The translations under genes were made by a program, and so were the position numbers. DNA of 60,484 bases, counting the filler, from Basidiobolus ranarum (lineage: Eukaryota), in the NCBI GenBank assembly GCA_040143965.1. It is 13 parts of 13 records of this genome, joined end to end, with 100 filler letters (N's around TTAATTAATTAA, not from the genome) between each part and the next. Parts side by side here need not be neighbours in the genome. Positions count along the whole stretch, not along the records: positions 32,677 to 37,234 come from JASJQH010001916.1; 12 more parts are not named here. One strand, given 5' to 3'. The first letter of the stretch is position 1, and every line of letters starts with the position of its first letter. The notes beneath the pieces were generated by a model. That model was given only the letters and a program-made list of their open reading frames with translations, did no database searches and had not been told where the DNA came from. Positions 1 through 60,484 of the stretch are shown piece after piece.

Positions 1-917
1 GAATTGCCGACCAAATCAGTGAGTCAGCTCTAACTAGTGCAACCACTTCTTCAGTAAACAATGTATCTGGGATGAAAGTGGAGATTCCTAACGAACAGGT
101 ATCGAGTCAATCCATTGTTGACTCCGTTTAGTTGAAGTATGGATGGATGAGTCATATCTCGCCCAAATCACTAACGAACATTCATAAAAGAGAATTTTTA
201 ACGATGTCTCGATAAATATTCATGTACATGATTATTTTGGTCAATAAATAGAATAAATCATCATGTATCTCAAGGGGAGGTGAGGAGAGAAGAGAAGAGA
301 AAGAAAGGGATATCACTCCAACTCATAAATATAATAAAATTCCATTACTCAGTACGAAGATATTTTATCTTTACCTTTGAAATAAACGAACGAACTCAAA
401 CCCTAGAAATTCATTCATATTGGGATTCATAAAAGATGTGTGAAAAGTAGTCTTAGTCTAGCTTCGATGTGTGAATCATGATGGTGATTTGCTATCCCAT
501 TAATCTTACCCAAATGTGAATCATCTCTGACTTCTCATAGTGTTCGCAATGGGGACAGTGTGTTGATTGAACATATTATTAGCACATGTTTATGGCTGAG
601 GAATAGAGAAGTGAATATTGTAGTAAAGCAAAAGTACACCATATTGTGAGGGAGGGGGAGGAAAGGGGATGGAGTGTATAGAGAACTGGACTGGGAGTAA
701 TTAGTAAGTCAAGATAGGATTTAGTAGGTGTTAGCATATTTTGTTTGAGAAGCCAAAGTGAAGGAGTAGGGTGAGGTGAATGGGATATGGAAAGGGCGAG
801 AATTTCCAGACAAGTAAATAAGAGATGTGTTCATTACTACTGCTGAAAAGGGAAGATAAACAGTAAGTGTGATCAAGAAGAATACAGTAGTTTCCAGAAC
901 CTATCTATTTAGAAAGC

Positions 918-2245
918 CTACACCGATTGTTGAACAGTGTGTGCGGGGGGCGATTGTCGACGAATTCCTTTCAAGATTTGTTGACGAAGTAGGGGCGTAT
1001 CTATAGGTTTCAATAGCTCGAAGCTACATAACAAATCATCGTTAACATTCATTACTGCTCCATAGTTATCAAATTCACCACAGTAATTGGGTGCGGAAAA
1101 GACTGTCACTAGAGTGCGGCCGTTGAAAAACTCGTATCCATCCTCAACAACCATGTGTGCACGACAAACGAGATCGAGGTCATGGGTCACTAGAAACTCA
1201 TCCACAATGGCTTTACCAAAACAATAGGAGACCCCTCTCTCACTGTCCTCCCATTCAGTAACCGTCTCACTAGGGTCACTCCAAAGAAGGTCATTGAGTA
1301 AGCCATAGTCGGGAACATCAGATGGGCGCTCAATCCTACGGATATCGTCCATATGATTAAGGTGTGGAGATAATCCACCATGAACACAGAAGATTTTGCC
1401 AGCGACTAGGGCGGCAATTGGCAAAGTATCAAAAACATTAACGAAGGTCTTCCAGATCTTAATATTACATCTTCTTTTACATTCGTCGTAGAAACCGTAA
1501 ACTACCGTAGGAAAAAAGCGTACCTTAGTACAACAGACGCAAGAATACACTTACTGATGGAAACAAACAAAATACCTCTGGTAACATTGGCGCACTCGTG
1601 GTTTCCCCTCAATAGGAAGAAATTCTCTGGGTATTTGATTTTGTAACATAGCAAAAGCAAGATGGTCTCCAGACTTTGACGTCCACGATCAACATAATCT
1701 CCCAAGAAAAGGAAATTGGCGGATGGTGGAAATCCGCACATATCGAATAGCCGAATCAGATCCATAAATTGTCCATGGATATCTCCAGCAATCTTCACTG
1801 GCGGTGATAATTCAACAAGCGATGGCTGTGATAAAAATACCTCTCGAGCTGCCTCACAAATTGCGATAATCTCGGAGTTCTTCAGGCATGGCGCTTTGGT
1901 AACCTTTCCAGAGTATCCTGCCTCAAGTAAACGCTGAATCATATCATCAATGTTTATGGATCTTGACTTATCAGCACTCATACGTCCAGATACCGAAATA
2001 ACCGAAGATATGGTTGGTGCAGCAATGGCATCCACCCCCAGATCACCAGCATTTTGGCTACCTCCGGGTCGCATCAAAATCGAATCAAGGTTATCTACAC
2101 CTTGCCCTTTCTCAACATGTTTGGCTCCCGTATCACTATTATTAGTTAGACTGTCGATAAATGGGAAAGAGCCTCTTCGTGTTTTCACCACTGGTACTTC
2201 ACTTTCAGAAGCATTTTTGGATTTTTTGGACGGATTATTTCCCAT
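918..2245 (-). CDS. PPZ1: Ser/Thr protein phosphatase PP-Z (PP1-related); join(918..1501,1576..2245), 417 aa
   Basis: [34 protein letters not shown] and [12 protein letters not shown] motifs. A 74-nt GT-AG intron (1502-1575) restores [17 protein letters not shown]-terminal [10 protein letters not shown] resembles the myristoylation signal of Ppz proteins. Confidence 0.92.
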
Positions 2246-4574
2246 GGTTTTCAACGTGAGAACGAAGTAGGAAATCTGTGTTCATAATTCTTTCTACGTT
2301 AGTGATGATAAAAGGAAGTTCCTTCTTTTAAAGTATTCTTATCTGATAGAGCGAATAAGAAACTTTTAAAACTAACAACGCTAAAACCCAAAGGTGACAT
2401 AGAGAATACACAACTTACTTGGCTATATGATATGCTCTTGCTTCGAACAGTAAGCCAGAATGCTATCTTAGTGGAGGTAAGAAACACACACAGTCACTAC
2501 TGGAAGGTTGTTATACAGTTGGTGTGCAAGACAGAGAGAGTATCAGTAATGGCGGCAAAGTGTAGCTACTTATGAGGTTGTTAGAGAAGAATGTCGTAAG
2601 AGAAAGAAGGGAATGTACAGATGGGCGTAAATAGACTAAAGAAATATACCTAGGGGAGAAAGGGTACACTAACAGGAGAAGGGGGAGGTAGAAATCCCAG
2701 TTATTATTAAAATCCAGTAATGAAATCAAAATCTATGAACGCATATGAATACATCACGAAATAAAATTCCCTATTAGCGTTGCCCAAACAAAGTTTGGTG
2801 ATTATTCCAGTTCTGAGTGACTACTAAAACCTAAGCTAGATATTAGAATGAATCAACACTAACCCTATAAGCTTGAATTAGCACAATCAAGGCTACCAAC
2901 AGAGCTAGTACTTAATGTAGCACAAAATGCCTTTATTCATCCCAGCACAATTCAACAATGGCAGAGGATGGAGATGGCAACTCCGTCCTATTATGCTAAT
3001 ACCGTCTCCATGCCTTTGGATTTTCACAGTGCTCGCTCATCTGCGCTGACGCTTACCAACACATGCTTCGCCATGAAGAGATCCCATTATTTCCGTGTGC
3101 CGAGTTCCTACTGGTTCCTGATGGATTACGCTTGTCTCTGTCTTAAAGTCATTAACAAATGAAAGCTGGCGACATCATCTGATCCTCTCTGTTTATTGTG
3201 CTGGTCACCTCACTCTCCTAGTAGAGATGCTTCTTAGCAGTGCTGAACGATTGGAGCCGCTGATGTACCTGGTCACGTGGATGATGATCAGAGAGGCCAC
3301 TTGGATTTTCGCAGAGACGAACCTACCCTAGGCTGGTGAGTGAGGCCTGTGGACAACGGTGTGTGAGATATGTTACGGAGTGCATGCCAACCAATGATTC
3401 ACTTATCAAAAACTTGACCAGTGAGTATCCAACACCCTAAACCCAGAACACCCTAGTTCTGGCAGTGTTTTCACAACTGATGCTACGATGAAATCAAATC
3501 AACAATCGAAGCAGCCTTGATGTGGGTTGTGGGCATTCATGTACTTGTGCATGTCTAATCATAATATGTATCTCTGGCAAGGGAATCAACTGCTGTGCGA
3601 TGGGAATAAATGAAATAAACACGATCAGCAACCTACCGTCCAGACTAATCCAGCTATGTTGATGTTGATTGATTGCTTAATTCGCCAGTCAACCTCGAGT
3701 CGTGAAACATCTTTATTTAACAGGCGCTGTGGTCTGATTCACCTTTGTATTACCGGCAACATCAGGTAAAGATCAAGTGAGAATGAGATTTGTGTGCAGC
3801 AATGATTAATGGTGTGCACACTGAGAACTACCTGTCTTCACATAACGTATGCTCTCTGTGTTGTCAGCAAGACAAGTGGCTCTCTGTTGGCTGCAAATAA
3901 GGCGTCAACTCTACGTCTCGTATCCACCTGCAAGTACTTCTCTGGCCATTTCTAGGCCAAACGTTTCGATAGTTTGATTCTCAAACAGTGGCTCCTCATA
4001 TCAAATGAAACCACAGAGCCGCATGTGCTAATCAACATTGACATGCTGTGCTACTGATCACTTATCCTTCAGTAGGCCCAACACACGGGAAAGCATTGAG
4101 TTGAGGTGTTGCAAAGCTACCTATACTTGGATGATAATACCAAAGATGATACTGAGTATTACGCCGCAGGAATCCCTCACGCATGGGTCACTACCAAGAC
4201 ATCTTGATGTTGTGATATCGCAGCTGCAATGGATCTATCCCATAGCTACATGGTGTTGAAGATATGAGGACAATGTCTCGTAGCTGATCCTTGATTTATC
4301 TAATACTAAAATGTTTCTGTGACTCCATAATGTCTATATTAGCCCCTTACCATGCTGAGCGCAATGCTGCATTTATCCAAAAGAAGTCGATCAGCTTTCG
4401 CAGTTCAAGTATAGATCTAGTTAAACATGTGAGGATACATCGATATTTTAAGGACAGCTCAATCTATACAGCCTATATGGTATAGTAAAAACTCTTTAAT
4501 GGGCTAATGTCGCCGATAGTATGGATGAACTCAAATTAATTGGTGCCACTGATATCATGGTTTTCAATATCAAT

Positions 4575-4674
4575 NNNNNNNNNNNNNNNNNNNNNNNNNN
4601 NNNNNNNNNNNNNNNNNNTTAATTAATTAANNNNNNNNNNNNNNNNNNNNNNNNNNNNNNNNNNNNNNNNNNNN
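4575..4674. other. Artificial contig linker (N44-TTAATTAATTAA-N44); 12 copies in the window
   Basis: Identical 100-nt spacers with stops in all six frames at 4575, 9247, 13919, 18586, 23251, 27915, 32577, 37235, 41889, 46542, 51193 and 55840. The segments between them never increase in length. Confidence 0.97.
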
Positions 4675-6287
4675 CTGGTGGAACACTTCCAATGATGATG
4701 TATATGCTTATGCAGCATTCTGTGACAAGCAACACACTCTAGATCAAGCTCTGGCATGTCCTGAATCAGAATTATGGGGAAAGCAATGTCTGAAGAGAAT
4801 TCTTCAATTCAGGACAATAAAATATGGGCTTTAAGTCCTCTACCATCAGGGAGAAAGCCAATAAGTTGCAAATGGGTCTACAAAGTCAAAAACCAAGCTG
4901 ATGCAACCACACAAAGGTACAAAGCAAGATTAGTTGCTAAATGTTATTCCCAGACACAGGAGTTGGTTTTAATAAAATGTTTGCTTCAATAGCCAAGTTT
5001 AGCTCCTTTAGATCAATCCTGGCCCTCTCAGCTGTCCATAACCTCAATTTACATCAAATGGATGTAAAACAGCCTTTCTGAATGGAAATCTAGAAGAGAT
5101 CTATATGGAGCAACCAGATGGATTTGTTGACCCAAAACACCTTAATATGGTCTGTAAACTACAATAATTGCTATATGGACTCAAGCAAGCACTCAGGGCA
5201 TGGTATGACAAGATAGATACCTATTTGGAATCATTAGGATTCCAAAAATGCATAGCAAAAAGCAGTATTTACATTAAAACCATTGGAAATAGGCTCCTTA
5301 TCTTCGCCCCATATGTTGATAGCTTGTTCACAGCCACAAATGATCTACAAGCCTATAATCAGACAAAAGCAGCTTATCTGACTGATACGAGTGAATTAAG
5401 TAATTTTCTTGGAATCCAGATCAAGAAAGATAACCTCAATTGGAATACCATGCTGAATCAATTGAGACACATCCTACATAACCAAAAATGCTTCAACATG
5501 GAGAATAGCAAGCCTGTATTAATGCCAATGGATCCCACTGTGAAAATAATCAAAATTTTATACAAATTGGCTCAAAATGACTCATATCAAAGCCAGGATT
5601 TCCTTGTCAAAGCATAGTGGGTAGTTCAACATACACAATGGTTGAAACACATCATGACATTGCTGTGGCAGTGGAACTATCAGCCAATATCTCAAAAATC
5701 CAGGATCTGAGTACAAAACTGCAGTAAAACAATATTCAGGTATTTGAGAGGAGCTGTAGGTCTAGTTCTGGCTTACTCAGCCACTCCTTATGCACAAAAA
5801 TTTGAAGGCTACCATGATGCAGACTGGAGAAGAAACCTTGATGATAGAAGATCAACAACTGGGTACACTTTTCTCTATGGTAATGGAGCCATAACTTGGA
5901 GTAGTAAGAAGCAACCAACCATGGCACTTTCCACTACAGAAGCAGAGTATATGGCTGCCTCTACTACCACAAAAGATGCTATTTGATTAAGGAAGTTATT
6001 TACAGACTTAGGATACATGAAAGACATGCTATCACTATATTTCAAGATAATAAAAGTTGTATTTCATTTGCTAAAAACCCAATATTTCATGCTGGAACCA
6101 AACATATAGATATTAGGCATCATTTTGTTAAAGAAGCAATTAAGAATGATATACTTGAACTGGTCTATTGCCCTACTAAAGAAAGAATTGCTGACATTTC
6201 AACCAAACCTTTAGCTAAAGCACAATTTGAATAATCAAAATATAAGTTAGGTTTAAGAGAAAAACAAAATAATTAGTTCAGTGGGAA
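4675..6287 (+). mobile_element. Degenerate Ty1/copia pol (RT + RNase H)
   Basis: CKWVYKVK..RYKARLVAK, LYGLKQA.RAWY, DADW..RRSTTGY, ALSTTEAEYMA and TKHIDIRHHF motifs with frameshifts; polypurine tract AGTGGGAA just before the LTR. Confidence 0.93.
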
Positions 6288-6637
6288 TGTTGAAATTAGG
6301 TAAATAACAGCTCATTATTTAGTAGTAAGTTTATTCATATTCTGATTATTTAGTACTTAATTCTGTCATTGAAAAATGTGTGTTTATCGCTCTAATTGAT
6401 AGAAATATTAATTAGATCACTTTTATCAATTTTCACCATTTTTCAAAACTTCTCCAAATCATCTCAAATTTTCACCCATGCTTAACAGGCACATTTATGA
6501 TGATCTAAGCATGTCCAAAAGTCCTATTTCCTAGTAAACTATAAATAGGACCTATGCAATCCAATATACTTAAGTGTCAAATTCACAAATCCAAATTTTG
6601 TACATAATACTTCCAAAGTACCTAAACACTTTTATAA
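6288..6637 (+). repeat. Copia LTR, family A
   Basis: Starts TGTTGAAATTAGG right after the PPT; homologous to 20604-20954 (minus), 23149-23250 and 57452-57702. Confidence 0.8.
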
Positions 6638-9246
6638 ATAATTGTATAGAGTCAAGGTCAGAGCCATCAATAATGCAATATGTTGGAGCTAGGCTTTTAA
6701 ATAAGCAATTAAGAAGTTCTAACTCTCTGCAACATAATGCAGAACAGGCATTGTGTGGAGCTGTAAAATGTCCAACAGGCTTTACTAATGATGCCCCTTA
6801 TAGGAAACCAATCATCTGCAAGTATTGCAAGAAACCAGGCCATTGAATCAAAGAGTGCAGAAAAAGGATTTTTGCCAAAAAGCTAAAATTAAAACAAGTA
6901 AATCAAGTAGGCACTGATAGGGATCACCTATTTGTGTCTGCCCTATCTGTAACCACTAAAGAAGACTCATATATGTGGTACATAGATTCATGAGCTTCCC
7001 AGCATATGTCAAACAAGAAAGATTGGTTATCCAGTTTAAAATCCATCCAAAAAAGGAAAGTGCACTTAGATGATGACTATGCACTAGATGCAGTTAGTAA
7101 GGACACAATTGTGCTCAATTTAGACTAAATTTCATATACATCATCTGCAAAATTGGAAGATGTACTCTATATACCAAACACAGACAAGAATCTACCCTCA
7201 GGAAACCAAGCAACAACTCAAGTACTACATTTTGTGTTCAACAAGGCTCAATGCACTATCACAGATCCAAGCAGTGCCTGATTAGCTACTGGGATCAAAA
7301 ATCAAAACTTATACCAGCTAGAAATCTTCAAATTGAATTCAGAGTAAGGATATTCTTTCTCATATCAAAAGCTGAAGCCTAAGCTACATTCAAGCACTAC
7401 AAAGTAATGGATGAGAAAGAATTAGCAAAAAAAATGAGGCTACTAAGGAGTGATAATGATGGAGAATACTGCTCTAAAGACTTTGCTAGTTTTTGTTTTA
7501 AGTATGCAATGAAGCAACTGATTGCTGTACCTTATACTCCATAGCCAAATGGAGTTGCAGAATGTGCCAGTAGAATCATAGTGGAGATGGCAAGTTCAGT
7601 GTTGGATGATCACAAGTTAGATTCCAATATTGGGCTGAAACTGTCTCCACTTCAGTCTATATCAAAAACAGTTGCCCAAAAAAATTTCTTGATATGAAGC
7701 CCTATATGGATCAAAACCAAGTGTGAATCATCTCAGGATCTTTTGTTGCACAGCATACTGCCTAATTCCAGCTCAAACAAGCTCTAAATTGGAACCCAAA
7801 AGCAGAAATTGCATATTTCTTGGTTAATTTGAAGGATCTAGAGCCTATGGACTGTTTGATATTAAAATCAGAAGTTGTTAAGTGCAGAGATATATTTTTG
7901 ATGAAAAGCAAATTTTACACCTGAAAATACCATTCTTGATATAGAAAAATGATCAGCACCATTCAAGAAGTGTCTGACAAATTTCTAGCTGTATCTCAGC
8001 CATATTCAACCAAAGTTCCAGTCCCAATTACATCAGAGGATGGTACAGGACTTTGAAAATTGCCAAGAAGGAGCAATAAGCCAGAGAACTGGTGGAACAC
8101 TACCAATAATGATGCATAAGCCCATGCAGCATTCTGTGAAAAGCCACAGACCTTTGATCAAGCTCTGGAGGGTCCAGAATAAAAATTATGGGAAAAGCAA
8201 TGCCTGATGAGTTTACTGCACTTCAGGACAATAAAATGAGTTAAGTCCTCAACCCAAAGGGAGAAAACCAATTGGGTGTAAAAAGGTCTACTAAGTCAAA
8301 AACTGTGTGGATGGAACCACAGAAAGATACAAAGCAAGATTAGTTGAAATAGGTTATTCCCAGACTTCTTGAGTCAATTTTAATGAAACATTCAATCCAG
8401 TAGCCAAGTATAGCTCCATTAGATTAAACCTTCCACTCTCAGCAATCCATATACCTTGATTTATATCAAATCGATATAAGAACAGCCTTTCTGAATGGAA
8501 ATCTACAAGAGGAGATCTATGTGGAGCAACCAGATATATTTGTTGACCCACAACCCCCTGATATAGTCTGTAAACTGCAATAATTTCCATACAGACTCAA
8601 GCAAGCACCCAGGGCATAGTGCAAAGATCAAAACAGCCAGAAATCACATCCTTATCTTGGTACAATATGTGGATGACTTTATCATAGCCACAAATGCTCT
8701 AAAAGCACTGAATCATATAAAAAGCAGCTTATCAAACTGATTTTAGATGACTTTTTGGGTGAATTAAGCAATTTTCTTGGATGCCAAATGAAGGGAGATA
8801 CCAAACAAGAAAATCATGCTGAATCAGTGTAGATACATTCTGGACATCTCAAAATGCTTTAACATGGAGAATAGCAAGCACATATCAACATCAATGGATC
8901 CCAGTGTGAAGTGAATCATTATTCTATCTAATTTCTTCTAAAATGACCCAAACCAAAGCCAGGAGTCCCCTTATCAATCCATGGTGGGTAGTTTAAAGTA
9001 AACAATGGTTGGAACATGTCCAGACATTTGCTGTGACAGTGGTAACTGTCAGCCAATATCTCAAAAATCCAGGATCTGAGCACAAGACTGTAATAAAACA
9101 AATATTCAGGTATTTGAGAGGAACTGTAGATCTAGTTCTGCAATACTCTGCCACTCCTGATGCACAGTAGTTGAAGGCTACAGCAATGCAGACTGGGGAA
9201 GCAACCTGGAGGATAGAAGATCCACAACTGAGTGCACTTTTCTCTA
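6638..9246 (+). mobile_element. Second degenerate Ty1/copia copy (gag zinc knuckle, protease, integrase, RT, RNase H start)
   Basis: CKYCKKPGH*IKEC, WYIDS*ASQHMS, LRSDN..EY, PYTP*PNGVAE, then RT and RNase H sequence paralleling 4675-5880; many stops. Confidence 0.9.
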
Positions 9247-10313
9247 NNNNNNNNNNNNNNNNNNNNNNNNNNNNNNNNNNNNNNNNNNNNTTAATTAATT
9301 AANNNNNNNNNNNNNNNNNNNNNNNNNNNNNNNNNNNNNNNNNNNNAAAAGCCACACAAACACCACAAGCACCGTCAGTAGCATCACACTACAAGGATGT
9401 TCATAACTAGTCAAAGTGCTTGAGGAGTATTTTCAAAAGTAAGAAGGGAAAAACACACTGCAAATATGTAGAAAGTGGCTTCAGAAGAAGAACATTCAAC
9501 TTGACATTCAGTCTGGTGTTGACTGTGCAGATATCTGGGAAGAACTTAATACAGAGTGGCACAATTTTGCAGGGTATCTGCCACATAGCTGGAAGAATGT
9601 TGATTCAGCAACATTAATACAATGGTGGGCTTCAATGGAGATGTTGACACAAACTAATGTTGGGTATGAGCTAAACCTTGGGTATGAAGAACTCTATAAA
9701 AATATTCAGGAGAATATATTGAAGAGACTAGGGATTTCAAAGGTGACAAATTAGCGTTCAAGTGGTAATTGCGTAAAATTCGAGTTACGTTTTTTGCACA
9801 TGTGTTATGTAATTAACCGGCAGGTGGGATGTGGCTAACTTGATGCACCTAATGTTTGATGGAGTCTGCTATATGTACTTTCCTGGGGCTGGAAATAATC
9901 CGGTTGAAATCCTACAGTGGATTGGATCCAATCATCGCACTTGACAGTCGAGAACCCGCAAAGAGAACAAATCTAGTGAATGACCACTCGCAATAAGTTT
10001 GATACTCACGGTAGTTATTAAGTTACTGTGGTAACCATATTGAATAATCGATGCTTCCATATCATCATATATATTAATTTTGCCTACCTAATAAGGCTAT
10101 GTCCGATGGCTGACTGGTCTATTGGTCACCAAGTGTTCTACTACCCATTGGATAGTCAGATGATCTGGTCGGTCGAGTTCCCTTTCCTATCCACCAGCTA
10201 TATAAGGTTCAGCAGAGTTCCCATTTCATCCTAAATTCTGTTTTACTTCACGATCCACTCTGTGCGTCCTGATATCGCGTAAAATCGCCTCTATTCACCT
10301 CTTGCTTGTTCTA

Positions 10314-10889
10314 ATGACTTGTGCTGTTACTACTTCGGTTCTATCCGACTCTTGGGCTCCTTTGGCAGACAACTTGATCGGTATGTACATAAACTTAGAC
10401 TAGCCTAAAATCGAAGCAGCGATTTATCCAATTGATTTATTCATAGGTTTCACTACTCAATCGGTCGACTCGTTACTAAACTGCCCTACATCTTCAGCTG
10501 ATGGAGCTCAGTCGCTTCCTTCACTCTACCAGTTTATCCAAGATACTACCACTGTTGCCAGGATATCCCCAGAGATTCTAGTTGCTAGTTTGGTTTATAT
10601 CGAGCGCTTTAAGGAGTCTTTGCCCGTTGGGTCCAAAGGGGAATACGGAGCTTGCCACCGGATCTTTTTGGCTGGGATTCTGATTGCGAGCAAATTCTTG
10701 GACGATAAGCCTCTAACCACTGCGAAACTTGTACAGGTGATGGGTAATCGATGGAGTTCGAAAGAGATTAATCGGATGGAGCGAGCATTTTTGAATTTCC
10801 TCCAATTCCGGCTCTGGGTAGACTCAGAAGAGATATATACTTATATCGCCAAAAATGGGATTGAGCTCGACTTATCAGCGTCGATTTAA
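10314..10889 (+). CDS. Pho85-type (PCL1/2-like) cyclin; join(10314..10380,10447..10889), 169 aa
   Basis: A GTATGT...CATAG intron gives a continuous frame LPSLYQFI...ASLVYIERFK..LP...CHRIFLA.ILIASKFLDD...EINRMERAFL.FL.FRL, typical of the PCL cyclin box. Confidence 0.85.
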
Positions 10890-13217
10890 TTCCGGTTGTT
10901 GTACAATAACTCTTGTGATGTAATTTTGATCCTGGTTGATCTACTCTTGATTGTAAATTTTCTTCTTGACTGACAACACCGTTTTTTGTATGAAGGCCAT
11001 TTTGGTTTGGGCTTGACATTCCATTTGTTTCATTTTTCAAGTTGGGTTCTGTACACTTCATTTTCAACTAGTCACTTAATCGTTTAAATTTTGGCGGACA
11101 CAGCGAGTATCTTAATGTTTCTTAATATGCGTATCGTTTTCACTACCATCTGGTGTAGCTCTTGTCTTTTTCTGATTGTATTCTACTAAAGCTGCATAGA
11201 TAGATCGTACCTCTGATCTCCAGCCTGCACTGGTATTACCTCCCTTCCTTAAAGCTAATTAACTTTTGGAATAATATGATAATAAAGAATTGAATTAACT
11301 CGGAATGATGTCAATCGGTTGCACGGATCGGCAGTGATCAGCCTGTGGTGATCTGTCGTAGCCTAGATTGCACTCTGAATTGGGTATAAACTCAGTTTCG
11401 CCTGAGATGCCACACCTGACCCTTTGATCCAATAGTTACCCACTCCTGCAAAGATTACCATCGGTACTCGCACACCAGGAGTGAGCCCTCCTAAGACTAC
11501 CATGTTGCCTGATGCCCATATCACAAGGCCCAAGAAATGCATTCATTTCGTGAGAGCATACTGAAGCATTGTGTAGAATAGGAGATGAAATCAAGGGAAG
11601 TTCCCCTAGACATATTGTATCCACAAATAAGAGATGGATGATGATCTGAGTTCTAGATACAGTAAATTCGTTGGAACTGAGTGAATCCATTTTCATTAAC
11701 ATGTCTCTAAATGGACCAAGTCTTCAACAATAGGATCCATGCATCGGTATTCTGCTTCTCACATAATCAACTGAATGCGACATAATTCGCAATAGATAGG
11801 ATAGAATGGTTGGTCGTGGGAATCGAGAGAAGGTAGGTTTCCAAACAACAAACAGATCGGTTTAATTCAAATCTCTCCCCCTTATCCTTCTCTGCATCTT
11901 TCCGCTTTCACCTTGAAACTCCTATTCAATGGTTTCATCAATCAGAGACTGACTAGCTTGGGTTTGCTTGTAATCGAGGTGGACTCGTATATTTTAGACG
12001 GTCTTCCCAATAAGAGGATCTATTTGTAAACAATTATGTAATAAGAATGAATAGGAGGCTTGTCCCCAACTAAATCATTTACCTTTAAGTTCAAACTAGC
12101 GACTTACTCACCACACGACTAAGTGAGTGGAGACATCGACAATAGTGAAAAGGTACATAGATACACTGCGACCTTAGCTTCTTCATCACCATGCAAAGTG
12201 ATGCAGCATTTTGAGCTTGCTCACTTGACTTCTCATCAATACATAGATCATCATGGGAAAGGTGCTGGGGTTGAAACCACGGATGATCGAATGAGCACTG
12301 TTCCAAAACTTACCATGAACTAAGAGGTGGATCGTCAACACACCTTCCTATTTTACCTAGTTCTTTGAGGGACAGGGGGTGTTCCAGTATCGTCATTTGC
12401 TTATCAAAGGCATTGATGGTTCATACACCTAACCTCTAGAATTATCCTCAGTTAATCAATCACTTTTACCTCCTCTCTCTCCTTTCCCCTAGCTAATCAT
12501 AAATGAAAGATCAATTAAAAAGAAACTTATCGAAACAATAGGATGCCAAAGAATATCATTTATCCTAGAAAAGGGAATTGTTTTGGCAACATTCGATCAT
12601 CCATCTGAAATTCCATCACTTATTGATTTTAGCATTACTGATAATGTGCTATATCGATTGCTCAAGTTACATCGTAAAAGTTTAATATACCGAGAGTGTG
12701 AGAGAATAAATCTATGTAGCGGAGTTAAATCATCAGATTACCTGTTGAAAAATGGTTGTCTTGTATACACCTAATTGAAGTTCGCTTAATGAGCTAAATC
12801 CTATAGGAATACATTCCCAAAATATTAAGAGAACGAAGTATGTTAATCTTCAAGGGATAGAGGGGGTCTATTGCGTTCCTAACAACAGAGTAATGCATGT
12901 TGTACATCACTCGAGGAACGGTATCTAAAACCATCCCCTTTTAGTCATTATCAGAGCATTAAGATGAACCACAAGGTTAACGAACCCCTTACTTCCATTC
13001 TTAAACCCAAATTTTCCAAACCTAATCTTTATAAATACGTCGTATCATCTTTTCCGGTTATCATACAATCTTGCTATAGTTGAGAACATCTCTTCAGTAA
13101 GCAAAATCAAACAACAATCCATTCCATTCCATATTCATAGATACCTTCTCGGTGACAATTCATTAACTCATTCTAAGATACCTCTTCTTCGTTTCATTGC
13201 AAAAAAATTTCATCAAT

Positions 13218-13918
13218 ATGCTTGCGTCTAAAATCTTCTCCGATGCTGTCATTGCCTTTTGTATGATGAGTACAATTGCCCATACTTTCGGTGAACGCGG
13301 TTTAGACAATTTAGAGTTGATGAAAAGACAGGATACCATGACTGGTCGGCCTAATCAATTCAATCAGCTACCGAACAGTCAAGATGTTGATTTAGCTACA
13401 TTGATAAAGAATGAATTGACTCAAGCAAATGTCCTACCTGAAGGACAGGAAAAGCAACAAGGGCTGATCCAAGAGATCATAAATACTGTTAAAAAAAGAG
13501 GTCAGGGAAGATCATCTAATGATTCAAAATCTTCAAGTTCCGAGAAGGACGCAGTAAAGGAAATTGTTCAAGCGTTGATGAAACTCAACAAAAATGGGAA
13601 AAATATACAAAAACGTCAGGCAAAATCGGACCCACCTGAAAGTGTTCTTAAGGCGAAGATATTAGCCGCCTTAATTAGACGGAACTTGCTTCCAAAGGAC
13701 TCAGCCAAGGCCACAGACCTGATAGAAGAAGCGTTTCAAGTTCTACAAGCAATTCGAGGATTATCTCCTAAAAAGGACGATATGAAGAAGGACGATATGA
13801 AAAAGGACGATATTAAAAATGACGATATGAAAAAGGACGATATGAAGAAGGACGATATGAAGAAGGACGATATGAAAAAGGACGATATGAAGAAGGATGA
13901 CATGAAGAAGGATGATAT
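13218..13918 (+). CDS. Putative secreted precursor with KR sites and a C-terminal (MKKDD)n tract; 3'-truncated by contig end
   Basis: Hydrophobic N-terminus MLASKIFSDAVIAFCMMSTIAHT; MKR|Q and QKR|Q dibasic sites; frame stays open into the repeat. Confidence 0.75.
13770..13918 (+). repeat. 15-bp coding tandem repeat (ATGAARAAGGAYGAY), about 10 units
   Basis: Directly visible; synonymous variation between units preserves KKDDM. Confidence 0.95.
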
Positions 13919-15425
13919 NNNNNNNNNNNNNNNNNNNNNNNNNNNNNNNNNNNNNNNNNNNNTTAATTAATTAANNNNNNNNNNNNNNNNNNNNNNNNNN
14001 NNNNNNNNNNNNNNNNNNATACCCCGTATTTCGAATATTAGCCCAATAGTCTATGGATCACCCGAGCTTTCTGTTGATTTCAGTTTTCCAGTAACAGGCA
14101 TACCCAACACTATCGCCCCAGCGCGGTGCGTAAATTTCGGATTCTATGTCGAAGACAAATGGTAAATTACCGGATTTACGATTTCGATCCTAAATATCAG
14201 TATTCGAAGGCTCCAGAACAAAGTATGAATCAACAACGAGAAAGCCGAGGTTAAGGTTTTTGCTAGCTATGGTTTCTGAGCATATGGCTTAGGAGAATAG
14301 GAAGTTCCGGATGTAAGCAGTGATGCGTGAGGGACAGTTTGAATACGTAACTCGTATATGATGACGAAGAATGCCATGTTTCATTTCCAGTGGTACAGTA
14401 GCCAATACACGCCTATGTCACAATAATAGCAATCAAATTGCTGCATTTGATGATCACGGATTGTCTAAAGAACCCAATAACCTATAGTTGCTCTGCATCT
14501 TCAATAAATAAAATATCATTACTGGCATAGGCCAGATTCGGCACTACAGCAAGTTCAGTTCTGGGTCTTCAGCTTGCTAAGCTACTTTCGAATGGTCTGG
14601 CCATGGTGAAGCAAACCTTCCTTGGCTCATGTTATCCTGCTAACAGATACCTGATTGCTTCGATGCACTACGTATCTTGAAGAGCTTCGATACCACCGAA
14701 GGAATATGCTTGCTTGACCAGAACAACGATCCAAAGAGTAGGTGACGCAAATGTTCGTCAAACTAGTTAGGCATTGCTGTCAAAACCACGGCCTAAGAGA
14801 ATCACCAGAGGAAACTCGGTAAATTCTGGTTTTCTATGATTGGGTGTGTCAGTCTGATGCTTTCCAGAGCGATGGGCCAATCTACATTCCCGTTGGATCT
14901 GATTCGAAATCCATAGATTACTCTTCTCCCTCAATATCCGAGATTTGAATCACGTTGAAGTATCTGATGGCATTTATTCAATATCTACCCTTTTGAATCC
15001 TTGAACCCGTTTGCTTCTCCAGAGAAATTCAATGGTTTTTTCATCCCAGTTGCTACTTTTCAACTATTGGCCTTCAGCTACTTAAGGTAAAACCTGGACT
15101 GGCCAAATGGCCTCTCATAGTACATGTAGAAATGAAATCGTCAGCTAGCGAAGGAGACAGGTCGGATTAAATCAGTAGATCACACTCATCACATCTGAAA
15201 CAAACTATATGCTCTAGTTTTGGATACAGCTCACATGAGCTCTTCGTCCAATCCGTCGGTTACCAGAACTGCTCATCATCTACCAGCAATGGTAAACTAT
15301 AAAAAAGCAATCACATTACTAGGCTATTTCTTTCTGCTCTCAATGGTTTTTTGTTCATGGAAATTGTAATTATTTTGGCATACAGTATTTATTAAATAGA
15401 GTTGATCATGAATTTCTATGTGCAA

Positions 15426-16508
<1,083 letters not shown>

Positions 16509-18099
16509 TTATTAGAAATCGCTGAATTGACACTTGACGACCAACTTCCATTCACCGGTATAAGCTTGAGGAGCACCCGTGTCCAACAGGTTCCATTATG
16601 GAAAGCACATAATTGGTTGGCAATGCTGATGGAGTAAATAAATGGTGCCATTTGGACTAAAAACATGACCAAGTTGCCAAATCCACATCAAACTTATCTT
16701 TCGGTATGGTAATATAGATACCATATATCGGCGTAGATGGACTAAAGAAGCCTTGATTTGTCTAGACAACAGATCAGATCCCCGTGAATCCCGAATGTGA
16801 TTTCCAGACATATCCGGATCATTCGACTACGGATTAGAACCTCGAAAACAAGTTTCAATCTCTTTTGGCTGATTAGAATCCACGTTCTTCATTGGATTAG
16901 ATTGCCATGATGATGACGAAGTATGTAAATCGCCCCCTCAATTTCGGCAGCAGAGATTATGTATGTTAGATTGCTAGCAGCGGCCCATTACGTGGGGAGG
17001 TAAACCTCTCCAGATTCAAATGGTAAGGGGAGCATTTTGATATGTGTATGCCCGTTTATGTACTCAATAGAAGAGCTGTTGCTTCGAAGAATATTGAATT
17101 TGATTGAATCAAATTGAATTTCCTAAAGAAGTCGCTCATAAATTGATCCGTATCTGATCCTCCATATTGCTGGCAATCCTTGAACCTCTTGTAGGCAGAA
17201 TTCAACGCAATGCATCTATTTCTAATAGCTATACATATTTACTCAAGGACCAGGGGAGGCAGAATACTGGTTTCTACTGTGTAAATCCCCAGTGCAGTCA
17301 TCAGTGCCAACATGTGGATAACTCGGAGCCACTCAAGTCACATATACACCTGATGTACGGAAATCAACGAGATCTAATGATTCCCAGCTGGTTGCCTTTT
17401 TAGGAGAGCTTTGAGATGTAATCGTTATCCAAGTCAGGTTGATATGAATGGTGATGGGGAATAGATTTCATAAATAAAACCTTAATCTGTAGGTAGTATT
17501 TCGGGTACCCTATGGGAGTCTTGGTATCTTCGAGACTACTATCGAGATGGTGCCTTCTGAATGATGAATGGCAAAATGATCATGATCTGCACCATGAAGA
17601 GTAAGCAATGCTTCAAAATGACGATAGCCATCGATATGGGAAGTGAAATTTTTGTAAAATATTGCATTCCTTACGTGGCATGTTAAATGTGATGATTGAA
17701 GTTCCAGATTGCTTAGTTATATTTATGTATTAACACTGTCATAAGGAAAACTATTGGACTGTCAAATGCTATAGATCGGAGATAGGTACTGTTAGTTCAC
17801 CCATATGATTTTATATTCATGGGTATGTGTAATGCATGAATGAGTCACCTTTACTATTACCTGCTGGAAGATTGTATCAATTTGAAGTATGTAAGCAAGC
17901 AATTACTTATGTATATACTTATTGATATATTATTACAATTAAAAGCAAGTGTGGCATCTAAAGCCAGCTTAGCATCTATTGAATGAGCCCATAACCATAG
18001 CAATTTGAGTTCATATGCCATCTGAGAACTATTAGGTTATAGATAATCTCATTGCTCTCATATTTAAGTTAACATTATGGGCCTGGATATCTAAATAAA

Positions 18100-18585
18100 T
18101 GTTAAAGTATTTGGGAGCCTATTGGAACTATAATAGAAATGGCAAGATCTATGATAAATGCACAAAATTTATCTCATAACTTTTGGGTGGAATCTGTTGC
18201 TACAGCTGTATATCTGAAGAATAGGAGCTTTACATAACTCTGTCTAACTCTACACCATACCAACCTTGGTTTGGAGCTAAACTTGATGTATAACATTTGA
18301 GAATCTTTGGATGTATTGCTTATGTCAAAATTATGACCAAAAATTGGTCTAAATTCAATCCAAAAAGTAAGAAATGCATATTTCTGGGTTATTGTACTCA
18401 AATTAAGGCCTACAGACTCTATGATACCAAAATTTCAAAGTTAATTAAGCTCAGGGATGTTTAATTCAATGATAAAGGAAAATTTTCACTCAATATGACC
18501 CCAGATGATCAAAATCAGTTTTCTCCAAATCCAATGATGCAAATTGATTCAAGCCCAAGTAATAATGAAAACAGCATACCTGAGG
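18100..18585 (+). mobile_element. Copia integrase C-terminal remnant preceded by ~28 nt of an inverted family-B LTR end
   Basis: IIEMARSMI...FWVESVATAVYLKNRS...IFGCIAYV..KCIFLGY; TGTTAAAGTATTTGGGAGCC matches LTR ends at 46175 and 54101. Confidence 0.8.
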
Positions 18586-18685
18586 NNNNNNNNNNNNNNN
18601 NNNNNNNNNNNNNNNNNNNNNNNNNNNNNTTAATTAATTAANNNNNNNNNNNNNNNNNNNNNNNNNNNNNNNNNNNNNNNNNNNN

Positions 18686-18915
18686 TTGCTGGCCAATAAT
18701 TTTAATCAACTTAAATCTTCCTCCTTCTGAATGGTAAAAGAGTCATAATATTTTGATACTATCCATCATATCTGGACCTAAATCACCAGTGCTTATCAAT
18801 ATCTTTTTTGAGCCTTTAATTGCGGAATTCAAATGGTTATCTAATTGGGCTCAGGTAGGTGAATACCGTTTTAATGCTAACATCATTGTACACATTGCTG
18901 ATACTCCTGCCATCA
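18686..18915 (+). mobile_element. CACTA/EnSpm (Transposase_21/Tnp2) fragment
   Basis: CWPIILINLNLPP..NILILSIISGPK...FEPLIAEF...ADTPAI; homologous to 30818-31050 and 39130-39360. Confidence 0.75.
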
Positions 18916-20603
18916 AATTGCACTTTGAATTGCAGGAGACACATACCAACAAAAACACACAAACCTTTTGAATCTTAATGTACCCAAATACCAGCATAGG
19001 TGAAGCTCACTGAATGGAAAAACAAACAAAAGCAAGAGTTGAGTGTAGTTCTTGAAAACAATGACATGTTTTGACAATAGCATAAATGTTCAATCAAAAT
19101 GCTGAAGGAACCATTGAGCTGCTAATATACAAGACCAAGAAGAAATCTGAACCTCTTTGGACAGGACTGTTGAAAGTTTCTGGAGAATGCCCATTTCAAA
19201 AATTGTGGCTAGAGGATAATGAAAGAAACACCAATATGACTTGATTGTTAGAGTAGACTTAAAGTTGCTAACTTAAACAGTTGCTCCAACACCCAAAAAT
19301 TGTTATGAAAAGAAAAAAGAATCAAATGGGCACCTGATTCTTAGTGAGAGATAATAATATGATTTGTTATTCATGGCTGATAATATCATATTCAAGTTAT
19401 AGACTAATCAGTATATCTATATGTTCACATTATCCCCAGAACAGTATTATCTGTATCACCACTCACAGGTTATGGCTTATCCATCAGTATTAGTCTTCAG
19501 ATGTTCCCATTGTTAGTAGTAGTAAGACACAAGAGGAACATATTTTATGAAAGTACATGTGCTTTTATCGCTTCTCTGCTGGTAGATCACATGATTGCAT
19601 TGACTGTGCTATCTTGGCATGTATCCGCTAATTGTTGTGCAATCTTACTATATCTTGGCCAAGAGCTGGGTCATCTCATGATGACATATCTTAAGAGGTG
19701 AGGCCTCAAATTAATCTTCATGATTTAGTGGAGCAGTACTGCTACCCATTGAACAGCCAACTTATTTCGACTCATTGCTCATAAGAGCACATATTGTTGG
19801 GATAGAGAGACCTAGTATGGGAAAGAGACATAATCACTGTGCTTTGTGCCTACTGAAGTATAATATTTGGTGGTAACTCAAACATGAAAAGAGGCCATAT
19901 GAGCAAGATGTTTCCATGCAAGTTCAAACATCAAGCAATCTGTATCCATTATAATCATTGAAAACAATAAAGGCTCTTTTGCTTTGACTCCAATTCCTGT
20001 TTTATAGTTTCAGACTATGCACATGAATATACAACATAACTTTGTGAGAGAAAAGCTTGGGATAAAATCAATTAGTGGATAAGTTAGTCATATTTTAGTT
20101 TTGTTGTTTATAATGACTTATCAGTAAGGGGAGCCCCTTATGAAGTTCTATTTACTATTTGACATTAATTGAATTGAGGTCTTTATTAATCATATATTCA
20201 GGTTTGATTAGATCAGGTGTCTTTGCAAGCAATGGGTAATTATATGAAGTTGCAGCCCTGGACTATTCATCACTTATTAAATTCTATTCATATTAGAATT
20301 CCATTTTCACATTGCTGTTTGTATATAATCTTTCATTCATCCTTAGCAATCATTAAACACATTGATCTTTACTTACATTATTCAGAAGTGAGCTTGTTGT
20401 TTATGGAATCAGTCTTCAAGGTATAGTATGATAGTGTTGCTTAATACTGAAAAGTTGACTTATTTCTGCTCCTAACTCATCTTTGGCCTACAACTATCTC
20501 TGCTTCATTAGCCATATTCTACTTACCAATATTGTGTAGTCTAGTATATCATATTCTCAGTATGATCCCCTATTTTTTGATATTCATCATTATTAGTCCT
20601 TAT

Positions 20604-23148
20604 TGATAAAAGTGTTCAGGGGATCTGGAAGTGTTTTAGACAAGATTTGGATTTGTAAGCTAGACACTTGGGTTTTATTGAATTGAATATGTCCTATTTA
20701 TAGTTTACTAGGAAACAGAACTATTGGACAGGCTCAGATCTTGACAAATTTGCCTGTTAAGCATGCGTGAAAATTTGAGATGATTTGGAGAGGTTTTGAG
20801 AGAATAGTGAAATTGGTAAAAATGATCTAGTTGAAATTTCAGTCAAATAGAGCAGTATACACATGTTTTGCAATGATAAAAATGAGTGCTAAATAATCAC
20901 AATATGAATAAGCTAAATTCTAAATAATGAGAAACTCTTGACCCAATTTTAAAATTCCCACTTAACTAATTATTTTGTATTTCTCTTAAGCCCAGCTTGT
21001 ATCTTAATAATTCAGATTGTGCTTTAGCTAAAGGTTTAGTTAGCAATCATTTCTTCAGTAGGGGAATAGACAAGTTCAGGTATTTCATTCTCTATCACTT
21101 CTCTGACAAAATGATGCCTAAATCTTTGTATTTTGTTCTAGCATGAAACTTAGGGTTTTTGGCTAATTAAAAACCACTTTGATTTTCTTCCAATACAATA
21201 ATATTGTGTTTTTGCATGTATCCTAAGTCAGTAAATATGTTTGTTCACTACATACCTTCCTGTGTAGCTGTAGAGTCTGCCATATACTCTTCTTAGGTAG
21301 TGTAAAATGCTACAATGGATGGCTTCTTAGTATTTCAAGTTATTGCTCCTTTACCATAAAGAAAAGTGTACCCAGTCATTGATCTTCTATCATCAAGGTT
21401 TATTCCCCAGTCTGTTTCCAATATTTCATCCATCAGGAGTGACAGAGTATTCCAGAACTAGATCTACAGTTCCACTCAAATACCTCAATGTTTATTTTGC
21501 TGTGGTTTTGTGCTTAGATCCTGGATTTTTGGGATATTGATTGACAGTGCCCACTACCACAGCAATGTCTAGACATGTTCCAACTGTTGTTTACATTAAA
21601 CTATGCACCACGGTTTGATCAGGGAACTCCTGGCTTTGATTTGAGTCATTTTGAGCCAAATCAGAGGCAAATTTGATTAATTGCACAGTAGAGTTTAGTG
21701 GTGTTTATAGATGCTTGCTATTCTCCATGTTGAGGCATTTTAGAATATTTAGGACATATCTAGACTTATTCAGCATGATTTTCTAATTTGGTTTATCTCT
21801 CTTAATTTGAATTCCTAGAAAATTACTTAACTCACCCATATCAGTCTTGCTTGAGTACTTATAGTGTTTTTTGCAGTTTACAGACCATATCAGCATATTT
21901 TTGGGTCAACAAATCCATCTGGTTGCCCAATATAGATCTCTTCTTCTAGATTTCCATCCAGCAAGGCTGTTTTTACATCTATTTGATGTAAATCAAGGTT
22001 ATACGTGGCTGAGAGTGCCACGATTGATATAATGGAGTTAAACTTAACTACTGGAGTAAAACTTTCATTAAAATCAACTCCTGGAGTCTGGGAATAAACT
22101 TCTGCAATTAAACTTGCTTTTTACACTTCTATGGCAACATCAGCTTGGTTTTTGACTTTGTTAGCCCATTTGCAACCTATTGACTTTCTGCATGATAATA
22201 GAGGACTTAAAACCTATGTCTCTTGGCGTGTATTGAAGAAAATTCATCAAACATTGCTTTTTCTCTTAATTGTGATTCTGGACACTCCAGAGCTTAATCT
22301 AGAGTCTGTGGGTCATCATGGAATATTGTATACACATATATATTGTCATTGGAAGTGTTCTAGCAGCTTCCTGGCTTATTTCTCCTTCTGCATGATCTTC
22401 TGGGTCATAGAGCATCTTCCAATATAATTGGGACTGAAATTCCTGTTGAATAGGGCTCAGATACAGCCACAATTTTAGCAGACACTTCTTGAATAGTGCT
22501 CATTGTGTTTTCTGGATCAAGAATGGCAATTTGAGGTAAAAAAGTTTCTTTTTCATCAAAAATCACATCTCTACACTTGATTATCTTCTGATGTTTGGTA
22601 TCAAACAGTCTGTAGGACTCAAATTCATTACAGTAATCAAGAAATATGTGTTTTCTGCTTTGAACTCCAATTTAAAGCATATTTGAGCTGGAATTTGGCA
22701 AAATTCTGCACAACTAATGATCCTGAGATGATCTACACTTGGTTATGATCCATATAGGGCTTCAACTGGAGTAGAGTTTGGTAGCAATCTTGTTTGGCCT
22801 CTGTTTTAAATATAGACTGCATCCTGTTTTGTTTCCAATAAAGGTCATAAAGTACCTTTTCCCACCTAGTGAGATAACTTTTATGGGTGCACACAGGTCA
22901 GAATGAATCAGGGCAAAAATCTCAGTCAATTTGATTTCTCCAGACCTTGAAAAAAGTTGTCTGTGATGTTTTCCATATATGCAACCTTTGCACAGATTCA
23001 ATTTAGTGATTTATTCAATTTCAGAGCCTGAAACAAGCTGATGTTGGAGCAATTGGGTCATTTTTTGCTCCCTAATGTGGCCAAATCTTTCATACCTTGT
23101 TTGACAGCTTGTTTCACCAGCTTTGACCAAGCTTGCATGGTCAGAATG
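20604..23148 (-). mobile_element. Degenerate Ty1/copia element (pre-integrase/integrase, RT, RNase H, 3' LTR at 20604-20954)
   Basis: LCKGCIYGKHHR..LIHSDLC.P; reverse-complement homology to 4675-6637, including PPT and LTR. Confidence 0.9.
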
Positions 23149-23250
23149 TGTTGAAATTAGGTAAATAGCAACTCATTATTTAGTAGTTAGTTTATTCATA
23201 TTCTGATTATTTAGTACTCAATTCTGTCATTCAAAAACGTGTGTTTATTG
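23149..23250 (+). repeat. 5' part of a family-A LTR inserted in opposite orientation into the copia element
   Basis: TGTTGAAATTAGGTAAATAGCAACTCATTATTTAG is highly similar to 6288 onward. Confidence 0.85.
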
Positions 23251-23427
23251 NNNNNNNNNNNNNNNNNNNNNNNNNNNNNNNNNNNNNNNNNNNNTTAATT
23301 AATTAANNNNNNNNNNNNNNNNNNNNNNNNNNNNNNNNNNNNNNNNNNNNGTGTGGCAATAACAATTGATGGTTTTTTTCATTCCATTTTGCGATGGCAA
23401 CAGATAGCGAGATTTACGTAAACCAGA

Positions 23428-23491
23428 TGAATGAGAGTTTAGTTTAATGTAAGCAATTGAATGAGAGTTTAGTTTAATGTAAGCAATTGAA
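23428..23491. repeat. Perfect 30-bp tandem duplication
   Basis: ATGAGAGTTTAGTTTAATGTAAGCAATTGA occurs twice in a row. Confidence 0.95.
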
Positions 23492-23967
23492 GGTTAAATT
23501 GATTTAGAATTGGTTTAATAAGATTAATATTATGATCATTGATGATAGTGTACTGTGTACAGAGTGAATATGCCCTGGTTAAAAAAAGAAGGTTGAAGAA
23601 ATATGGGTAAGCAACCAAAAAATTCCCCGTAAACTTGCCTCGGGGGTCGAATTTTTCACTTGCTACAACCTTCTATTTCACTAAGTTGGCTAGTATTCGT
23701 TTTCGCACACACTTTACTCGCCTCGTGTACTCGCATCCCTTTCATCTGTGATATTACTCGTTCGTTTTCCTTGTGTATTCTTGTACCCTTGTACTTATTT
23801 TGGTGTAAAGCTGTACAAATAACTCTGTCTATAGATCCTGCATCACTGTAGACTCTACCTGGCACGCAAAAAATACTATCGAAAAGTAGCTTGCTATTTG
23901 TAGAAACTTTTGAACTTGACCCAGATTTTCTAACTTGGATAAGTGAGAGACGAATAAAAGTGTGAAC

Positions 23968-26900
23968 ATGTCTCGCTTCAATCCTGATGATATGCCAGCT
24001 TCTAGCAAAGCTAACATCTTTCAACCAAAGGCAAAAAACCAACCTCAAGGACAGGTAATGACTGAATAAATTAGATTGAATTTGTTAATCTTCAACAACA
24101 CAAGTATTTAACCAATTTTAAACAGCTTGCTGCTTTGCTTCGTGGAAAATTCGATCTTGAGTACGATCCTTTCACTGGTCAAGCTAGTGATATTAATCGC
24201 TCTAGTAGCGCTCCACCCACTCAATTGCTTGATCGGTTAGGAAGATTCAACGTAAGTATTTCATCTAGTGAGTTTTCTTTAGAACAAAAACTGACTCTCA
24301 ATTTAGCCTAACCAGGAAGGCGAATATGCTTCTAGCAACTCTCGTTTAGATCCGGAGCAACAATCTCAGTACTACAACCAACCTCGTCCTGATGCTAGAT
24401 TACCTCCTGGTTACGGATCCAACAATCAATCCTGGCAAATGTGGGCAGGTGCTGGAATCGATACCTTGGGAAATAATTCTAACGGACCTTCATCTCAAAA
24501 AGAGAAAGAGTTGGAGCGCTTCAAGGGCTTTGGTAAGGTTCTTTTGTTTCTTTTATTTGCTCCTTTTATTGACTTTTTTATGATAGGTGGAGAAGACTTT
24601 TCTAACACTCATCACCTTGATCAGAGTTTGGAACCTGAGCAAGGTAGAGGTATGAGAATGAATGAAGCCAAAAATGACCCTTGGGGATCGAATGAAGTAC
24701 AACAAATCTATGGTGGTGGAAACAACATGGATGCTGCTTCTAGACGCAGAAACTTGGTCGATCTCATTCAAGATGTAATTCCTACCTTTACCTTTGGGAT
24801 ATTGCCTTCAATCTAATTCTTAACCTCCATTATATAGGATTTCCCTCGTACTCCTTCCCCCGTGATTGCTCTTCAGCAACGTCAGGCTGCCGGCTCATTT
24901 GATGGTGGTCGTGGTGGTGACGAAGGCGATCTTAACTCAGGCTTACTTCCAGATAACGATTACGATCGCCTCCGCCTTAGATCAGTTGTGAATGCTGCAT
25001 TAGATGGAATGGAGGATGAACGCTACGCTCCTCATTCTGGCGCTCCTCCTATGCGTGGTGCTAGAGGACCTATGCCTCAAAGAGCCAACTCTACCCCACC
25101 AACTCAACAATTCCAGCGTCCACCAAAATCCAATAATGATCTCAACGACGTTAATGGTAATTTGATGATGGACATGCGTGGTATGAGTCTCAACGACAAC
25201 GATTATGAGGCAATCCAACATGCTCGTCTTTTGCAACAAGCCAAACTTCAATCTCAAGGATATAATTCCTATATGAGTGATCTTGGTGCCACTTCTGGTT
25301 CCATGTACTCCGGTTATGGTGCTGAAGCATACGGTTGGGATCGAGAGGAGCGTTTGGCAGGTAACGATCTCTATAGCCGTGCTGAAGCTTTGGGTATTAG
25401 CCCACTAGAGTATCGACAGGCTCTTCAACAACTCCAACAGCAAGGACTTTCTGTGGCTCGTGCGGAACAAGTGCTTGCTACTGAGCTTGGTGCCATGAAA
25501 CGTAATCAACTTTATGGAACTGGTGGAAATGGAATCAACAGTAACACTTACCTGAATACTTCTACCGCTGGTGCCTCTAATTTTACCGGTCCAACCTTGC
25601 ACAGGTCTCATTCGTCTTACTCTCTAAACGAAAGGAAACTTCGCAACCAATTACTTTTGCAACAACAGCAACTCAACCAGCAACAGATGCTATTACGCGA
25701 GCAACTTCTTCGACAACATCATGGTCATGAACTCGCTAGTAACATTGCACCTTATGGGGCCCCCACTGGTCAAGGAAGACGTTCGATGACTCCCGACTTG
25801 AATATGTCATCTATTGGAGTTGACCCTAACCACGGTATGAGAAGCCCACTTTTGGAAGAGTTCCGTAATAACAAAAATAAGAAGTATGAGTTGCGAGATA
25901 TTGTTGGCAGTATGGTAGAGTTCAGCGGAGACCAACATGGTTCTCGCTTTATTCAACAAAAACTTGAGACTGCTAATAGTGAGGAGAAGCAACTTGTCTT
26001 CGACGAGATCCTTCCCAACGCTCTGCAACTTATGACTGATGTATTCGGAAATTACGTGATCCAAAAGTTCTTTGAGCATGGTAATCAAGTCCAAAAAACC
26101 ATCTTGGCCAAGCAAATGGAGACTCACGTTTTGTCATTATCTCTTCAAATGTATGGTTGTCGTGTGGTCCAAAAGGCTCTCGAACATGTCTTGACTGAGC
26201 AACAGGCAGTTTTGGTGAAGGAGTTGGATGGTAATGTCTTGAAATGTGTCAAAGACCAAAACGGTAATCATGTGATCCAAAAGGCCATTGAACGTGTGCC
26301 GGCTGAACACATTCAATTCATCATCAATGCTTTCCATGGCCAGGTTTACAATCTCGCCACCCATCCATATGGCTGTCGCGTTATCCAACGTATGTTTGAA
26401 CACTGCACTGATGATCAGACCAAGCCTCTGCTCGACGAACTCCATCGCTATACTCAAAATCTTGTCCAAGACCAGTACGGTAACTATGTTATTCAGCACG
26501 TACTCGAACGAGGTAAACCAGCCGATAGATCTCTAGTCGTCAACAAAGTTCGTGGACAAGTTCTACAAATGAGCAAGCACAAGTTTGCTAGTAACGTCGT
26601 CGAGAAATGTATTGCTCATGGCAGTAAGCGGGACAGACAAACACTCATCGATGAGGTGATCCAGACCAAACCTGACGGTACCTCTGCCTTGATTATCATG
26701 ATGAAGGATCAATATGCCAACTATGTTGTACAGAAGATGCTTGATGTGGTTGATGGTGACCAGAGAGAGATTCTCATCGCTAAGATCAAGCCTCATTTGC
26801 AGTCACTCAAGAAGTATACATACGGCAAGCATTTAATTTCAAGTAAGCCAACTCCAATATTCTTTTATACTGCAGTATACTAACCTTAGCCTTCATTGAA

Positions 26901-27058
26901 TAGCCATTACAGAGGTAGAGAAGCTCGCAGCTGTTACTTCCGGAGATGCTAGCCCTCGTTCTAATGAGGAACAAAATCTTGAAGAGAGTTCTGCTCAACA
27001 TAGACAGGGAGAGCACCAGCCTGAACACTCTCAAGAGGAACAAAATCGATTCCAATGA
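23968..27058 (+). CDS. Pumilio/PUF RNA-binding protein; join(23968..24054,24126..24251,24307..24532,24587..24774,24838..26842,26913..27058), about 925 aa
   Basis: Eight PUF repeats (GSRFIQ, GNYVIQ, GCRVVQ, GNHVIQ, GCRVIQ, GNYVIQ, ASNVVE, ANYVVQ) and a YGKHLISKVEK end. Five GT-AG introns give an uninterrupted frame. Confidence 0.92.
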
Positions 27059-28542
27059 TTTTAGTCAGTAGCTGGAATCATGCATCATAGATAAATGCTT
27101 TGTTTTTCTTTGGTCGTGCGTGTGTTTTTAATGACCACTTCCTCGTACATAATTTCAAAATCAGACTCTTTCAATGTAGCCATTTCATCTTCCACTCTCT
27201 ATCCCCCTCTCCATTCTTTTTGAACGTAGGCTTCTAGGGCTCAAATTTAATCTTTATACTCGATATTTTATTTCATCCTTATTATATTCCTTTTCAATGC
27301 TTTATCCTATGCGAAAAGCCTGAATTCCATATTTTCCCTAAAATTCTTGTATGTAAAAGTCCCAAATAAAATGGCATTTCAAATTATATCTTCGTCTTAG
27401 ATGCGACTTAGCTTGGTTTGCATGCATGGCTTTGGCTAGATACATTTTAGGGAATGTACAAGATCAGTCCCATTCTACCAAAAGCATTGACGTTCGTTCG
27501 AATCCGAGCGAAGACATCTCTTTTTGATGATTTATAAACCCAAGAACGTTAACATTGATCTTGGAGTGGTGTGACCTAATGTGGCTTATATTCCTGGCTT
27601 TTAGTCAGTTCCATTTAAACAAGTGTGTGCCGCATTCTATATCTAACTTAGTATCCTGAGCTAGAATATAAAAGACTCGCCTACATAAGAGTTGATAAAA
27701 CATGTAGTGTCAGTAATACAACAAAATTTCTTCAATTTTCGTGGAAGCTATGATTAATTATTTGATTTTTTTATATATATAAGAAGCCCCAAAGGGCTCG
27801 GCGTCACCTAGAGGTAGTGCAATACTAGGGACACCTGTGGGCAGACAAGTGTGCAAGCAGGGACTTGTCACCCGTTGTTCAAAAATAAGTTTAATATCGA
27901 ACTGGACTATGTCCNNNNNNNNNNNNNNNNNNNNNNNNNNNNNNNNNNNNNNNNNNNNTTAATTAATTAANNNNNNNNNNNNNNNNNNNNNNNNNNNNNN
28001 NNNNNNNNNNNNNNCCCCTATTGAAAAAGCTTCTAGCCTTAGCACCATCCAAACTACACCATATTCTTTATCCTTTCCTTAACTAGATATTCTACCCTGT
28101 ATCATAGTAAGATAATAAAGATTCCGATTGCAACACAACTAGGCTTGACTATTGAAGATTGCAGTACAGATTCTTTCATAGTTATCTTCACTTTTGCAGT
28201 CATAGAATATATCCAACTCTTAATCAAAGTCTTTGCCAATCTCAAAAGAACTATATCTTTTTCTTCAGACTTCAAGTTAGAGAAACCACCAGAGTTTTAT
28301 CTACCCTTGTAGTATTGAGGATTTTTGATAGTTCTATTATCAGAAATAATTTTTTCTCATCAAGTCTTCAAGCTATTGACAAACTGAAGTGTGTCTTTAC
28401 CCTTTAAAGATAGAGTGAAGAATATATCTCCTATTGATATTTTTAAGCTTCCAGTATAAAAAATTCAGCTTTGCTGGAGATTTGTAATGGGATTAAGCTT
28501 TATTACTGAAAATTTAAGTTAACACCCCTATCTCACACTACA

Positions 28543-29043
28543 ATGTATTCTTATGAGAATAAGGATCTGATTGGGTTTAGTGATGCAGATTGGGGATGTG
28601 ATATTGAGGACAGAAGATCTATTACTGGATATATCTTTCTTTCTAGTGAAGTAGCCATATCTTGTAATAGCAAGAAACAACCCACTCAAGCTCTTTCAAC
28701 ATCTGAAGCAGAGTACATGGCAGCATCACATACAACGAAAGAGGCTATGTAGTTGAGGAAACTGCACAAAGACTTGGGCATTTTTCAAAGTTCACCCAGC
28801 GTAACTTTCAGGGATATTCAAAGTTGTATTTCTTTAGATAAAAATCTTAAATTTCATGCTAGAAGTAAGCACATTGATATTCAACATCACTTTGTTAGGG
28901 AAGCTAATGAGATTGGCATTCAACATCACTTTGTTAGGGAAGCTATTGAGAATAGGCACGTGCAATTAGAGTACTGTCCAACTAGGGTCATGATTTCAAA
29001 AATTTGTACCAAACCATTACCAAGCCAAAATTTGAAGAATTAA
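28543..29043 (+). mobile_element. Copia RNase H remnant
   Basis: GFSDADWG.DIEDRRSITGY, ALSTSEAEYMA, FHARSKHIDIQHHFVREA (last motif locally duplicated). Confidence 0.88.
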
Positions 29044-29329
29044 GATTAAGCACTCAGCAGAATGTATGAAAGTACCTAGGGATTTCAATGGTGGCAAAGT
29101 ACCATTCAAGTGGTAAATGTGTAATATTTGGGTGAAGTTTTTTGCATCTGTATTGCTCCATAGTTTTCTGAGATTGCAGCCATTCATGTGTAACTGTTTT
29201 GCAAGAGATTGAATTCTCACTCCTGAAACTGAAAAAATTGTTTAAAATTCAATCTAACTTGATAGTTTGGTGATCATAGGTAAATGGTCAATCCAAAACG
29301 GATTAAGACTGTGGTGGTTTTCTTTCACT

Positions 29330-30005
29330 AATGATCCTCAAGCTTGTGTTAGGGCTAGGATAACTCCGCAGTATCTTCAATTTCAACAGTGCTAGCAAAA
29401 CTTTGAGGTAAAGTACTGCTAGTGGACTTGCTGGATAAGACTAAAGTAGTCTTTTAATTTTTTACTGTGGAAATTAGTATGCCTAAACACCTATATAGTC
29501 GTGTATATCTTAGTAACTAGCTATCTCATATTGCACAAAGATGTTATCCATTAATCTCAAACATGATTTACTTAGAATAGTTGTACTAGCTTATATGTTT
29601 GCAGATATATGGATTTTTCAAACTTGTGCTATTTGCCCCAAGCTTTGCACATATGCTCCTATAATATTCCTTAACACATTTTACATGGTAGTTTGATTAC
29701 ATCCTGACAAAGCTATAAAGGTCAACTTTCTCCTCAACAAAACAACAAGTGAAAACCATTAATTTCTCCAACTCCCCAAACCACTTCCAAGGGGCTCTTG
29801 AATACTTTAACAGCTACTATTGATACTCAACAGGCTTTGTACAGAGACTGTGCTTGTGATGATTTCTTCTATGAGAACACTGGCCAGCATGGTACCAGCA
29901 TTTGTGACAATAATAGTTGGTCTTCCTTAAATATTTGTGTTGCGGCAGGGGAAGAATATTGCTGTAGAAAAAAGCACCTTCACTACATCAGGGTTGTATG
30001 TTAGG
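29330..30005 (-). mobile_element. CACTA 5'-region fragment interrupted by a solo LTR
   Basis: Both flanks of the LTR align colinearly with 40060-40400. Confidence 0.65.
29466..29812 (+). repeat. Solo LTR, family B
   Basis: TGTGGAAATTAG...ATACTTTAACA; homologous to 53421-53767. Confidence 0.8.
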
Positions 30006-30009
30006 TATA

Positions 30010-30817
30010 TCCAATTACAATGATTTGCTGAATCTAAGGTATCAAAAGCCTTGGAAGGCATCTGTTAAACAAGTTCTGCTACCAACAAAAAGTTTTAAGA
30101 AGAAAGTGTTTTAACTCAAAGATGAGACCAGGAGAAGACATTGAATCACTAATGATGGAGTTACTACTTTAGTGGATGAAATGGAATGCATTGGAGTACC
30201 TACTACTGATCAAGATAGCATAGTTACAGTCCTGAATACCTAGCCACATAGGTCTCAGAGCCTAGTAATTGCTCCAGAATCAAAAACTAAAAATTAGACC
30301 TTAAATTATATATTTGGCTGAATACTGAATGAAGACTTATGCAAATTGGGATCCAGGCACATGAATGAAGAAAATTCTTTAGTAGGCTATGGGAAACCTT
30401 CCTGTAAAGGTAAAAAGCCCTTCAAGAAGAAAAGTAACACACTGTGTGATCACTGTAAGAGAATTGGTTATTTAAGCTAAGATTGCTTTAAAAGAATTGC
30501 TAAAGGAAAACATACTGAATCTGGAAATGTGGTTACCACATAGGATCACTAGTTCATATCTGCTCTATCAATGAATACCAACAAAGACTCTAAGATGTGG
30601 TATATGGATCCTGCAACCTTGCAACATTTTACAAATGTAAAACAATGGTTCAAGAATTATGTACAAATCCCATTTAGAAAGGTTTTCTTGTGTGATGACC
30701 ACACATTAGATGCTATTGGAATGGAAACAATTCATGTTGATTTAACTAGAGCTTCTGAAGAGAAAGTGTATACTTTTGAAGATGTACTATATGTTCCAGA
30801 TATTGCTAAGAGCTTAA
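30010..30817 (+). mobile_element. Copia gag/protease remnant
   Basis: CDHCKRIGYL..DC zinc knuckle, WYMDPATLQHFT (DSGA-derived), DVLYVPDIAKSLI. Confidence 0.8.
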
Positions 30818-31634
30818 TATGCTGGCTAATGATTTTACTTAACCTAAATCTTCCTCTTTCTGAGCAGTATAAGAGTCGTAATATTTTGATACTATCCATC
30901 ATATCTGGACCTAAATCACCAGTGCTTATAGATATCTTCTTGGAGCCTTGGATTGTGGAAGTTGAATGGTTATTGATTGGGGTCAAGATGGGTGAATATT
31001 TTATTCAAGCTATTATCATTGTATGTATTGGTGACACTCCTGCCATTAGTAAACTTGGAGGTCTTTGCATGCACAATGCATGATCTTGCTGCAGATATTG
31101 TCAAATCAATGAAGTTGACTCTATTGGGCATATGCATTACTACTATCCAAATACAAAACTAAACTCCATGACGTTACCATTAAGAGGCTGGTCAAATTTC
31201 AATATGATCACTGATATCAATTCAACAAATAGTCAGTCTAACATCAAACTTGTTATTAGCCATAAGCCTATCATTATATTGCTAAAGGGGATCAGCTGTA
31301 GCCAGAGCTTCACATTAGGCAGTATGCACTTATTATTCAACAACATTCCAATACCACCTACACAGCTACATAGTCAAAAATTGCATCACCCCACATTGGC
31401 AGATCTCAGGCAGCTACAACAACTCTGCAAAGTTTTTGTAATTGGACATGAAAAACTTATTACAGGTTTAAAGAAGATAGACTGAATCCATGCTGGTATT
31501 CAATATATTCCCTGCTGCATCTTCCTCAATGCTTAGAGATTAAAGGCCTTTGCTATACATTATTGGAGTTCCCAATGGAGCACACCTGTGGTGAAATGAT
31601 GCTCCATGTGAAATTATCAGTATTACCCTATGCT
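30818..31634 (+). mobile_element. CACTA transposase fragment, internally deleted
   Basis: NLNLPL..YKSRNIL..ISGPK, GDTPAISKLGG, SMHLLFNN, FPMEH.CG; parallels 38300-39360. Confidence 0.8.
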
Positions 31635-31637
31635 CAT

Positions 31638-32576
31638 CCCTAACAAAAATAAAATTGGTTTGATCTGGATTGGATCCACCCACCAAAATAGCAAAACTGT
31701 CAGAGAATGGTCACAATATTGTTGGCTTGCATTCTGCCATGGATTTTGATGGTGTGATGGCAGTTTCTTGACAGTACCTTAACAGTACCCATACATGTTA
31801 AAATATTGATCCTCAAATTTGGCATGCATTATTCAATATCCAGCAATTGTTGCAAAAATATAATTTTCAAATGGCAAACTACGGGATTTACTGCTGTAGG
31901 AATTCAAATTAGTATGCATGCCTTTATTAAGATATCTTAGGCTTTGTATTCCAGCCATAATGAGAATCAAAAAATACAAGAATCTTGTTGTGTTTAGTCT
32001 CTACATATGCACATACTTGACTGATTAGACATAACTCAACAATGTCAATATGCTTCACCAGCAAATTAACAGTGGAAAAATTGCTAAACATCTGAAATTT
32101 TGAATAGCACTGACACTTGGCCAATAGCTGACTCTTGTTACCATTCACAATGAGAGTAGGCTCTTGATATTGGCATATATCTGTAAAGAATTCAGCCAAT
32201 ATATTCCCAACTTGCAGTCAACAAATGTCCTGCCACAAGTAGATGTATCATTGCTTGAATAGATTACCCCATGGCTAATACAATAATACAGCATATTCCC
32301 ATCTATGTCACCAGGAAGTCTGTCTTGCAGCTTTCCTATAAATACCATCAGATTATCACACAAGCAAATTAGTCCAATTATAAAGGTACTTACTCTGTAT
32401 CCATGGATTGGTCTCTGTTGCTGTTATTGTGCTCAAACAATGCAAAAATCCATGAGCAGATTGAAAAGAGCCCTTTGCTGGCAGGTTCATATACTCTGGA
32501 GTCTCCTTAACCCATTGCATTATATCCATCACTGATTTTGCTGATAAATTATTAATCAAATTAGCATATGGTAATA
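31638..32576 (-). mobile_element. 3' end of a second CACTA copy with candidate terminus CCCTAACAAAAA
   Basis: Colinear with 37444-38290; homology of the plus-strand copy stops at about 31634. Confidence 0.7.
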
Positions 32577-32676
32577 NNNNNNNNNNNNNNNNNNNNNNNN
32601 NNNNNNNNNNNNNNNNNNNNTTAATTAATTAANNNNNNNNNNNNNNNNNNNNNNNNNNNNNNNNNNNNNNNNNNNN

Positions 32677-33252
32677 GAGTATATTCACCTGCCAACAAAG
32701 GGCTCTTTTCAATGTGCTCACGGGTTTTTGCATTGTTTGAGCATAATAACAGCAACAAAGCCCAATCCATGGACACAGAGTAAGTACTGCTATAATTGGA
32801 CTAATTTTCTTGTGTGATAATATGATGGTATACTTGGGAAAGCTGCAAGACAGACTTCTTAGTGATATAGATCAAGAAACACAGTATAAACAGCCTATAA
32901 TTAACCAAAATTGCCATCCATTATCAGAAATATCTTGTAAATCCCCTGATGACTCATCTGTGACACTATCTCAGAATCAGCTGATGATATTGATGGGCTA
33001 TACCTCAAATACTACCCTTATGCAGGATGTGTTCTTTTTTCTACCATACCCATCTCATGCCACAATGCAAATGTTTAAAGAAGGCCTGCTATTTTTGTCA
33101 CAGATTCTTGCGCTATGAAAGCTGGAGGCTTCATAGAAAAAATGATCACAAGCATGTCCACTGCACAAAGCCAACACCTGCACAAAGCCTGGTCAATATC
33201 AACAATAATAAGTGCACAAAATTGACTATAGTTTTGCCCACTGAGTCCACTG
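32677..33252 (+). mobile_element. Rearranged CACTA fragments (3' piece followed by 5' piece)
   Basis: 32677-32885 is the reverse complement of about 32290-32495; 32910-33252 is the reverse complement of about 40145-40475. Confidence 0.75.
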
Positions 33253-33299
33253 ATTGTGTCATGATTCTGATCTCAGCATGCTGATCCACTGCAAATAGA

Positions 33300-35019
33300 A
33301 CTCTTATATTATTAGATTATGACATCATATCTGCTGTGCCATCCTTTCTTGGCAACCTTGTGTTAGTTCATCTAGATTACTTTATATGGAAGTCATGTTC
33401 TTTGGAACATTGCATGAAACCTAACCAATTGTGTCATCCTACACATAGTGTATTTCCACCAAGACCTTCCATGGAAGGTCTCCTGATCACCCTTGCATCA
33501 TCCTTACATCATCCCTCTTTGTATTGGTCCTTGTAGTCCCCAAGATCCCAACTCTCAAACTTGCCACAGTATAATCCCTATTCAGCATATTATGTTTCAC
33601 CTTGCAATATCTATATAAGCCCCATGTATTGCTTGATAAGACCTCAGTCTGATCAACATCAGTTATCAATAAAGATTCTTGCCAAAGTATCTTCCTTGTC
33701 CAGTCTTGTCTTGTTGTCTACACCCAAGTACTCTCCTGCCTTCTAGCCTCTTGTTATTGTTTCCAGTCCTTGTGCAGTTCCTTAATGTTACAATGTCAGA
33801 GCATATCATCTACCTTGAGGTTTGTGTTTGATTGTTATGGCTTGTTCAAGCTCAGTAAGAGCTTCACTATCTCTCTCAACCCATTGTGTTGGTCTTATGG
33901 GGGTATGCATTGTAACAGATTGCTGTCTTAGTAGATCACTCTCAGGTGTCAGATCATCATCCAAAAAAGGGGAAGGTTCAATAATTCTTAGGGTTTGCCT
34001 TTGTTGCTATGGCACAGTAGTCACATTAAACTAGTATGTCTTTCTGGTGGCATACTCCTTGGAGCTGACTCTTCTCCAGATGTAAAAAGCTCACTGGTTG
34101 GTTTGGTTGAATTAGGTAAATCGCATGCTATGATGTGTGATAATGTGGGCCATCCTCTTTCCAGTTCTTCATTGACTGCTTGCTCTTCATCAAAGATGGG
34201 AGAAACATCACCAACTCTTCCAAGCTGGCATTGCTGTTGATGTGTGCTACTAGCTGATGAGCCAGCTTGTAGGGCTCTTGCCCTTGTTGGAGGTGCTACC
34301 TCAATTTTAGTGGTGACTTGTGTAGATTCCTCTTGTGAACTAGATACCTTGTCCAGAGTCTCTTTGATTCATTGTGATCTAGTATGTCTCTGCAATGGTC
34401 TAGACTGCTCCAACTTGCCTTTGGGAATATCTTCTGATTGAATAAATTGTCTTGCTTTTCTCTTTACATCTCAGTTGATTACTCTTACCATAGTGTCCTG
34501 AAATGTTGTTTTGAACTCTGCAACCTCCATCAACAGTTGCTGCAAAGTCTCTTTGAGTAGTGGTAGATATATATTTAGAACATCTTTTGTCTCTCAAGTG
34601 GAGGCAGCAACAGTTGCTTCTGGTCCATACAAGCGTAAATGCAATTGGAATTGTGTCTTTATGGACTCAATATCAAAATTACTATTTCTCAATTCACGCT
34701 TTCTATCCTCATGAGTCTTGTTATATATTTTCTTGCAGACTTCTGAAGGCATGAAAATATAGTATTCTCTCTAAAGCAGAGTCAAAAGTTGCTTCCACTT
34801 TTGTCCAATGTACTCTTCCCCAGCTTCAGTCAAGTTTATCAATAACTCCCATTTATCTAAGCAAGAATTCATAGTGGATACCTGGCCATCTGTAAAATCA
34901 TTAGGCGTGCACTGCTTCATGCCGCCCACACCTTCATTTGACTGCATGTGAAAAATTTTGGAAGTGGTGGTTTCCTGTACCAAAGTAGGTTGTGAATCAG
35001 GAAGAATTTGTTTTGACAT
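33300..35019 (-). pseudogene. Decayed second ORF of the Harbinger-like element, with a Myb/SANT-like N-terminal region
   Basis: One frame runs from 35019 to about 34020 with few stops, mostly TGA. FTDGQV..MNSCL...QKWKQLLTLL*REY.IF.PSEVCKKIYNK...RKRE resembles a trihelix/MADF domain. It is divergent from the transposase. The left boundary is approximate. Confidence 0.5.
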
Positions 35020-35394
35020 GATACATAACTACCTTAAATATGTATTTATGATGTTAAACTCTATTGGTTTCAATTAGAAATAGGGATCTTTTTATATTAT
35101 TGGTTAATATGTCAAAGTTAATTTTATATAGTGTGATCAAGCATAATGCATTACACTTGAGCCATTTCAATACATAGGCTAAATAAATTAGTTTGGATTG
35201 AGCTATGATTAACTTTGCTGATGCAGTTTATTATATAATTTACATGCAATTACACATAATTGAAATAATTAGGATAATAAATGCAAACAGAAATTTTGTT
35301 ATACAGAATGTAAGGAATTTTACCATGATAATTGAAATTCTTAGATAAAAAACTTGCATGCTCCAGATCAATCAGTATTGTGCCAGATCAATAC

Positions 35395-36291
35395 ATGGTT
35401 AATATCATGCTCTCCATCTACTCTAAATGGTCATTCCTCCTTAATCCAAAAGCAACTACTGGCTTTCTTATCACCACCCTAGTAGCTATATTTGAGAAAT
35501 ACTGTAGCTCATTTACTCCAATACCTACCAGAAAGCAGCTAGTCAATTTGTTTTGTTACTACAAAAACTATTGTCCAATCAGATTTTGGTGCACTATTAA
35601 TTTTGGCAAAAGTGGGAGAAGCTTCCATACTAGGCTTCAAGTAAGTGAGAATTATCTAGCTTCAGTGATGAATGATGTTGAAGGTGCCTGGGACAAAAGA
35701 TTTAGAGACTCTTATTTCCTTCCACTTCATGGCATATTTCCCAATAGAGTTCATATCAGAAGTATTCTTGATACATTTCTAGCCAGAATTAACAGGCCCA
35801 AAAGCAACCAAAAGCTATTCTATTCAGGCAAGTACAAAGCCCACTTTGTAAAGTTCCAGTCTTTAACAGATTTGGAAGGAGACATCATTTGGTTCAGTAG
35901 GCCACATCCAGGGAAACACCATGACATAAGGCTTTGGGTTGAGAGGCATGCACCATTTGTAACAGATGAGCAGACTATGGCTGATTTGGCATATGTTGGG
36001 GAAGAATGCAGAAGGCTAGCATGTGTTATTGCTAACAAGACATCAAGAGGAGGGATACTAATAGAGAGGCAAAAGCTCTATAATGACATTTTTTCCCATT
36101 TTAGAGCAAGAGTAGAACATAGCTTTGGTTTCCCAAAGAGATATAGTATTGTAGCAGGAAAGTATAGAGGAAAATCATTTTGTGGGCCTCAAATAAAGTT
36201 AGGCAAAGTAGTCAAAATCTTGATTAATTCTCAATATATTCATACTCAAAGATACGCATTGAGAGCTGCAGACTTAAGACATTATGAATAA
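35395..36291 (+). CDS. IS5/ISL2-PIF/Harbinger family DDE transposase (DDE_Tnp_4), 298 aa from the first ATG
   Basis: ILDTF...FYSGKYKAHFVKFQ...PGKHHDIRLW...MADLAYVG...QKLYNDIFSHFRARVEHSFG; catalytic D/D/E residues present, no stops. Confidence 0.85.
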   Translation: MVNIMLSIYSKWSFLLNPKATTGFLITTLVAIFEKYCSSFTPIPTRKQLVNLFCYYKNYCPIRFWCTINFGKSGRSFHTRLQVSENYLASVMNDVEGAWDKRFRDSYFLPLHGIFPNRVHIRSILDTFLARINRPKSNQKLFYSGKYKAHFVKFQSLTDLEGDIIWFSRPHPGKHHDIRLWVERHAPFVTDEQTMADLAYVGEECRRLACVIANKTSRGGILIERQKLYNDIFSHFRARVEHSFGFPKRYSIVAGKYRGKSFCGPQIKLGKVVKILINSQYIHTQRYALRAADLRHYE

Positions 36292-36472
36292 AGCTTTCAT
36301 TATCTTTTGAATGTGAATAATGTCTAAAAGTACTTTTCTTAAATATACCACATAAGTAAAATAAACTGTTTCCACAATGGTAAATAACATTGTGCCAGAT
36401 AGTGCCTAATCATGCCAATTTGTGCTGGCATACTTTTTAGCTGGCCTGATCTGGCTCAATAAAATGGAACAA

Positions 36473-36796
36473 GTCTATAAGAGTAACTTCTTACCATGCT
36501 TAAAGAAGGTCAACAAGTTATACACAGAAAAGTATATTCCAAAATGGTAAGCTTAGTGTTGCAAAAATCTGTCATAGATGAAGTCTCTATGATTAGAAAA
36601 ACTACTGTACCTTGTGATGAGAACACTTTAAATATCCATATGCAAGCTATTCATCCCAGCCAGTTGGGATATGTGTGCTTGTGTGAAACCCCAGAAGGAA
36701 CAAACATTGGCATTATTAAGGATCTTGCCATGATGTGTTTGCTTTTAAATATCTCTGAAGACAAAGTTCTTGATGCACATAATTGGTTTAAAATTA
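36473..36796 (+). pseudogene. Fragment of a divergent DNA-directed RNA polymerase second-largest subunit (RPB2/RpoB fork region), possibly viral
   Basis: VSMIRK...MQAIHPSQLGYVCLCETPEGTNIGIIKDLAMM aligns with the conserved SHLRR...RxLHxSxxGxxCPxETPEGxxxGLVKNLAL motif. Confidence 0.8.
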
Positions 36797-37234
36797 TTGT
36801 TCCATTTTATTGAGCCAGATCAGGCCAGCAAAAAAGTGTGCTGGCACAAATTGGCATGTTTGGGCACTATCTGGCATAATGTCATTTACTGTTTAGGAAA
36901 CAGTTTATTTTACTTATGTGATATATTTACAAAAAGTAATTTTAGACATTGTTTCACATTCAAAATATCTTGAAAGATTTATTCATAGTGTCTTAAGTCT
37001 ACAGCTCTCAATGGATATATTTGAGTATGATTGTATTGAGAATTAATCAAGATTTTGACTTCTTTGCCTAACCTTGATTGAGGCCCACACAATGAATTTC
37101 AACTATAGTTTCCTGCTACAATGTTATATCTCTTTAGGAAACCAAAGCTATGTTCTACTCTTGCTCTAAAATGGGAAAAATGACATAATAGAGCTTTTTC
37201 CTCTCTGTGAGTATCCATCCTCTTGATGTCTTGT
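36797..37234 (-). mobile_element. Second, inverted copy of the Harbinger-like element 3' end (transposase C-terminus and terminus), cut by contig end
   Basis: Its reverse complement aligns with about 36035-36472 throughout, including TTTAGAGCAAGAGTAGAACATAGCTTTGG and terminal CTGGCCTGATCTGGCTCAATAAAATGGAACAA. Confidence 0.92.
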
Positions 37235-37334
37235 NNNNNNNNNNNNNNNNNNNNNNNNNNNNNNNNNNNNNNNNNNNNTTAATTAATTAANNNNNNNNNN
37301 NNNNNNNNNNNNNNNNNNNNNNNNNNNNNNNNNN

Positions 37335-37443
37335 TAAGTGATACTTGACTAAGTATTGTTAACTAACTTATATGTGATATATGAAATAGTTAGGTGTATA
37401 AAGATGGAAATAATAAATATGATAAAGACAATAAACTTCAACA
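37335..37443 (-). repeat. Partial LTR, family C
   Basis: Matches 41195-41303 and ends ...CTTCAACA; interrupts the CACTA 3' region. Confidence 0.8.
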
Positions 37444-40400
37444 CAGAGAGCCATCACAATATTGGTGGCTTGCATTCTGCCAGGGATCTCAATGGTGCAA
37501 TGATGGCTTCTTGATAGTAGTTTGATGATACCCATACATGTTAAAGTATTGATCCTCATATTTGGCAAGCACTATTTAATTTCCGGCAATTTTTGAATGG
37601 CAAATTACTGGGTTTACTGCTGAAGGAATTTGAACTAATATGCAAGCCTTTATTTATATATTCTAAGCTTTGTATTCTAGCCATAATGAGAATCAAAAAA
37701 AAAAAGAATCTTGTTGTGTTTAGTCTCTACACATGCATATACTTGACTAATCAGACATAACTCAACAACATCACTATGCTTTACCAGCAAACTAATGGTA
37801 CAAAAATTGCTAAACACCTGAAATTTTGAATAGCACTGACACTTGGCAAATAGCTGATACTTGTTACCATTCACAATGAGAATAGGCTCTTGGATTTTGG
37901 CAAATTTCCATAAAGAATTGAGCCAATATATCCCCAACTTGCAGTCAAAAATGTCCTGCCACTGTATAGATCTGTTGTTGCTTGAATAGAATACCCCATG
38001 GCTAAAACAATAATACTGCATATCTTGATCTACCTCACCAAGAAGTCTGTCTTGCAGCTTTTGTATAAATACCATCAGATTATTGCACAAACAAATTAGT
38101 CCAAAATATAGAGGTACTGAGGCTGTGTCCATGGATTGGGTTTTGTTGCTCTTATTGTGCTCAAAAATTGCAAAAACACATGAGCACACTGAAAAGAGCC
38201 TGTTCTTGGAAGGTTAATATACTCTGGAGTCTCCTTAACCCATTGCATTATATCCATCACTGATTTTGCTGATACATTGTTAATCAGATTATCACACAGT
38301 AATACTAACAATTTCACCCAAAGCATCATTTCACTGCAGGCGTGCTCTGTTGGGAACACCCAGAATATATAGCAAGGGCCTATAATCTCTAAGCATTGTG
38401 AAAGATGCAGCGGGAATGTATTGAATACTGGCATAGATTCAGTCTATCTTCTTTAAACTTGTAATAAAGCTTCTCATATCTAATTACAAGATCTTGGCAC
38501 AGTTGCTGTGTCTGCTTGAGATCTGCCAATGTGAGTTGATGCTGGAGGAATATATTAACAATATCCACAAACAACTCCTAATGTTGTCAATACTTATCAG
38601 GCAGAAATATTTTCAAGATTCCACTTGAATATATTCAAATCCAATACTTCCAGTCACTGCATTTGAATAAATGCCTAGATGAGTGGATATTGATGGGAGA
38701 CCTGGTAAAATATGATGGTATCTTGATGTTTTTGAGCATTTTCCCAATCAATTCAAGCTTTGATTCTATCTCAAATAGCTCATTCATATTGAATTTTCCA
38801 CTATACAGCTGAGTAAGTAGTACTGGATTGTTGTTGAATAGTAAGTGCATAGTGCCTAATGGAAAGATCTGGCTCCACCTGATCCCCTTTAGCAATATAA
38901 TCTTAGGCTTATGGCTAATACCAAGCTTGATATTAGACTGACTATTTGATGAATTGGTATCAGTGAGCATGTTATCATCTGACCAGGTTCTTGATGGAAA
39001 AATCATGGAATTTTGTTCTGTATTTGGATAGTAGTAATGTGTAAGCCTGATAGAGTAGACTCCATTGATTTGACAAAATCTACAGCAAGATAGTGCATTG
39101 TGCCCACATAAATCTCCAAGTTTACTGATGGTTGGAGTGTGACCAATACATATAATGATATTAGCTTTAATGAAATATTCACCCATCTGAACCCCATCAA
39201 ATAACTGTTCAAATTCAACAATCAAAGGCTCTAAGAAGCTATTGATAAGCACCATTGATTTAGGTCCATATATCATGGATAGTATGCAAATATTATGACT
39301 TTTAAACCATTCCAAAGGAGGAAGATTTAAGTTAATTAAAATTATTGGCCAGCAAGCCTTGCCAACAGTATATTTGTTTAGTCAGACACCATCCAGAGCT
39401 AATGCAAATGCATGATCATATGTGTTCTCAAAGAAACCTTGACTTTTCAGATTCTGGTAGTGATATCCATCAAGTATATTGTTAATACCATCAGCTTTAC
39501 AATGAGTAGTTTGGTATTGGATCAATGATCAATATTTGGGTGCTTTCATCAAAACTTTAAGACAAAAATCAATAGTAATTAAGCCAAATATGATGATATT
39601 TACCTGATTCAGTGATCACCAATTGTGTACAAACAGTACACAACTTCAGGTTTAGCAGATCACCAGTGAAAGGCAAACAACCACTTGGACATCAAGGTAG
39701 TTTAATTACTGAAGGATTATAAGTCATACAATTGACAAGTGTTTCCACTTGTACCAGGTCTGTGGCAAGCAACAGTTGCCTATCAACTGTGGTAAAAGTG
39801 TAAGAAAACCAGTAAGCACCTGGTCACTATGATTGGATTCAACTCTCCATTCCTCAATAATCAATGCTATTTCCTTTACTCTAAGTGTTATGAGTGGACT
39901 AATGCTTGCCAATAACAAAGAGTCCATAACCAAACCATTATCTTCTTCTTCAACTTCTGATAAACTACCATCAGTACTGGAATAACTAAGGTCAACATCT
40001 AGCAGCATGTCCTCAAAGTTGGCTAGACTTACTGGTTTGACCAAAGTTGCTTTTCTACCCACATCATTCTGGTCATATAACTGTGGTGACTTCACAGTAT
40101 CTTGACTTTTGGCAGTATTATCAAAACTTTGAGGCTAAGCACAGCCAGTGGACTCAGTGGGCAAAACTAAAGTTGATTTTGTGCACTTATCACTGTTGAT
40201 AATCACCTGGCCTTATGCAGCTGGTGGCTTTGTACAGTGACCAGACTTGTGATGATTTTTTCTACAAAGCCTCCAGCTTTCTTTGCACAAGAATCTGAAA
40301 CATTAATAGCAGGGCTTCTTTAAATATTTGTGTTGCAGCATGAGAAGGATATTGTAGAAAAAGAACACCTCCTACATAAAGGTGGTATCTTAGGTATCAG

Positions 40401-40478
40401 CCATCAATAACATCAGCTGATTCTGAGAAGATGTCACAGATGAGTCATCTGGGGATTTACAAGATATTTCTGGTAATA
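37444..40478 (-). mobile_element. Near full-length degenerate CACTA/EnSpm element (Tnp2 transposase, ATG about 40341)
   Basis: SGCLPFTGD, FALALDGV, CWPIILINLNLPP, SFLEPLIVEF, GHNALSCCRFC, TMHLLFNN, FKCSDWK and FWVFPTEHAC pieces in order. Confidence 0.85.
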
Positions 40479-40479
40479 A

Positions 40480-40910
40480 CTGGTCCATATGGATCTCCTC
40501 AGCAAGCTCACTATCCACAAAGCAGCTTCAATATCTGTTTGATGTTGAGTAAATGGATATTTAGTTGAAATTGCTAATATTAATCTAATGGAATTAAGCT
40601 TTGCTATTGGAGCAAATGTTTCTGCATAATCCATTGTTGGGTTTGTGAACAAACTTTGCCTACCAATATAGCCTTATACCTTTCTATATTGCAGTCAGGG
40701 TCATATTTAACTTTAAATGCCCATCAGCAGCCAAATGATTTTCTATCATCAGGTAAGTTGGTTAAAGTCAAAGTTGGATTATCAATCAAAGCCTGGTACT
40801 CATCAGCCATTATAGATCTCCAAAATTTCATGTGAGGGCCATTCCAGGCCTCTTTTACAGTGTGGGATTCATGTATTTGAGCTGTGCAGCTGTAGGGCCA
40901 ACTTAGGGAC
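40480..40910 (-). mobile_element. Copia RT N-terminal fragment
   Basis: EYQALIDN.T..LTNLPDDRK.FGC and DYAETFAPIAKLNSIRLILA. Confidence 0.8.
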
Positions 40911-41063
40911 TCATTGATATAGTAATTAATAGGAAAATATGGGCTGCTCGGAGGAACTTTAGAAAAGTGGAGTTGTGAATAGCTTTGTGTAATAATTATG
41001 TATTGTCCAGAAATAAAGCATTTATACATTATGGTGGAAATACAAAAAACCAACACTGGGCTA

Positions 41064-41888
41064 TGTTAAGAACATCTGTGGGAGTAAAATGAGCTATATT
41101 TGGGGCAATTTGGACAGGTTTGAAATTTCCAATATGGAATTGCTTATTCTCACATTATTTGCATATATACATAATATATGTTCCAATTTTCAGTTAAGTG
41201 ATGTTTCACTAAGTAATGTTAACTAACTTAAATTTGTTATATGAAATAGTTAGGTGTATAAAGATAGAGATAACAAATATGATAAAGACAATCAACTTCA
41301 ACACTCCCACTCAACTAAATATTTATATATCCTAATCCTAACTTAAATCTTAATTCTTCAAATTTTGGCTTGCATGGTGGTTTGGTAAGGATGTCAGCAA
41401 TCTTGTCCTCAGTTGGACAGTACCCCAGTTGGATGTGCTTATTCTCAATAGCTTCCCAACAAAGTGATGTGGAATATCAATGTGCTTACTTCTAGCATGA
41501 AATTTGGGATTTTTAGCTAAAGAAATACAACTTTGATTATCCTTAAAAATTACGGTTGGTGAACTTTGAAAAATGCCTGAGTGTTTAAACAGTATCCTTG
41601 ACCACATAGCCTCCTTTGTTGTATGTGATGCTGCCATGTACTCTGCTTCAGTTGTTGAAAGTGCTACAATGGGTTGTTTCTTGCTATTCCAAGATATGGC
41701 TGCTTCACTATAGAGGAATATATATCCAGAGATAGATCTTCTGTCCTCAATATCACCTCCCCAGTCTGCATCACTAAACCTGATTAGATCCTTATTATCA
41801 TAAGAATTTGTGTATATTATTCCACTATAATTTGTCCCGTTCAAATATTTCAAAATCTGCTTTACTGCTGCATATTGCTCCGATAATG
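41064..41888 (-). mobile_element. Copia RNase H, PPT and 3' LTR (family C, 41064-41303)
   Basis: FSDADWGGDIEDRRSISGY, VALSTTEAEYMA and FHARSKHIDI; AGTGGGAG PPT followed by TGTTGAAG...CTTAACA on the minus strand. Confidence 0.9.
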
Positions 41889-41988
41889 NNNNNNNNNNNN
41901 NNNNNNNNNNNNNNNNNNNNNNNNNNNNNNNNTTAATTAATTAANNNNNNNNNNNNNNNNNNNNNNNNNNNNNNNNNNNNNNNNNNNN

Positions 41989-42324
41989 AGTATTAATGAG
42001 ATTGACGCTTTATCCAAGCGGTTGACATTCCGTAAAGGCACAAGATCACGACATGGCAGTTTAATGGACGAGCTCTTTGACGACTACGATCTAGGAGAAT
42101 TCAACCTGGAGGAGCCCACAAGGGTACCTGAATTGGTCTCTAACGGCGATTCTACCTCAGATTCAGATACTGATGCTGCTAGCATGGCTAGCTCTAGTGC
42201 AAGCAGTATTATACGTGATGATTTTGTGTTATTCGCAAAGTCTCTACGTCGCAGGCAATACGCCGATGGTTTCAGTTCTGATTACTCTTTAACTTCACAC
42301 AGTAGTATAATTGCTTACGACTGA
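41989..42324 (+). CDS. 3' end of an unidentified host gene (acidic, Ser-rich tail)
   Basis: Frame is open from the contig start to a TGA, with gene-like CpG content; no recognisable domain. Confidence 0.5.
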   Translation, partial: SINEIDALSKRLTFRKGTRSRHGSLMDELFDDYDLGEFNLEEPTRVPELVSNGDSTSDSDTDAASMASSSASSIIRDDFVLFAKSLRRRQYADGFSSDYSLTSHSSIIAYD

Positions 42325-43769
42325 TATTGATGAACCTACCTTTAGTGATAGTCAGCTGTCTACTTTGTATTTATATCGCCTTTCGTGTCAGTCAATCGTT
42401 CTCCAACTTCATACTCCCTTCCCTAAATGTAACGAGTAATCGAAGTTGGATTTCTAGTAAATCCTCATCATTATGCAAATGCTTAGATACGAAAATAACT
42501 TTGCAAAAATGTGCATTCTACTCTCACTTGTCTAAAACTAACTCTAAACTCTTACTAAATTCAATAAAATCCAAAAAACTTAATATTTACCAGTCGAATG
42601 TGGTTCATTCGCGATAAAGTGATTTCCTTGGCGCATATGGACTAATAACCATCTGTGCTCCTCACGCAAGCGGTGGTTTTGTCATCGAAGCAGATTTCAC
42701 TTTTTAATTACGAATTAATCATATTACACAGTGATTACAGTTAAGGGAACGATCACATTCAGGGCGAAATCCAGGAGATGCCTACAAATGAATTCTATAG
42801 CCAGACGCACGAGACGTCAGATATCTTTCATTGGATTGGCATCAAAGATCACCATGTCAATTGCTTTCCATCCCCCCAATAGTAGTGAAAAGTACCTTCT
42901 GATAGGTGGATACTCTTTATAAGGCCTTTTCATTAGTGAATGCATCAATAATCTTTTACTTAGTCGTATGGACATAGTACGTTCCACTCTGTAGTCGTCC
43001 TATAGGCTTGAGCTGTTGAAAGAACATGACTCAAAACATTACAGTGAAGAATCAGAGATTTCATGTAATAGTTGTCAAGTATGTGAAGTGCTCATATTGA
43101 ACAGTGTGCAGATGAAACAAGCTATGGCCAATCAAGTGGCATCGATGATGTTTTAACATCCCCTGAGAGCTCTGACATTTGAGTATTGGAATAACATGTG
43201 AAATAGGAGACTCTGGCTGTGAAGTGGGCAAAATGAAACATAAGGTACAATTTCGAGGCACATGTCGTTATACATGTCACTTCCAGATCAATAAAATATA
43301 TCCCGAATTTCCCTGAAATAATTCAATACGTAACAATGAGAGAATAGGAGAATTATCTCAGTGCTAGTGAGTTCTAAGATAACCTAGAGAAACTCTGGCT
43401 CGTCATAATGCAGTTATGTGTAGCCTCAAGCACACCTAATTATAATGAAGCCTAGGATCAAATAATTCGCCTCCCCCTTCTCGTGAAATGGACTTACAGG
43501 TGCTTGCTGTGGATTAACTTCCATTGTTTTGGCAGAAAATGATGCATTTTACATGAGACATCTCTTCATACAACTCAGAGATATAAAAGTGAGGTGCGGC
43601 GATGCGTATATGTCAAAAAGTCTAAAACTAATACACAATAATCTACCGCGCATACTCTTATTTCCTTGAAGAAGCCATTGATTGACTGCTAGAAATAACT
43701 CCTAAGTTACATTTGCTTCTTGACCAACTAAAGGACACCTTTTACTAATACCATAGCTAAATCCTAAGA

Positions 43770-44369
43770 ATGCCGATCACAAACATTGATCAACAACCTT
43801 TCGCTGATTCGGCAAAGACAAAGATTGCCAGATCAATCGGTGCCACCCAGCCTTTATTTTCAGAGGCACTAATTACTGAGTCAATTCTGTCAGAACTACC
43901 TGCTGGATATATAATTCGCCCATTAATAACGGCGGATTTTGAGCGTGGGTTCATAGACTGTCTTGCTCAATTAACGGATGTTGGAGAAATGGATCGAACA
44001 CGCTTCATTCAGACTTTCACTCGAATGCAGCTAAGTGGTGACTACTACGTGATCGTTATAGAAGAGTTAGAAACGTCCAAGGTAGTCGGTTGTGGAACAT
44101 TGCTCCGTGAGCTTTAGTTCATTCGTTCTTGCTCTAAAGCTTCCCACATCGAAGATATTGTAGTTGATGAATCTCAAAGAGGAAAGAAGTTTGGACTACG
44201 CATCATTCAAGCTTTGATGGAATTAAGCGAAGTCCTGGGATGCTATAAAGTCATATTAAATTGTACTGCAGAAAACGTCCCATTTTATGAAAAGTGTGGA
44301 CTTACCCTGAAAGATTCCCAAATGGTGAAGTATCACAAGCAAAATTCCTTCAATGGGCCTGCTAAATAA
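43770..44369 (+). pseudogene. GNA1: Glucosamine-6-phosphate N-acetyltransferase with one in-frame TAG (44115-44117)
   Basis: LPAGYIIRPL..DFERGF..L.QLT.VG...VVGCGTLLREL*FIRSC...HIEDIVVDESQRGKKFG...GCYKVILNC...NVPFYEKCG, all in one frame. Confidence 0.85.
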
Positions 44370-45704
44370 TAGTCAGCAATATACCAATAGCTGGGACTGG
44401 TTACAGTTAGGAATCGACTTTTACTTTGTCTTATATTCTCAGTAGTTCGTATTATTATCTCAAGATAGACTATAGACCTGCCTGAGTTGGAGGGTTTGGT
44501 GTAAAGTAAATAAAGTATCGAGTCCACCCAGACTAAGCGTGATCATCAATTGTTTGTTAAAGGACTAAGGTGACATCCAACATTGACTTATCTTGATTAA
44601 GGTTATATTACTATCCCACATGGTCCTAAATTTACTTGGATAGAAATGTGTCCGCTCAAAGACTATGAGGTGATTTTGCAATACTGCGCTAAAGAGATTG
44701 TGAAGTTGCCTCGAAAGAATTTCTTTGCTTTGAGAATTTGAATATATACAAAACTATAAAAGCAATGGGACACTTGGGACATGATTTTACCTGTAAAAGC
44801 TACCTACTCTTCGGTCTTTGCTACAAAGTGAAAATTTTTGTAGTCTTGAAGGTTCAATTTCAACAGGCCTGAAAATCGTCTCTACTAGAGATGCTTTATC
44901 TGGAACTGCCAAACTTATGCACTGCTTGGAATGAGGGAAATCCTATTGGCTTTGCTAAGCCTGTATATAATTAGATTGAACAAGATTCTACCCAGTAATT
45001 GGACGCTGTTGTATGAAGAGTAGTAGTGCAAAATTGGAAAAGTCAAGCATGAAGGAGAGTATTCTTTATTAAAATAGCAACTTTACACGCAAATATACTA
45101 AAAATCAAGTTGATTGAATGGAGCGGCATATTAACATATTTTGATACCCAAAACTGTTTATACGGATTGCAATCAATCACTATCTCAACAAATAACTTGA
45201 AACTTTGACATGCAATTCTGTACTCATTTGGCACTTTCAACAACAACTTCCCTATTCAAAATCTTAGTTGCTGCATAGATATTACACTAACAATAGATAC
45301 AAATATGGATTTTGAAATACAAATATATTCCAGCTTTCCAGGCATTAAGCAAACTGAATGCTAGTGGTAGGAATGACAAGAAACGTAATTTTTGAGTTTA
45401 TATATATGTACACTGAATATATATTCCAATTCTTTGCTAAATGATATTTGACAAAATAATATCAGCATACTTCAATGTTGTTATAGGGACCTAACTCTGT
45501 AAGAGGTGAAGCATCTATTCTTGGACAGGTCACTATCCCACTATCTAGAGTAATTGTACTCAAATCTTGGTGGAGGTAAAATAAACAATCCAGCATTATA
45601 TTTGCATAGCCTTGGGACTTTGAATGAATCTCTACCAATTACTGTATAATTCACAGAGAAATTGCTTACTACACAATATAATCTTAAGTTTACACTCAAA
45701 TTAT

Positions 45705-46034
45705 TGTGGAAATTTGTATTGCCAAAACACCGATGTGGCAATTTATAGCATAGTACTTAGTTACCTTATATTTCACTAAGATATAACTCATTTTTCTCAG
45801 TCAGAATTTAGTTAGTTCTCAGATATATAGATTTTCCAAGCTTGTACTGGAAGCTCCAAGCTCTGCACATATATTCCTGTGATCTTCCTTACCTTAGCAC
45901 AATCTACATGTTGGCTTGGTTATATCTTTACAAAACTTTAAATCTCAAGTTTTGACCTAGTAATCTGTAATTGAAAACCACTAATTTCTCTATTTCTCCA
46001 AACACGTTCTGACAGGCTTTCAAAATACTTAATA
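45705..46034 (+). repeat. Degenerate solo LTR, family B
   Basis: TGTGGAAATT...TTATATTTCACTAAGATAT...GAAAACCAC...AAATACTTAATA; homologous to 53421-53767. Confidence 0.7.
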
Positions 46035-46174
46035 TATACATGGTAGGCACATTTGATCAAATTCATCCAATCAACTTAAGTTGCACATACATCATATGAC
46101 TGCTTAGCTGCTCTTGGAGAGAGTGCACATGACTAAGAAGAAATAAGAACAATTCCTATTTCAAGAATTATATC

Positions 46175-46358
46175 TGTTAAAGTATTTGGGAGCCTATTGG
46201 AAGTGGTTTGGAAAATTAGAGTAATTGGTGGTTTTCACTTATTGATTTATTGAGTTGAAAGTTGACATTGATAATTTTGTCATGATGTAAACAAACTAAC
46301 AAGTAGAATGTGTTAAGAAAGGCCCCAGGAACAAGTGTACAAAGTTTGGGGCTTTTAG
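46175..46358 (-). repeat. Partial LTR, family B; interrupted at 46359 by another TGTTGAAA-starting sequence
   Basis: TGTTAAAGTATTTGGGAGCCTATTGGAAGTGG matches 54101 onward. Confidence 0.8.
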
Positions 46359-46727
46359 TGTTGAAAGTCTGGTGACTTGTCGTACAAGCAGTAATTCCCA
46401 AAGAGGAAAATATGGAGTATGGTGACTGAATCTGAACACAAAGTCTAAGGCCAATCAGTTGCTTGTATAGCTGATATGCCAAAGTACCATACATTGACAG
46501 ACTAGGTGAAGGTTCCCTAGCAATATAGGCATAGCATACAANNNNNNNNNNNNNNNNNNNNNNNNNNNNNNNNNNNNNNNNNNNNTTAATTAATTAANNN
46601 NNNNNNNNNNNNNNNNNNNNNNNNNNNNNNNNNNNNNNNNNCCTTTGGCACAAGGTGAGCCATGGAAAGTGTATCGAGAGAAATGCTGTTGTATAGATTG
46701 AATGTATCAAGAGGTGAATGTACATAC

Positions 46728-47359
46728 CAGAGGCATATTCAATGATGATACCGATATATTTATCAGTCTCTATCACTTCAAATAATCTGACAATATTAGG
46801 GTGATCCAACGACTATTTAGGAAGAAAATATCACGCATTAGGAAAAGTGGTTATATAGATAGTTTCAATTGTACTTAAATTGGGAATATCTCAATGAATG
46901 CATAGATCAAACACACATATGGTAAAATTGGGGATATATTCGTAGATTGGTGCAACTTACTCTAAGAACAGTGATTTCTCGTTTGATTTTGGCCATTCTA
47001 CTTTCAGAGTCAACGTTTGCCTTTTTGATAAGCTTTATAGCCACCTATACCAAAAATGGATTTAGTTTTAAGTAGAAGAATAGGGGGCTCTTCTATTCTA
47101 TTTTGATAAGGAAACATACCTCTTGTCCAGATTGAGCATGAATTCCTAGTTTAACTTTGGCAAATTCACCTTCTCCTAACGTTTGTAAAACTACATATGG
47201 GCCAAACATAGGACCAGGTCTGCGGTGATGTTTGAATTGTGAGTGACCTGGAAGGTTCATCGGCGCCATCATAGAAGCAGGCACTGACATATGTCTGGAA
47301 CGGACATCCCGTGTTGCGGGTACTGGCGCTTCGTTGTAGTACATTGTAGGTGGTGACAT
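46728..47359 (-). CDS. 5' part of a Kin4/Ppk1-like CAMK Ser/Thr kinase; exons 47120-47359, 46961-47044, 46728-46812; truncated by contig end
   Basis: [29 protein letters not shown]...[39 protein letters not shown] with GT-AG introns. Confidence 0.88.
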
Positions 47360-50300
47360 GGAATTATGGTGTATATTATCAAACGGTTCACTGGTATAGT
47401 GATGGTTAGACTTTCTTATAGTAAAACGGTTCAGTAGATATGAAGCCTTTAACGATAAATATTAGTCTGCTTGCAGTGAGTAAACAGTGTAGCACGGAGA
47501 TTACTCAGAGTTTTTGAGAATAAAAGTTAGGTTTAAGTCTAAATGGAAGAAAAGAATAAAGGTTTTGTGACTCTATGTGCGAACGTGTGTGTATACTAAA
47601 CAAAACTGAGATAAAAGAAGGGAGATATAAAACTGGATATGTATGGCTTTAATAGTAATTATGTTGACCCCAAGGAAGCTGCAATAATGCAAAAAATTAA
47701 AGCAGTGAAATAATGAGAATCTAAGGTCAAGTTGCGTATCAGTAAGGGGAACGATAAAGAAGATAGAAACGGCAGCAAGACCCACAGGATATAGTTCACC
47801 TCTAAACACCTGCGCAATAAGCCCAGAGATAAATCCAAATATAGGGACCAGGAGAATCAGCTGGCGAATAGGATTCCTTACAATTGAATTCAATAAATTA
47901 TATAACTGGTTATGCACTAAATTAGGGGGCCAATGCTTTGAAATGTGCTCGGAGTTGAGTAGGTAAACAGCATTTGTGGCATTTAATCTGGCAGATATTT
48001 ACCGAAACCCTCGTCTGCATTCCTTTACATCACAATTCTATTTGTCGACACTTCATCAACAATCAAACCAAGGATATGCCAGATACATGCTGGATACACA
48101 TGGTCGCAATTATCCAAGCATTATCTACCAAGCGTGTCGCAACAATACGCATCGCAGCAAACAATGCGGCTGCACGCAAACACTCTCACAATGGAAAACA
48201 AGCAACGCTAGAGTATGTTCTGAATGGAGCTTTATCGAACAGTGCGTTGTGTAAAATTGGTTGTTGAGGACAATGTTGAACAAATTACTGACCAACTCAT
48301 CAACCAATGATCCCTGCCATTGCCATCTAATCAAAGGACTGGGTTTGACTATTTTTGGTAATGCGCACATTACTCATTTACAGCCCATCAACTTAATCGC
48401 CTATTTCTAATAACATGTGTTACGCTTTTCCTGCTACTGACTTGCCTAGCTGAGAGTCTGGAAGATCTGTATCCTCTAAAAGTATTTCGTCTCTATTTAA
48501 TAAGATCCAGTGGGTTGATTGGTTGATGTAGATTACATCAAATAAATCGTTGCAGGAGTGCCCTAAAACTTGTCCTAGAACTTGGATCCGATAGACACTC
48601 ATTACAGCAATCCTACGGCAGTGGCTAAGACCTTTGTAAGCACTCATTTGCCACAACCACAAATGATAGCGGGAAAGGGTGCTTTGGAGTTGTTTGTGTT
48701 CTATTGGTCCAGGTTCTCCTATCACCAAATACAGCGCGCATCATGTCGATGTTAAACCAACTCGGTACCCTCAGTTCGCCACAAATAATATTCCACCACC
48801 ACCTCATCCTTGCCTGAGAAAAGAGAGTTGGTGACAATTGCATGCATATCACTGGAGACAGGGGCAATCTATGAGTGACATGACACGATTAATCTGAAGT
48901 CAACTGAATGTGAGTATGGATATACATATTTGTCAAGAATTAGCACTAAGCATAGCCCCAAATAAGAGGCTCAATGCTAGTGTTGTGGATTGAAAGTCTG
49001 GGTGGAGGTTGCTGCAAAAAGCAATAAGGCGTAGATATCCCAGTATATAATTCGTAAAGACGCCCAAAGTTTAATTCAAACATAGTAGAGGTTTCTTATC
49101 TGCGTAATTCATCATGACATTAGTTTATCTATCTGTTGTCATTTAACGAATAACCCTCTGCCTGATCATATTCATGATTATGCCAAGTACAACTGGTTTC
49201 TGGATAATCTTGTGCGTAGATATGTGCAGACTTCACAATGGAAATGTTCTACCAAGCCTCTAATATTGGCTAATCCGTGACAGACTTTGTTATAACTGGT
49301 CACACGTATTACAGATCGATTCATATACAGTCAATCTCAGATGAAGGAAAACCTATCTGACACGTAGATAAATGATTATGCATTTCAAAAAGTCGTTCAC
49401 TTTTTCAAAAGTGTGTCAAGAAACTTGTCAAAAAATGGCTGTTTTACACGTCCATCAAAGTAGATACGAAATTGCTTCTAAATTTTTGACTGAAGCGCCT
49501 TACACCAACGTTCTTGGCTCTCTCACTGACCCTTTAAAATCTGACATTAGTGATTTCACTATCATCTTTGACTCAACCAAGACGCCTATATAAGCAGTCA
49601 TATCCTTCAAAAATGAACTTTCTCATTCGATTAGTTGGACTACACAGACAACAGAAATGTGTATTAGTAATTTAAAGCAAAATGATGTGGCAATATCTAG
49701 AGTTTGTGGTCAGGAAATACAGGTCCCGAATTTAGTCGAATTTTCAGTAAAATAGCATGGTGGCTGACGAGGCTATAATATTCTACGGACGCACTATTAT
49801 TCTACTAACCTCCAATAGGCCGGAGTTAGAAGAATGAGAAGGGCTAAAGACATCGATTGGATTACTTGAGCCGTTCTTTTCAGAAAGTCAATTGCAAACC
49901 GGAACGAAAATGATAGCGAAGACAAGTATATAAGGCAATACGAATATAGGAAACTCATTTAGGGGCTGGCATCTATATCAATCGAGCGAATGCATTCTAT
50001 ATTTTCGAGGGCAAGGCATACTTTTGCGTAATAGTTAGTATAAGAGCTCACTCTTGAAAAAATTCCTACTATCATGGTTAAACGCTGTTACTTAATGCTA
50101 CTAGTCAAGGTGTTGATGTGATAGGATATATGCTTTCTGATTGATTTTCATGACGTCGCTAATATATATGCATATCCCTTTTTTGAGTACAGTATTAAAC
50201 TCGACATTAATGAGAGTAGCTACTCTATTCCAGAATTACTACCAATAAGGGCTTAGCTTAGAGAGCATCTTCGGAATGCTAGTCTAATAATTCTCTAAAA

Positions 50301-52944
50301 TTGACTTTAGTAGATAGAATTATCTGAATATGGTTTGAGTAGATAAGAGTGTTGAGTATCATAATAACATATCTACCTCCATTAGGGTAAGTGTAGTCCT
50401 GAACAATGTCCCATTTTTAAACGAATGGAATCACAGCCCTATGCAATGAGGTGTTTCCATGTGTAGATTCTTAACTTTCTTCTTTAGTACCCTTGCTTCA
50501 AGTTCTATGGTAAAACTGACTTGCTGAATTGAATGCAATTATGGTTGAATATTCACACTTTATTCACACCGCCATTTTAGGAGGTTTAGCAGTAATAAAT
50601 TAAGTTTCATCAGATCGATGCTCTGAGAAATTTGGACTTCAGAACAATCACTGAGTTTTAAAATTACATCATTAAATCGTCAACCAATAGAATTTTGGGG
50701 GGTCACTACCCCACTATCCAAAACAAAAGGTAATTACGGTTATCAAAATACGTCAATACGGAGAACTGCTGGATAAAACAAAATCACAATAAGATGGTTA
50801 CTTCGTGTGATGAATGATGTATTTATTAGCTAATCTATCACATCTAGAAACAGTTGTTTGTTCATTGTTTGCAGGAAGACTCCTTCTGTACTATTTTCTC
50901 ACACGCGCCACCTACGCTGGTCACTCTGAAATCTCGCTCCATCCCTTTCTCGTTCACATAAAAGGCGTATATCTTAATACCACCAATCAGCTTGTCAATT
51001 GATGCTACATCGACATCGCGCTTCTTGACTGTTAAATTCACGATACGAATGAAGTAATTATTGATGGACTTATCCAAACTCAAAATTCGGCTTAGTAAAA
51101 CTCCGATTACAGTGAGTAATATCAGTTTATCGCTTCGGCACGGTTGATATATGTACCTCTCGCAAAGTTCAAATCTCGACCGCTCTAGATTCNNNNNNNN
51201 NNNNNNNNNNNNNNNNNNNNNNNNNNNNNNNNNNNNTTAATTAATTAANNNNNNNNNNNNNNNNNNNNNNNNNNNNNNNNNNNNNNNNNNNNTAACACCG
51301 CTCTGGGGGCCCGCTTAATCAAAAATAATGAGGAGTAACCACGATTACCGGTTGTAACTACAACTTATTCGAGACTCGGATTTAAATAAACATATTGGGA
51401 AATAGATTGCTGGGATTACTCCATAAGGAAAGTCAGCAGTTTGATCTCTGTAACACTGCTAATTCATATATAATGAAGTTCATGTTACAGATAAAAGCTA
51501 TCGATCAAGAATTAATTGATCGATCATGTAACGACTTTTCACCAACCATCAATCTTTTCTTTTTTTGCCACTGAGAAATTCATGGGATTTTCTCATTTTG
51601 GTTTTAATCCAATGATATTTAAAGCTATTTGTGGAACCTGTCAAGTACTCTATCCAAAACTATCTACATGTGGATATTTTATGAAGGGATTCATGGTTTT
51701 AAATATATTATCTTCATCTAGGCGTGACCAATAGAAGTCGGATATTCCACATCGACTGAGCCAAATGGGGAAATAGACCACTGCCGAATTTCCATAGTAG
51801 TCGAGGTAGTATTTCCTGGAGGAATGTGATCGAGGCAATGGTATATGAGTCAGAAAATGAACTCGTTCTATAGGAGTCCGGATTCTTTTATCCTTGATTT
51901 CCAATGGCCAATTGTTAATTAGGTGGGGCGAGGAAAGTAGGGAAATTACTAATGATGATTAGCTATAAGTGAAGGATTAAGACTCCTGACACAATTGGTT
52001 ACTTGGGATTACTAAAAGGTTCCACATTGTTCATAATTCATAGTGCAGTTAATTTGGAATATCACATGATACCTTGTCATCGCACTGTTGACTCACCTGC
52101 CTGGGCAGTCAGATGTACTGACGACAGTAAGGGTGTAGCTGAATTCGAGTTCACCTTCACGCTGAACCTGGTATGATTTAACTAACCAGAACGTTCACTG
52201 GTTTCCAGCTCATCACATTCTTGAAGTTGTTTCAATGGAAACTCGTCAGCATACATTCCATTTGCCTGATTTTAGTTAGCAATCATTTATACACATATAT
52301 TTGTTTCCATTTGGATGATTTCAAGTCATAGTACTGATTGGATATTGTTAGTAAGTGTAATTTTCAGATATATGTAGTTACAATGCTTTTTTTAGAATCG
52401 CCCAATATTTTCGGGAGGGATGAACAGGCCATGCATTTTAGAGCAAATACGGTAATTAATATCCATAATAATACCGTTAACAAATACGTGAATCTAAAAT
52501 CATTATGTAATCGTTTGCTTACAGTAGAGATACTGCAGGGTAAAGCCTGCGACATTTAAGCAATCACCTTTTACCGCAATTCTTCTCATTGAACCAAATC
52601 TAGATTTACTCATGGTGAATCTTCTTTACTGATGAAAAGGCTTAGCAGTGGATTGCTTTTTGTAAATTTCGTCACTTCTGCGCAAGTTGTGGTGTGAAGA
52701 TTCCATTGTAATGCTCCCATATATAATCCAATATTTATACCGAAACAGAAAACTCCAACTAATTGACTTTTCCTCAAAAAGTGAGAATCTAATTCTATGC
52801 ACTCAATATATGCCTTTTCAAATATCTTGAGAATAAGTACTTTACTTTCAACATACTACAACTAGCAGAATACTTCATATTTAGAAACACAGAATATACC
52901 ATAACTATTGGCTCATATTGACCTACCAATGTTTTTATCCCCCC

Positions 52945-53292
52945 TGTTGAAGTATTTTGAGAGTTTGTTGGAAGTGGTTTGGATGATTGGAGGAATTGGT
53001 GGTTTTCACTTGTTGGTTTATTGAGTATTCAGTTCACATTTATAGTTTAGTCAAGAAGTAAGCAAAATAGTGTGTAGAATGTGCTAAGAAAGGCCCCAGG
53101 ACTCTGTGTGCAAAGTTTGGGGCTTCTAGCACAAGTTTAAAAAATCTATATATCTGAGAACTTCTAAGTTGGTAAAGGCATCCTAAGTAAATCCAATATT
53201 GAATATTGGGTGATATCTTAGTGAAATATAAGATTACTAAATATTAAGCTACATATGACTATACAGGTGTTTAGGTAATGCTAATTTCAACA
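52945..53292 (-). repeat. Solo LTR, family B
   Basis: Reverse complement of 53421-53767; TG...CA ends. Confidence 0.85.
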
Positions 53293-53420
53293 GGAAGTGT
53301 TGGATAATAAATCTTTATTCCACATCTTAGTTAACTTTAGTTATGATACATATATCAGAAACAGAAAGCAACATATCAATTGCCCCTATATTCTAAATAG
53401 GAATATCTCTATATCTATAT

Positions 53421-53767
53421 TGTTGAAATTAGCATTACCTAAACACCTGTATAGTCATATGTAGCTTAATATTTAGTAATCTTATATTTCACTAAGATAT
53501 TATCCATTATTCTCAATTGGAATTAATTAAAATATAGACCACAACTTAGAAGTTCTCCACTATATAGATTTTGCTAACTTGAGCTAGAAGCTCCAAACTT
53601 TGCACACAAGTTTGTGAGACCTTTCTTAACACCTTCTACATATTAGTTTGTTTATATCTTGAAAAAACTATAAATGTCAACTGAATACTCAACAAATCAA
53701 TAAGTGAAAACCACCAATTTCTCTAATTCTCCAAACCACTTCCAACAGGCTCCCAAATACTTTAACA
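53421..53767 (+). repeat. Solo LTR, family B, with 5-bp TSD TATAT
   Basis: TGTTGAAA...TTTAACA flanked by TATAT on both sides. Confidence 0.9.
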
Positions 53768-54100
53768 TATATGATATATGTATATCTTATTACCCCCACT
53801 TATCTACAATATCTTATTACACCAACTCCTGAATATCTCAACAATTGATTTACTAAAAGACACCATATTCTCTTAAGAATAAAGGGACCAACAAACACTA
53901 TCATAAGTTGCCTCTAATGTACAAAGTCTACCCCACTATGTCAAGATCCTCCAACAGAAAGTTATAAGCATGGATTATTTGGAAGGTGGAGAAGAGTATT
54001 TTAAAAGTTTTTCACAAGTTCAAGACTTTGCCTTTACTCAATATTTCTAAGCAATATCCAAGATATTCACATATTATCACTTAAATCAATAGGTAATATA

Positions 54101-54337
54101 TGTTAAAGTATTTGGGAGCCTGTTGGAAGTGGTTTGGAGAATTAGAGAAATTGGTGGTTTTTCACGTATTGATTATTGAGTAGAAAGTTGACATATATAG
54201 TTTTGTCAAGATGTAAATAAACTAATGTGTAGAATGTGTTAAAAAAGATCCCAGGAGCATGTGTGCAAAGTTTGGGGCTTCTAGCACAAGTTTGAAAATA
54301 TGACTATATAGGTGTTTAGGCAATGCTAATTTCAACA
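54101..54337 (-). repeat. Solo LTR, family B, internally deleted
   Basis: Both termini intact; about 110 bp of the interior is missing. Confidence 0.85.
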
Positions 54338-55939
54338 CTATTGAGTGGATTATTTAAGTATTTGCAAGGTTGAACTTGAAATTTCAAGTTGTCCAAATAA
54401 ACCCTAGGATAGCGTATTTTACTTTCACCGGTATTCTATGTACAGCTCTTGATCTTGTTTCAGCACTGCCTTCAAAAGTATAGATACTCTATTTGTGATG
54501 GAAGAATAGATATCTCTCGAACTCATAACTTCATTTGTTAAAACTCTGTCGGCAAACCACAAATTTTCTTAATAATATGAATAATTAAATGGATAGTATT
54601 TCACCATACTAGACTACTGGAAAGTTTCGAAAAAACACCAATACTATAAAACACCAGGTGGCTAGATATGTTGAACTTTCCGTTTACTGTGCCAGAAAGT
54701 GCTGCATATATAATATTCGATAGGGTAGTCCGAAACTGATGGGACTCAATTTGCCACCAGCTGGTTTTCTCAGGTATGATGAGTGTCAATCAGTTTGCTT
54801 CCATTAAATTTAGCTGAAATCCGATAGCCCCAGGCTTGGAGGATTACTTCAATGGAGTGTAGATATGTTGCGAAGTGATATTTCTCAATTCAGTGACTGT
54901 GTAGCAATGATTGATTTTGTGTGCAACATTGTGTTATTCTGTCAGGCACTGTCGTTTCTCACCTTATGAAGGTTCTATAATATGCTGTCATGATTGCTTA
55001 AGATCAATCAGTGTAATACAGCGGTGCATAATGTATTGGAAAATCCCAATAGCTTTGGAATGTAAATTCTTGTGTCAGTGCCTTGTCGAGCTTAAAGAAA
55101 TGCTCATCAATCTAGGGACCTAACAGGATAGTTACAGTGGAATATTCCTAGATGCGTAGCTGAGTAATCTGAAATTGATGTGACTCAGTTTGGTATTATT
55201 TTAGTGTAAATTCCAATCCATTTTCTTGTAGCATAAGGAAGCTGATCGGATAGTGGCAATCTTACAACACAAAATACCAGGACTTCGAGACATTATCAAG
55301 TCTTTCAATCCTTCAGCATACCGCCACACTCACTTTAACGTATTATCTATACAGCTAATTATATGATTCAAGTAGTTGCCTTTATTTACCAACCGTTTAG
55401 ACTAACTGTTGATCGAAAGTTAAGATGTAATATAATTGCTACTGTTGATTCCCATCTACCCAGCAATATAACTTCCGAATCAATTGAGTAATGCAAGGTC
55501 CTCTGATGCTTACAATGGACTAGTGTTGGAGGCACTGAATCCAGCCTTTGTAAACAGTGGCTGTTGTGTTACTGCTACAATCTATGTACGCAAAGGAATA
55601 CCTTGAGTTGGGGCTTATTCAAATTCTGCCACATGCTGTGCCCTTGTCCATTTCGAACCTCACGTAGTACACCGTTGTAAGCTTATTTCTAAGAAATGCC
55701 ACCATATTCCAAATATCTCTGACTGCCAATACTACCCTCAAGTGATATTAGCTATATGTTGCAACTGGGGCTATGAATAAAGCGTAATAAACACGTGTGC
55801 GCTCATCAGAATTACCTAATGCAATCTATTAAGCCTGGCNNNNNNNNNNNNNNNNNNNNNNNNNNNNNNNNNNNNNNNNNNNNTTAATTAATTAANNNNN
55901 NNNNNNNNNNNNNNNNNNNNNNNNNNNNNNNNNNNNNNN

Positions 55940-57702
55940 TTTCTGCACTTCAGGAAAATAAAATATTAGTTTTGAGTCCTCTACCATCAGGAAGAAAGAC
56001 AATAAGCTGTAAATTAGTCTACAAAGTCAAAAACCAAGCTGATGAAACCATACAAAGGTACAAATCAAAATTAGTTGTAAAAAGGGTATTCCCAGGCTCC
56101 AGGAGTTGATTTTAATATAACTTTGGGTCCAGTAGCTACATTTTGAACCATTAGATTGATCCTGGCATTCTCAACCATCCATAGCCTTGATTTGTATCAA
56201 ATGAATGCAAAAATAGCCTCTTTGAATGGAAATCTGGATGAAGAGATCTATATGAAGCTGCCAGATGGATTTGTTGAGCCAAAACACCGTGATGTGATCT
56301 GTAAACTGCAACAATGGCTAGATGAACTAAAGCAAGCACCCAGGGCATGGTACAATATGATGAATGCCCCTTTAGAATCCATGGATCTCCAAAAATGCAC
56401 AGCAGATCATAGTATTCACATCAAACCAACCGTAAATAGGATCTTTTCTTGGCATAAATATGTGGATGACTTGATTGTAGCACAAACAATTTAGAAGCAC
56501 TTAACCAGACAAAGAAATGCTTAAGATAACTATTTTAGATAACTGATATTGGTAACTAAGTTAATTTCTTGGAATTGAAATCAAGAGAGATAGACCCAAG
56601 TAAAAGTCACGCTGAATCAGTCTAAATATATCCTATACATCCTGAAACACTTCAACATGAAGAATAGCAAGCCTGTATCAACACCAATGGATCCCAATGT
56701 GAAACAAATTCAAAATTCCATTTAATTTGGCCCAAAATGAACCAAAACAAAGCTGGGAGTTCCTGTGTCAATCTATAGTGGGTTATTTGATGTATACAAT
56801 GGTTGGAACATGTCTGGACACTGCTGTAGCAGTAGGAACTGGCGGCCAATGTGTCAAAAATCCAGGTTCTGAGCAAAAAATGGCAGTAAGACATATATAC
56901 AGGTATTTGAGAGGAACAGTGAAAGTAGTTCTGGAATAATCTGGCTCTCCTGATGCACACAGTTTTGAAGGCTACAGTGATGCATACTGGGTAAGAAACA
57001 TTGATGAAAGAAGATCAACATCTGGGTGCACTTTTCACTGTGGGAATAGAGCCATGACTTGGAAAAGTAAGAAACAACCAACCATAGCACTTTGCACTAA
57101 AGAAGCAGAGTATATGGCTGCCTCTGCTACTACAAAAGAAGCTATGTGATTAAGGATGCCATTTACAGACTTAGGCTAAATGCAAAAATGTGCTTTTATT
57201 GTATTTAAAGATAATCAAGGTTTTATTTCATTAGCAAAAAAGCCTACAATTCATGATAGAATAGATGCTATAGACATTAGGCATCATTTTGTAAGAGAGG
57301 CAATAGAGAATGATGTTATTGAACTTGTCTATTGGTCTACACACAAAATGATTCCTGACATCTTGACTATGCCAATAGCGAAAGCACAATTTGAATTATT
57401 AAGACATAAGTTAGGTTTAAGAGAAATACAAAATAAATGGTTGAATGAGAATTTTGAAATTAGGTAAATAGCAACTCATTATTTACTACTAAAATAGTTG
57501 GTATATTCATATATGGAATATTTAGAACTCAATTCTGCCATTCAAATATGTGTTACATTACTCTAATTGATATTTCTATCAATAGTCTTATCTCATAGTA
57601 AACTAAAAATAGAACGTATTCAATGTAATAAAACTTAATTGTTTAATTCATAAATTCACATCTTGTCCAAAACACTTCCTCATCCACTACACACTTTTAT
57701 GA
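55940..57702 (+). mobile_element. Degenerate copia RT/RNase H with family-A LTR (57452-57702)
   Basis: LNGNLDEEIYM, LKQAPRAWY, YVDDL and IDIRHHFVRE motifs; colinear with 4790-6637. Confidence 0.9.
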
Positions 57703-58799
57703 AGTACAACAGTACTATCAGTATATTAGTGAGTCATAATTAGTCACATGATAGTCCTAAAGTCATATCTCATTGAAGGTCATATTATCTATCTCTGACC
57801 TTCATTAGGTCACATGATTGCATTGAATGTGCGACCCCAACATGTAGTGGCTGATTATTAATGTACCATCCCAGGATGTCTTGGTCCATTAATGTGCCAA
57901 CCCTTGATGATGTAGCTGGATCCTCACTTAGTAGTTAGATTTGAATTCAGCAAATGGGTCAATACTCATCTGATCAATCAGTCTAAATATATTTACAGCA
58001 GTATATCCCTCCATAAACTTCAGTCAAATATTGGTGAATATAGCAGTAGCTTACTTGGCCCTCTGTAATTCTGACCTACTAAAGAATTATACCAGACTCT
58101 TGAGGAGCAAGAGTTCAATCTAATCTTAGCAACCAGATTTTTACTTGTTTAGTTAAACTGTTATAATTCTTGAGTAGCCAAGAATTATAGAAGGTTGAAT
58201 AAGCTAGCTTTGGATTTACTACAACTGGACTGGTTGGCATCCATGATTTCTTGCTATTGCTGGCTCTGATGCTGCAGAAGTTAGGACCACTGGGAAATAA
58301 TCAATTTTATGGCAGATCTCCATTCAGAACTCTGAGATATTACAAGGGTCCTTCTTGAGAGTAGAAGATTGTTTCTTGCTGCTACCAATGTTGTAATTCC
58401 TGAGTGGCCTAGAATTTTAGAGCATCAAATAAGCCAGTATTGTGTTCACTAAAACTAGACTGAAGTTTATCAAGGGATATACTCTTGTGTCTATATTTCC
58501 ATTGATATATCAAATGAATATTGGTCCATCTGCTACTTGCTAATAATAATTGCTGTATTAGGATTTAGCTAAATCATAATGTGGTGGTATGATAATAGAC
58601 CAAGCCATCCTGGTGCAGCACAGCAATCAGCTGATGCATGCTAGGATGTCACAGTCAATATTAAGATGTGACCTAATAGAAGGGTAATGATGTGATCATC
58701 TGACCTTCCATGCCATATGATTACAGGACTATCATGTGACTCACTATGACTAACTACTAGAACACTCAATGACTGCTGACTAATATTGATGAATAACTA

Positions 58800-60484
58800 G
58801 ATAAGTGTTAATGATGGTACTGATAATATTGGTCTGGTATAATACTGATATGCGGATAGTGCTGATATATTGATGATAATGAATGTTGCAAGACTCAACT
58901 AATATTTGGGCTAAATAATTTTGAAAATTGTAACATTTCCTCCAACTAAAGATAAGAAGGTTCACCTGAGGATTTCTTCGAGTGGTACCATTCTTTGGTT
59001 GGTGAATCATGTTCTTGAAGCTTGTCAACATTGAGTATATCCTGATGGACTAAGTCTTTATTGGTGACTCTTTGCTTATCCACTAGCCAAAATGTCTGGA
59101 ATGTGCATTCTCTTATAACTTTGAAAGGTCTTGTGCAAAGAGGTTAAATCTTTTCTAGATGTTATTTCTTAATAGCACAGAGGTTCCTTCAGCAATTGGC
59201 TGTAAGTGTACACTGTTGCCAAACAAGTCTTCATTTCCAAGGCACTGGCTTCAAATCTGGCATTTGTGGCATTTTTCTCCTGATTATGCTTCTCCTTTGC
59301 TGTGGATGGCTAAGTTTATCTTCCAGAAGATTGGTAAGTTTTGGTTGCAATGTTCTCCTGGAATATTTGGGTGACATCCATAGACTCATTAGAGAGGGGA
59401 CTTCTGAGTTGTACTACATACTTGGACATAGCAGGCAAATCAAGCTTGACAAATGTACTCCTCTCACTTGTGTGTTGCTCCATTGGCAAAGTTGGATAAC
59501 ATCTTGCCAAAAAGTTCATTAAATTTCTTTGTAACCCATTGGTTCTTGGATGATGGGCAGAAATCTTCAAATACTTGATATTTGGATATTTAGTACCAAT
59601 CAGGCTCTAAGTGCTTTGGCCATAAAGCTGGCTTCTGTGTCCAACAGAATCTCAATGAGGCATCCAAACTTCATCAAAACTTCATGGTATATGAAACTTG
59701 CAACTTTATTTCACTAGTAATTGGTACTGCTTTGGCAACCAGTCCCATTGTTTCATGATCAATGGCAACAAGAATTCATTGGGTGTTCTTTGGGTAGTGG
59801 GTAGCCATTAAATGAAATATCTCATCTTTCATCAAATGGTCATACTGGCTCCAAAAGGAATATTTTTGCATATCTATGGGTTTGACTCTGATTAATTTGA
59901 CAACTAGGGCAAGTCTTGATAGCTTTCTCTATGTCATTCTTCATCTTGGGCCTCCTGGCTCTGGGCTTCAATAGGATGATTGTTCCTTCAATTTCTAAAT
60001 GTCCATAGCCATTATGTAGCTTATGAACTCAGTCCAATTGGTTGGGATAGGGGCAGTAAGGTATTGGCTGGGCATGAACAACAAGGTAAAGAGTTTCATC
60101 TTGTACAACAATTTACTTTGCTTCTTGACAAATTAATTTTGTACTTCCTCCCCTAATGGTTCTATAGATGTTTGAACCTGCAAATATTGCCATACCAGTG
60201 TAAGCTAATCAGATTCTTCAGTGAGATTGATTCCCTTGGGCTAATCAACTGGAGAAAAGCATCTGATAAAGCATTGACTTTTCAAGGGCAATAAGTGATA
60301 TCCAAAGCAAACTGTTGCAGGCATTCATTCCATCATGTCATTCTTGTTGATAGCACCTTGTGAGTACAAACATTCTTAAGAGATGCATGGCCTGTCTTCA
60401 CAGTAGTCCTGACCCCTTCTAAATAGCCTTTTCAGGCTTTGAGATAATGGATTATGACAGAAATCTCCATTGCATGGACTTGAT
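58800..60484 (-). mobile_element. Degenerate Ty3/gypsy RNase H and integrase
   Basis: IIHYLKA*KGYLEG..TVKTGHASLK...W.ECLQQF.LDITYCP*K.NALSDA, then LHNGYGHL, CPSCQ and AHHPRTNGL; the RNase H-integrase order is gypsy-type. The left boundary is approximate. Confidence 0.85.

Follow-up and report, generated by a model that had tools for sequence, protein, structure and literature searches.

Transposons of the PIF/Harbinger superfamily, which is related to IS5, produce a 3-bp TWA target-site duplication and carry, in addition to the transposase gene, a second open reading frame (ORF) encoding a Myb/SANT-like DNA-binding protein. Very large expansions of PIF-Harbinger have been reported for Basidiobolus (Muszewska et al. 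2017, PMC5751038). Gong, Zhang and Han (2020, Virus Evolution, PMC7017919) described endogenous genes of NCLDV-like fundsalphaviruses, RPB2 among them, in B. meristosporus, B. heterosporus and Mortierella elongata; the relics are decayed, with stop codons and frameshifts, and adjoin transposable elements, retrotransposons being mentioned. Inverted duplications formed by alternative transposition of Ac/Ds elements trigger silencing by siRNAs.

The DNA analysed in this work, referred to below as the window, is the whole stretch of 60,484 nt from Basidiobolus ranarum, in which 13 contigs of about 4.5 kb (4574 down to 4545 bp) are joined by N's. The locus under study, on contig 8, is a short RPB2 segment bracketed by two Harbinger ends (Table 1), for which an earlier note, made from the sequence alone, had offered several explanations.

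Table 1. Features of contig 8 and of the joint that follows it (positions in the window)
Feature	Position	Strand	Description
Contig 8 of 13	32677..37234		Contains the whole arm-spacer-arm structure
Repeat-family fragment	32677..33258		Unrelated family; blastn matches of 82-89% to contigs 7 and 9
Stretch upstream of the transposase	33259..35406		Without Pfam family, RPB2 or viral similarity, or 5' terminal inverted repeat
Left PIF/Harbinger transposase ORF	35407..36291 (including stop)	+	294 codons, apparently intact; DDE_Tnp_4; relative P0002
Left arm	36035..36472	+	Last 84 transposase codons, stop codon and 181-bp tail to the terminus ...CAATAAAATGGAACAA
RPB2 relic	36473..36796	+	Domain 3 (fork region), 324 bp; Rpb2_3; equivalent to P0001 of B. 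ranarum from about residue 47 to residue 154
Right arm	36797..37234	-	3' part of a second, decayed Harbinger copy of the same family; cut by the contig end
Artificial joining spacer	37235..37334		44 N + TTAATTAATTAA + 44 N; non-biological; recurs at regular intervals

Setting and transposon arms

The genomic context is fungal. The sister contigs, presumed to share one assembly with contig 8, carry genes for GAPDH, a PP1-type phosphatase, a cyclin and a Pumilio protein, and the GAPDH is 96% identical to that of B. meristosporus, the best match beyond the genus being about 85%; with these host genes on the sister contigs and fungal-type transposons on the same contig, the RPB2 fragment resides in a fungal genome. 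Contig 8 starts within a repeat, since the family of its first fragment is also found in contigs 7 and 9, and in contig 9 the matching pieces surround a Transposase_21 (tnp2) ORF. A bigger palindrome, pairing 33000-33258 with 40140-40397, was rejected because it joins two different contigs that are adjacent by length-sorted concatenation only, and because the repeat is present in contig 7 too. Between the repeat and the transposase gene, none of the ORFs (16/16 searched, E up to 1) matched a Pfam family above its curated cut-off, the sole listing being Fn_bind at E 0.1 (12.8 bits vs a cut-off of 21.2). Likewise, none of these 16 ORFs, all of 60 aa or longer, matched a Myb/SANT-like family at E up to 1; introns, decay or a position off the contig could hide one.

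The ORF at 35332-36291 matches Pfam DDE_Tnp_4 (PF13359; E 6.5e-17, 62 bits vs a cut-off of 24.8). The left transposase aligns with the protein P0002 over 294/294 residues, ungapped and at 59% identity, and P0002 is its only database relative among the 5.8 billion clustered proteins searched; pattern searches returned 14 matches in IMG/VR and 224 and 203 in JGI metagenomes, of which 0 were confirmed as transposase relatives. Residues 229-294 of P0002 also match the right arm, at 59% identity, but there the transposase frame is broken within 84 codons, by the deletion of one nucleotide and by a stop in frame. When residue changes were polarised with P0002 as the outgroup, 11 fell to the right copy and 5 to the left, with 3 ambiguous, an asymmetry that by itself is not significant (p = 0.105). 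As read from their frames, the two Harbinger copies have decayed unequally, the left one being open and the right one a pseudogene. A transposase family with an apparently intact copy and a single known relative may be of use to annotators of Basidiobolus transposons.

A repeat search detected the inverted repeat as three collinear pieces with complementarities of 90% (228 nt), 89% (157 nt) and 87% (67 nt), which blastn merges into a single alignment of 36035-36472 vs 37234-36797 (89.07% identity, 439 columns, E 1e-163). The earlier note had described an inverted repeat of at least 438 bp in this position, with arms consisting of the transposase C-terminus and the element terminus, and both points are borne out, the first by the blastn alignment and the second by the DDE_Tnp_4 match and the shared end of the arms. 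The figure of 438 bp is a minimum arm length, as the right arm ends exactly at the contig end. Global alignment of arm to arm gave 46 mismatches and two single-base indels. The mismatches in the coding part are spread evenly over the three codon positions (6, 10 and 9 of 25), and the load is alike in coding (25/254 nt) and non-coding (21/181 nt) sequence, which together point to neutral decay of the arms; there is no RIP-like bias in them (21 transitions vs 25 transversions). The final 33 bases, ending in ...CAATAAAATGGAACAA, are the same in both arms, although this identical end is not significant as conservation, since the coding part contains an even longer stretch of identity (44 nt). Two occurrences of the 20-nt terminus were counted in the window vs 0.02 expected by chance, while the other 12 contigs of the window contain 0 further copies of either the terminus or the RPB2 piece, and the exact terminus is absent from IMG/VR.

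The 5' terminus of the left element was not detected in the 3.4 kb upstream (32677-36034) when the 60-nt terminus was aligned locally and its first 7-16 bases were searched; neither an exact 7-mer nor, with 2 mismatches allowed, a 12-mer was matched, and this end may fall outside the contig. A 14/15 match at 35376-35390 was rejected as the 5' end, as it belongs to an internal repeated motif, ATTG[T/A]GCCAGAT, present at 35377 and 36388 and inverted near 36447. On the inner sides the flanks are TTA at the right copy, in agreement with TWA, and GTC at the left, where it should be kept in mind that a target-site duplication is recognised only from the two ends of a single element. Downstream of the transposase stop codon, three AATAAA motifs precede the end of the element.

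The RPB2 spacer and its viral relatives

The spacer at 36473-36796 matches Pfam RNA_pol_Rpb2_3 (E 2.9e-13) and is collinear with the B. ranarum protein P0001, with 77/102 identities (75%) and no gap. Its frame is open over 36487-36813, and the firm homology to P0001 extends over 36487-36792, leaving 14 nt uncovered at the left junction and 4 nt at the right. In another frame the first 18 nt of the spacer read V-Y-K-S-N-F, to be compared with VYDELF in P0001, a weak hint that the homology may reach the left junction via a probable frameshift near 36491-36495. The statement in the earlier note that RPB2-like coding sequence runs up to both junctions is correct to within 4 nt on the right, whereas on the left it is firm to 14 nt and otherwise depends on this hint. 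P0001 itself continues past both points of interruption (residues 1-46 before and 155-450 after), and the interruptions are specific to the spacer copy.

Closest to the spacer are three distinct RPB2-like fragments of B. ranarum (P0001, P0003 and P0006), a Linnemannia elongata protein, and RPB2s of 820-1003 aa encoded on contigs of 24-90 kb. On one of the IMG/VR contigs (L001) the RPB2 gene stands beside genes for D5_N/DUF5906 (D5 primase-helicase), DNA_pol_B and an SNF2-type helicase, and on another (L002) beside a split RPB1, an SNF2-type helicase and DUF5757. The spacer scores 162 bits with P0001, 72-113 bits with the other members of this compact clade (L001 and L002 included) and 32.6 bits with the best solved cellular or archaeal chain. 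Judged by these scores and relatives, it is a member of the compact viral-type RPB2 clade, and it is viral in type rather than a piece of the host's own polymerase. D5, PolB, a split RPB1 and an SNF2 helicase of the D6/D11 type form a gene set common to the fundsalphavirus elements and the related viral contigs; the shared host genera and this gene set would link the spacer to fundsalphavirus. The compact clade ties the relics of Basidiobolus and Linnemannia to viral or metagenome contigs of 24-90 kb, which may indicate extant kin of the viruses behind the fungal relics.

The earlier note had also suggested that the rest of the RPB2 gene be sought beyond each element, and nothing of it was found elsewhere in contig 8 or in the window. 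With P0001 as the query, tblastn detected no RPB2 sequence in the window outside the spacer. When 167 proteins were compared with the window by tblastn, all 148 hits fell on contig 8; the RPB2-type hits all begin inside the spacer, and the remaining hits are only the two P0002 matches, one to the left ORF and one to the right arm. The right junction is overrun by 34-110 nt in three RPB2 alignments (P0004, P0022 and P0135); in that of P0004 the part past the junction was judged spurious, as it has hardly any identical residues and runs through a stop codon. When the 13 contigs were compared with 80 viral loci by tblastx, 91 hits reached E up to 1e-4. At E up to 1e-2 the sole non-spacer match, one of 20 residues at 34468-34527, was dismissed.

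Origin of the structure

We propose that an NCLDV-like RPB2 gene of fundsalphavirus type would have been endogenised in Basidiobolus and left to decay, and that two PIF/Harbinger copies of one family would then have inserted separately into it, 324 bp apart and in opposite orientations, with their 3' ends turned towards one another. The left copy would have kept its transposase frame, and the right copy would have become the pseudogene inside which the assembly breaks. As part of this reading of two insertions, to which we assign a probability of about 0.6, the structure would be a passive build-up of transposons in a dead viral insert, for which a function of its own is unnecessary. We infer that the two insertions were independent, as well as their order and the former presence of the RPB2 remainder beyond the elements. 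Both junctions look like the work of a transposase and not like random duplication breakpoints, because the two copies end at the same terminal nucleotide and the RPB2 homology comes within 14 and 4 nt of it. Two insertions into an integrated viral gene had been among the options of the earlier note, and this part fits best, given the compact viral type of the RPB2 and the endogenous RPB2 already published for the genus; the target preference that the note attached to it is unsupported, and the reported expansion of PIF-Harbinger in Basidiobolus (PMC5751038) makes neighbouring copies expected. Several observations weigh on the other side: continuation of RPB2 past each element is unconfirmed in contig 8 and in the window, the 5' terminal repeat of the left element was not detected in the 3.4 kb upstream, of the inner flanks only the TTA on the right fits TWA, and the asymmetry of 11 to 5 residue changes is not significant by itself. 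The junctions themselves rest on one short contig with repeats at both ends.

A single rearrangement could give the same geometry, i.e., one Harbinger insertion in RPB2 followed by alternative transposition (for example with 3' ends of sister-chromatid copies cooperating) and reinsertion 324 bp away, the inverted copies being identical at first and having diverged by about 10% since. The inner junctions at exact element termini, the membership of both copies in one family and the neutral-looking divergence of the arms in coding and non-coding parts alike all agree with such an event, and in maize alternative transposition of Ac/Ds is described as yielding inverted duplications (bioRxiv 10.1101/2020.01.07.897926). 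Copies born together and decaying in place for equal times, however, would not be expected to differ as these do, the left being intact and ungapped over 294 codons and the right carrying two disabling changes in 84. This difference favours two insertions, and we consider the single rearrangement unlikely.

The structure could also be an assembly chimera, in which two loci, each with an RPB2-like relic and one Harbinger copy, were joined in a fragmented assembly by way of similar RPB2 or transposon sequence. The 4.6 kb contig has repeats at both ends, with its right arm meeting the contig end, and RPB2-like relics are multi-copy in B. ranarum (P0001, P0003 and P0006); the RPB2 frame, on the other hand, runs unbroken along 102 residues of P0001, collinear and free of gaps, and a chimera has in our estimate a low probability. 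Its simplest form, a fold-back produced by a missed adapter, is rejected in agreement with the earlier note, given the excess of substitutions (46) over indels (2) and the non-palindromic centre formed by the spacer.

A hairpin function would be a possible consequence of the structure, however it arose. Here read-through from the left gene into the right arm would make a hairpin RNA that is diced into small RNAs and silences the Harbinger family, in the way that Mu killer silences MuDR in maize. The 1200 nt are predicted to form a single hairpin (-676.7 kcal/mol) whose stem measures about 438 bp, the intact left ORF could drive transcription towards the spacer, and a precedent exists in Mu killer, in which part of a transposase gene is duplicated in inverted orientation and for which a hairpin RNA is proposed (PMC3440606). 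The three AATAAA motifs before the element end, however, could halt transcription ahead of the spacer, and the arms are in neutral decay and not conserved; a functional hairpin locus is decidedly improbable. The earlier note had gone further, to a small-RNA memory of a parasite carried in dsRNA; this is mechanistically weak, in that the predicted read-through hairpin gives dsRNA from the transposon arms, while the RPB2 loop stays single-stranded, which gives no ground for a viral memory. A tail-to-tail pair acting, by analogy, as a Mu killer-like hairpin generator with secondary small RNAs spreading into the RPB2 loop would be an exceedingly slim prospect; if true, it would be a Mu killer-like locus in an early-diverging fungus that also targets resident or infecting fundsalphavirus.

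A composite or cargo-capturing unit comparable to Tn10-type composite transposons and eukaryotic macrotransposons, in which the inverted Harbinger pair would move the RPB2 fragment by its outer ends, is very improbable: copies of one family inverted around a short foreign segment fit that geometry, as does the lack of further RPB2 upstream of the left copy, but a second unit or an extra terminus copy is absent from the window, one of the copies is a pseudogene, the contig shows neither outer end, and a capture step is unneeded where RPB2 relics are already endogenous viral DNA in the genus.

Comparison with known systems

If formed by two insertions, the locus adds one more dead giant-virus-like gene split by transposons to a genus for which both viral relics and Harbinger expansion are already published; alone it matters little, being apparently ordinary genomic debris and no new system. 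It resembles Mu killer of maize and the Ac/Ds inverted duplications in that part of a transposase gene, together with a terminal repeat, is present twice in inverted orientation and would give a long hairpin if transcribed. Mu killer is a genetically identified locus that yields siRNAs, whereas the structure described here is known from sequence alone and has arms diverged by 10.5%. Of the features of PIF/Harbinger transposons, a Myb-like ORF and a 5' terminal inverted repeat were not found upstream within the contig; the locus resembles these transposons in its DDE_Tnp_4 transposase, in the defined terminus of both copies and in a genome reported to be rich in this superfamily. Compared with the fundsalphavirus elements, only an internal piece of 324 bp is present here, with no neighbouring viral gene found, and the relic is bracketed by DNA transposons, whereas retrotransposons are mentioned in the fundsalphavirus report (PMC7017919). 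With those elements, as described there, it shares the Basidiobolus host, RPB2 as one of the common genes, the state of decay and the adjacent transposable elements.

The inverted repeat and its two Harbinger copies

Repeat search, blastn, global alignment and Pfam comparison confirmed the earlier note's description of inverted arms around an RPB2-like spacer. The repeat search gave three inverted pairs in contig 8, collinear and 228, 157 and 67 nt long (87-90% complementarity), and in blastn 36035-36472 matched 37234-36797 with 89.07% identity over 439 columns (E = 1e-163); global alignment of the arms counted 46 mismatches and two 1-nt indels. The arms comprise the 3' part of a PIF/Harbinger-type ORF (35332-36291), which matches Pfam DDE_Tnp_4 (E = 6.5e-17): its final 84 codons with the stop codon, followed by a 181-bp tail. 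The window contains exactly two occurrences of the 20-nt element terminus (0.02 expected by chance). The 33 terminal bases are identical between the arms, which is not exceptional since a longer identical run (44 bases) lies inside the ORF.

The left transposase ORF aligns without gaps over 294/294 residues (59% identity) to P0002, a Logan protein from a 1250-nt contig and the sole transposase relative passing among 357 candidates; none was found in IMG/VR or JGI metagenomes. In the right arm the 84 transposase codons are interrupted by an in-frame stop and by the deletion of 1 nt. When P0002 was used as outgroup, 11 of the residue differences were assigned to the right copy and 5 to the left (3 ambiguous), an excess that is suggestive only (one-sided binomial p = 0.105). 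The distribution of the arm mismatches is even across codon positions (6, 10 and 9), and their density in coding sequence (25 in 254 nt) equals that in non-coding sequence (21 in 181 nt); 21 are transitions and 25 transversions. The arms are under neutral decay without RIP-like bias. No terminal repeat marking the 5' end of the left element was found anywhere upstream in contig 8, and none of the 16 upstream ORFs of at least 60 aa reached the Pfam cut-off (single listing, Fn_bind, E = 0.1). A 12-nt motif, ATTG[T/A]GCCAGAT, occurs three times internally in the left copy, and these occurrences may be subterminal binding sites for the transposase. A 14/15 match to the element terminus at 35376-35390 is improbable as a chance event (about 0.005 by rough estimate).

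The spacer and its viral-type RPB2 relatives

The spacer (36473-36796) matches Pfam RNA_pol_Rpb2_3 (E = 2.9e-13) and is only distantly similar to any solved cellular or archaeal RPB2 (best match 32.6 bits; 56 matching sequences with E no higher than 0.01). A search of 5.8 billion clustered proteins gave 58 candidates, of which one longer protein passed, namely P0001, annotated in Basidiobolus ranarum as a "hypothetical protein" of 450 aa. It has Rpb2_3 and Rpb2_6 domains and is 75% identical to the spacer (77/102 residues, 0 gaps, P0001 residues 52-153). With P0001 as query, an exhaustive profile-free search returned 3865 proteins (E up to 0.001), and the nearest fall into one group, RPB2 proteins of unusually small size (820-1003 aa; domains 3, 6 and 7). 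Its named members are two further B. ranarum fragments and one Linnemannia elongata protein, and the remaining members (including P0008-P0012) are on metagenome contigs, the longest of 24-90 kb; the next tier includes intein-bearing metagenome RPB2 proteins. In phmmer the spacer fragment scored 72-162 bits against this compact clade, and P0004, a clade protein, scored 537 bits against the protein of viral contig L002 versus 305 bits against the best solved cellular relative.

In IMG/VR, 176 of the 194 pattern matches encode relatives, and many of these belong to giant-virus bins (GVMAG contigs). On the best two contigs the neighbours of the compact RPB2 are a split RPB1, an SNF2-type helicase and DUF5757 (L002, 52 kb), and a D5-type primase-helicase, a family-B DNA polymerase and an SNF2-type helicase (L001, 35 kb). 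The B. ranarum proteins P0001, P0003 and P0006 (450, 336 and 255 aa) are fragments of a gene of ~900-1000 aa annotated as separate hypothetical proteins, and thus the viral RPB2 is multi-copy and broken up in B. ranarum too.

Firm RPB2 homology covers 36487-36792, 14 nt short of the left junction and 4 nt short of the right. Read from its first base, the spacer gives V-Y-K-S-N-F-L against V-Y-D-E-L-F-I in P0001, a weak sign that homology begins at the left junction in a relic with a small frameshift. P0001 extends beyond both points matching the spacer's ends. A tblastn alignment of P0004 past the right junction was discounted, as it reads through a stop codon and its identity there is negligible.

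Origin of the structure

Both junctions are most simply read as transposase-made insertion junctions, since the arms end at one and the same nucleotide, with RPB2 sequence a few bases from each. We favour, with a probability of about 0.6, two insertions at different times, because the copies have decayed unequally, one being intact and the other broken. An NCLDV-like RPB2 gene would have been already integrated and decaying before the transposons arrived, and one Harbinger copy, then another, would have inserted into it; the structure is then an ordinary one, an endogenous relic of a giant-virus-like gene with transposon insertions nested in it. The earlier note had coupled such insertions with a target preference. 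The insertions are the best supported option, and the preference can be dropped, since close spacing needs none where Harbinger elements have expanded massively; insertions can also persist safely in dead viral DNA. What weakens the two-insertion reading most is that the RPB2 continuation predicted beyond the elements, which the earlier note proposed to look for, is not seen in the 13 contigs, none of which holds other RPB2 or viral sequence. PIF/Harbinger elements duplicate a TWA target, and only one of the inner flanks (TTA, not GTC) fits, which is a further weakness.

A single alternative-transposition or inverted-duplication event, which would place both copies at one time, is unlikely beside their unequal decay. 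An assembly chimera is about equally unlikely. The right arm's end at 37234 is the end of contig 8 and the leftmost 580 bp are another repeat, common to contigs 7 and 9 (blastn, 82-89% identity), so contig 8 is bounded by repeats at both ends, as would be expected when the assembly of a repeat-rich genome is fragmented. A hairpin-RNA role, a possible consequence of the structure and not a rival origin, is improbable: the 1200 nt of arm-spacer-arm are predicted to fold into one hairpin (-676.7 kcal/mol), and Mu killer and Ac/Ds rearrangements, in the accessible text on them, are precedents, but three AATAAA motifs precede the element end. The proposed double-stranded RNA of foreign sequence does not follow, as the double-stranded part would be transposon and the viral RPB2 the loop. 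A mobile composite carrying the RPB2 fragment is the least probable of all.

Genomic setting and known systems

The window of 60,484 bases is no single locus but a chain of 13 contigs, placed in strict order of falling length (from 4574 to 4545 bp) with the same 100-base spacer between each and the next, and any feature crossing a spacer, or apparent long-range repeat between adjacent contigs, is a concatenation artefact. Sequence adjacent to contig 8 is unrelated except for shared repeats. Ordinary eukaryotic genes and transposons are present on other contigs. The GAPDH assigns the window to Basidiobolus, its best matches outside that genus being ~85% identical.

Features of the window and their coordinates
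Feature	Position	Strand	Remark
Artificial spacers	4575-4674, 9247-9346, and so on to 55840-55939		44 N, TTAATTAATTAA, 44 N
PP1-type Ser/Thr phosphatase	921-2281	-	contig 1; two overlapping ORFs (intron or frameshift)
copia-type RVT_2 fragment	5168-5614	+	contig 2
Cyclin	10404-10886	+	contig 3
GAPDH ORF	15429-16508	-	contig 4; uninterrupted, 360 codons; 96% identical to Basidiobolus meristosporus GAPDH 2
Pumilio protein	24838-26880	+	contig 6; 8 repeats
Transposase_21 ORF (tnp2, CACTA/EnSpm-type)	30553-31080	+	contig 7
Contig 8	32677-37234		holds whole inverted-repeat structure
ATTG[T/A]GCCAGAT	35377-35388	+	just upstream of transposase start codon
ATTG[T/A]GCCAGAT	36388-36399	+	3' tail of left copy
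ATTG[T/A]GCCAGAT	~36445-36458	-	inverted, within terminal 30 nt
Transposase_21 ORF (tnp2, CACTA/EnSpm-type)	38638-39381	-	contig 9

The repeat family around the Transposase_21 ORFs also makes the left end of contig 8. Harbinger and CMC-EnSpm expansions are published for Basidiobolus (Muszewska et al., PMC5751038); both kinds are present in the window, and the Transposase_21 ORFs with their surrounding repeats fit the latter. Viral relics are likewise published for the genus, so both components of the structure were already known. A literature search for "Basidiobolus" with "Nucleocytoviricota" found nothing, and no further paper using the term "fundsalphavirus" was found beyond PMC7017919. According to the accessible text of that paper (Gong, Zhang and Han 2020), endogenous NCLDV-like "fundsalphavirus" elements occur in 14 fungi (B. 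meristosporus, B. heterosporus and Mortierella elongata among them), share D5, a D6/D11-type SNF2 helicase, a SAM methyltransferase, RPB2, RPB5 and a split RPB1, and contain stops and frameshifts with transposable elements nearby. L001, L002 and the compact-RPB2 metagenome contigs may be extant relatives of the viruses behind these relics, whose host genera and gene set, as far as that text gives them, agree with the spacer's relatives, a likeness at the level of hosts and genes.

Follow-up and report, generated by a model that had tools for sequence, protein, structure and literature searches.

Does the RPB2-like stretch found at positions 36,473 to 36,796 in this Basidiobolus ranarum DNA derive from one of the polymerases of the fungus, or was it left there by a virus? 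An earlier note, made from the sequence alone, had read it as a candidate endogenous giant-virus relic, too divergent for a fungal Pol I, II, or III subunit and apparently silenced after integration; it had suggested a search with the RNA_pol_Rpb2_3 profile and a phylogeny. According to the data reported below, the stretch very probably represents what is left of a compact RPB2 gene of an NCLDV-like virus lineage, a fossil without function that lies in CpG-depleted repeats between tail-to-tail Harbinger ends. The relic is real but ordinary, such viral fossils having already been reported from Basidiobolus.

The locus and its true context

The window, i.e., the whole stretch of DNA that was analysed (60,484 nt), consists of 13 contigs of 4,545–4,574 nt, artificially joined by 12 linkers (N44-TTAATTAATTAA-N44) at intervals of about 4.65 kb. 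Genes for a phosphatase, a cyclin, GAPDH, and Pumilio are also harbored by the window but are thus not neighbours of the fragment, whose real context is the contig at 32677–37234. The GAPDH falls into a 90%-identity cluster together with the GAPDH of B. meristosporus and B. ranarum, which identifies the host as a Basidiobolus. The leftmost 580 nt of this contig recur in two further transposon contigs of the window. The features of the locus are the following:

32677..37234 (no strand): true contig of the stub, a transposon nest with a CpG observed/expected ratio (o/e) of 0.05
35332..36291 (+): PIF/Harbinger-type DDE transposase, open frame of 319 codons (DDE_Tnp_4, E 6.5e-17; DDE_Tnp_1, E 8.7e-08)
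36035..36472 (+): left arm, i.e., the ~85 last transposase codons and a 181-nt 3' end with repeated GCCAG/CTGGC motifs, ending in ...GATCTGGCTCAATAAAATGGAACAA
36473..36796 (no strand): spacer between the inverted-repeat arms, 324 nt, nearly all polymerase-derived and free of CpG
36487..36792 (+): RPB2 stub, 102 codons, domain 3/fork region (Pfam, identity to relatives, tree, AU test)
36797..37234 (-): right arm, a reversed copy of the same transposon 3' part, with a premature stop (…NYS*) and cut by the contig end
37235..37334 (no strand): artificial contig join, not biology

The open frame at 36487–36813 (+) comprises 108 codons without a stop, the last six of which (IIVPFY) come from the transposon arm and not from the polymerase gene. 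The remaining 102 codons, i.e., the stub, correspond to residues 291–392 of an intact relative of 963 aa (P0004, see below), and the four codons preceding the frame (L*E*, translated from 36475) contain two in-frame stops. The ETPEG motif and the wording around it quoted by the earlier note are present in this frame as claimed, and the profile that it had proposed, PF04565 (RNA_pol_Rpb2_3), matched frame residues 27–84 with an E value of 2.9e-13 and a score of 50.2 bits, the cut-off being 21, and spanned profile positions 6–66 of 68. The polymerase homology reaches within 14 nt of the left edge of the spacer and within 4 nt of the right one; probing the window with the relatives by tblastn did not retrieve any RPB2 piece besides the stub.

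The two arms form an inverted repeat with 89.07% identity over 439 nt (blastn), with the 324-nt spacer exactly between them; their alignment shows 51 substitutions (21 transitions and 30 transversions) and two 1-nt indels. Hence, the arms, differing at about 11% of their sites, represent two diverged genomic copies rather than one sequence assembled twice. This bears on the idea of an assembly chimera or of a contamination: the fragmentation of the assembly is indeed high, the window alone comprising 13 contigs of about 4.55 kb, and the contig ends within the right arm, but the differences between the arms, mostly substitutions, are those of distinct genomic copies, and the CpG loss of the stub (o/e 0.0) matches that of the flanking host transposons (0.03), whereas free viral contigs have a ratio of about 1. 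We thus consider this explanation highly improbable.

The transposon ends face the stub, that is, the two copies are placed tail to tail, and only their 3' parts are visible. Harbinger elements have terminal inverted repeats and produce a 3-bp TWA target duplication. The locus resembles them in the DDE_Tnp_4 transposase of the arms, in the A-T-rich 3' end with short repeated motifs, and in the TTA that abuts the right arm. For the left copy, a matching 5' end with its terminal repeat was not detected in the window, and GTC abuts the left arm, so that the TWA duplication fits one junction out of two. Both arms stop at the identical base (...AATGGAACAA), no other copy of this arm end being found in the window, and positions 36472 and 36797 are probably true transposon termini. 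A Pack-type capture of the fragment by a transposon was also considered and rejected, because both transposon ends point at the stub, which lies outside both copies.

The same geometry might be read in another way, with the stub as the loop of a working hairpin locus, in which read-through transcription would give a dsRNA stem of about 438 bp that feeds transposon silencing by small RNAs and the viral piece would act as a spacer only, or with the palindrome as the outcome of a fold-back duplication. Arms of 438 nt, 89% complementary, do flank the 324-nt stub exactly; a single long stem is predicted for the RNA (-676.7 kcal/mol), the transposase frame on the left side is open and directed towards the structure, and no TWA duplication is seen at the left junction. 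However, every inverted repeat trivially gives a long stem, the identity of the arms has fallen to 89% and nothing indicates that they are conserved, and the stem that is visible may be partial, since the right copy ends at the contig end. Both versions of this reading appear quite improbable to us.

Affinities of the polymerase fragment

A word-indexed search among longer proteins gave a sole match out of 58 candidates (E 1.3e-42), that is P0002, a truncated B. ranarum "hypothetical protein" of 450 aa; a separate search for proteins about as long as the stub gave no match. In the pairwise alignment, 77 of the 102 residues of the stub are identical to those of P0002 (75%, residues 1–102, i.e., 36487–36792; E 9e-54). 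An exhaustive HMMER search of 1.84 billion representatives with P0002 as the query yielded 3,865 matches, the best being two other B. ranarum fragments, P0003 (336 aa, 80% identity) and P0006 (255 aa, 62%). These were followed by proteins of 823–1003 aa, including P0007 (883 aa), whose source is Linnemannia (Mortierella) elongata; the other full-size relatives come from metagenome or run assemblies. Two of the relatives, P0004 (963 aa, 45% identity) and P0005 (966 aa, 43%), scored 364.8 and 332.5 bits against P0002, while all standard-length RPB2 proteins remained at or below about 150 bits. Using P0004 as the query, some seventy proteins of 754–1032 aa scored at least 419 bits, standard-length and archaeal RPB2 reaching at most 335 bits.

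The proteins of this compact family (P0004, P0005, P0007–P0012, and P0168–P0232, plus those encoded on the six contigs described below) have 43–58% identity over the length of the stub and share with it the signature residues and the tree clade. In all seven full-length relatives, the domain content is the same, i.e., Rpb2 domains 3, 6, and 7 and no Rpb1 domain. The compact proteins measure 750–1030 aa, against 1122–1666 aa in 36 out of 37 GVMAG ORFs, and they are whole genes on gene-dense contigs with normal CpG, whereas the stub is truncated, CpG-free, and carries a Gln in place of an Arg. Measured against a whole gene of the family (about 750–1030 aa, domains 3, 6, and 7, and the catalytic-site Arg), the stub falls short; because only 102 codons are left and an invariant Arg is now Gln, it is, judging from its sequence, a remnant of a member of the compact clade and not a working member. 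The B. ranarum relatives, too, are cut-down pieces (255–450 aa) of a gene of about 960 aa.

Is the stub, instead, a fragment or a pseudogene of a host RNA polymerase paralog? In favour of this, the assembly is that of a fungus, and the closest named matches are annotated as Basidiobolus "hypothetical proteins"; these "proteins", however, are themselves the truncated pieces just mentioned. The stub is 58% identical to the intact P0004 and 28% to P0144, a Pol II-type RPB2 (986 bits against yeast RPB2); taken together, the compact clade ranges from 58 to 75%. Among solved structures, P0002 scored as follows: 120.7 bits with Pol II RPB2, 119.7 with archaeal Rpo2, 98 with yeast RPC2, 62.3 with S. 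pombe RPA2 (the top RPA2 score), about 50 with a viral "RPB2 homolog" entry, and 28 with rpo132. The stub alone (P0001) reached 24–33 bits at about 28–38% identity, the values for yeast RPB2 and yeast RPC2 being 24 and 25.7 bits, respectively; RPA2 was absent among the 60 solved-structure matches listed. The stub shares with cellular RPB2, RPC2, and RPA2 and with archaeal Rpo2 the Rpb2 domain 3 with its CxxETPEG fork motif; unlike in these proteins, the GVSQVLNR...SHLRR wording, whose absence had been pointed out by the earlier note, is indeed missing, and it is replaced by the wording of the compact family.

To describe this wording, 74 compact-family rows were aligned with 44 rows of standard or archaeal RPB2. 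The pattern YSKM..S..D..S..RK..PCDEN..M.QIH is common to the 74 compact proteins and missing from the 44 others; over the stretch of the stub, the family wording lies at YSKM, S318, D321, R327-K328, PCDEN, M342, I345, C356, K362, V364, and C374. Nine of the residues kept by the stub (Y307, K309, M310, D321, K328, C333, E335, M342, and I345) occur in none of the 44 outgroup rows. Of the columns at least 90% conserved in the family, the stub keeps 29 out of 40, P0002 31 out of 40, and P0006 21 out of 32.

The suggested phylogeny was computed with IQ-TREE (LG+C20 PMSF, quick search) on 103 rows and 381 columns. The rows comprise 4 Basidiobolus sequences, 27 compact ones, 21 "intermediate" and 22 other sequences from the P0002 search, 11 from the P0004 search, and 18 of the 36 full-length GVMAG ORFs. 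None of the rows is an RPA2, an RPC2, or a polymerase of mirusviruses or killer plasmids; RPA2 and RPC2 enter the comparison through the solved-structure scores. An alignment-based search of viral contigs had retrieved standard GVMAG RPB2 alone, with 27–36% identity, and these became tree rows. The stub clusters with the three other B. ranarum rows (SH-aLRT 99). This cluster is joined next by P0004 (91) and then by P0005 (99), and the resulting group nests in a compact clade of 41 rows (SH-aLRT 99). On the opposite side (99) lie 62 rows, i.e., the 18 GVMAG sequences, the archaeal ones, and the Pol II-type ones, including P0144. Among ten tree rows whose names were looked up, two are called "RNA polymerase II subunit RPB2" and one is a protist transcript.

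A subset of 38 rows gave the same placement of the stub, with supports of 99, 99, and 98. In an AU test on this subset, whose group was chosen after the tree had been seen, forcing the stub among the 23 standard rows costs 59.15 lnL and is rejected (p-AU 0.0069). The stub is thus placed inside the compact clade and outside the Pol II-type, archaeal, and 18 GVMAG rows; tree and AU test (against Pol II-type and archaeal rows) agree with the identity values, and the statement that the fragment is too divergent for a cellular Pol I, II, or III subunit holds. An origin from a host paralog is, in our opinion, extremely improbable.

Free viral-type relatives and the putative donor

With a DNA pattern that combines two motifs of the family, four metagenome contigs and two IMG/VR contigs (L081–L086) were retrieved, all six of which are gene-dense. 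On these contigs, the compact RPB2 is accompanied by genes for a D5 primase-helicase, PolB, an mRNA capping enzyme, and TFIIS, and further by a uracil-DNA glycosylase (UDG), an XPG-like nuclease, SNF2/DEAD helicases, and an RPB1 split in two. The relatives' contigs, which are 35–137 kb long, therefore carry the core replication and transcription set (PolB, D5, capping enzyme, TFIIS, RPB1/RPB2, and a D6/D11-type helicase), which the window does not. The gene directly upstream of RPB2 codes for a DUF5757 protein in five contigs out of six; this neighbour has no match among solved structures and, as a single-protein query, no IMG/VR relatives, its Atlas matches are all below 0.8 (TM at most 0.29 by query), and the term DUF5757 is absent from the full-text literature search. 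Similarly, no solved relative was found for an ORF of 549 aa at L082:8187–9836. The single-protein search with P0170 gave no confirmed match in viral or metagenome contigs.

Endogenous NCLDV-like elements named "fundsalphavirus" have been described in 14 fungi, with B. meristosporus, B. heterosporus, and Mortierella elongata among the hosts (Gong, Zhang & Han 2020, Virus Evol; PMC7017919). By PolB, these elements are placed next to Pithovirus, and the published gene list is that observed on the relatives' contigs: D5, a D6/D11-type SNF2 helicase, RPB2, the N and C parts of RPB1, and PolB (PMC7017919). The likeness extends to the host genus, Basidiobolus, to the M. elongata host, which is also the source of one of our relatives, and to the decay and the nearby transposons reported there; unlike the locus studied here, a lone 102-codon RPB2 stub on its contig, the published elements are multi-gene and were screened by PolB (PMC7017919). 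These data suggest that the compact clade corresponds to the fundsalphavirus RPB2. As to the claim that giant-virus insertions occur in early-diverging fungi, it is supported by the same source, in which RPB2-carrying endogenous NCLDV-like elements are published for Basidiobolus (PMC7017919). Our full-text literature search gave no other relevant report on giant viruses or NCLDVs in Basidiobolus, the word "fundsalphavirus" occurring in PMC7017919 alone; a 2026 paper on Mycodnaviridae reports no NCLDV capsid homologs for 40 non-zoosporic fungal genomes and one further hit in Dimargaris (PMC13533422).

The reading as a giant-virus relic stands, then, in that the relatives are viral-type, with an NCLDV-like gene set; a "giant" donor, on the other hand, finds no support in contigs of at most 137 kb. 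None of the Pfam capsid, A32, and VLTF3 families was detected in the approximately 96 kb examined from the six contigs. Moreover, the stub clade does not nest among the 18 sampled GVMAG RPB2 rows and, since the compact clade stands apart from them, the term "NCLDV" is based on the gene content and the published PolB tree rather than on the RPB2 tree.

One may also think of other donors with a multisubunit RNA polymerase, i.e., a mirusvirus, a cytoplasmic linear plasmid of the killer type, or a so far undescribed element that has no capsid. In addition to the position of the clade outside the sampled GVMAG rows, the lack of a capsid or packaging ATPase near the relatives' genes (about 96 kb examined) and the unusual compactness of these genes speak for it. 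The polymerase of the pGKL2 ORF6 type has beta-like and beta'-like parts fused in about 970 aa and is encoded on a plasmid of about 13 kb. Against a killer plasmid, all seven full-length relatives have Rpb2 domains only, with no Rpb1 fusion, their RPB1 is a separate and split gene, and their contigs reach 137 kb, far above the size of killer plasmids. Probing PLSDB plasmids with P0004 (tblastn) was uninformative, as it retrieved bacterial rpoB alone, with 23–30% identity. For any non-NCLDV donor, the D5 primase-helicase, capping enzyme, TFIIS, and D6/D11-like helicase represent an NCLDV core set that argues against it, as does the linked PolB, which is placed beside Pithovirus in the published work (PMC7017919). 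A donor of this kind is therefore very unlikely.

At the locus itself, the traces of the putative virus are confined to the stub. Out of 71 ORFs from the relatives' viral contexts, six match the window, every one of them an RPB2 and every one at the stub, while the 65 non-RPB2 ORFs gave no match; the viral core Pfam families (PolB, D5, RPB1, capsid, A32, VLTF3) gave none in the window either. With no second viral gene on a 4.6-kb contig, an integration of a whole virus at this locus is not visible.

CpG loss, the altered residues, and the fate of the gene

The CpG o/e ratio is bimodal among the 13 contigs of the window, being 0.46–0.73 in the seven gene-type contigs and 0.03–0.08 in the six transposon contigs. 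The contig of the stub has 8 observed CpG against 154.6 expected, and the stub none against 9.5, with a TpG o/e of 1.58, whereas the contigs of the six free relatives range from 0.86 to 1.07. Since the free relatives have a normal CpG content, the loss most likely happened inside the host genome, and it is most simply explained by cytosine methylation of repeats followed by deamination.

The broad idea, a CpG loss of the methylation type that followed integration, has good support, while the two residues by which the earlier note had exemplified it fare differently. The Leu in VCLCETPEG, read as a P-to-L change due to deamination, is also found in the intact P0004 of 963 aa; hence, it is a trait of the lineage and not a sign of decay. 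The Gln in MQAIH occupies a site (R343Q) at which Arg is invariant in all 74 family rows and in all 44 outgroup rows. A deamination of CGA to CAA is possible as its origin but unproven, the codon for R343 being AGA in four, AGG in one, and CGA in one of the six free relatives. The Gln occurs in all three Basidiobolus copies covering the site, i.e., the stub, P0002, and P0006, which implies that it is an old change that arose before these copies diverged and is not private to the stub. The Basidiobolus copies would then represent the amplification of an already disabled gene; that the copies multiplied after the death of the gene, as the shared R343Q suggests, bears on the question of one versus many integrations.

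The course of events that best explains these data is the following. An NCLDV-like DNA virus with compact polymerase subunits would have integrated into the genome of a Basidiobolus ancestor, where the RPB2 gene would have lost its function, a Gln being carried by all the copies that cover the site of the otherwise invariant Arg. This gene, already dead, would then have multiplied in the genome, and the copy in question would have been whittled to 102 codons, which now lie between the 3' ends of two Harbinger-type copies, diverged and placed tail to tail. Its contig belongs to a repeat compartment stripped of nearly all CpG, and the stub is very probably without a present-day function. A bolder combination, unlikely on present data, would see in the stub the trace of largely undescribed small NCLDV-like viruses with compact transcription genes, free in metagenomes and infecting, now or in the past, non-zoosporic fungi, together with a multiplication of the R343Q copy by transposon-linked duplication and a hairpin feeding small-RNA silencing. 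For the small-virus lineage, one can cite contigs of 35–137 kb, an RPB2 of 750–1030 aa, a split RPB1, a DUF5757 gene beside RPB2, and no recognisable NCLDV capsid.

As for the fossil reading that we prefer, comparable cases are known from other eukaryotes. In Physcomitrella and Amoebidium, methylated NCLDV relics are large and multi-gene, eroded by transposons, and silenced. The eroded giant endogenous viral elements of a protist, Euglena gracilis (PMC12455990), likewise have viral genes eroded by transposons in silenced DNA; they differ in forming large multi-gene regions, while here a single stub is present and methylation is deduced from CpG loss alone.

Taken alone, the stub matters little, as one more fossil of a lineage known to be endogenous in Basidiobolus. 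It does display the end-stage of such a fossil, trimmed by transposons and swept into CpG-depleted and presumably methylated repeats, and the relic, with a CpG o/e of 0, contrasts cleanly with the free viral contigs, in which the ratio is about 1. The compact-RPB2 viral clade, which is well delimited, is the more interesting lead, as its members may be the free counterparts of the endogenous elements of fungi. One observation on the state of preservation of the stub speaks against the fossil reading: all its 102 homologous codons are open and, with 29 of the 40 conserved columns kept, it is more intact than heavy neutral decay predicts.

Genes beside the compact RPB2

In five of the six viral-type contigs carrying a compact RPB2 gene, a protein of 625-733 residues with the Pfam domain DUF5757 is encoded directly upstream of it, with pairwise identities of 42-74% among the five proteins.

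Location of the DUF5757 genes and of the split RPB1 genes
L081:11256-13430, (-), DUF5757 gene
L082:1-2199, (+), DUF5757 gene
L083:7228-9129, (+), DUF5757 gene
L084:11161-13170, (-), DUF5757 gene
L086:10998-12872, (-), DUF5757 gene
L084:13236-15086, (+), short, split RPB1
L086:12952-14781, (+), short, split RPB1

Probing solved structures with the DUF5757 protein did not retrieve any relative, the Atlas gave no useful match, and the literature search returned no mention of the family. The N-terminal RPB1 gene of these contigs codes for 610 residues with Rpb1 domains 1-5 (start), and that of L084 is broken further, into two frames; the split in L084 and L086 agrees with the passage of Gong et al. 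(PMC7017919) in which a divided RPB1 is described as 'RP1n/RP1c'.

Three further short RPB2 proteins (P0028, P0086, and P0098; 898-1005 residues) form another small group in the tree, which is separate from the compact clade and lies basal on the standard-RPB2 side, with a support of 97.

Transposons around the stub

The left end of the contig harboring the stub, i.e., the remnant of RPB2 domain 3 (window 32677-33258), is repeated at 82-89% identity in two other contigs, near 32301-32496, 38013-38224, and 40140-40477. Since these two contigs bear pieces of Tnp2/CACTA-type transposases, several transposon families are nested in the stub's contig. The right-hand Harbinger copy flanking the stub (37099-37234, (-)) terminates prematurely (…IVAGNYS*) at a point where its left counterpart remains open (…IVAGKYRGKSF…); of these two copies, one or both are dead.

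Read in the stub's frame, the transposon terminus at 36793-36813 gives IIVPFY, which is similar to YIVGFY, a string located some 25 residues downstream (residues about 172-177) in P0002, the 450-residue B. ranarum relative of the stub. This likeness is probably due to chance; it could also be the mark of a microhomology used in a deletion or at the junction.

Contig composition and CpG depletion

The 13 contigs of the window, each 4,545-4,574 nt long, are arranged by descending length and separated by 12 artificial joins (within 4575-55939, e.g., 37235-37334) consisting of N44-TTAATTAATTAA-N44 linkers; any gene neighbourhood spanning a join is artificial. The CpG observed/expected ratio per contig is sharply bimodal across the whole window, being 0.46-0.73 in the host-gene contigs and 0.03-0.08 in the six with Copia, Tnp2/CACTA, and Harbinger sequences, and this bimodality suggests a repeat-targeted CpG methylation and decay in the Basidiobolus host.
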